A DNA stretch of 64,000 nt, taken from the NCBI RefSeq assembly GCF_964204645.1, contig NC_134027.1, positions 25,134,560 to 25,198,559 of the forward strand, read 5' to 3'. Position 1 is the first letter of the stretch. Every line of letters starts with the position of its first letter. This DNA is from Tubulanus polymorphus. Its lineage: Eukaryota; Animalia; Nemertea. Shown piece by piece: positions 1-64,000 of the stretch. Both the position numbers and the translations under genes were made by a program. The notes under the pieces were generated by a model. The model searched no databases. It saw only the letters and a program-made list of their open reading frames with translations, and was not told where the DNA came from.

Positions 1-1019
1 GAAATCAAGAGAATTTTACTTTGTCATTTCAAATAGACGATGATGTGTGTATCATTACTAGGCTACTAGGCATTAATTAAGTAAGAAGGTAGGTATTCTT
101 AAGCCATTATAACCACCGGTCCACCTACCCCCCCCCCCCCTTGAACCTGTCAACAATGTCAATCGTGGCTTCAGAAGACTGTCAACTTAATCAAGATAAC
201 TTTGAGAACGTCTTTTGTGCCAATTGTGGAGCCCAAACTCGGCATCAATTATCTTAATTCAAAGGCATATATTCCCGAAACTTTAATTACGAGTGACCAA
301 ACAATTGACTAATTGTAACTGACTGTTCGATCGAAACATTAACAAGTGTCAATCATCTTTTAGTCTCCAAATTGAACGATAATCCGGGAAATAAGCAACC
401 AGGAAGTAAAATTCACATGGAATATCCGTCCAAATCAAGGCGCCTAATCGTAAAACTAAACGGGTTTGGAATGAAATACAGATTATTCGGGGTAGAGAAA
501 GACGTGTTCCGTCTATTGCTGAAACGATTATTTATTTCGGGGTCGGGATCGCTCGTAAATAAGAGGATTTCGATTATATCCAGACATCTACCAACCTCAG
601 AACGCAATGGCCGACAGGAAGAAAGGTCGCATCAATGCATTATGGGAAGTGGAGTTGGCGAGGCTACTGCGGCAATTGAGGAATTCAATATGGCCGCGCC
701 CATGGAAAATTAAGTTTAACGTTTGATCCCAATTAAATGCCAATTGTTATGCGAATACAACCCGTAAGACATAGAAATCGCTGCAAAATGTCAATTTTAT
801 TCCAACAAAGACTTTTTATGGCATCGTTGAAAAAATCAACGCCTCTAAAAAACAGATCTAGTGACTTCTACCCCGAATCGATGCACTAATTACTGAACCA
901 AAACGTCTGAACTCTTCTTCGGGTCGTGCCCGGCGTCGCGGTCATGGAAATTTTCATTCGTTGATATATTTTTTCTCATTTTAGTTTCTGTGAATAATTA
1001 ATAAGCAAGAAGAAAAGAC

Positions 1020-9038
<8,019 letters not shown>

Positions 9039-10699
9039 CAGCTCTAGTCAAACTACATCTAGTTTACATACATTATGGTGAATCTTAAATAGTATTTCAT
9101 TTTACAAGAATTTTCTATTAATTAACCAAAAATGGAAAGCAAAAGATTTAAAATTTAGAAAAATTTTCAGTTTTCAAATAAAAACCATTATCAAGGAAAC
9201 CATCTCCTTGGTTTTTATATGATAATGAAAATTTTAAATTTTGAAAATACATTTCTGGATGTTAAAATCTTTCAATTTTTTCATTGCGGGTTTGACTCGC
9301 TAGAACTTTCTAGTAGTAGTAGACTTTATTGGAAACATTTTGCCACATTTGTGTATATTGTGTGAGATATACTGTCCTGATTTATTTACTTTAGTTTATG
9401 AGATAAAGCAAAAAAATAAAATACATGTATAAACAAAAATCAGGTGTTCTTGTTGAAAATGTTTCAGAAGGTTTTCTAGAATCAAGGGAATGAAACTGTA
9501 GGTTATTTTCATCGAGGATCCTGACGAATGTTTTACCGATTCTGATCCAGTTAAGCAAAATTTAACACTTAATGCGGAAAAAAGTGGCAGGTGGCACTTC
9601 TTCACTTAGTGAACTGCATCAATGCCTAATCATGACTGATACCGCCATACTCTTTGACCAAAATCAAAAATGGGATTAGAGTAATTTGGAACAAGAAACG
9701 AAATTCTAATATGGACTTTCCTAAATTTACATGATGATGTACCGTTTAATCCAGTATCAAAATTGAAGAAAACAATTTGTTTTTTTTCAAATAATGAGTG
9801 GTAAACATGAACGTTTTTGGCAGAATTTCAGAGGATCGGTGCTCCTAGTAATTAAAAAAGCCTAACTATTAATGGCCCTCAATTGAATCAAGGAGTTTTT
9901 TTTCAATGAAAATACTGTCTATTGACGGGATTCTGTGATAACGGTATGAATGATGATCAATCATGAATACATGGTATTAGTGGGTTTCCCCCAATGACTC
10001 GAATAAATAGACCGCTTTCCTCGTGCATGGTGTGAGTTAGTTATCTCGGGGTACATGTACACGTAGTTGTGACTAATAAACTAATTTCATTAGTAAATGG
10101 TTACGCGGTTTCTATGATATGAAGACCTGTGTTGGTGTGAATCTTTAACTGAAGTGCTATCGGTCGGTATAATTTATAAATTATTTTAGAATTTAAGAAA
10201 AAAAAACAGCCGGCGGCTTTTAAACTGATAAATTCGGAAGTAGCTGTTGGGAATCAAGTAATTTATTTCATGGCCTTATTAAAGTTCCTCCACTATATTG
10301 TTCAGCTGACTACTGGCGTGTATTCAACCCGGCAGTGGAACCTTTCATAATGTAAACCCATTCAACAATAGAGACACAATTGCAGCTTTTCAGAGTTGTT
10401 AATATCATTTATACGCGCTATTGAATATGTCACCGGCTGACCACGGTGTACACGCATAGGCCTCATTCACCTCTGCACACTCACGCTGTGAACATGCTAC
10501 CGTGGATTCTCCTCCTGGCGATTTTCGCTGCGCTCCCGCTCCTGTTCCTGCTTCCTGAGGAACGACGTCTTTATGTTTTATGTGTTACTGTTCGTCTCCG
10601 TACTGTCCTGTACTGTTCCGTGTTAATTAATCCGTTCTTTTTTCTAGGTTCTTACCCGTTCTATTTTTCAGGGCCGATTTCTCTGTCGAATTTCAACGT

Positions 10700-10940
10700 T
10701 TGCTGGAACAAAACTAATGTCCGAAAGCATCGGCTCTCCTTCGCCGGTCACGTGTCGAGGATGTCAGACAAAGTGTCCGTCAGGAAATGGCTGCCCTCTA
10801 CTCGCCCTCATACGGAACACGAAAACCAGGATGACGAGGCCTCACTGCCCCCACCTATCTACAAAGTGTGCTGAGTGATGTCAATGACCGGCATATCTGC
10901 GGGATTGCGCGGGATACAAATGGAGCGGTTATACTGGATT
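10700..10940 (+). mobile_element. Degenerate 3' fragment of an RTE-type LINE
   Basis: Translates as VRKHRLSFAGHVSRMSD, resembling the RLRWAGHVARM motif at the C-terminus of RTE ORF2. Confidence 0.55.
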
Positions 10941-10954
10941 GTCACGCTACTAGC

Positions 10955-11220
10955 ATTCATTGTGTCCTTGTGACCGCCCGGATGAGGGATGATTCTACTG
11001 TCACGCTCTTTGTTTCTGGTATTCTGAGTCGGCTGAGGGATGATTCTACTGTCACGCTCTTTGATTTCTAGTTTGAGTGCTAGTTTTCATTGTGTCCTTG
11101 TGATAACCCCGGTCAGTGGATGAAGTCTCTTGTCGGCTTGTGAGTGCTAGTTTCATTGTGTCCTTGTGACAACCTCGGTCAGTGGATGAAGTCTCTTGTC
11201 ACGCTTTTGAGTGCTAGTTG
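10955..11220. repeat. Tandem repeat, ~4 copies of a ~60-bp unit
   Basis: Recurring tcattgtgtccttgtga...gatga...tct..tgtcacgct...gagtgctagtt. Confidence 0.75.
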
Positions 11221-11229
11221 AGATCCTGA

Positions 11230-11490
11230 ATCTCAACCCGGTCAAGCTGGTTGTACTGCGCTATTTGTGTTTCGTGCAATTTTACAGGTTTGTCAGTTAC
11301 TGACGTCGCCCAGTACATCTTGCAGTTAGATGGGGAATGTGAGGCGTTGTCATTCTGGTTTTCGCGTTCTGTGTGAGGGCGTGTAGAGGGCAGTATATTC
11401 CTGGCTGGCTCATTGTCTGGTGTTCTCGGCATGTGACCGGCGACGGAGAGCTGAAAAGCTTTCGAACATTAGTTTTGTTCCGTACCAAGT
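11230..11490 (-). mobile_element. Second RTE-like fragment, inverted relative to 10700-10940
   Basis: Reverse complement aligns by eye with 10700-10940 (NKTNVRK; LPSTRPHTE.ENQ.D.AS). Confidence 0.6.
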
Positions 11491-11944
11491 TTTCATCGCT
11501 CTTCTCTTTTTTTTCATTTCAGGACTCCCAAGAAGTTGAAGAAGATGCTGAAGGTGACTACAACGAAGACGATGCCAAAAAAGAACACTGAACTCAGCAA
11601 TATTGAAAGTTAAGTTGATACACATGTAAATTACGATGCGTGATACGGAAAGGATCGTGTAACTGCAGAATATCGTTCTTTTACTCATTTCAGGTTAATC
11701 CAGAAAGGCCCATCTAAAATCTGCCCACCAGAAGTGCCCACAAAAGACTCCAGCTTGAAGTACCACCAAACACCGAAAGACCCCCCGCAACTGAACCTGG
11801 CAGTCTTGACCTCATCCTGTATGGCAACAGGAATACATACATACATAAAGCTAAGTTGATTTTTCATATATGGGGTAGAATGCATAGGCGCTGATCAAGC
11901 TCACCATCTCCGCACTACTTTATTGAAGCTCTGTGGCCGGTAGT

Positions 11945-14700
11945 AAATTGAAATATAGCTAGGCAATGATTGCTTGAATATTTACAATATTAGACGAAAT
12001 GAGTGAGGTCCTTTAAATATTCTTTGGTCTGATAATTAAAATGTAGATTGGTCAGTTATTGATTAAAAGATTTTGTAAGTACGTACAGTCAAGGTAAATT
12101 CAATATCTTATGTGACATTTGAAATTATTCGAATGTACCGTAGATATTTCAGGCCTCATATGACTATTGTTTAACTGACAATCAAGATCTAGATAGGACA
12201 ATTTTTACTAAAAGATATATCAATTAAACTTTATCGTTGGTTGATAGATATTTCTTTACAAATAGTATATTGATAAATTTATTAAGATTGAGGCCATACT
12301 TTACAATATATACTGTGTGCTGCCTCACACAACAGTTATGAATTTCATAAGATAGTGTCTAGGGCTCTATCGAGGTCTGGTGTTATATGGGGAAAACTAT
12401 GGACTACAGGTCTTTATGAAACAGTGATTTGGTCTCAACACTTTGATAAATCCAGAATAAACCAAAGCTTTAATTGATTTAATTCATTCCTGAAACACTG
12501 CGTCTTGTTTTGGCTGATGCATGATAATTGTTGTTTGACGGACAATAAGCATACAGCCAGGAAAAATGGCTTAGATATTCACAATTAAGATGAATATTTG
12601 ATGTTAGATCAAAAACTTTTTATATCATAAATAGCCTATTTATTGAAATATAGCTGAAATATATAATATATTTGAGCACATCTATAAGTGAATCAGTCTC
12701 ATTGACTGATCAGTTCTGTAACGCCAACTGCCGCGCTTACGACGACTACCCATGCTTTTCATTATTGGCAAAATTTACTCAAACCTAACTGATTCAATTA
12801 ATATCTAAAAGCCATACTGTGTGTCAAGTGACGCATATTTAAAAAATATAATATTTAAAAATATATAGTTTAACTGAAAATTAGAATCTAAGATAAATTA
12901 CTCATTAACGTATTACTTAGATCGATTAAGGTTAATTCAATTGTTATGTGAAATTATTTCTAATTCCATGGACATTTAAAATGTAGCTGATACATGTGTA
13001 TCTGAGCACATTTATTTATCTGTATCTAAGTGAACCTATGGTGTCTTCACACAGCTGTATTAGTTTTGATACATATTGCCAAAATCATATTGCCAAAAAC
13101 GCAGATTTACTTCCGATCGAATCTGTGCACAAATACATTCCTGGATTTGGAAGGGGGAATATTTCAATTTCACTGTGTATATCAGATTGAAAGCCTTATT
13201 GTGACAGGATATCCTAAACTTAGGTCTTATTCCTCTTGCTAATAGCTCTCTTTTACTAACCCCTCTCCTTCAAACTATTTTCTAGCATCATGACTCGCAC
13301 CGCACCAGGGAGGTCCGGTCATAACAAGGTCTTTTGGTCCTTATACACAGTGAACTATAAAATAGCCATTCGGCTAAGGGAATTTCTAATTTACCACTAA
13401 AAATATGCTTTTTTATCTTTAATTTCTGATGAATTCAAATAGTGACGAATTCACCACAACTGAAATTCTACTCATGTAGATTTTCAGGCTCCATATAAAT
13501 ATTGTTCAACTGACTATTAAAATATAGCTAGTATGATTACTAATTAATGGTTCGCTTAGATACCTAGAATTTAATTGAAATTAATTCAATGTAATGAATA
13601 TAAGTGAAACTTATTCAAAATTGCACAGTGGATGAGACGACTGTATCGCGCAATGTCATCTGCGTCTAACTGGGCCACATGTGTGTGTGGGATCTGTTGA
13701 ATCAGTTAGGTTTTGGGGGATTCTGTGTTAGTTAAGCTAGGTATCAAAAGCTCTGATGCAAAATTAGCAGTTCAAATAGTGATTAATTCAAATTCGTACC
13801 GGATCTGAAATTCTTCTCGTGTAGAAATTTCAAGCCCCATATAAAATATTGTCCGAGACAATTTCAATTATAGCTAGGGCATTATCAATTAACTTATAGA
13901 TTAGGTATCTAATTCAGCATCTTTATATAAGGTAAAAGTGCTCAAATCTAAACCATAGGGGTTGATAAGTATAATTCAATATTGGTTGATATATAAAGAA
14001 TACTGGGTATGTTTTAACTCTGTCTCTTGTGCGTGGGATTTATTGAATCTTTAAGGCTTTGCAGAAATCTGGATTTGTCGAGTTGTGGGAATGATTCGAG
14101 GTTTCTTAAATCTGTAGAACCATGTTACCATGGATCAGTGTGCTCAATGCTGGCAGCGCACTCACTCTTCAGTTAGTTATATTATCATAATTACAAAATC
14201 ATTGTATATATTAGGAGCAATATTTAGAATTAATGAAATGGATTAGAATACCATTCACTGGGTACAGATGTCGCCATCTGTGGGTAGAAAACATCTCTTA
14301 AGTTTATTAACTGACGATGAAGTAAATTTGATAATACGAACATGGTTTAGCTGACAATCGAAATATATATAGGCCAATATTACTAGCAGGTTTGCACTGT
14401 ATGATGGGCCTGGGTTTCAATAAAAGACACATCAAGAATTTCAAGAAGATAGAAGAGAAAACAGTTCAAAAACGATTTGATAAGATTGATTATGCATTAC
14501 TAAATTTGTTGTAACTCTGGTATTCCTAGAGATGACTATAGATGCTTTAGTTGAATTGTTGTTAAACTATAATAATCAACCATTGCTTAGATATTTAGAA
14601 TATAGATGAATTTCATAAATATCATTTAAGACTATTATTAAAATCTACGTATCGATCCACATTGCTGATCTTATATATGAATTGACATGATAATTATAAT
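11945..14700. repeat. Ancient, highly degenerate repeat array
   Basis: Motif ttca(g/a)gc.cca.at..atattgt..aactgaca..aaatatagctag recurs at ~12150, 13485, 13830 and 14340, with partial copies at ~10290 and 11950. Confidence 0.45.
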
Positions 14701-14924
14701 CAGAGATATTCGAAAGGAATTTCTGCTCAAAAGGTTCTGCTCTTTTCTTCAGTTTGCCGTTTCAGACTGATTGGAAGATAGTTTGAATGAACCGGAATCG
14801 AATTTCCCAATTATGTACTTCGATTTCAGACATACGCGAGAAAAACTACAATAAACTTTAAAAAATTAGACAAATTTAAATGGTAAAAACGACAAAAAAA
14901 TTAAAGTTAGACAAAATTCTCCCA

Positions 14925-15720
14925 CCTTGTAAACTTTCGGACTAGTTACATGAAAAAAAGACCAAATATTGTAAAATATAGTTATTTCCAAAATCTCGAT
15001 GTATTAAATTAGGCAGAAAAAATAGATAAAATTATTCAACCTTGTAAACTTTCGGACTAGTTACATGAAAAAAAATCCAAATATTGTAAAATATAGTTAT
15101 TTCCAAAATCTCGATGTATTAAATTAGGCAGAAAAAAAATAGATAAAATTATTCAACCTTGTAAACTTTCGGACTAGTTACATGAAAAAAAACCAAATAT
15201 TGTAAAATATAGTTATTTCCAAAATCTCGATGTATTAAATTAGGCAGAAAAAAATAGATAAAATTATTCAACCTTGTAAACTTTCGGACTAGTTACATGA
15301 AAAAAACCAAATATTGTAAAATATAGTTATTTCCAAAATCTCGATGTATTACATTAGGCAGAAAAAAAATAGATAAAATTATTCAACCTTGTAAACTTTC
15401 GGACTAGTTACATGAAAAAAAACCAAATATTGTAAAATATAGTTATTTCCAAAATCTCGATGTATTAAATTAGGTAGAAAAAAAAATAGATAAAATTATT
15501 CAACCTTGTAAACTTTCGGACTAGTTACATGGAAAGAAAACCAAATATTGTAAAATATAGTTATTTCCAAAATCTCGATGTATTAAATTAGGCAGAAAAA
15601 AAATAGATAAAATTATTCAACCTTGTAAACTTTCGGACTAGTTGCATGAAAAAAAAGACCAAATATTGTAAAATATAGTTATTTCCAAAATCTCGATGTA
15701 TTTAATAAGGCAGAAAAAAA
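14925..15720. repeat. Homogeneous satellite, ~7 copies of a ~116-bp unit plus a variant at ~15810
   Basis: ccttgtaaactttcggactagttacatgaaaaaaa..caaatattgtaaaatatagttatttccaaaatctcgatgtattaaattaggcagaaaaaa repeated head to tail; copies differ mainly in poly-A run length. Confidence 0.95.
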
Positions 15721-16109
15721 GTTAACCCCAATCAGTCACTTAATATGTGCTTCGACTATTTAAACGGTGAAAACGACCAAAAAAATTGAAGTTAGACAAA
15801 ATTATTAAACGTTGTAAACTTTCGGACTAGTTACATAAAAAAAGACCAAATATTGTAAAATTTTCTTCAACCTCGTAATATAGTTATTTCCAAAATCAGA
15901 ATTAGGCAGAATAAAATATTGTTTGAATGAACCGGAACCGAAATACCAATTATGTTCTTGGACTTTTAAAAAAAAGATCTGTAAAAACGACCTCCGATCA
16001 CGCAACTATATCTGTACTTCAATTTCCGATTTTGAAAAAAAATGCCGTTTCGCTCCCGGCAGGTGTGGTAGGTTTGTAAGGGACACCAACTCGAAAAGTC
16101 AAACGAGAT

Positions 16110-16595
16110 CTTGAGGTCAACAACTCATCAAAAATCTGCCGATTAGAGAACAGTGCACAGAAACCAACTGACTTAGGAGATCCTCGTCGATGATGAAACC
16201 AGCAATCATAAAAGGTAACTTGATATACATGAAATTATAACGATTAATTCTTATTGAAATATTTTGTCATTACAGGATATCTTCTTTTAATTATTGCAGC
16301 TTAATTTTAACTATGCGAAAAAACCCAGCTTGAGATCAACTACTCGTCCAAAATCGACCAACTTGAACAGTGCACAGATGAGGCCAACAGAATCGAACTC
16401 AACCCACCAACTTTAGATGATCCACACCGATAACGAACCAAGCAATCATAAAATGTAACTTGATATTCATGAAATTATTACAATCAATTCTTATTGAAAT
16501 ATTTTGTCATTAAGTGTATCTTCTTTTAATCAATGCAGCTAAATTTCAACTATAAGAAAAAGCTCAGCTTGAGTTCAGCTACTCATCAGAAAATC
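16110..16595. repeat. Tandem duplication, ~2 copies of a ~230-bp unit
   Basis: agcaatcataaaa.gtaacttgatat.catgaaattat...ttcttattgaaatattttgtcatta at both 16201 and 16441. Confidence 0.8.
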
Positions 16596-16739
16596 TACAA
16601 GCAGATGAATACTGATTGACCCATTTGCTGATGAAAACTGCCAAAGCCCAGGTGATAAGTCGAGGAGCCAGCGACGGATTAATCACTCAACGATGGATTC
16701 TTCTACAATCGGTGGTTGATTTCTATAAAACATTTTATC

Positions 16740-16935
16740 AGGAGCAGCAGAGACAATAGTGAATCTTATAAACACTGATTCGACCGACAATGCTAATGGA
16801 TTATCTCATAAACACTGAATCAGGATGAACACTGTTTTAAAAGCAGCAAAGACAATAGTGTATCTTATAAGGAGCTAGATAAACAATAGTGCATGTTATA
16901 AACACTGAGATCCAGGAGCGGCAAAGACAATAGCG
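16740..16935. repeat. Short degenerate tandem repeat
   Basis: (gg)agcagca.agacaatagtg.at.ttataa repeated ~4 times. Confidence 0.65.
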
Positions 16936-17269
16936 GATTTCTGTAGTAAAGTATTGATTTTTTTACTTATCACCCTTTTTCAAACCAGTCTGATTATAGT
17001 GTTTTTGAGGATATTATTTTATGATGTTTTATGCAATGTGAGAGTCTAATAAAAGCTAAGCTCAATTAATTAACGATATTGGTCTTCGATCCTTGGTCGA
17101 TAGATAAGTTAGGTTAGTCATTCGGGGCTAATGGTCGCGTTAATGGACTCGTAGATCTGTTAACTCCTTAACTGAGATATAGTTTCAACGTGATATTGTG
17201 AGTTTAATCATCAAACTTTACCATAGTTAAACATAGTCATTTATGGCTATTTGTTCGTGTAGATATCAC

Positions 17270-17720
17270 ATAATTAGGAAACATTGAACATAACGTTAGG
17301 CCAGTGTTGATGTACAAATATTAAGTATTTGCTGAATTGTAGATGTACTAATTTGATGGCATTCATATTTTCGAAGGCCCATGTAACTGATTCACAATTG
17401 AATCGTAGATGTCGATTTTCACATTGACCTTTAAGCCTCCATCTATCTGTTTGATGATCATAGCTACGTATTTGAAAACAAAAGCTTTATCTGAAAGGCA
17501 ACCATTATTTACATTTGAGAGGTAAAGCTAGGAATAACAAGGCATAAAGTTATAGCTAGGACTAATTTTGAAAGTTTTAACATTGTTTATAGCTGTTTGA
17601 ACTTCTTTCATTGCAATGGGTAAATCCATATCACGAGATGGCTCTCGTGAATAATCACTTAGATTCAAATCGGGTGTATAATGATTATTAAGGAGTGGCA
17701 GTGAATCGTTAGCGCTTTTC
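17270..17720 (-). mobile_element. Highly decayed LINE ORF2 relic with a large internal deletion
   Basis: Minus-strand pieces DMDLPIAMKEVQTAINNVKTFK (pre-RT region), LKVNVKIDIYDSIVNQLHGPSKI and SKYLIFVHQHWPNVMF resemble the matching parts of the LINE at 22.2-24.9 kb. Confidence 0.45.
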
Positions 17721-18499
17721 TAAAATTGGCCCAGAAACTTTACAGTGAAAAAATGCCTGCAGTTGTAAATAGAGGAGTATGAATAATACATAATACAAAC
17801 TACAAGTACGTAAATTAATGAAAGAATAGATTTTAAAAAAACCAATAAATAATAAGTAGTAAATTATACAAAATACAAGAACATACATAAATAGAAAATA
17901 TTAAAATATAAATATTTTATCTATTAAAAAATAGATAAAAATAATAAACAACAATAAAAACAAACAACAAATTAATACATGTATTCTATTTACATGAAAA
18001 GGCATTTTTTCAAATATTTATCAACAAGGTTCTTCATTTATCGAACAACCTTCCCTAAGTATAGCAAAAACCCGAGATCTTTTCTGTTGTTATTCACAGC
18101 ATTCTATCGGACTCGGTTATTGTAATGAACAAAACAAATAATCATAAACCTTAACTAAATCGAACACACTTAAAGAAAATAACTGATATGATAGAATGCT
18201 TTGAATAACTGTGATGAAAGATCGACCGTCCTATGAACTAGTCGCGCTCAATCACTGCTGTGACTGTTGATTGTTATACGGGGGGGTAGACTTACTATCT
18301 AAAATCTGGTACATACATTTTACTTTTTAGAAAGAATTTAAAACAGCTATAAACTTAAGTTATTGATTAGTTACCGATTGTATGATTATGTTGATGTTTT
18401 CGAAGCTGCCAGAAAAAAACATCAGAATACTTAGTATTAAATGCGTGCTTGGACATCTTTAGGACAGGGCAAAGTAGGCAAAATTCTAGTTTTCTAGTG

Positions 18500-20990
18500 A
18501 AAGTAATGATTAGTTGATACTTAGATTTCCAGAGTGAATCTGTATGTTCCATCTCTAGTTTTAATGTTCTATGTTGGAGACTGTTATTGTAACACGTAAC
18601 GCATGTTTGGAAATTAGCAACTTGCATGATGATTCCTCGTTTAAGATATTATTGTCGTGTGAATAGAACGATGTGCATTTTCATCATTCGTGTTGAAACA
18701 TTTTAGTTGTAAATTTCTATAGCAACAATTCCACTGCGGTGCTTTTCAGTGGTTCATAAAATACTGATTTAATTAGCAGGAGCATAGAATAGAAGGAGCA
18801 GTTTCTTGATAGGCTAACTCGAGGATACAGTGCTAATTGGTCAATTGTCCTAGCTTTGTTTTGATTATCAGTTTAACCGCATCTGTGTGGGGCCTGTAAT
18901 ATCTGGACAAGAAGAATTTCTGATCTTTATATAGAGTTGTATATATATCTACTATCAAGTTGAATAATACAAATTAAAAAGTTGCCATAGCTTCGTCAGT
19001 CAAACCATATTTATATGAAGATACTATATGAAGAAAAACCTTTATAATAGTTTGCAGGGTTTGATCAAAGGAATAAATGCCACTTGACCTTGGGGCAAGC
19101 ATATGTAATATCAATTGCCCCCTCAAAAATCAACTCGCCCTACATGAGTAGTCCGATTGAGACACAATCATCCCTTGCATCGAGTGGGATAAAAGCTTTG
19201 AGTTATAGAATTACACAAGCCCGGTGGACGAGTGATTGTGATAACCTTCATGCCCTAATGAAAATATACTTGTCCAGGGCAATTGGACTAGTGCTTAAAT
19301 CAGACCCTGCTTTGTTTCAAATGTAACATTTGTGAAATAAGCTAGTTGATAATTAAAGAAATCTCTCAGACGAGGAAAATTTTGGCAATGTTTTTAGTTT
19401 TCTCGTAATAACTAAGATTAATTAGTTTACCTTACGCTTTCCAGAGTGAGTGAATTTGTAGTTTTTATGTTGAACTGTTTTTTAAATAACTCATTTAGCG
19501 TGGTATAATTGTTGTGTAAGAATAAAATGATATATAGGTTTCGTCATTCATACTGTGGTGCTCATCAATGGTTCATAAAATACTATTTTCATTAAGGCCC
19601 TTATGGAAAATAGAATAGCAAAATAGAGGAGCAGTCTCTTGATCAATGAGGATGAACAGTAATAATCAGTAGATTATGCTAGCTATGGATTCTAAAACCA
19701 TGGTTTAACAATGTCTGAAATATCTGCACAAGAAGCATCTCAAAAAGTTAGTTATTGAATCTTAACTTAATTGTAGCAAAGCCATTAGTTATTAGTAATT
19801 GCCCTAGCTCTATTCAAATTGGCAGTTGAACAATATTTATATACTCGATTTATATACTCTTGCTGAATGCATAGAAGAGAATACCTCCAAAATACTTTGC
19901 ATTAAATGTAACATTTGAGAAAATAACCAATTTGATAATGTCTTGAAACCTCTTAAAGACAAGACAAAGGTGGCAAAACTAGTTATCTTGTAAAATAATG
20001 TTAATGAAAATTAAATCAAAGACTGTTTATTTAATCTAATCTTTAGCTTTCCAGATTGAATTTGTGGTTTTATCTCCGGTTATGATGTTTCTATGTTTGA
20101 GACTTTTTTGAAATACAGGTCACGTTTTTGTAAATGACTGGGGCACTTCCTCCGGTACATGGATACCTGTCATTTATGTTGTTGTGGAGATAAAATGACA
20201 TGTTCATGTCAATTGTTCATAAAACATTGATTTATTAAGGTCCTACCGGATAAAGTTGAGCTTTTTGTTGATAAATGAGATGTCCTCAATCGATGTCATT
20301 TGAAAAGTTGACGTGATGGATTCATATTTCATGAAATATAACAAAGTGTCGGTTATATTGACCTCATGAATTGTCAATTCATAATCTTAGACTAGTCCAA
20401 TTTTCTGTGTTTTATGGATAAAAGTTTATAATTCTTGTATATTGTATTTGTGTATTTTTGTTATTTTCCTATTGATGCAAATTGTATAAATCAGCTGTAG
20501 TGGAAATGTATCGTAGATAAAGACTTCTAAATACCTTACATGTAACTTTGTTTTAAGTTAGTACAATTTCATACATAGTAATGGAAATAAAATTACTATT
20601 AAAATTTGAGAAAATAAGCTAAAAGTTAATAGTTTGATATGTGAGAATAAAATGATGTAAGAATGTAAATCAGATTGATTACTTAATCTTACGCTTTCCA
20701 GAGTATTTGGCCAGGTTTATCTTTGGTTTTAGTGCGGGAGCCATGGACTCACGGTTTAAGAGTCCATGGTAGTGGGCCATAGAGGTTTCTGTTTTATAGT
20801 ATATGGTTGGACCATGGGCGTATAAACTCTCGTTTATAGTTTATACGCGTATGGTGGTTGGACTAGTTGCTTTTGAAAGTCCGCGGTTGAGGAGCTTACA
20901 TTATAATTCCTCGAGCACAAACCTGGCATTTTGTATAGTTGTTGTATGAGAATAAATATGATTGATTTTGAAATTTGTCATTCGTTTAGT
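18500..20990. repeat. Degenerate long-period (~0.6-0.9 kb) tandem array, about 4 units
   Basis: tta(c)gctttccagagtga at ~18520, 19430, 20043 and 20690; gttgtg..agaataaaatga at ~18650, 19510, 20180, 20640 and 20940; gttcataaaatact at ~18750, 19570 and 20215. Confidence 0.6.
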
Positions 20991-21000
20991 TAAGCAACAA

Positions 21001-21205
21001 GTGTTACTAAAACGAAGCACTACTAAAAACAAAGACTATATGCACCCGAGAAAACCGACCAGGCAATTTACGTTTCCGGAAGGGGTGGTACAGCGCCCCA
21101 AGTGATGATTTCGAGTATCTTTGGACTTCTTTTTAGTCATGCATAGTTCTAATACCCCAAAGTGCATAGGTCTTCGTTTTAGTAGCGCATAGTTTTTAGT
21201 AACAC
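21001..21205. mobile_element. MITE with ~45-bp TIRs
   Basis: gtgttactaaaacgaagcactactaaaaac...tgcac versus gtgca...tagtagcgcatagtttttagtaacac. Confidence 0.75.
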
Positions 21206-21277
21206 CCCCATTTCACTGCTATAAAATTAAGTGAATTGCTATTCATGGCCGGCCCGTGAATCATTTTCACGAACCCC

Positions 21278-21440
21278 AGGGCCACCTTCGGTTATCTGAG
21301 TTAGTCGACTTTAGTCGAACTAAACGAAACCGAATCTCCGTTAGTCAGAACTATATTCCGGAAATAGTTCGAAAATCAAGCGCATTCGGTTATTAGTTCA
21401 GACCACTAGTCGACTAGATACGAAAACCGAATTTGGCCCA
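21278..21440. mobile_element. Palindromic MITE
   Basis: gggccaccttcggttatctgagttagtcgac versus gtcgactagatacgaaaaccgaatttggccc. Confidence 0.7.
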
Positions 21441-22217
21441 AAACCGACATATCTGGTCAATCTATAGACTGCGCATGAGTGGTCGTGGCAGGATTATTCC
21501 TGCTCGCATTGAGCATGAACCATACCGGAGACCGGGGTCAACTAAAATGATATCGAGATACCGCAGAGATGCCACGACCACAATTTGGGTTCACCTTTAA
21601 CTCGTGTTAATTCTGAGAGGAAACTGATGGCTCATTCATGATTAGGAGAATTTAGAAAATGTTCTGAAAATATAAATATATGAAATATATAAAACATCCA
21701 ACAGCTCGTGGCCGTCCAATTCTGCAATAGTCATACAACTCATCTTCCTATCTTCGGTCCAGTGCCGCGTAGCCTTTTCCATGTGACAAACTCCGATCGG
21801 AGCGCTTTTGAAGGGTATCGTTAATGAAAAATCAATTGTTTGCCCTATTGTAAAGTTCAGTAACAGCATGGTTGATTCGGTCCAGTGAAATTGCTGAACA
21901 GATTGCCCCGGTGACGTCATCATAAAGAGGAAACCGTACATCGTGCGAAGCCTACATCATTACCATAGTTAAAACAACTTTGATTCCCTCAATAAACTAC
22001 GTACAAAGCCTGTTATGCTGAAGAATAATTCGAAGCCAAGCATACATCTTGTAAATGGTAAGTTTTGCACCCATGGCTTCTGTCGCCTTGCTAAGCCGTA
22101 ATGTGGTCAAACACAGGTATACCAGACCCTCGAAGTTCGTAGATGCCCTGATTATCTTTTTTGATGTATGAAATATGGCATTGGTGGGCCAGTTGATCTA
22201 ACACTGGTTGCTTAACA

Positions 22218-24890
22218 GATTAGATTAAGATTAAGATTTAAATTTATTGCTCCAGAAAATTGTACATTTTTTGCGAGCACAGGATACATACAAAATAAAC
22301 AGTTTGCAGTTATAAAATAACAGTTGCTAGTCATACAATAACTAGTTATATTTACAATTGAAAAGTTATTTTGAAAAGTTCGTGTATACCAGGAACAGCG
22401 ATGAGGTGAGGCTAGATAAGGCTATGTGCCTTTTTTATAAAAACTGCAAGATTCCTTAGGACGTTTGGGTTTTCTGACGTAAAAAGGTTCATAAATTTTC
22501 TTATATTGGGAAACGTTACTATTTGTTGCGGTATGTACCGACTTCTTAAACTTTCGAAAAAAGTACACTCCATTATAAAATGGTATTCGTCGCCGATTTG
22601 CCCTAGGTTACATTTGGTACAAAGTCGTTCATTTCGGGGGATATTTTCATATCTTCTTGTTTCAATCGGTAGATTATGATTAGAGCAACGAAACCGTATT
22701 ACATTTGTCCTGAGGTCAAATGGTAGTGCTAATGAACATACTTCCCGCCCCCAATTCGGCTTAATAATTCTATAGGTATCTAGTTTTGTTGAAGCTGCGA
22801 TAGTCTGGTGCCATTTCTGTTTGAATTGATCTTGTAAACATAATTTAACAGTTTCTGATAAATACCGGATATTCGGGAAAGATTGTTCGTACCAAATGTA
22901 ACCTAGACCACAGTTTTCTAAGATAGACTGAATACAAGTGATCCATTTACTGGTCTTACCATTTACATGATTTTTTATTAGGATACGATACATTTTACTA
23001 GAATGAGTGTTGCTCTCTGTGATCAGATGTCCCCAAAACTTAACCATTCTGACTTTTATTTGTATTTCAAAAGGAAAACGACCTAATTCTCCATAAACCA
23101 TAGCATTTGGAGTTGCACGTTTCAATTTCAATAAGTATTTGCAGAACATTAGGTGTATTTTCTCGATTGCATCTAAGTTCGAGAAACCCCATATTTCACT
23201 ACCAAAGGTAAGGATCGATCCCACCATTGCATCAAAAATTTTAAATGCAATGTCTATAGTTAGGGAGTATTGCTGTACTTTTTTAAGAACAAAAATAGTG
23301 CTTTTTTTGCTTGGTCACAGATATCTGTTTTGCATTTAGCGAAATTTCCAGTATAATTAAAGTGTCCTCCCAAATATCTAAAGTCAGATACTGTATCCAA
23401 GGCTACCCCCCTGATATAGAAAATGGGCTGTCTGTTAGATCGTCTTTTTTCGAAAACTATGGCTTTTGTTTTTTCGACATTGATTACTATCTGCCATGTT
23501 TGGCAGTAATCCACAACATGGTCAAGTATATTTTGCAGTTTGGAAGCATTGTCAGATAATAATAAAGTATCGTCGGCATATAAAAGTATTAATATGTTAA
23601 ACCAGAAATCATCCAGCTGGAAATCTAATCCTTGACACCCTTTCTCGTATAAGAAAGACTCGAGGTCATTGACAAATATGGAGAAAAGCACTGGTGACAG
23701 ATTTTCCCCTTGACGTAACCCAATTTGACTATCTATGCTTTCTGATAATCGATCGTTTACCGTGACCTTAGATTTAATATGTTGATACATGTTATGAATC
23801 ACTCGGAGGATATTTCCTGTAATTCCCGTTAAAATTAATTTATGCCACAGTGCTTTTCTCCATATTGTATCGAATGCTTTTTGGTAATCAATAGATATAC
23901 AGTAAAGCTTCCGCTTATTACTAGTCAGAATATCTATAAGGGAATGCAATGTGAAAATATGGTCCATGATACTACGATTTTTTCGAAATCCAGCTTGATT
24001 TTCATTCAGTAATTGGTTATCCATCAAAAACTCCTCTAAACGTTTATTAATCAGGCTCGTAAACAATTTGCTCATACAGCTTAATAGAGTAATTCCTCTG
24101 TAGTTATCCGGATTGGAAGGGTCTCCCTTATTCTTAAAGATTGGAGTGATAATACCTACAGCCCACTCTTCCGGAATGCAGCCAGTTTTCAAAATATTGT
24201 TAAACAACAAAACGATGATTTCATTTTCTGCAGTTTTGAGGAATTCGTTTAAAATTTCGTCGTTTCCAGGGGCTTTATTATTTTTGAGGCATTTTATACA
24301 TTTAGATATTTCTCCCTCAGTGATTAGCCTATTAAGTGCATCATCATTGTGGTCATGAAGGAAGTCATTCACATTGAAAAAATTACGATTATCATTTTCT
24401 GCACTACGGTTTTGGTTAATGACGGAAAAGTGGTCAAATAAATCATCTAGCGACGCTTTACATTCATTTGGTTTTTCCTTTCGGAAATATTTCCAAAAAG
24501 CTTTTGGATCGTCTTTTGCTAACTTTCCTATTTGGTCATTGTGCAATTTAACTTTCTTTTGTTTTGATATCTTTATCGATGTTTTATACCTCTTATACGC
24601 CGAATTCAGATTAGTTCTATTTTGGACGGATCGATATCTTTTATAATTTCTTTTCGCTTTCCTATAAATTCTACGGTCTCGTTTCACTTTATAGTCATGT
24701 AACAAAGTTTTTGGTTTGTCAAAGTTAACCCGGCTTCGGCCCATTGTGGCCCCTGCCGCCTTATTTAAAATGTCGCATATACGCTTATTCGCACAGGCGC
24801 TGTCTATTATATCATTTTGAAGTTCGATATTTATTTTATTCAATTCGGTTTGGTTGATTGCCTCTCTAAAAACATCGCTTCGACCACTAA
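22218..24890 (-). mobile_element. 5'-truncated non-LTR retrotransposon (RTE-X-like; CR1/L2 not excluded), RT ORF broken by one frameshift
   Basis: ORF 24843-23260 has KAPGNDEI, NYRGITLLS, NQAGFR, DYQKAFD, GLRQGENLSP and LLYADD. It continues in another frame (23227-22412) to RFRCSNHNLPIETRR..RLCTKC..GDEYHFIMEC. AATAAA at 22248-22243 is followed by an (AATCT[T])n tail. No endonuclease domain is present. Confidence 0.93.
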
Positions 24891-26439
24891 CAATATGACG
24901 TCACCTGCACGCGAATTCCATAGAAAGTCATAATTCGGATACTTGGTCAACCTGAACAATGGTTTTTCCCCTCATAACCAACTTATTTCTAAATTCATCT
25001 GCAATTTGGTTAAACTTAAATGTTCCTTTTGTTCCCCTTTTCTCGCCCTCCTTGTTTTGTTATAATTTAATTTACTCAATTACTGTCACTCTCTCAACTT
25101 TGAATCACTTTTGTTTTAGTTAATTACACCTTAGCTGAATTCGCTCTTAATTACTTTATCTATTCAACTTAATTATGTCTCTATGTTCTGGTATATATAT
25201 AAATATTTCTACTTCTTGTTGATTCAATATTCCTGAAGATGACTATTAGGTTTAAGTCGATCAACGTCGAATGAATAAAAACACATCAGCTATACAGGAA
25301 ACATTTTTCGGACTTAATTTTTCGATTTATCAGTGTGGGATTCTCAACTATATCCATAGGAAGTCACAGGAGCTAAAAGTGATTTGATGTAGAAAATATT
25401 CTCAAATCCACAGATAATGAAGTTGATGTTGTTGATGATCATATCGGGTTTGCTGGTTACCAGTGAGAATAAAAGCGCAGCAGAACCAAATATTTCTGGA
25501 AACAGGGGTACATATATATATTCCATGAATTTCTAAAAAAAAATTCAATAAAAAGCGCGTAAAAAAATTCATGTCGAAAATGGTAAAATGGCAAAAGTTA
25601 TAAGATCGCCTGTCACAAATTATAAATTTGTATAATTTCAGATTTTGAGGATGAAAACCCGGGCGCACTTGGTCCCGATTCAACTTCAGAACTGGGAGTG
25701 TTCGCAGAAAACTCGGTCACGATTTCCGCAACTCGAAAACAATCCCGAAAAAGGTATTTTTGGTTTACAACAGCGAGTTTTTATTCTGTTTTACAAGTTC
25801 AATAAAAACGGCCTTTTGTCTATTAACAGAAATTCAGATTGAAAAGAGAGGAGTCGATAAGAATGGGTGTTGGTGAAGGGGACATATCGGTTTATGAGTA
25901 CTGACAAAAGTTGTTGCCAGAAAACTATGGGAAGGTGTTGTTTATAGCGTTTATTTTCTGATTCTTGAAACAATTAATTTTCAAGTCGAATAGAAGCAAT
26001 AACATGCAGTCAACAAACCCGCTTAATTCGGATTTTGGTCTATAGAATATATTATATTCAGAAAATATTTGCAATGCATTTTTTCGGCGATATACAAAAT
26101 GATTTTTAATCCGGATTTCTCGTAAACCGGATGAATTTTGTTGGTCCCAAATGATCCGAATTAAGCGGATTCTACGGTATAATGTAATGTACAAAACCTC
26201 ATTTCTAGTTGAGCTTTTTCAATTTTTGAGCCCACTTGAAGGAGGGAGACCCAGCGTTGAGTTCACTTTCGGTTTGTCGTCTGTGAAGTTTTCGACACGC
26301 TTTGTTTGATTGCCTTTCTATCAATTGATTGATACAAACTATAGGGACATATCATCAGCCAAATAAAGACTGGCTTGATCAGAATCAAAATGGCCGGTCT
26401 GTATGTATAATCAGCAAGTGATTGAGCCCAAAGTTCATT

Positions 26440-27025
26440 AGAGGTGTACCCTTAAGAGCGCCCAAAAGATCGATAAAGGAGTGGCCAAAAGATCGCTAGA
26501 GGTGTGCCCATAAGATCGCTTACGTGATCACTATTATCAATAACCAAACTTGTCAATCAGTAATTGATACAATCTGGCAGTTTGGCGATACTCCCAGACC
26601 GGGTAGAAATGTCAGTGAATACCAGCGATTATTTTGTAATTAATTAATTCTTAGGCCTTTTGACACAGAGAGACTCAGAAAGTTATTCTGATTCTATATC
26701 TCTCTGTGACGACATCACGATTTACATACACAGGAATCTCACTCTTTTTTCATCCGCTGATATTCACAATTCCCTCGAAGCTTATAAAAGGGCGAAACAC
26801 AACAGACATTTGTTTTGTAAAAATATCTTGGGCGGTGTAATAGACCGAAGGATTTTCGGCAGGAGACGATGCTGATAAGCATACATTGTTTTAACCATCT
26901 CTTGCTATACGCAATAGTCGTCAAAGGCGATGATAGTTTAACATTTCACTGCGTTTGCCTTGAGCGCGACTGATGGAACTGTTCGATCGTTTACCAGCAG
27001 ATTTCAAAAGCAATCATTCGAAAAA
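26440..27025 (+). pseudogene. Decayed partial duplicate of the NERD1-like gene (upstream repeats plus exon 3, possibly exon 2)
   Basis: 26930-27025 (gatagttt..catttcactgcgtttgccttgagcgcgactgatgg..ttcgaaaa) matches exon 3 at 35570-35677 with indels. 26450-26530 (gcccaaaagatcg repeats, gcttacgt.atc) matches 33050-33210. Confidence 0.8.
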
Positions 27026-27499
27026 CGCACGTGACATGAGGGTTCGATGAAACAATAATAAACATAAAAAGATGTACTTGTTTATTGCGGGTGGGCGCAT
27101 TTTAATTTCAATATTTAAAAAAAACGTTTCTAGTAAGCTAAGTAATCTATAGACTTGAGGCGGGAGGGCGCATTTTGTTTCCATGGATGTTTGTTGGTTT
27201 ATTTTCTAATGCGGACGGTATTTGGAAGGAGGAACAAGATCCGCCTACATGTATCATTTTTGACCTCGTTGGCCTAATAAACTCGTTAGAAATGTATTTA
27301 TTTAACAGATGCGAATGTTTTATTTATTCGGGATATTCAGGTACATACATATTCAATATCAGTGAAAAAACTAAATCTCCTGAATAAACATATATTCAGG
27401 TATGTATCATAATGGTGCGGTTTCTGAAATTTTTCTCAATTTCCGGAATCATTTAAAAATTTCCGGAAAAATCTAAGGAGGGGTCTTACAATTTAAACA

Positions 27500-28590
27500 A
27501 ATAATTCCAAAATTTTCCGGAAAATTCTAGAAATCTCATTATCGCAGAGGGGGGGGGTCACTTGAAATTCCGGGAAATACATTCCGGATTATTCTGGAAA
27601 TTTCCGGAAATCTCATTCCAAAAATTGTTGTGTTTAAACAAATTGTTTTTTTGCTGGGTTTTTTTTGGGGGGTTAGGGTTTAGTGTTTAAGGGGTTAGGG
27701 TTTAGTGTTTAGAGGGCTAGGTTTTAAAGGGTTTGGGTTTAGGGGGTTAGGGGGTTAGGTTTTAGAGGTTTAGGTTTGAGGGTTAGTTTTAAGAGGGTTA
27801 GGGTTTAGGGGGTTAGGGTTTAGTGTTTAGAGGGTTAGGTTTTAGAGGGTTAGGGTTTATGGGTTTAGGGGGGGGGGTTAGTGTTTAGTGTTTAGAGGGT
27901 AAGGGTTTAGTGTTTAGAGGGTTAGGGTTTAGTTTTTAGAGGGTTAGGGTTTAGGCGTTAGTGTTTAGGGGGTTAGTGTTTAGTGTTTAGAGGGTAAGGG
28001 TTTTAGTGTTTTGAGGGTTCAGGGTTTAGAAAGTTAGGTTTTAGAGGGTTAGTGCTACTGTTTCCTACCATTTTATACGTACTATTCGTCTCAAAATCGT
28101 TTGAAATGTCCTGAGAAGCTCCAAGATATGTACAAAAATGCTTCCATCGATTTGTCATACATTTAGGGAAAAGCTGTGATGATTTCAAAAAAGAACACAG
28201 TTCTAAATAAAACGTTAATAAAACGCCATTTTATTAATTAACATTCACACAAAACTTTGTGTTAAAACTTTGTTATGGTATCCAGGTGACCCATTAATTC
28301 TGGAACCGTCCGGAAATTTCTGGAAAAATAATTCTGATTTTCCGGAATTCCGCGGTACCCCTCCCCCCCTCCGTGCCGTTACGCGATCAGCTTTCTGGAA
28401 AGATCCGGAAATTTCTGGCAAAACCATTCTATTTTATTCTGGAACGTCCGGAAATTTCTGGAAAAATAATTCTGATTTTCCGGAATTCCGCGGTAAATCC
28501 GTGCCGTTACGCGATGAGCTTTCTGGAAAGATCCGGAAATTTCTGGAAAAGCGATTCTATTTTATTCTGGAATGATCCGGAAATAGTCAG
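27500..28590. mobile_element. Non-autonomous element with TTCCGGAA-rich imperfect inverted arms around the telomere-like tract; right arm tandemly duplicated (~140 bp)
   Basis: 27505-27615 is an imperfect reverse complement of 28295-28420, including the G-run/C-run. 28295-28435 is repeated at 28436-28575. Confidence 0.55.
27669..28050 (+). repeat. Degenerate telomere-like tract (TTAGGG / TTTAGGG / TGTTTAG variants)
   Basis: About 380 bp of ggttagggtttag(tgtttag)agggttagg-type units. Confidence 0.9.
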
Positions 28591-29216
28591 AAAAACGATA
28601 GTAAAGTATGAACAATGTCAGAAATCTCGTATGTATCTATGACAGATATTAGCAAACGCATTTTTCAAAGTTTCCCGAAATGAAAATCAACACCATTAAA
28701 GTATTTGCCATTTAAAAGGGATTTTTGAGGAATAAAAGAGTCGTAGGGACCCTGTATAAGACACCGAGGAGTTAAAGAACTGTTCAAGTTACCCTTAAAA
28801 GTTTCAACGTGCAACCAATAATCAACCTGTGTAGGAAATGTCATTAATGTTAGATGTTAAAATACAAGAAAGCATTTTACGGCCAACCCTAATAGAGTTC
28901 ATATCAACTGTTGGAACTTGCATGATATGAACTACTGCTGGCAACTACTGGTAACCCTTTTGGGCCGACAGAGAATACTCAATTCTTAAATTCAGCTTCA
29001 TTTCATCATCCGTATTTTCAACGTACCGTATTCAGAATTTGTTGATGTTTGTCATTATTACCTTTTTGACCCAAAAGAGAAATGAGGTTGATTTGTTATT
29101 CGGGGTATTTAGATTAATACTAGATTTTTAGAAAATGAATATTTCAACTGGGGATTGAAACTGCTTAAAAATATTCAATTCTAAAAGCCGCTTACGATCA
29201 ACGGACCAACTGACTG

Positions 29217-29223
29217 TATATAA
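29217..29223 (+). promoter_or_regulatory. Candidate TATA box of the Cys-rich peptide gene
   Basis: TATATAA lies ~55 bp upstream of a consensus donor CAG|GTAAGT at 29278/29279, implying a short non-coding first exon. Confidence 0.5.
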
Positions 29224-29937
29224 CTGATCAATTTTTATGGGTTGATAATTGTTCTGAAGCTGATCACAAACTCATCAGGTAAGTGCATGGGCTACGAGTG
29301 AGGTAAGAAAATTCGTTATCCATCGAATCAAAGTTCTACAATAAAAAGTAAAGAACAGAAGCTGCCGATTTTAAATTGTTTCCCGACTTTTTTCTAAATG
29401 CTTTGAAAATTTCCAATGAATGAGTCTAAAGTGTATAAAATGTGTTTGACATGAACAGTGCTGACCACTGTACATAAAACTGACTAGGGAAACGCGGTGA
29501 AATGTGACAGTAACCGCGATCATACGGAGACCATTTGGTGCGGGTCACACTGGCCCTCCCCAGACCCGGGTCAAATTAGGCCAATGGTTTATTATTGAGC
29601 GTGTTCATGCGCAAATCACTCAGTCAAAAATGAAGCGGCAAGATGAGATGATGATTTAGGAGGTGAGGTGAATAGTTCGCGTCGTCACTAATTGCCATTC
29701 ACACACAATCATTTCACCCTTGCTAAAATTTGGGATATGGCCTGGTTCGATGTTTTTGGTACGGACCTAATTAGCACCGGTCTGAACGATTGATCCATCA
29801 CTGGCTTCATCTGGCACGGGCCTAATTTGGGTAAATTACTGGGACATAACTAAAGGATTAAATCGACAATTATAGTATAACTATCATAGTGTAATAGTTA
29901 CTCAATAACCATTAAACATTTCTAATTCACTTTCAGA

Positions 29938-30215
29938 ATGTTTACTAAAACTCTGTTCATCGCGTTGGCCTTGTTTATGGTCGCAGGAGCTGCCGCGGCT
30001 ACTGAAGGTATTTTTCTCGGTTTATAACAGCCGTTTCCAACAAAGTTTTTATTCCACAAACATAAATCAAAGTGGCGTTTTATCTTTTTACAGAAATTCG
30101 GATTGGAAAGCGAGGACTTTCGTGTATTTGTAATGGGAAATCTGGTACATATTGGGTCATGAGTTTAAACCCGAAATGTTGTTCTTCAATTTTGGGACAA
30201 TGTTGTCCTAATTAA
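29938..30215 (+). CDS. Secreted six-cysteine peptide precursor (63 aa), toxin/defensin-like
   Basis: Coding exons 29938-30007 and 30094-30215 are joined by an 86-bp phase-1 GT-AG intron, giving MFTKTLFIALALFMVAGAAAATEEIRIGKR-GLSCICNGKSGTYWVMSLNPKCCSSILGQCCPN*. Acceptor TTTCAG lies just before the ATG; AATAAA at 30255-30260. Confidence 0.85.
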
Positions 30216-30594
30216 GATTTCTGTTTCTGATATTTCGATAATAGTAATATTTCGAATAAAAAAACAGATACAATATCTCTTTTCTAGTTTTCAGCTGTTT
30301 TTTGTTTAAGCATTGGCCCAGGGCAGAATGCATTCACTTTCAGTTCGTCGCCCAGTTTTCTTGTAAAGTTTCAACACGCTTTGGCGGATTTCGTGAACAC
30401 CAATCTACCGGCGTCCCTTGACACCAGCCCAACAACTGAGTAGATCAGATCTAAGTTAACCGATTTGCAGCCAATTGACTGTCCATATATATAATGTTCG
30501 CATGAATTAGTAGGTACATTTCTGCGTGGTGGTGGGCTCTGAGTGTCAAGACCGCCGCCGGACTAAAAGCGGACTTTAGAAAACGACATAGTTT

Positions 30595-31110
30595 TTCGAT
30601 CCCAATTTACAAATGATTTCCGAAATCATTCGTAGGCATTACAAAAACATCCATTTGGATCGCTATTTCTCAGCCAGAGATGGCTAGTCACGGCCAATCC
30701 TTCTTCCGTGGTCTAGTTCCGATCGGATACCCAACGCTGATGATTCAAAAGAAGCCTACTTTTTTAATGAGTGGTAAACTACAATCCTGGAAGTGTTAGT
30801 GTTTCCACAGTAATCTCCGTCCTCGAGTGTATTGGTGCCTCTGAATATTGTACAATCAATAGCAATCGCCAAAATTCTATACTTCGGACTAACTGCGATA
30901 GTATTCGCGAGGGCGAAACCACTACTTATCGATTCTTTAGTCCGGGTCGTCAGCCGTGTTTGACCTGGTCTGAGTCAGGCATTCCGTAATTAATGACGTC
31001 ATCAACTCTGAGCTGTGCGAAATAACCAGTGTCGAGGAAAAGTCAGAAATTCGTCTGAAAAAAGTACAAATATGCCTGAAAATAGAAGGATACGACGTTA
31101 GAATATTATA
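30595..31110 (+). mobile_element. Possible decayed Penelope-like element (linker and GIY-YIG region)
   Basis: Broken frames FDPNLQMISEIIRRHYKNIHLD, GYPTLMIQKKP, ..INSN..RTNCDS..GET and EIRLKKVQICL resemble the Penelope thumb-linker and GIY-YIG pattern. Multiple stops and indels. Confidence 0.35.
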
Positions 31111-31274
31111 AAACGTGTCACTTAACAGTGTATAAGTGTTGGCCATTGAATGCAGTACATTTGAATTGAATATTGCACCGGATTCGAACTAAAAATCAGC
31201 GTTAAATGCAGAACCTGCCGTATTTCAAGTCAAATGACAATCAAGATTTATTCGACAAGTATTGCGGCCTTCGT

Positions 31275-32759
31275 CAGTCAGGAACACTTTCCAAAAACGG
31301 CTTATTCTGCCAATTTCGGCGTTTTCCGCCAATAACGGCAGAATCAGCCGTTTATGGATCACTCAGTTTTGAAACTTTTACAGTCGTTTATGGCTTAATC
31401 AGCCAGTTTCAGCTCACTAAGTTTCGAGTTTTGCTTCAAAGTTTTTTGCGCACTTCCGGTCAAATTAGCGCATGTTGCCGATTACGTCATAATCTCGAGC
31501 AGACGATAAGCTTTCATATGACGCTAGGATGGAAATTTTTGAGCTAGGTAAAGTGGTCAAATTCACGTTTTTCTAAATGATTACGTCATATGCAGCCCAA
31601 AAACTCCGGGAAAACTCTCAAAACTACTACAGCATGAAACAAGTTTATTAATCATGATTTTTGTTAAAAATAAATTTGGGAACTAGTTTTAAAAACTATT
31701 ATAAAGTTTTCAATTAAACGTTGCCATGGGTACACATAAAAACATTCGCCATTTCTGGCGTATTCCGCCGTTTTTGGCGTAGTTAGTTTTATAATCATAA
31801 ACTATTAAGCCATTATTGGCAGTCCACTTGTTATATATGAGGATTCCCCCACCCGCTTAGACGTTTTCCCTAGTGTCTACAGGGTACTTTTTTTCGGAAT
31901 AAAATAATTAATTTGCTGAGGTGAACGGATGTGTAAATATTATATGTTAAAAATAAAAATAAAATAATTATTATAATTATCATTCTCATAAGACAAATCA
32001 ATCATGGATGTATAAACTAGTGTATCAAAAATCTAGTTTTAAGTTTTGCCCATGGTCTTATCTTGCCTAATAAAGCATAGAATGGTTGAGTGAATAAAGA
32101 ATATTGGACTGCATATGATGTTGGTTGATTGAAGGTAATTATAACATCCTCGATGCCTCCCAGCTATTTGGACTTGTGATGGGTAGTGATTGAATGAATT
32201 GGTGGCCGATGACGTTACAACACTCAGAATCAATACAGCTGTATCTAGATTCATTTCAAAATAAAACAAACATTTTCGAAACAATTTGGGATACATGTAT
32301 GTATATATTTATTACATAGAATACAGGTATAAAGAAAGAACAGAATTCAAATACATTTGCCATCGGAAACCCGTACATTTATATTTAATTCTTTCTTGAA
32401 GCCTGGAATGGATCAATGAGATTAATTTTTCGGCGCAAATATACAAATGTATGCCAGCAGAAAAGCGATGATGTCATAATAGGGACTCCCATCGAACTAA
32501 GCACTATAAATAGCACCTGTAAAACTATCTAAGCTAAAACGCCGTTTCTGGCGATGTAGTTTTAAAAACTGTAACAGCTGAAAACGGCGGAAATGGCGTT
32601 TTTTAAGAACAAGCCAAAAATGGCAGAAAACGCCGATTTCGGCTAAATTGGCAGAAGCAGTTTAAAACTGAGTAATCCATAAATGGCTGATTCCGCCGTT
32701 ATTGGCGGAAAACGCCGAAATTGGCAGAATAAGCCGTTTTTGGAAAGTGTTCCTGACTG
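31275..32759. mobile_element. Non-autonomous DNA transposon, ~100-bp TIRs starting CAGT, 5-bp TSD TTCGT
   Basis: cagtcaggaacactttccaaaaacggcttattctgccaatttcggcg... is mirrored at 32660-32759. ttcgt occurs at 31270-31274 and 32760-32764. No transposase ORF. Confidence 0.9.
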
Positions 32760-33342
32760 TTCGTTAAAAGTCATCACAGTGTCCGAAGTATTATTATTTA
32801 TTATCCTGAGTAGAAATAGAACTGATTGATAACCATATTGGAGTAATATTGATAGGCCTATGTATTTGATGTACCAAGGCAAGTTGTCGTTACGGTTACC
32901 TACAACGTCGTTTGGGGAACAACGGCTAGGTACTAGACTAAAGGCGAAAAAGACTGAAGTTGCCCTAACATTTTGTATGCTGAAGTTGTCCTGACATTCT
33001 GCTACAGTGCTTGTAGGCTCCGCTCAGACAGATCAAACAGATCACTTGAAGAGTGCCCAAAAGATCGTTAGGGCAGTAGGGCCTACCCAAACGATAGCTA
33101 CAATAGTGTGCGAAAGGTAGCTAGAGAAAAGCCCAAAAGATCGCTAGGGGAGTGCCCACAAATATGTCCCTGTGAACTAAAAGACCGATCAGTGAAGCTT
33201 ACGTAATCGTGATGTGAGAAACTCTTCGAAGAGTTGAAGGGTAGGAGTGATATCCGAGTTGGATGGGTCGGAGAGATACTACGACAAAACGCGGCCTCTC
33301 AATCGAACGTTTATCTCGTCGGAGGTCGTCTCCGGCTGGAGT

Positions 33343-36300
33343 ATGGATCGTATGGATATGACTGTAAGAGAGATTGTAAGCGGCGTTCTATCATGGTTCG
33401 GTCGTCTCACCGTCCGAGACGTCACCGTATTCGCGTTCTGCGTAATCATCCTCTATCTGTGCGGCGCCAACGAGCGGTACGCGTTCGTTCCGCGATGGCG
33501 CGTAGACGCCGACGTCGATATGTTCGCTAATCGTCGATACCCGTCGGTCGCCGAGACGCTTCCGCCGCCGATCGTCACCGATTTAGAAAGCGACGGCTCG
33601 AACGAAGTCGTCGTCGTTACGAACGAGTTTCGATTGCGAATTTACGCGACCGTCGACGACGACGATCGGTCGACGTACGTTTTACCGGAACCGCGGATTA
33701 AAACGGACATCCAGCTGCCGCTTAACGTGTCCGAGGACGGGCGCGTCAGTCGGCCGGTAGCTATGGCGACCGGGTATCTGTTGAAGGAAGATGCGGATGT
33801 GCCGATTTTTAAACAGGTAATCGTAAAACGGTTCTCGAGACCGATGGCAGTCTACATTAAAAAATCATCTCATTAATTAGGCTCCATTTTTTATCTAACC
33901 TTTAATAGCGGTAGCACCGGGGGTGGGACACCGAACTTTTTCATCAATTGGTTTTTAGGGAACCATTTTTTGGGAAGGTCGAACGAACAGCGACCTACAA
34001 CTAAAATCTGCAATATTTTCTCACTTGCATCTCCGACATTATTAGCAGTGGATAATGTAGTTTCCTCTAATGAAAAATGAATGATGAATGAATCGTAACA
34101 TTCAGAACCTAGAAATTTCTCTGAATCACTTGGCAAATCAGGAAAAACTTGGGGGCATTTGAAAATGGGCGAACAGTGGCCGCCCTGTTTATGGAATTAG
34201 AACCAGCAAACTAGAAACAGTCATTACTACTGTAATAGTAAACAATGATTATATATTATTGTAATTTATAGGTAATCGCTATTGTAACCGATGACTGGAA
34301 TGTGTTATGTTATAATCATAAGCTGCGTCTGCTGTGGAGAACTCAGTTAATGGATGTCGGTCAATCTCGCGATAATTACTACATTAAATCCATGCAGATC
34401 GTCGTCGCTTCGATTAAACTACTGAAGAAAGACGAAGGGTTAATTCTGGTCGGCGGAAGTTTCGCTCATAAGATACATCAACATGCCGGCGGACAGTGAG
34501 TTATTAGTGTGATTACTGATTAATGTCTATTTCAACCTGACTTGAGAGCATTCCAGGTGGCCTAGCTCACTCAGTTTTGGTAGTACATACCTGATAAAGG
34601 TCTTAGTAAGACCAGAAAGGACTGGCAGTGGACCTAAATCAAAATTTTTTAATCCATTTGAAACTGTATTGAAGGATATCCAAAAAGTCTTCACTGAAAG
34701 GGGTTCATGAGAGAAAAGAGACTCCATGATTTGAAAGTTCAACAATGTCTCCATGCCTACCAACTGAAGTTTGGTATATAGGCATGGAAACATATTGTTA
34801 AACTTTCAAATCATGGAATCACTTCTCTTCATTTAACCCCTTTCAGTGAAGACTTTTTGGATATCCTTCAATACAGTTTCAAATGGATTAAAAAATGATG
34901 ATTTAGGTCGACTGCTTGTCCTTTCTGGTCCCATTAAGACCATTATCAGGTATGTACTACCAAAAATGAGCGCGCTAGGCCATCCAAAATGCTCTCAAGT
35001 CAGGTTGAAATAGACATTAGACTGTTTTTTATTGAGAGGAGTGGGAAAGCCACAGAGAGTCGAGGGGGAGAGAGGAGAGAAGAGTGGGAGTGAGGGAAGT
35101 GAGCTCGAAGGGTGGGAGTGGAGAGAAGAGAGACATAAGGAGATAGTAGTTGGAGGGTGCTTTAAGTGAGTGGAAGAGAGGTAGAGGAGGGAAAGAGAGG
35201 GAAAGAATGAGGTAGGTAGAGTGGGAGTTAGAGATAGAGAGGTAGGCCGAGAGGAGGGAGAGAGTAGAAAAGAGAGGGTAGTAGCGGAGAAGAGATGGTT
35301 GGAAAGAGGAAGAGGAGGGAGTGAGAGAGAGAGAGAGGGAGAGAAAGGTGAACAGAGAGGGAAGGGGGATTACCGGTATTTTTTGTAAATCTTAATATTT
35401 CTTAAATAAACTCATAAACGTTAAGCTATACGTCCCGACCAATTTTAACGTTGAGCTACTTAGCTGAGGCCACTGAACCGACCGCCGATAATCATGGTGT
35501 ATGATATTAATTTCTAGATTATTTGGTGATGATGGACTGAATCAGCAGAAAGAAACTCATCACAATGACGACGATAGTTTGACGCATTTCACTACGTTTG
35601 CCTTGAGCGCGACTGATGGTACAGTTCGATGGCATCATTTACCGGCAGATTTCAAACAAACACAATCATTCGAAAAGGTAGGTCTACTGTTTATAGTAGA
35701 GTGCCAGGAGAGAATTCGGGAATCGGGTAGAGACCAATTAAAACCTGCTTTGATTCTCAACACTCGGTATCCAGTAAACTGCTACCGCATTCCCTGATTC
35801 TCAATAATAGCAATAGTCCCAACCCTACCAAGTTCCCTGATTCTCAACTCAGTGAAATATTGATAGCAGTCCCAACACTACCCAGTTCCCTAATTGTTAA
35901 CACTTTTAACGATATTCTTATGAAGGATTTCGAGAATTCACATCATTGGAAATTAGCACTGAAAAGAGGTCACCTTCACAGAGGAGAGAAACCATGGACG
36001 GATTACAGATACGATTTTCTCAAATATCTGGTACGTGTTTCTTCACGGAGATAATCATTGTTTCTATTTATAGAAAATTTACCCTGGTTATTCGTCCATC
36101 CTTATTCTGTTATCATCAATCTGTACCCTGTACCCCACCACCCTAGACAGACATTCGATGCTGGGTGCTTTATCACTTAAAATCCAATGTTGATTGTTCG
36201 CACTTCACGTGTGTTCAGAGTTTCGCCTGAGACATTTTTGATTGAAAATGAACTACAAACAACTAAGACATTTTTATCAGCACAAACTGATCATCTGACA

Positions 36301-39079
36301 TTCATACTTCACACATCTGATATCCTTACTTCACACTGCGATGTTGACCGTCTGAAGGGGTGGTTCCAGGCTGCGGATTGATGCATTGAAGCTGGATTTT
36401 TAAAGTAATAACAGTTTTCTGTGTAATAGTTCTTGATTAATCCAAATCGTGAATGAACAGATAAGATACTGCTTTATTTTTCGATGCAATCCATTTTAAA
36501 ATCGTCACTCTGCTTCAATTCAGCCTCATTCCTGGACGTCGATCGAAGATACGAAATTCACGTTAGGAAATATCAAACGTTCATCGGAGTCGGAGTCGGC
36601 TCCGACTGAACCGGAGCCGCAGGAAACGAGCACTCTATCCGGTTTTATCGATCTACAAAACGTGTTTACCGGCGTCGACGCCGGGGATGAGGGCACCACC
36701 GGTCGAGCCGTCGATACGAACTGCCTCGTCGTTCACAGCGATCACGGCGTCGAAGTTTTAAACGTCGTCAGCGGGCAACCGATCGCGAAACTGCGTCTGC
36801 CAGTCGGACGGCAGACGTACGCCGATATCAGCGGCGACGGAGAAATCGAGGAGATCGCGAAGAAAGTCCGCGCTGCGTCGGCAGCGACGGACGACGGCGT
36901 CGGCGCGACCGATTGCGACGCGGTAGTCGGGAAATTCAAACAAGCGAAGACGGTGTTCCAGGTGGCGCTCTGCGACCCGGCCGAATACTCGATGTATAAA
37001 CTCATGACCGGTAAAGAGAATTTCATCGAGGATCCGTTAACGACGATACCGCCCCTCGTCGTTAAGAGGTAAACTAACAAATCTGCGGTTTAAAGTTAGA
37101 TTTCTGCGAAACTTTCGAAAAGGTCTCAAGAGTTTATTTGTTTTGGTTGTCCTGAGCTCAGTTCGACGGTTGTGTGGGATTGATTTGACTCCCAGATTGG
37201 ATTTGACCGCCATCGGGTGCCCCAAGGGCTAGAGCCCATATTTCTATGAATTGCTACTAGTCCTACAGTTTTTATCAGTTCCAGATTAAACTCGGCACCA
37301 ATGATCTGTGGGCTAGACTCTTCTTTTGATGTTCTATCGGGGTGTAAGACTACAACGATATAGACCCTTTGTCTTGTGGTGGCCACCCGGCAGTGTCTTG
37401 ATTGTTGTTGTTGTCTTTGCAGGATAGCTAAACAGCCCGGGTTCGTAGGATTGTTACACCATCGTTTAACGGGCGAAGATTCAATTTGGAAACAAAAAGA
37501 GAAAGATTTGATATTCGTGACGAGTAACGGCGCGGCGGTGTCGTACGACTCGAAGGGAACCGTTCACTGGATCGCGAAGACTCAATCGAAATGGTCGCAC
37601 ATGTCGCGTATCGCCATCGACGACGCGTTCGGCGACGACTCGACGAAAGATATTTACAGAAACGCATTTAAACCCACGGCGACCGTCCTACCTCTTCAGA
37701 AACACGGGCCGACGGTGAGTGAAAGTTGCAGAACGGCTCTAGGCAACCGTTCAATAATAGAGCGATCTTCTATTTGCGTATTAAGTGAAACCAAATGTCA
37801 GTTATTCGGGACAATAGTCCAAAAAAGTGAATCACGCAACTGAACACGGGTGCTGTAGTTCGGACCTAGTTCTAAGATGGCCGATAATGATAGATGCGTT
37901 AAAACCGAACTATATTGCATTAGATAATAAGCTCCGACCATTTTTAGACTACTTAGAAAATTATGGAAAATTGCACCCCAGTGCAGTGTATTACGGGCAT
38001 ACTACTATAGTGTGCCTGTATTGTAGTGCGGTGTATCATTACTTACTAATATTTACAATGTTTGACAGTTGCTGTCATCTTTCAATGGTGATTTTCACTA
38101 ACTAATATTTACTCGTATACACCGCACTGCGGGGTAGGTGCATTAGCGGGTAGGTGCATTATACACCACACAGCGGGGTAGGGGCTATATAATTTCCAGT
38201 TAATTCTGCCTTGTTAACATTAGTGGTTTTTCGTTCCTATTTATAGAACAGTTTACTGGTGATCGGTTGGGATCAGATGACGTTGATCGATCTCACGTAC
38301 GGAAATATTCTCGGCGTCCATAAGATTCCGTGCGTTCCGAACTCGAACGCGGTGATCGGCGATTTCGACAATGACGGATGGTCCGACGTTATTCTAGTTT
38401 GTCCTTCAGGGTAAGTTTACTCGCGAGAACTAAGGGATAACGGAACCGGGTTCTCATTCATGATGATCTATCGTTTCATATGATTTTCATCGTAATTAGT
38501 GTTTAAATGTTAATGATAATAATATATCTTCTTCAATAGCGCGGTTATAAAATCTTAACCACCGCGCTTTAAATTCTAAAACTACATTATAAAAGTGCAA
38601 GTTAAAAATTAATCACCACAGGTGTTTTTAAAAAGAAAAGTTTTCGATGTGGATTTGAAGTCTGAGACAAATGGAGACTCTCTTATGCTACGAGGTAGTT
38701 CATTCCAAAGATAAGGAGCTGAATTGTAAAATGACCTACTTCCGATACCCTTTTTTGGCGTAGGTTTAACTAAACTTGTGGAATCATTACCAGAACAAAG
38801 TGTTTAGCAACGGATCCCTTGTGACCATACTATATCATGTCATAAATTAGTATTGATAATTTGTCATATTGTGTCGGGGTTTTTGAAAATATATATATGA
38901 TCGATTGTCTTATTGATATTTTCAGTTATTTAGGATTCAGTATAAACCCGAGTACTAACTGGACGTACGCGATACTACTGCGAGTAGCCGTTATATTGAC
39001 GATAGCTTTATTGAGTTGGTGCTGTACCCCGGATCAGTTTGATGACGATGAAGATGACGACGATGATGATTCGAGATGA
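33343..39079 (+). CDS. NERD1-like (plant At3g51050 family) FG-GAP/integrin-alpha-type beta-propeller membrane protein, 8 exons
   Basis: Exons ~33343-33816, 34272-34495, 35518-35677, 35926-36030, 36524-37068, 37423-37714, 38247-38410 and 38926-39079. Motifs LPPPIVTDLESDGSNEVVVVT, RPVAMATG, KQVIAIVTDDWNVLCYNHKL, GLILVGG, HFTTFAL, PHSW, YADISGDGEIE and IGDFDNDGWSDVI follow my recollection of Arabidopsis NERD1. C-terminal TM helix and acidic tail. Confidence 0.85.
34521..35019. mobile_element. Fold-back MITE, ~500 bp and almost fully palindromic, TA-flanked
   Basis: taatgtctatttcaacctgacttgagagcatt... pairs with ...aatgctctcaagtcaggttgaaatagacatta over roughly 230-bp arms. Confidence 0.88.
35035..35370. 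repeat. Polypurine (GA-rich) low-complexity tract
   Basis: Mostly G/A for ~330 bp in intron 2 of the NERD1-like gene. Confidence 0.85.
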
Positions 39080-39167
39080 AGTCATCACAGTTTCAGGGTT
39101 ACGGGTTGAAAACTAACGACTCAAGTGTCGTAAAAGTTCCAGTTCCGCAGGATTGTGGGTTAAAACT

Positions 39168-39468
39168 ATGGACTCCAGAGTCACACATATTTTCTGTTGC
39201 ACAGTTGTGGCTCTGAGGACTCCAGAGACATTCACATTTTTCAGTTCCACAGTTGTATGGGTTAAAACTATGGACCCAGTTCCACAGTTGTGAGTTAGAG
39301 TTAACTCAGAGTTAAAGTTAGTTCATTTTCAATGTTTTAACCCAGGGTCAAATCTTAACTCAGAACTGTGGAACTGGACCCTGGACTCTAAAGTCACGTA
39401 TATTTTCTGTTGCACAGTTGTGGCTCTGAAGACTCCAGAGACATTCATATTTTCAGTTCCACAGTTGT
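39168..39468. repeat. ~88-bp direct duplication flanking a CCAGTTCCACAG-family MITE (39271-39381) downstream of the NERD1-like stop
   Basis: tggactc.a.agtcac..atattttctgttgcacagttgtggctctga.gactccagagacattca..tttttcagttccacagttgt at 39168 and 39382. Confidence 0.8.
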
Positions 39469-40466
39469 CCCTAATTCTGCCTAGTTCAAAGAAACGACTA
39501 TAGAACTGAATTCAGCAGCTTTTATTTGACTGTGATCATAGTTTGCCCGTGATACACGTTGAGTGTGTAATACATTCACTAGGGGGCAGCAGCAGCAGCG
39601 GGTTTGGATGGTAATTTTATAGTCCACTGATTGTGTATTTAATAAGAATGTATTATTTTTACACCACGTATCACAAGATAAACTGTTATGAGATTTTTAT
39701 ACTCAATAATGCGTCGAATCGAAATAAACTCTTTTTCATAGATTTTCATTTGTTTCTTGTCACGATGAATAGTTTTGAGTTGTCTCGTTAAGATGTCCTA
39801 AGTTAGTGAGGATTTTCATGTGAAATATAATTTTGATAATGAGGAATTCTGAAATTGCGGACAGGGGCAGATGAAGCCTACCACTGGAACCGTTCTAGCG
39901 GGCCACGAATTTAAGCGGATCCCTGTTATTACAAATTAAATTTGACGTAACCACAAAATTACTGGAGGCTGTAAAATAACAAATTTTTCTGAGGGAGGAT
40001 CTTGCACCCTACTGGACTGAGTGGTACATCGAGAACTGAGGATGCATCCGTGTCTGGCATTCTGAAAATAGGTAGCAACAATTGATGGCGTAGGACAACA
40101 GAAAGAGAGAGGCGTTAGTTTTAAGACCTACGCAAATTAATTAGACCCGGGCTGGGAACGGACTTCGTTAAGGTATGAACTGAGAATTATCCAGTAATAT
40201 TCAAGATGACAAATCGATTAAAACCAATAACGAGTGAGATAACATTTGAGTGTTGTGTATTATTTATGAAGTTTAAGCCTCTTCAGCAACTTCAATTCCA
40301 TCACAAACCAAACCCCATGAAGTCATTTCACAATCTGAAACAATAAGAAAACAATTTGGTATGAACACAAAAAAGTATACCACGGAAAAAAAAATGTTGA
40401 ATATACGTAGATTTGTTACGTTTGATACGTAGATTTACTACTTGTTAGATTTGATACTTATTGTAA

Positions 40467-40730
40467 GGGGCTGTCCATAAAAGACGTCTGCACAAAATTG
40501 CAGAATTTTGCCCCCTCCCTCATGTCCACAGAAAACATATTGTGAACTGTTTTTCCTCTAGCTCGAAGTTGAAGTAATCATCCCCATAATGCACTAAATT
40601 ACAGGAATTAAGCAGGGAGAATTAGAAGGATGTCCTCCTCTTAATAATCACCCTCCCCATGATTGTCTACAAAAGTCCAAAGTTCACAACCCCCTCCTCT
40701 GGAACTTGGCCGCCTTTGATGGACAGCCCC
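40467..40730. mobile_element. MITE with GGGGCTGTCCAT TIRs (Harbinger-like)
   Basis: ggggctgtccataaaagacgtc ... ggccgcctttgatggacagcccc. Confidence 0.75.
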
Positions 40731-41019
40731 TTGCTAGATTTCTTACGAATAGATTTATATCTTTTATTTTCCTATTTCAATAATTTGTTCGTTTTCATCA
40801 TTTTTGGTTCAACATTGCCTCACCTTTAACCAGTGGAAAGCGTGCGAAAAGCAAAGCCGCAGGAGTCAGTTGCACAGTCAAGGTTTAGATATTAGGCTCA
40901 ATCTAAGCTCATCAGGTTCTGAACCCGATGTTTTCTGGCTGAAGTCGTGAGTGCGCAACTGGACCCTGCTATATACCATCTATGCTGGAGAATATTTTTG
41001 TAAACTTACCTGATTTTCA

Positions 41020-44000
41020 CTAACCAAATAATTTCTGCCACAACCTTTTCCACCAGGGGAGTTTTCCCGTTTTACTATTCTCTATAGAAACGTGAATATC
41101 TTTCGTAAGTTTTCATCGCAGTCTAGAAGGGTTCGGGAAGTGAGTGAGGGATGGGTTGGGGGTGGGGGTGGCGATGTGGACAGCTGGACCGCTGTTCATG
41201 AATCGTGCATTGTGGTAAAGAAGAAATAACTACTTTGGTGCGAAAGGAACGTGTTCAAAGATATTTTCGTTCGGTGCTGGAAGTGTACATGCAGGATCTC
41301 CAAGAACCCGTTTCACAGTCGTCAGTTCAGATTTAACTCATAGTTAATTTATCAAAAATGAACTAATTTCAACTCGGAGATGAATTTAACTCACAACTGT
41401 GAAACTGGATCAAAATGTGTAACAAACATTTCTCCGGGTTTTAAGTAGGGTATATCATCCTTTGTGCGAGGATCCATCGTGACTTGTGCATCGTTTAAAA
41501 CACAAAATTGATTCTCAATGAAATACTATGGAGTCAGATCGCAATGAATCTAGAAGAGCACTCGTAAACAGCAAATCCAGAAAAACTTCTTCCACATTTT
41601 CCGAATAGATTCTCTCAGCCATTTTAAACAATCATGAAAATAATCTGGCCGTTTGGATCTTGGAAAAAAGTTTTCTGTTAACACTGTTTTCTTGTGCTTT
41701 CTTTCCAATTGGTCTAGGTTTTGATACTCTCAATTCCGGCCTGGTGGTTGAAGACCATTTTGAGTTGATATATCAGATGAGCTATAAAAGCAAGCGGCAA
41801 GCGCGTGTTGCAAAAAGCAATTAGGCTTATCGAGATGTTAGCAAATATAGATATGATATACGCCATTTTTAGCCGATAAATAAATGTTTCGCGGAAGAAT
41901 CAAAATCGATAGAGCAACGATATCGTGAATGTGCGTGTGTACCTAGTAAAAACAATCCTTTCAAAAATCGATCTATTTGAAAATAGATTTAGCTACCATC
42001 ACTTGAGCCCAGTATTCGTTTCCACCACGGCAATTTGTTTTCCAGGAAATCTGCAATATCGTTTGGCGAATACGTTGAACATCAGAAAGGAAAATACAAT
42101 TAAATTCTACTAGTTTCAAATCCGAACACTCTTAAATACAAAATCTGAACTGAATGTAAGATATTTGCTAGAAAAATGATGATTTTTTTTCTGGACAAAC
42201 TTCCACAGTTCCGAGGCTGATGTCTTACTAGGGCATGTTTCGATTGCATCTCCGATTACAAACTCTCTACCGGCTACGCTATTCCGCAATAGGTATAGAG
42301 TGTATTCTGGACGAAAAGAACGCACCAGATCGAAGAGAATTAGAATTGGTATAGAGACCACAATCGAAACCTGCCTCAACTCGCATCAGTATAGGTCGAG
42401 GCCAAAACGTGGAACTGGGTGCCGCAGCCGATGAAGCTTTGACCGTTGAATTTGAATTTCGATGATTCAACGAACAAGTCTTTGGATTTGGATGGGCTAT
42501 AAAGGAACTGAAGAATCAGGTCATATATATCATTTCGACTGAAATATCTAAATTTATGAATACAGTACCTTTACACTTAGAATAGCCGTATCTATCCTCA
42601 TCGGATTTATCTTCGCAGTTGAATTCACCGTCACAAACTAACGACTGATCGATACAGTCGAAATTACCGCACATGAACTCTTTACCTTCCACGCAGTAAT
42701 CTGTCAACGAGAACGAAAAACATCTTTTATAGATTCAATACACGAAGGATGATTGAGAAGACATGATTGTATATGAAATTCGCCTCGTAAAGTCCGAGAA
42801 GTTTCCTTGAGCTAGTTACGACGGTTCAACTATATCCATATAATCATCTTCAGGAATATATATTGTTCTTTCGGATTTTTGTTAAACATATCGTTACTAT
42901 GAAACCGGGTGTTTCATCAAGGTTAGAAGCCTCGATACGTATATTCGCAGTCGAAGAGTTGGGAGAGGAGAGATGGTTGGAGCAGATATTGAGGGATATA
43001 GGAGAGGCGTTAGAAGAGGGACATCGGGGGAGAGTAGTGCTCACAGGGAAATGGCATTATGTTTTCCTAAATCTACATGTCATAAACAATATGAAAGATC
43101 TTCCAACCAACGATAGAATAAGATTTTGTTAGACCTTTTTTATAAAGGCCGTTAGGCCGTTTTTATACAATCGTATAAAATCTTGGAATAGCGTCAACTT
43201 TTGACCAACCAACGTCACGCAGAGCAAGCTGATATTTACTAAATATAGATACGTACAATTAATCGTAAGTGCATCATTTCCGTGGGTTTTAAGGATCTCA
43301 TGAAGATATATGATCATGCATGATTCTGTTAAAATGGCTCGTCACCAAAAACTAAGACATGTGTCGATAGAACGTATATTCTGGTTACTATCAATTCCGG
43401 ATTACAATTCTCTACCGGCCACTTCTATCAGGTGGTTTACAGATTCAGTTCCGATATCGGTATACGGTAGGGTGAATTCTGGTTAAAACAAGCGCGCCAG
43501 AAGAGTTCGTTTGTTACCTAACGTTGGTGAGCTTTTATAATCGGATAGGCTTATACCGACGTGGTTTGTGAAAATATCCGATCGTAACTGAGTACAGAAT
43601 ATAATTCCAGCGACCTGCCTTTTAATACACATTTTTGAATTGTCGGGAGCTTGTAACATCTTACCGTCGTGATATTCGGAGAAAATGATTTCGAATCCGC
43701 TCGTCTCAGTGTCGGCGTCACTCGTGAAATGAAGTGTCAATACATTCTGGTCGGAATGGGGCCACGGGGCGTGTGTACTATCACCGCAGAATCCCATCAT
43801 GTGAACTGCACACAAAATAAACGTGATTCATTTAACTAAATGCCGCTGAATGCTGAGAAATTTAGAATTTTTGCAGAATGGTTAGACATAGAACTGAAAA
43901 AAATTCAGTCGAAAAATACTTTCAATGGCCTCAAGGCTTCAAAAAAGAACTCAAATGCTCGTACAAAACTCGTACAAAATTGTAAAAATTTGGTAATCAA

Positions 44001-45215
44001 TGATCCCATAATTGATTATATCTTAAGTTTACTATTTTGACAGTTTCCAGATTTATCTACATCTTCAGAAAAATAGTAGAATTTCAGTCCTATAATGAGT
44101 TTAACAGTATTTGAAATTTGGAGTTATGACGGACGAACGCCAAGCAACTTGATTTAGTGTAGGCCTATATCTTTTTCTGACTCACTTGGTAACTTCTTGC
44201 CCGCCATCACTTGCATGCCTTCGTAAACGTCTAATTTATCTTTAGTACAAGCCGGCACGTTTTCGATGTCCAGTTTCTTGAAGTAGATTTGAATTCGTTT
44301 GTTTTTCGGCGCCACCAGAGTGACCGTGCAGTCCATATTGGGCGCGTATTTCTGTTTGTTGGTCAGTATTAGTTTTCCGCCGTGTTTGATACCGATGTTC
44401 AATTGTTTTCCGCAATTCTGGTCCATTACAACTAAAAACCGATCACGTTTATAAATACGAATGTACCGTATCGTTTATTCACAGTGATAAATACCTTCCT
44501 TCCAAGGGGCCTTAAACGAAGGCATACCGTCGTTTGTGATAGGTTGTTAAATATATGAATCAAGGAAAAATTATACTTCAACTGAAATGTCGACAGGGCC
44601 TGTTCAATAAAGGAGACCTGAATTCCGGTGAAACGTTTGAATTCTTAAAGACTGGATCGTGTTTGTTCCGAAGGAGAGGGATCAACTATAGAAAACCGTT
44701 TAGGATACTAATTAAGGAACAATTGGAGTTAACGGAAAATCTATAGCACGTACGTAGGTAGATTTTGTCCCCGGAACCCCCTGTCTAAAATCGTCCCATT
44801 CACAGATTAATTTAGGTCAGAATTGTACTTAAACACGCGGTCTTACAAAATAAATTTTATTGGGCCCATAAATTTGAAAAAACCGCAATTTTCTAAAAAT
44901 AGCGATCTATTTTCTATTTTCGATTGACTTCATTTTCATGTGGCGACCATAAAAACCATTAATAACACAGAAGACCTCGTAAAAATGCTCATGAAATTCG
45001 AACTGTTGATGAAGCACCTGAACAGTCGATTACAATTCATAATTCATTCATTTCCATGTTAAAAATCATATATATATCAAAAATATTAATTAATTTAGAA
45101 ATGCTAAAACAAGTCCATAATGAGTGAGAATTCTGTATATACCTGGTTTATCATAAACACTGGCTAACGTAGTCCATACTTGAAGCAAGAGAATCCAAAA
45201 AATCTTGGACGACAT
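41020..45215 (-). CDS. Secreted CUB + LDL-receptor class A protein (~217 aa) with uncertain or alternative last exon
   Basis: All introns phase 1. 45215-45143 signal peptide MSSKIFWILLLQVWTTLAS; 44431-44186 and 43805-43665 CUB (YAPNMDCTVTL, CTKDKLDVYEG, FCG, LHFTSD..GF); 42700-42569 LDLa (CVEGKEFMCGNFDCIDQSLVCDGEFNCEDKSDE). Terminal exon candidates start at 42496, 42050 and 41081. Confidence 0.85.
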
Positions 45216-48200
45216 TTTTCTGGGATGTTTTTACCGCGAATCAGTCCTAATGGGTAGAGGTGGGAGGTTTATGCGCTCTAGTACCTGTAGACGGGTCTTC
45301 GCGGATAGATTTTAGTCGTGGGAATCGAAATCTGGTCGCGTTCCGGCTTTTTGCGATAAGATTGCGAAGCAAGTTGTCAAATTGATAATGAAACGCCGTT
45401 TAAAATGTTAGGGACACTCAGTCCCGTGCGTAGGGAGTATATACTGAATGCTCTGTATATATTTGCGCAATTAATATCATTTCCGATATCATTCCCGGTA
45501 TCAAAAATTTAAAACAATTTTTTCAGTTCACATCCGTTGTTTTGAAACCCTATACGAAACCATTGAATGATGGCAAAATCTTTAAATACTTTATATTCCC
45601 CTGTATCTAAAAATCTTATTTGTCTAAATTATATGTATGATAATTTCGTCGGTCATGACAAAGTCGAAGTAGATTTTCTCAACCCGTTTCGCGGTTGAAA
45701 TTTTATTCTGCGGTTTAGAACATTGGAACAGTTTTTTTTTATCTCGGAAGTCTAATCTATCTCACAACTTCACTATGGGTCTCGGGGGCTGTGTCGCACA
45801 GACTAGAGGAACCAGTACCATATGGCTTAGATTTAAGACCAGCATAAAGAAATTTTAGTTCTTTAACCAAACGAACTTAAACGGTCGGTCTGCGTCCAGC
45901 ACGCAGTTCCACAGTTGGAGTTAAACAACAACCAAAAAAAACATCGGGACAGATTTTGAATTCTAAGGGCCAAACATAACTTATGATTATAGAACTGGGT
46001 CCTGGGGGACAGCGCTTTGCTCCAGAACCAGTCCCGCAGTTTCTGTAGTCGAAGCAGAATTAAGGCATATCTACGTCGTATACTCGAGTTGTTGTCATAT
46101 AGAACCTGTCGCTAAAAACACCGAATCAAAACAACCTATTCATAGATATATGTATTTATCTATCCGTGGAATTAAGCAACAAATTAAATACCGATTGAAA
46201 AAAATTCATTCAAACTCAGCCTTCGGATTTGATTCGAACTGACTGAAATTCTAGCACCTGTGGCGAGTGTAATGACATTTCAATAAATCAAGTTCAACAT
46301 TAGGTGAAAGTCATTTATAAACCTGAATGATTAATGCGTTTAATGAACTGAATTAACCGTTCTTCAGAACAGAGTATATATTCAAACCTGTTTTCCCTCT
46401 CTCTCTCTCTTTCTACTTGTTAGAATTAGGACAGTTACCCGGCCCTAATGAACGAAGATTCTTCGAGTATTAAGAAATGTTTTTCAAAAGAGCCGATTAT
46501 TCATAACACGTTCATAACTGACTTCCGTGAAAACCTCTTACATCATTTAGACATTTTTACGACGTCTGCTTTTTTCGAAAGTCCAATAAATTTCAATCTA
46601 GATCGTCGTCTTCTTAATATAGAATGATCGACAAATATTTATTCGTATCCATAAAAACAGACGACAAATAAATTGCGATGATAAATAATTTCTGAATTGA
46701 ATCTATTCGAAGTTGGAACAAAAGCCCATCGCAGTTCCACAGTTGTGTGCGTTTGATTTGCTAATTGTTTAACCCACGTCCACTGTTGTGTGGGTTCAAT
46801 TTGTCCCTAGATCTGAGTTCCAAAGTTATGTTTAATTTGTCTATGGCCCCGTGTATATACCCAAAATGTGATTACGAACCCATCTACCGTTCCCCAGGTG
46901 TGTCAGTTTTTTACTGTGGACACAGTTACACGGTTGCTTGATGTGAATCGTCCTACAATCGATTCTTTCATTTGAAATAGTGACTAAAGGCCCAATTTTA
47001 ATACCCATACCCACGCGGGGTTTCGTACACGAGAAACAAGAACACACTTATTACGTTTGATATAAGTTTATTCAGAATAATGAAACCTACACGAAATCCG
47101 TTCGCGTTCACAGGTTGTGAATACAAGGCGTGTGAAAATTCGCGAATGAAATATGTTTCATCGACATGTGACAAGATAAACTGTGAAAGTCAAAACAGAA
47201 ATAACCGAAATGCCCGCGATATTCCGTACATTCGACATATGATTCATAGTCGGGTCGTTACAATATTCAAATACCTTACAAATCCATGTATATAAAAATG
47301 GATATTTGTTTTCAGAATATATTTTGGCAGAGACAAACACATTCAATGGTGCCGTTATTCAATATGTTGTATATCGTACAGATTTTCCGGTTATCGAAAT
47401 AACGATTGTTAACAAATCCTTCATATGATTTCTTCAGGTCTAGGTCCTGATAATCAAGTGTCTGGTAAACAATGGAATGCGTGCATCAAGTTTGTGTACC
47501 AAGAGACGGTATAGTAAATCCAAACGTTGAGCCCTTCCTCGCAAAACTAGACCCTCTAAAAAGACTCATCTAACAAAAGACATTGTCTATTCAAGTTTTG
47601 CTCGGGAGTGCATTGGCTTTCTTCCAAAATGTGCTCTTTTTGGCTTATCACACTTCAAAACCCCTGATATTGAGCTTTCAAATATATTCTGCTTTCAATA
47701 TTGAGCTTTCAAAAATAATTTCTGATATTTAGCAATTTTTTCTCATACATAGAGGGTCGCTGCCCTCGCATATACTTTCCTAGTGGCCTTAAGGCTGAAC
47801 TTTCATTGATGAGAAATTTCTCGGAATTTCCACGTCACGGCGTCATTGATGTAAATTCTTGTCGTGTGCGCGATATTTCACGAAAGAAAGGAAAGAAAGG
47901 TCGCACTGCAAGAGCTGAACAACAACATAACAGCAACGCACAATCATTCATTCTCTCGATCGCTTTTCCTTCATTTATTTCGACTACGATCAATACTCGA
48001 TGAATAAAAACTAAATACCGATTGACATGGATTTAATTTGACGCGAACGACATCGTGCAATAAATTATTTACTCTACTCGCGAACTAAAAACAGCGCCTA
48101 TTTACAAGAAGAAAAGGAGAGAGTGTCTTGGTACACACAATACCGGTTCACGCATTCATGAATGACAACTCCTTGAAAGCAGACGATCTTCATTCACTTC

Positions 48201-49422
48201 GCCGTGGAACTCAGGGACTCCACATTTACTAATGGTAAGCTTAACGATTTCTTTCTTATTATTTTTATTAAATTGACACACAGAACGTGTCGAAAGATCG
48301 CCATTCTCCTTTAAATATTCTCCTTTAATTTCTTCGTAATTGTGGAAGTTTTAATAATATTCGAACTATAGACGCTTGAATCACATCTCACGGATACCAA
48401 TACTCTATATGTTATGTTTAGAGTTGATACGACGTTTTAACAATCTTCACTCTGAACGAATATGATTTGCCTGTCTTGGTATAGTCTGTTATTTGCCGTG
48501 TATTGTCTCCAACTCGAAGGTCGCGTCTCTTACGAACCCATCACAACTGCCGGGAACGAAACAGGGGGTTTGATTTCGAAATTTGAAATCGAAGTACAAA
48601 ATTGGAAACAACGGTTGTCTGAGTTTTTTCACAAAAGGACGAAGTAAATTGACGATCACCTCGATGTGGAACTCTAGGCGCTCTTCCCTTAAGTATGTTC
48701 ACCGCCATTTGGTCCTTCACATGAATCTACGAGCGTTTATCTAACAGTTAGATAATTGCTCGTAGCATGAATCTAATCGATGTAAATAGAACATTTACCA
48801 TATTCCTACAGAGGAACCTCATTGATACGAATCTTGTGGGCAAAAGTGAAATTGTCATATTAAATGGGTCTCGTATCCAAATCTTGATTGATATGAATAT
48901 GTTAGCTGGGATATGCTGGATTATCGTGATAAACGGGTTTCGTCTTTAACAGAATTACAGTATATTAACGAGGTTCAACTGTGTTAAGACAATGAACTGA
49001 TCAAACAAATCCTCTCATCGTGAATAAATTGATAAACATTTATAACTGAAGTCTTCTGTTATCGAAGCCTTATCAGGTGGCGGCCTACTCGAAAATACTC
49101 TGTAATATTGCGATGGCCGTCATAGATTTATAGCCAAACTATATACTCGATCATAATTGGAAATAAATCATTAATCATAATGGATATATGCGTTGCCTTA
49201 TCGTCAGAGAGCTGTTTACTCTAAAATCCTGAAATATTTTAATAGCCTAGTTTTATGCGCACGTATAAACTGGCTTCCAATATTTGTGTGTAAATTCGCC
49301 TCGTTCGTTTGACAACTACGACTCAAAACGATCGGGGGAAAAATAAACATTGCAATTCGTTCTTCTTACAGGACGCGCAGTTCGGAATACTGGATTTATA
49401 GCTACGAGTTTCAGAGAAAGCG

Positions 49423-52400
49423 ATGAATCCGTCTGAAGTACAGTCGGCGGCTTCCCCGCTGACTGGAGTGTCGACCACAGAGATGGCCGCCGACGCCCGC
49501 TTTGAAATACACGCCCGATACCTGGATCGTCTCTCCGTGAACCTGAACACAAATCCGCTCGGACTTAAAACCGGACCTAACAGGTACAAATATATATATA
49601 TTAGAAATGTTTGAATGGAAAAGTGTTGAGTTCTGTGATAGTGTGAGTGACTTGGATTATGGACTTTTTAACAATTGACAAATTAATCAATTCCAAAATA
49701 AAAATCTAACGGGACTCCCGAAGCTGATTTGAGAGTGAAATATTTACCCCGTTCCAACGTAATATTGTCAGTTCAGATTTTACCCAGATTCGATACAAGT
49801 TAACTAATTTGACACGTGACTCCCTTGTTATTAATTTTACCTGAGGACTGTGGTAGAGCTTTTGCTGTGTGGCTGTCACGTGACCGTGGATGACACACAG
49901 ACACTGACAGTGGTGTATATACTTTAGATGAATTTGAGATTGTGTTATGAGGTGGTGACTACAAAATAAACACGTGTACTTTGCAAAGCAGATGTGGATT
50001 TAGGGGGTGGTCTCGATGGTCCGGATCCCCGCTTTTGCAGAGATTGCCCTTTTCGCCAATACAGATTTCGTTAAAATATGTAAATTCAACACTTATCCTC
50101 TCTGAAATTGTAACCTTTCGAATGTATTCCTTCAAAACTATCTAAAACCAAGGCCCGAACAATGTGGAACCCTAATAGAGGCCTTTGACGATGGCTGCTT
50201 TATCCGAGAAATGCATTTTATTTTCGTCTAGACGTCTTCCAAGTTTCCTAAATCCACCACCTGTAAAGTCGATTCCAGACTCGAATTCTATGGAGGGTAA
50301 TGACTAGATAAGATTCGATGGAATTCGGGTCTTGGTAGGAGAGTAATTGACGTTATTTTTATCTCATTCGTAAACTTATGCGACGTAAGACTCCGCGTGA
50401 ACTGGGCGTAGTAGGTGTCATATAACGTAGATCTGTAATAGCGCGGTGTCTAATTTTAGTAGCGCATCACTCGAGATGAGAATCTAATTAATGACGGATG
50501 ATACGGCACCGCGCGTTCATGTCTGTCTGCTGCGTGGTACTCGTTATAATTACGACTGTATCGTAAATACTTCATTACTCACGCCACTTCCTAAACTATC
50601 CTCACCTTATACCTCTTATTTGCAGGGATGTCAGAGATTTCTTCGCTGTACATAGACCAGCCAACAAGTAAGTTATCTTACTATTTATGAATTTCATTTC
50701 TCAATAAATATCAGAGCGTGTAAATAGTTACGATATATATTGCATTAACAGAATATAATTTTTTGAAAGGACACCCCCAAGTCTAGAGACTGTACCAAAT
50801 GATGGGGGATGCCCCAAAAAATCAATAGTTAATATACATAATCAAAGTATTAAAGAACTTCCTTCGCAATACGTGTTATCAATATCATTCCGTCAGCGTC
50901 GTCGTTGTTTCATTGGTTTCGTGTTTTGCTAGTTAGGCTTATGCTGTCTGTCCCATTGATACTTATAGTTAATAAAACGTAAAAATCTATGAGAATATAA
51001 AGAAATACATATTTCGGGTGGTAAGTATTACCCTTCGTCAGTCTGTAATGATATTGGATATACCGAAAAAACATAAAGAGGTAAACTGTAGTTTTTGGTA
51101 TACGCATAATCTGACGGAGGGTGTGGGCTACCGCATTATTAATTATCCTCAACCACTTTTTTCTCTGTCTTTGTCTTTCAATTCTTCTCTTGTTTTACCT
51201 TTTTTTATTAACATGGGTGCTTTAAGTAGTGGCCCTCGCCTTCCCAATCATCTTCTACGTATTACGATTCACTTGTTTTTTGATGAATATTTTCAAGTTT
51301 GAAACGTGTTCATTTATAATAACGGTGCTATAGCTGTAAAGCAGCGATAACGGGTTTTCTGCACAGCCTTGTTCATATTCTTGATCTTGTCCGGATAATG
51401 TGTCGACCACGAAAGCGTGTATGCTGACGCAGCCCCACTTTGCTATGAAAATGAAGGGAATTTAGAATCATTATCATCAATTATTTGATACCGTCTCAGC
51501 GGGTATATAGCATATAAATATTCTAAAAAACAATTTTCATAAACGATATTGAAGGAAAAGTTACTAAATACACGTCTTGAATGATAAATCTTTATTTCTG
51601 ATAATGAATAAGATTTTATTTCGAAAATACAAAATCGTGTCGTTCCATTATAAAATGTAAAATAATCATGTATGTAATTACTATGATCCATACGATTCTC
51701 CTCGTTGACGTATTGTTATTGAGATGGATAATTTTAGGTATTAGTGCAGGATTGGATCATATTATATGTATATCTGTATTTCATATGTAGTTTATTTTCC
51801 AAGCAAAAACAAATGGTCATGCGTAACAAATAGTAAAAAAGGATAAAACATAGTCGTGTCAACGCATGGTTTCATACCTGTGCTAAAACTAATTGCGTAA
51901 AATACAGAATAGAATTCATCACTGACATAAATACAATACCAGTTCAGTGGAAATATGATTATTAGGTTCGTAAATGTTCAACGATAAGTTTGAACGGAGA
52001 TAAATTACCCGAAATTCGTTCGAATGGAGTAATTCGCGAGAACTGCGTTGCAAAAATTGATTTTTTCACTGCTTTGTGAAAAAAAATTCTAATAACGAAA
52101 ACGAAAACAAATTGATTTATTATATTATATTCTTTCTAAGACTTCACTCGTTCAATGTCTAACGGAGTACTCAGAGCGGTTTCTCGAATAAGCGCAGACA
52201 CTGGTCGCCTACACACCGCTGTTCGGCTGCCATTGTTCCGTCGTGTGAATATCAAGAATTAAATTCCGCCGATAAATCGTTTCCCGAGACTCGAAATACC
52301 AAATAAAAATTCTCCCCGAGTCCTTTCTGTTTCTTGATCGAACGCGCGAATAACTCATATTAACATTTGCAGAAAAAAAATCATTTCATAATAACATTAA

Positions 52401-55265
52401 ATTTCGTGTATGCTGTCCTGTCCTTTGTTTTGATATTTCAGATTTATTTTGTTCGCGGCCAGGTATAGGTCTCCTTGTCTACATACAGAAAATAAATGAA
52501 ATAGGCGTTCATCATTTCCATAGTGACACATTGATGAATACGCCATGAGATAAATCTCATTAAGTCCTGATAGTACTCTCTATACGGGTACCCCAATTAG
52601 AACGAGTGGTTGAACACATATCGAAAATAATGTGGATGAGGCGAAAAGTCGTAAATTATATGAATTTTTTAAAAAGAAAAAAATATCACGGAAAATTCAA
52701 CCTAAAATTGATTTTCGTTTGGAAAATCGCATAATTGTTATCAAAGATATGACAATCCCATCGTTTCCATTTGACTTCTCGACTTCGAGATTTGTCTTCC
52801 AAGACTGATAATATTTATTGGATTGTCCATTTAACCTCGCGACGGTAGGCCAGCTGGTCACTCGTAATTGATATTGATTGCAACAGCTTATCTCAATTAG
52901 TACTCTGACATTCACATGTTTTACTTATACATTTTTTTTCAGGATAACGACTGATTTGAAATTTCGCAACTACAAGAGCCCTCGACTAGAGGCGAGTACC
53001 GCATTCGACGCCCGGCTGAGAAAACCGCTTTCAAACGCGAACAGCTACCGGTCGGTGGACCGATTCAGCCGCGAGTACCGAACGAAAAAAATCCTCGCCG
53101 ACGACGAGCGATTAGCGACGATGCAAAAACGGAAACAGCAGAAAGAGAACCGATCGCGTCACGGGTCGAGTATCGAGTCGAATTCGATCGCCAGTACAAC
53201 GCCGAGAAAATGGCGCAACAATCCGTTAGATTCGAATATCGACGACGAAAAACGTCTGCCGTATATCGATCAGAAACGAGCCAATCAAAAACTGCGCAAA
53301 GAATACGGCGATAACATCCGGCAGAAAATGTTCGCGTCGAAAAATCGTCAGAAATTTCGCGTTAATTACGATTACGTAGATTTGAATAGTTCGTTAAGTT
53401 CGAGCGATAAAGTATTACTGGGCGGCGACGATGACGTCACGATGGACACCCCGACCGCCAGATACATCGGGAGTAGAAATAGAAACGGCGTTCGCGAAAC
53501 CCCGGATTCAAATTACAGTAAATCGTCTTCGAGGAAGAATGAACTGTATACCGGGTACGGTAATCAGAAAACGGGACGGGGATTTGTGTCGCGGAGTTTA
53601 CCGAACGAAACACGAATACCCAGACGACTACCACAGTTGAACGGGGATAATCGGAGCAGTCCGCGTTTACCACAGCTAGATCTAAGCGACGTAAATCGCC
53701 GGAGCACTTCGCGAATGGAATCGGAATCGCCGCGTGCTAAAAACTATACCCGCGGTTACATGAACAAAGGCAATTTCTTTCCGACCGAACCGGATATTTC
53801 ATTTTCGCCTTCGATTGACTTCCCGGAAAATCGGAGACCGTTACCGTCCGTGAAGCGGGTCAACACGCCAACCAGTCCCGATCATCTATTCAACGTTCAT
53901 CACATCGCGCTGTCTCCGAGAACGGCGAAACCAGCGGCGGCGTCAACAAAACGGTCGACTCCGCCGCGATATATGGGCGATTATGAAATTCTCGACGAGC
54001 CGACTCACTACAGTTCGCGAAGTACAAGTTCAGAAGATTTCGCCAGGGATAGCCCGAAGTATATAGCCTCGTACGGGCTGGAGAGCGTTAAAATCGCTAA
54101 TCTAATGAGGACGGACTACGACGAACGGTCACAGGAGCGACGGAGCAGTCGAGAGGAGCGTGGCTGGAGCGGCGGTGAATGGCGGGATAATTCGGTTTTG
54201 TCAGGGGCGAGTAAAATCAGTGCCGAGTCGAAACTCAGCACCGAGACCAAGCGAGAGAATGAATCGAGTTTTACCGCTGTAGATGCGGAGCAGCCGGGAG
54301 AATCGGAAGATCTAGATCCGACCGATTCGACCAATATTATCATTGAAGATCCAGCAACAACAACAACCGACGATATGGAACGCGGAATAACCCCGATTCC
54401 TACTGATGGATTTAGCAGACAGAAATCTTCAGAGGCCGGAGAAGGCACTGAATCGCCAGCACTGAGTACCGACTTGAGCCAACGGAAATCTCCGAACACT
54501 AACGACGATGATGCACGGTCCCGCGAAATAACTCCCAGTGATGGCGATTTGGGCAGGCGAAAATCCCCCGAAGCTGACGATGTCACGAATGAAACTAACG
54601 AAGCGACTCCGAAAACCGACGAAGATGTCAGCGAATCGAGAGTCGCGACGCCATTTCCGAGTAGCAGCGATTTGGGCAGACGAACGGCTGAAGAAGAAAC
54701 CAGTGAAGCGATGAATGAGAGTGAAAATCCGACAACTCCAACAGCCACTGAATTACTCGTTACAGAAGAAGAGGAAAGAGCAACCACGTCGACTCCAGCT
54801 AGAGATGACTCGGTAACCGACGCTGATATTTCAACCAATGATAATCAAGATGACACGGCGACGACCAATCACGAGGAATTTCCGGTTGAAGAGACTCAAA
54901 CCGACTACGAAGCAGAAATTCGATTTTCCGTAGATGAATTCGACCGGGCTTCGTCAAACATGAGCCAAATTCGTCAGTCACCTTTCGACGAGAAAGACGA
55001 GGGCTCGACGTCGGCGACATCTATCGTCGTGGATGGTGACTGCGAAGCAGACGATCCGAAATCTAGGGCCGATTATTCGGATGAATTGAAGAGGGAAAAT
55101 TCACCTGAAATTATCGCTTACGGTTTGACAGTACCCGGTACTGTACAGGCAGAAAGATTGATCAAAATCAGCGATAAACAATCCAGCTCTGATGGAGCCG
55201 ATATCCCAGAGATACGAATGATCACCGCTACCCCGCTACCACATGACTACTTCGACAATTTATAG
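49423..55265 (+). CDS. Large, probably intrinsically disordered protein of unknown function (~840-850 aa)
   Basis: Frame-compatible phase-2 exons 49423-49583, 50626-50667, optional 52442-52462, and a 2.3-kb last exon 52943-55265. R/S/P-rich basic first half, E/D/T/S-rich acidic second half; no recognisable domain. Confidence 0.75.
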
Positions 55266-56329
55266 GATAAGGAAAATATGTGATGGAGTATACAGTGTGC
55301 GCTGGTCTTTGGTTTGGTACCAAAATCGGAATTTTATTCTTCGAACTTAAAGCAACCGAACTAAGACGGTCTTTGATGAAGTGACTATCTTCCTTTTTAT
55401 CCACTTAGAGAGGACTGTTTGATGTATAATCTTCGATCCTGACATTTTTAGGTCGTGGCTGGAATACTTAAAATATAAGCTATCTATGATGTTGTTATGT
55501 TTATGGTTCCTAGATATTATATAAAATATTACTCAAATGTTATACCCTGTGAATGCGTTGTGAAAAATCAATAATTCGTTACTTGTCGCATTCAATAGAT
55601 ATTTCATTGTGTGTCTAGTTTTTCGAACTTTTTAACGTTTTAGTTTGCGGAGTGACTCATTCGTCATATGGTGTTGTAAATCTTAGTTCATAGACGTAGA
55701 CCACTAGATGGGTATAATTTGTGCAAAAACGACTGTCAAACTAATTTGATTAAGTTCAATAACATAAGACAAATAATTACGTTGCCTTATTATCTAATTT
55801 CTTAGGAATTTGAATTGATTTGGAGTTCGCAGAAGCATTTCGATTGGTGGCTGGTAGACTGGTTGAATTTAGTATTTCAGAGTCAACTGTGGGTTTTGTA
55901 AATTATTCTCGAATGTTGTTTAGCGCCATTTCGGGCGCATTTTTCTCCCTCACATAAAAGGGTATTACGATTATGTACCCCATCTAGTGGATTTTCAATC
56001 AACTAAACTCACAATAGAGTTTGTTGGTCGTAACCCCGGCAAACCCGGTTAGGATGATGATGGTTATGATGGTTCATTATGGCGCCCATTCCACTGATAA
56101 ACAATGTTCATAGGTGATCCTCGAAGATTATTATTACGCCGGACCTTATCTGGAATAGGCTTTCATCTTTCTCTTACCCTGGGGGAGATTGTAGTTCCTG
56201 AGCTGCACTTCAGCGATACAAGGTACTTACTACTCTGTCCAGTAGCAAATGTGAATTGATGCCTTGCCTAAGAGCACTACAGAACAACCGGGGTTCGAAC
56301 ACGCGAACAATGTCCCGAGGACAACGTCA

Positions 56330-58148
56330 GCGTGCCCGGACAGCAACATCCCAACTGTAAGACTTCAACATTCGATCCGATACTACGCGCATGGGTTTCT
56401 TACTAAGCCATGCAGAGGCTATCAACCTCACATCGCTGCCCGGCAAAATATAAGTTTTGATGAGATTATTGCGGTGGAATCGATGGAATCGATCTGTCTG
56501 ACTGTAACAACACTTGGTTCCCCGTCGATTCTACGTCCGGTTACGTCGTTTCACCGAATTACCCGTCGTTAACGCGCGGTGTTGAATGTCGTTGGTTCCT
56601 ATACAGTTCTTTACCGGGAACTTTCAACATCAAACTATATTACGATATCGAGCCATCAATATTCTGTGATGAAAACTATCTTCTCGTCGGTGAGTCCGAT
56701 TGCAGATTCTGCGGTGATGGAGACCGAGAAATCCACCGTAACAATTCGATCTCGTTTATGTTTAGAAGTAACGGCGATGGTGCGCGAGGTAGTCGGGTTT
56801 ATATCGTGTATCGTTATGAACGAAGCCATTTGAATATAAGTCATAACTGTAGAAGCAATTTGCTTACATTGGGCAAATTACGAACATCGAAGGGGTACAA
56901 ATTTGCAATAAATCGATTAACATGCCAGCTCTATCTAGAATGGGTCGGACTTGCGGATAAACTTGGTCTGAATCTGACATTCACAGGTGTTACTTTTAAA
57001 ACGTATCCTATATTCGAGTTGGCTTCGGTTAAAATTCATGACGGCTGGAACACCAACAGTGAACCTATCGCTAATATACCTGAACAAATGGGACTACCAT
57101 CGGTAACATTTTACACGAAAACCAACAAGGCCGTCATCGTAGGTTTGCCGTATCAAAACATATTTCATGCGCAATTACTAGTGCAAATTTACAAAATATC
57201 AGATTGACTGATCAATTTTCCTCCTGTTCAGACCTGATGGATAACGCAGTCCTCAGAGCGATCATCTGGGTCATCGCTGCATTCAGTTGCATTGCAAACA
57301 GCTTTGTGATTCTATTTCGTTTTCGATCAATACGATCAATTTCATCCTCTGAATCACGTAGCACACCTTCTGACATTCTCATCATCAATATCGCAGCTTG
57401 TGATTTTCTGATGTCGATTTATTTGTTTGTGATCGCGGGATCAGATTACGTATATAGAGGAGTTTATTTCCTAAATTCAGAAACTTGGACGGACAGTTCG
57501 CTGTGCGGTTTCGCTGGTGTTATGGTCACTCTATCATGTGAAGGCTCATTGACGTTTCTGTGTATTCTAACACGTCATAGATTTACAAAGATGGTTCATC
57601 CATTTTCTGGAAGCCGAATAACATCTTCGGGATATGTATGTTTCATATGTTTCCTGGTTTGGTTTATAGTTGGATTTATTTCATTAGTGCCACTGATACC
57701 ATCATCTTATTTCGGGGACCACTTCTATGGTACTACTGGAGTTTGTTTACCTATGAATTTAATTTCTATTGATGTCAACGCCTGGCAATATTCATTCGCA
57801 ATTTTTGCCGGGTTCAACTCGGTTATACTTGCAACAATAATGATGACTTACGCGCAAATGTACAGACTCGTATCGGGAAGCAGGTCTGGTTCGGGTAGAA
57901 TTGATCCAACCGAACTGATTCTAGCGCGTAGGAGTTTGGTGATTAATCTTTCTAATTTATTTTGCTGGCTGCCGATAATTACCGTTCAGTTTTGCGCGGT
58001 GATTCGAGTAGAAATACCGAATCAGGTGGCAGCTTGGCTGGCGGTTCATTTCCTACAGATCAACTCGTCCCTTAATCCCCTTCTTTACACGAAAATAACT
58101 ATTGATATGAAATTTATACAAGCAAGAACTAAACGCCGACACCGATAA
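56330..58148 (+). pseudogene. Intronless, disrupted GRL101/LGR-type GPCR: lectin-like remnant, CUB, degenerate CUB, hinge, 7TM
   Basis: Frame from ~56464 reads DYCGG..SGYVVSPNYPS..VECRW..FCG..FRSNG (CUB), then IHDGWNTNSEPIA (second CUB) and stops at 57207. An overlapping frame gives DQFSSCSDLM (LGR hinge), INIAACDFLMSIYL, GTTGVCLP and NSSLNPLLYT. In-frame stops lie upstream at ~56400-56463. Confidence 0.75.
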
Positions 58149-58739
58149 AAAATTAACAACATTCCTAAAGTTGCTGTGCTCCCTACGTTTCTCTAAAAGT
58201 GAGAGGCCGCAGAAGACGAATCGACGATGAACCGAAACCCAAATCATGATCGGTTCCATTAAAACGGATTGACAGCAGTCGATGACGACCTCGATTGATT
58301 CTAGTTGAAAACTCAAAATATTTGCATAGACATTATTTTTAGAATTCCTTTATTGAAGAGAAGAAAACAACCATAGAAAACGGTAAAAATGAAAATACCG
58401 AAAACCTTTGGCCTAGAACAACTAAACCCCTATTACTTGCATGGCTGCCATTGAAGCAGTTATTTATTAATTTTTTGATTTATTGCTACGTGTCGAATTA
58501 AATATATACTAGTCTTAGATACTATAGATATATAGTAAGTAATCTTCCTTTGTGGTCCGGTATATAAAACGATAGCGAATATCGGTGTTTTGGCTCAATT
58601 TCAGTATGACCGAAACAACATCGTTCTATTGAGTTTAGGTAACTTTGACTCGCAGATATAAGATATATCGGCCTGATTCTTTACACCTCGTAACCGAAGA
58701 CAAGCTCGGCGTGATTCTACGAGGACCAGCTTAATTCAA

Positions 58740-59100
58740 TTACCAACGAAATGAACTCAACCAAAAATGTCTTTTTCTATAAATCCGGGTTAAATATCAT
58801 ATTTTACATGCATTCATGTATAGATGGACTGTTGGATACGAAATAGTTAAACATCTGATTTAAATCGGAAAATGATTTAATTTGTGTCTGAGCAGTTTGC
58901 AAAATTCAAAGTTGACTTTGACCAGAAAGGCGAAGTTCACAGTATGGATATATGAATATTTTGCCAGTTTTCGAAGTAAACATTCAAGATTTTTTAGACG
59001 CGGTAAACTGAAGAAAATAATAACATCGTTTTGACGACGCTTTACAAAATCCATATAGGTACGGATACCATGACTTAATAGACCGTTTTACAAGCAGCAT
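58740..59100. repeat. Diverged local duplicate of 62305-62985
   Basis: Shared colinear blocks ccaacgaaat, ataaatc..ggttaaa..catattttacatgcatt..tgt.tagatggactg, atagttaaa.atc.gatt, gcgctttacaaaatcc and atagacc.ttttacaa. Confidence 0.65.
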
Positions 59101-59392
59101 ATATTTCACAGTGAGGTGGTGAAGTAATATATCTACATAAGAGCGAATTATCTCTTTGTGCAAATGTTACAATTTGTATTCAATTCAATTTCATGAATAC
59201 TGTGCATTCAGTCTATATGAATATCTGCAAAGTTAATCTTGTTAGGCGTCCGTTTTGAAAATGTGACGCCGAGATTTTGCTTAGATTTTAAGTTCTATTC
59301 GTCAACTAATTTCCATCTTCCGCGGCTTCCATTGTACGTGCGGGTGTGTGGGATTGATCGCTTGTTGAAGCTGTCGCAGTACATGTTTGGTG

Positions 59393-60433
59393 ATGGAGTT
59401 TGCAGCATCGATGCAGAGCAATAGCTCGTGGTCATGCCCCGAACCAGAACCAGTACCGTTTTATTACAATCGTTACTACACCGTTGTATACGGTGTGGGT
59501 CCACTTTCCGTCATCGGTCTAACTCTGAACGTGATAACAGTTGTTATATTTAGTCGTTTGCGTAGAGTACACCGTTCTGTTACCTTACTGATGGTCCTGG
59601 CCATCGTAGAGACTGCTTTCCTGCTAAACAAACTCCCGTTTGGACCGCTGAGATACGTGGTGTATCGCCTCATTTACGGGCGTTACGTGTTTCAGCGACG
59701 TTCCTTCCACATCTTTCCACACTTGCTACACGGGTTGGCGATTGCTAACACTACGCTTCTCGCCACTCGTAACTGGGTGACAGTTTTGATTCAAATCGAG
59801 CGCCTGTTAATATTACTTTTCCCGTTAAAGGCGCCGACAGTGATTACACCGCGTCGATTAATTGCATTCAGCGCATCGATGAGCTTTGTAATTTTCCTGT
59901 TAAAGATGTTAGACTGGTTGTTCCAACCGACGCTCGAAGTTATTACCACTGGATGTCCAGCCCTGGATACCGTCATCGTCGTAAAAACTTTTAAGGGGCG
60001 AGTTGGCGTTCCAATCCAAATCATAAAGCGCATCTCCATCACACTTATACCCGTATTGCTGACCGTTCTCATCGATACGTCCTTGCTAATATGGCTCACA
60101 ATTAATAGGAGGCGCCGGCGGTCACTTCTGCGACCGTCAGCGACAGTGCCGCCTGGTGGTGAAACGAATTCAAACTCTCAAACGAAAGCTACTCTTACAG
60201 TTGTTTATATTTGTTCGGTGTTTTTAATTCTAGAATTTCCTCAAGTTTTCATTACGATAGCCAGACATTTATTTAGGAATAATAAAATTTGGCCGGAATT
60301 CTTTACTGTCGGGGGTTTGACTACTTTACTCAATTCTTGTATTAACTTCTTTATATACATCGCAGTCAATAAGAACTTCAGAAAAACACTATTTGCAATC
60401 GCTTCTCGTAACAAAAACAAACAAATTCTATGA
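59393..60433 (+). CDS. Intronless rhodopsin-class GPCR, FMRFamide/sex-peptide-receptor-like
   Basis: Seven hydrophobic segments; GLTLNVIT (TM1), LMVLAIVE (TM2), RNWVTVLIQIERL..LFPLK (TM3), FLILEFP (TM6), LLNSCINFFIY..NKNFRK (TM7/H8); N-glycosylation sequon near the N-terminus. Confidence 0.88.
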   Translation: MEFAASMQSNSSWSCPEPEPVPFYYNRYYTVVYGVGPLSVIGLTLNVITVVIFSRLRRVHRSVTLLMVLAIVETAFLLNKLPFGPLRYVVYRLIYGRYVFQRRSFHIFPHLLHGLAIANTTLLATRNWVTVLIQIERLLILLFPLKAPTVITPRRLIAFSASMSFVIFLLKMLDWLFQPTLEVITTGCPALDTVIVVKTFKGRVGVPIQIIKRISITLIPVLLTVLIDTSLLIWLTINRRRRRSLLRPSATVPPGGETNSNSQTKATLTVVYICSVFLILEFPQVFITIARHLFRNNKIWPEFFTVGGLTTLLNSCINFFIYIAVNKNFRKTLFAIASRNKNKQIL

Positions 60434-61374
60434 AAATTATTATCTAGTAGATTAATCCTAAAAAGACTATTCGCAACAAAACCATCCAGAGTCAAAATCG
60501 AAGACCGGGTTCGAACCAAGGACAAATGGACAGCCCTATCTATTCATGATTATAGCCCCTATTACCAGGACCATTCACAGTAGACGGGCCGAACCTGGAA
60601 CCCTATTTTCCTCTATCCCAGTTTAAGACCTCTCAACGGGGTCTCGTATCAGAGTTGTGGATAGACGGGTTTCCTGCTAGTTTATATAATGATATAATAT
60701 ATGAAATATAATAATTGATTTTTAGGAATAATTGATAAGGTAAATTATTTAAAAGATGTCCTCGAAACGGAACCTTACTGACGCGTAGGGTGTCATCTGA
60801 ACCGCCGTACGGTCGTAATACCGATAATAACCGTTCAGTTTAGCGCGGAGATTCGGGTAAAGATACCGAATCATCATTACAGATTTCACGCCCAAATTCG
60901 CGTATAGTGTTCGGTCTGCTGCAGGTGATTTCCGTGTGCGATCCTGTGCATGCGAAAATCGTCCCGATCGAACATGCTTGATAGTGTCACAGCGAATATA
61001 TTCGCATTGCGTCCGTGAGATGCAATTTTCGCTACGACCCATATAGATTAAAATATACAAAACCAGGCCAATCGCTGACAAGCTTTAAATCTCGTGTTGA
61101 ACTCGATTTCCCAGCGCCGCATGTGGTAGTATAACAACGTCGAATTTGTATATGGTTTTTGGTGGGAACTAGTGAAATTCTACAACAAACCGAACTCGGT
61201 TTTTTTTCACTACTAGAATCTGAACCAGTAGCGTGAGAGCTCGTTCGAACTTTAGGACAGCGACATCGCTGGTCATCCGTAATTCAGCAATTAACACCAC
61301 TGGGACTTTTAGCTGCGCTATCCCATCCTCGCTTGCCAGGGGTCCAGTATCACTCCCGAACTCGCTTCCACCAG

Positions 61375-61597
61375 CCCCCTGGCCTCACGAAGCGTGATTT
61401 CATTACTGGCGCTGTTGCGCATGACGTCATATATCGATTTGCGAAATACTTCCTTGTTCGGTAAAACGTTCGCTGATTGGTCCATTTAACGGGAAAACCA
61501 ACAGAAGTCTACTGTCGGTTTGTTACAAGCGCTGTGATTGGTACGACCGGATTCTGGTCGGCTAGTAACGACTCCAACGACTCGTGAGGTCAAGGGG
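61375..61597. mobile_element. Small MITE-like element
   Basis: ccccctggcctcacga ... tcgtgaggtcaagggg inverted ends. Confidence 0.5.
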
Positions 61598-63578
61598 TTC
61601 GGAGAACAGCTTTAGCGTAGTAGGTTCGAATCCCTTGACGGGTGAAGATGCGCTATCCCTGCTACAGAAATCCGTGCCATCAATGAGACAGTAACACTAA
61701 ACATGTATCAGCAAGAATCTTTACCAAAAGCAATATTTTTATTACCCAAAATTAAGCCATTACATTGCAACCTCAGTAGTGCTTTATCAGTAACAATAAT
61801 AATGCAACATAACAAAATGCGAGCAACCGATAAATTCACCAGTTTCATATCAATTAATTATCGCGATTAATTACAAACCACTCAAATATATCAAACCAAT
61901 TAAAATCTGCTATTTCCTCTTCTCGCTTACATCTCACAATATACTGCAGAATTCTCATAATTTTTTCAAAAGTTCCCTAGAAAAAAACCCCCGCGTTATC
62001 CAAACAAAATACCTAGTAGAGTATAATCCTGTACACTGTGGCCATTTCACAGTTAACCAGTCCAGTCCGTTGTTCTCTGAGGAACCCCTTCATCGTCTAA
62101 TATTCAGAATGCAGTTAAGACAGCAAGCTTTGAAGGACAATCGGTTGACTGGAAATTTCCAACAGGTGCCAGTTACACAGACAAAGGCCAAGTCAAGACT
62201 GATCTAAGAGATGTCGTAGTTCTATAGCCAATCTAACACCTGGTAACCTAAGACAAACTCCTTCTGATTCTACAAGAGAACCCACTAAATTCAAATTATT
62301 TGAAACCAACGAAATACATTCAACTGGTTTTTTTCATAAATCTAGGTTAAACATATTTTACATGCATTTATGTGTAGATGGACTGAAAATACATGTATGA
62401 GAGTATACACGATAGTTAAAAATCCGGATTAAGTGGACTTTTCTGTAAACTAACAATGTAAGATCAGTCCAATCTCATTCCAAACTAACAAGACTGATAA
62501 TTTTGCGCCTTAACAATGCATTTAATAATCACTCAACTTGGTCCAGCGGGGATACGTGGTGTAACCCAGTTCTGAAAAGCACAAAGCTAAAGCACATGTA
62601 CAGTTAAGCTCGCCTAACTCGGACTGGAAAAATTGGACCGGGTTCAGCAAAGTCCGATAGGAAAATACGTTAGGAAGTCAGAACAATCATTTTGTTATTG
62701 TCAGAGTTGGTCAAAAGTCGGTCCTGTCCGAGCAAGGTGAGGTTTACTGTTTATAGAAATACATTTTTGTCAGTTTTTAAATGTTTACATTATAGCGATA
62801 TCTTAGATTTGTAAGACCCGGTAAACACATACATAATAACATTATATTGATGATAATCAGTGGCGCTTTACAAAATCCCATGACCCACAAGAGTGATAGA
62901 AATGTGGTTTTACAGTTCATGGTTTTCTTCTGGTGTAAAATATCAGAGACACCGGCGATATACGATAGACCTTTTTACAACGTGCTCTAAATTATTCAGC
63001 ATTATATTTTTTTTCTCACTGGACCTCAATTTTGGCGAGTAGATAATGACTATATTCACAGAACCGATTGCTGGACCGGTCTCAAGACTGCAGAAACTAA
63101 ATGAATTCAAAACCTCATTTTCAGGCGAGACCGGGGCGTCTTAAAAATAGAATTTCCCCTGAACCGACCTGATTTTGATTTTACTCTTAGAAATATATAA
63201 AGAAATCTATCTGGATTGATCTGGAGCCAGTTGAAGTCGTGGCTCAGATTTAAGACCAGTCCAAGACCATCTTAGTTCTTTAGCCAACCTAGCATCTTAA
63301 GACCAGTTGACTCTACCAAAAGGTTAAAACATCAAAAACATACGAAATGAACTTTAGCGTCCAGAGTCCAGTTTCACGCGAAAGTTAAACTCAAATTTCA
63401 GGTTTAATTTCAACGAGGACAACATTTCAAACACGAACATGTCAACTTTCAATTCATTCATGAAACTGAACCCTGGACTCGTTTTTAGAAGCTACGGAAA
63501 CGACCTCCGCGGACCGGTCTCAGACCGAAATTTCAGAGTTTAAAGGCCCCGAACGACTCTAACAGCGGAAGCGAAACG

Positions 63579-63878
<300 letters not shown>

Positions 63879-64000
63879 TCATATTTATAAGTACAGTCGA
63901 CTCCCGATATACCGCCCTCCCCGCCTGCCGTCAGGTTTTCTCAATCTACATCTCTATACAAATACAAAGTAAAACACCCCCGATATACCGCCCTGCCATA

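Follow-up and report, generated by a model that had tools for sequence, protein, structure and literature searches.

A minus-strand gene of the palaeonemertean Tubulanus polymorphus encodes a protein with a predicted signal peptide, one CUB domain and one LDLa domain, which lacks the membrane anchor found in most of its relatives and ends instead in one of two alternative, short, Trp-rich tails, encoded by exons A and B. Judged from the sequence, there is about an even chance that these amphipathic tails are peripheral tethers, ranging from weak to strong, on a likely secreted protein, and that they replace the anchor of the family. RefSeq already contains these two isoforms, which are uncharacterised, and a search of the open-access literature found no paper describing the gene or this type of tail. 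The present analysis adds a probable third tail exon, named M, an intron predicted in the 3' UTR after exon B, and the contrast with the family.

Gene structure and annotated isoforms

The window, which is the whole 64-kb stretch of DNA analysed, contains four constant coding exons of the gene on the minus strand, and every intron is in phase 1. Coding exon 1 (45143..45215, minus strand, residues 1-24) carries the ATG and the predicted signal peptide, MSSKIFWILLLQVWTTLA, and ends in a phase-1 donor. The signal region has the basic-hydrophobic-small pattern, reaches 1.27 in a Kyte-Doolittle 19-mer (KD19), is predicted by AlphaFold2 to be helical at residues 3-17 and is the sole hydrophobic stretch of the protein. 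Coding exon 2 (44186..44431, minus strand, 246 nt) encodes the 5' part of the CUB domain (PF00431, E 8e-9), coding exon 3 (43665..43805, minus strand, 141 nt) its 3' part (PF00431, E 0.0022) and coding exon 4 (42569..42700, minus strand, 132 nt) the LDLa domain (PF00057, E 9.2e-9); all three are phase 1-1, and exon 4 ends in the donor AAG/GTACTG. The Pfam architecture is one CUB followed by one LDLa, with a pLDDT of 82 for the core in AlphaFold2, and this head is acidic, with a core charge of -8. The LDLa exon differs from a second haplotype at four sites, three of which are synonymous. An aromatic residue is usual in the LDLa consensus where this LDLa has Leu, and the possibility that the tail blocks the lysine pocket of the protein's own LDLa domain was considered.

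RefSeq holds two predicted models of the gene, XP_074644927.1 (isoform X1, with exon A) and XP_074644928.1 (isoform X2, with exon B), of 217 aa each, which are the sole two members of their cluster and both map exon by exon onto the window; the name of X1 is taken from matriptase/ST14. Tail exon A (41989..42050, minus strand, acceptor CAG/42050) encodes DFLENKLPWWKRILGSSDGS followed by a stop and has net charge 0, while the coding part of tail exon B (41020..41081, minus strand, acceptor TAG/41081) encodes ENSKTGKLPWWKRLWQKLFG followed by a stop and has net charge +4. The first-pass annotation had proposed that both exons are joined to the LDLa exon, and both junctions are indeed annotated in these predicted models; alternative isoforms of such models in RefSeq usually rest on aligned RNA. 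A further acceptor named there, at 42496, opens a phase-1 frame of 72 aa (42279..42496, minus strand) without a hydrophobic anchor, and none of the annotated isoforms found uses it. When exon 2 was searched against proteins of 145-2000 aa, the one match was X2, at 100% identity, and no separate longer or anchored isoform appeared. Three sequencing runs compared with the region cover its introns and contain no splice junctions, which does not bear on expression. A homodimer prediction for the B isoform had a score of 0.00, which speaks neither way.

Exon B had been described as terminal, which is doubtful. Its stop codon is followed by 10 nt of 3' UTR and by the perfect donor CAG/GTAAGT (41004..41019, minus strand, last exon base 41010), a perfect site of which the 64-kb window has three, counting both strands, so B is probably a penultimate exon of 72 nt followed by an intron in the 3' UTR. 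The last 3' UTR exon likely starts at the acceptor CAG/40334 (40273..40357, minus strand), which is the T-richest downstream acceptor, with 13 T in 20 nt. The first canonical AATAAA past the coding exons (40763..40768, minus strand) would lie within this putative intron, 41009-40335, if it is spliced. Joined directly to the LDLa exon, the 40334 frame would give an unannotated acidic tail of 20 aa; that this frame is a decayed LDLa copy was rejected, as the pairwise likeness is reached by 12 of 1000 shuffles, yet unrelated tiles of the window score higher. Exon A is followed, past 41943, by a weak donor-like TAG/GTACAC that is similar in type to the donor of the LDLa exon, and the stretch from A to B contains no canonical AATAAA. 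Exon A may be a cassette exon, or else it may be opened by an alternative acceptor, with a UTR that extends through M and B. Docking/selector RNA pairing for mutual exclusion found no support, pairing being equally strong in 88, 73 and 157 of 200 shuffles.

Tail exons A and B and candidate exon M

Exons A and B each open in phase 1 at an AG acceptor, run 62 nt to the stop and contain the peptide KLPWWKR, at the positions given by the first-pass annotation. The codons of this peptide differ between the two exons at 5 of 21 nt, and all five differences are silent, which bears out the earlier remark that it is kept despite synonymous differences; no other 7-mer is repeated in 40501-42600. In order-3 Markov simulations of 2.25 kb, two phase-1 AG-opened peptides with a common 7-mer appeared in 3 of 3000 runs, and a common 7-mer in any frame or strand in 5 of 300. 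The equal length of the exons is probably incidental, since the motif lies 14 nt from the acceptor in one and 17 nt in the other, a shift of one residue. M exceeds this length, which recurs in the unrelated 40334 frame of 62 nt, and the equality was set aside as a meaningful feature.

Outside the motif the likeness between A and B in DNA is near random, the local alignment being matched by 56 of 1000 shuffles, or by 18 of 1000 with narrower flanks, which suggests either an old duplication under peptide selection or convergence. The two exons stand in tandem, in equal phase and with homologous peptides, as is expected of alternative exons that arose by duplication, the homology being at the level of the peptide and the DNA likeness weak. 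The second half of A is low-information (GSSDGS), and weak acceptors, with 10-11 pyrimidines of 20, precede A, M and B alike. Contigs of other haplotypes over 40639-42082 show seven substitutions, and none of these and no indel falls inside the coding parts of A or B, a comparison of low power because these parts make up 124 of ~1440 nt, and one in which the run X1 is possibly the window's own source. A 4-nt insertion in another haplotype lies directly past the stop of B.

Candidate exon M (41550..41644, minus strand, acceptor CAG/41644, phase 1) lies between A and B and would encode DYFHDCLKWLRESIRKMWKKFFWICCLRVLF followed by a stop, a tail of 31 aa with net charge +4, composed of a long predicted amphipathic helix and a hydrophobic Cys-Cys end. 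It is unannotated, being absent from the annotated isoforms found, and it was spotted by eye, so that the tests and criteria applied to it are post hoc. The pattern hydrophobic-W-basic-basic-hydrophobic-hydrophobic has three occurrences when all six frames of the window are read, namely those in A, B and M, and a looser form of it has 21. When peptides are compared in fixed register from their acceptors, M ranks first of 1608 AG-opened peptides in likeness to A over 14 aa, and fourth of 1131 over 20 aa, or third without the first residue. M is similar to A in its first part and to B in its last, where RKMWKKFFW of M and KRLWQKLFG of B are encoded by DNA identical at 15 of 27 nt. Its helical wheel has a clean hydrophobic face over ~21 residues, 5 of 892 peptides (with nested copies of M counted) have an 18-mer moment at least as high as its 0.70, and its KD19 maximum is 0.67. 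In 2000 simulated stretches of 2.1 kb the single criteria were reached 34, 66, 23 and 5 times, and likeness to A and to B jointly in none.

The sole SNP in M (41562) is synonymous, and the adjacent indels, at 41664 and 41523, lie outside it. The DNA likeness of M and A is not significant (273 of 1000 shuffles), the M acceptor has an AG 15 nt upstream, there is no good donor downstream, and the three Cys of the tail would be unpaired. The heptamer CCAAACG, present upstream of both A and M, was discarded, such 7-mers being common to many acceptor pairs. On these data M is probably a homologous exon; that it is used as an exon is somewhat less likely than that it is not.

Relatives and the missing anchor

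A full-library search, in which relatives of >50% identity stand behind one representative, gave 1504 matches with E <= 0.001, and the best 150 of these, mostly long multi-CUB proteins, were examined. Among these best 150 of 1504, 13 are single-stretch CUB-LDLa proteins, of which 11 have a transmembrane (TM) helix, one has a GPI-like end and one, from Patella, has neither, this last ending 18 residues past the LDLa core in a model that is possibly truncated. The helix of the 11 TM relatives begins 5-42 residues past the LDLa core, and the tails of the present protein occupy the same position. Past the LDLa domain the KD19 maximum is -1.03 and -0.56 in the two isoforms, versus 2.64-3.85 in the 11 TM relatives and 2.29-3.85 in the 12 of 13 relatives that are anchored (TM or GPI-like). 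By this Kyte-Doolittle measure neither the A nor the B isoform has a TM or GPI segment after LDLa, in agreement with the first-pass annotation. Identity to the single CUB-LDLa relatives is 28-38% over the alignment, with 12 invariant columns, and the best single-module match among those listed is XP_074661864.1, a TM-bearing paralog from Tubulanus itself, with 43% over the matched stretches. As judged by these alignments, the protein is homologous to the single CUB-LDLa membrane proteins but devoid of their anchor.

Word-based searches, which returned the protein itself or itself and one other protein, gave no close ortholog; these searches are insensitive, and one of them recovered 2 of 15 aligned proteins. 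A metagenome scan gave 73 pattern matches, none of them a relative, and residues 150-217 matched only CUB/LDLa clusters in the ESM Atlas (best score 0.76), with nothing specific to the tail. The proposed search for other CUB-LDLa proteins with a PWW[KR] ending gave none among the best 150 of 1504 matches, where 149 other proteins were compared. Fold and sequence matches include PCPE-1, enteropeptidase, neuropilins and NETO2, which is the best CUB+LDLa sequence match in the PDB (E 1.2e-12) and has the top TMq, 0.57, among the listed fold matches.

LDLRAD2-like and NETO-like proteins of molluscs, hemichordates and nemerteans, together with Drosophila CULD, have one CUB and one LDLa, as the present protein does, the signal peptide of this family being predicted here, and CULD has one TM (PMC4732287). 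In contrast to these single CUB-LDLa type I proteins, the T. polymorphus protein has no TM, cytoplasmic tail or GPI signal, and has alternative basic-aromatic tails of 20 aa in their place. NETO1/2, Drosophila Neto, and SOL-2 and LEV-10 of C. elegans also have CUB followed by LDLa, and Drosophila Neto has two spliced C-termini (PMC9083331). However, the number of CUB domains in these proteins is 2-5, they possess a TM, and splicing varies parts that lie inside the cell, whereas the spliced part would be extracellular here. The NETO/SOL-2 auxiliary subunits are defined by two CUB, LDLa and TM (PMC9083331), and the present protein, with one CUB and no TM, falls outside this definition, as it does outside that of matriptase/enteropeptidase-like S1 proteases, since exon A does not score as an R/IVGG activation segment and the window contains no trypsin domain. 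PMC9083331 and PMC4732287 treat CUB-LDLa proteins that span the membrane and assist receptors and channels.

Possible roles of the tails

The best 11-mer of tail B has a moment of 0.744, a charge of +3 and an interface sum of -4.42, and that of tail A a moment of 0.586 and an interface sum of -1.26. Shuffles of its own residues reach the moment of B in 315 of 5000 cases, which is borderline, and that of A in 1263 of 5000, which is ordinary. Among the C-termini of 151 matched proteins the moment of B is reached by one and that of A by nine, and none matches the moment and interface sum of B together. AlphaFold2 places helices at 207-216 in B and at 206-212 in A, with pLDDT 48-59, and this call may be biased, because the alignments set the TM helices of relatives at the position of the tail.

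The tails had been described as cationic helices like that of MinD, with a terminal Gly. The moments of their core 8-mers, 0.77 in A and 0.82 in B versus 0.68 in the last 8 residues of E. coli MinD, fit this description, although against shuffles A is ordinary and B borderline; of the two annotated tails B has a positive net charge and a terminal Gly, whereas A is net neutral, and A and M end in other residues. The C-terminal helix of MinD is a weak, reversible anchor that is strengthened by doubling (PMC13537761). It is a short helix with the pattern hydrophobic-hydrophobic-basic-basic-hydrophobic-hydrophobic and a moment similar to those of A and B, but MinD is bacterial and cytoplasmic, acts on an anionic membrane and has no homology to the present tails, so that the comparison is an analogy only.

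In the preferred reading, the gene product would be a likely secreted signal peptide-CUB-LDLa protein without TM, to which the alternative 3' exons (two are annotated, and a third is likely) would each append a short, Trp-rich, basic tail. This tail may fold into an amphipathic helix at an interface and give the protein a reversible hold on a membrane or lipid surface, while the CUB-LDLa head would serve as a ligand- or receptor-binding adaptor, as in the anchored relatives. Exons A, M and B would derive from an old tandem duplication of one tail exon, and exon choice would likely set the strength of the tether, in the putative order A (short and neutral), B (11 residues, +4) and M (helix of ~21 residues and Cys-Cys end). 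The first-pass annotation held that splicing switches the property of the tail; A and B carry an identical core, so splicing would rather tune it. Alternative C-terminal exons place a secreted head in AChE (T/H) and in TFPI (alpha/beta), with a Trp-amphipathic tail in AChE T (PMC5943944) and a basic one in TFPI-alpha (PMC9314982). The heads of these proteins are unrelated to CUB-LDLa, and the choice there is between GPI and peptide, whereas it is between paralogous tails of one type here; by analogy, the present protein likely works like those whose C-terminal exons choose the anchor.

A more far-reaching version, which is doubtful, is that a cassette of three exons encodes graded extracellular helices that replaced the TM, splicing dialling both the tightness of the hold and the lipid surface that is held, with M as the strongest tail, whose Cys-Cys end may carry a lipid or form a disulfide link. 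The lipid surfaces named for it are the cell's own membrane, exposed anionic lipid, lipoprotein and microbes. A point against the preferred reading is that animal cells have a largely neutral outer leaflet, which would suit polyanion or protein partners as well as lipid.

That the tail is a docking element for a polyanion or a protein is rather unlikely, although it is the best placed of the rival explanations, and TFPI (PMC9314982) and AChE (PMC5943944) offer precedents. The feature strictly kept between A and B is the short linear motif KLPWWKR and not the length of the helix, and both B and M have net charge +4; both points count for docking. A is net neutral, however, and the tails are far shorter than the AChE T peptide, which has ~40 residues; moreover, M has the amphipathic pattern without KLPWWKR, which argues for a physical property rather than a motif.

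It is unlikely that KR is a dibasic convertase site, in which case both isoforms would yield the same soluble CUB-LDLa-KLPWW protein and short peptides, that of B being amidated at its Gly. KR closes the shared block in both tails, which diverge directly after it, and B ends in Gly, as this explanation would have it, but P4 is not Arg and P1' is Ile or Leu, while the furin rule wants Arg at P4 and Ile/Leu is disfavoured at P1'. The piece released from A would also have no features of a signalling peptide, and M has no such site in register.

Slightly less probable again is a lineage-specific truncated paralog in which one tail works and the other exons are decaying, little-used duplicates without functional difference. 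The failure of word-based searches to find an ortholog, the low-information GSSDGS of A, the absence of M from the annotation and the weak acceptors of all three exons are compatible with decay; against it, the identity of the peptide has outlasted diverged silent sites and flanks, and the distribution of haplotype differences (0 of 7 substitutions in A/B coding, at low power over 124 of ~1440 nt, and one silent in M) also speaks for constraint.

Lower still is the probability that the tail is a lytic or antimicrobial helix which the CUB-LDLa head, acting in recognition, would deliver in mucus or body fluid. Tails B and M combine positive charge and Trp richness with amphipathicity, and nemerteans are described as secreting toxic mucus, but A is short and neutral, and a lone 11-residue helix on an acidic head of 200 residues would be a poor pore former. 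The body text of a nemertean secretion proteomics paper (PMC7460313) names neither CUB nor LDL, and those relatives that have been characterised act as auxiliaries of receptors or in trafficking. The weakest explanation, that exon A is a relic of the R/IVGG activation segment of a CUB-LDLa-trypsin protease without its catalytic domain, possibly a decoy, is highly improbable and was largely rejected: BLASTP pairs the tail with the activation segment of one library protein (P0032, PWSHR) and X1 bears a matriptase/ST14 name, but a profile of 21 segments scores A at -3.9 versus 0.3-34.2 for true segments, with 759 of 5000 shuffles as good, the 64-kb window contains no trypsin/protease domain, and the closest single-module relative listed is the same-species paralog with a TM.

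The peripheral-tether reading concerns one gene of one nemertean for which no ortholog was found, and its reach is limited accordingly. It predicts one exon that is absent from the annotated isoforms found. If true, it would provide an example of a splice-tuned anchor, testable with three synthetic peptides, and a simple evolutionary path by which an integral receptor may become a reversibly attached extracellular adaptor.

Neighbouring genes and open frames

The class I aminoacyl-tRNA synthetase gene found by Pfam at 1612-9038 (+) has motifs that we take to point, as is likely, to a mitochondrial leucyl-tRNA synthetase. A multi-exon gene at 33238-39080 (+), whose 3' end faces that of the CUB-LDLa gene, presumably has FG-GAP-like motifs, and its Pfam search returned zero passing matches.

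Pfam places a CUB match followed by a 7TM domain at 56464-58148 (+). The CUB match is weak (E 0.031), and the rhodopsin-family 7TM domain lies downstream in another frame (E 1.7e-21). This region reads as a putative CUB-bearing GPCR with an intron or a frameshift near 57100-57200. A rhodopsin-family GPCR in a single ORF is found at 59369-60433 (+), with Pfam matches to 7tm_1 (E 8.8e-8) and Srw (E 3.8e-7).

The high-GC frame at 49589-49323 (-), which is opened by an acceptor and closed by a stop, carries a CxxC close to its end, has no significant Pfam match and is possibly the last exon of a minus-strand gene upstream. The 795-codon open frame at 52878-55265 (+) is of low complexity, rich in Ser, Thr and acidic residues, and without a Pfam match.

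Repeats and retrotransposon

A very high-copy, MITE-like genomic repeat is present in two mutually inverted copies (39261-39385 and 41299-41423), which contain internal inverted arms, and one of them sits between the candidate third tail exon, M, and the annotated tail exon B. The region 22412-24900 (-) holds a copy of a retrotransposon in which the reading frame is broken: its non-LTR type reverse transcriptase ORF (Pfam RVT_1, E 2.1e-38) is carried on by a second, overlapping ORF in a different frame.

Further frames at the 3' end of the CUB-LDLa gene

Beyond its stop, the frame of the annotated tail exon A encodes the amphipathic-looking DRFLKGLFLL, which terminates at a donor-like site (41943, -), and an acceptor at 41972 (-) opens this same frame. 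The stretch 41972-41943 (-) is a possible remnant of a longer exon A tail.

The strongest downstream acceptor opens, in phase 1 continued from the LDLa exon, a 20-aa frame at 40334-40273 (-), which is absent from the annotation and is again 62 nt long, like the coding parts of exons A and B. Its predicted tail is acidic (net -6) and non-amphipathic. Joining of the LDLa exon to acceptor 40334, if used, would produce an isoform without an anchor.
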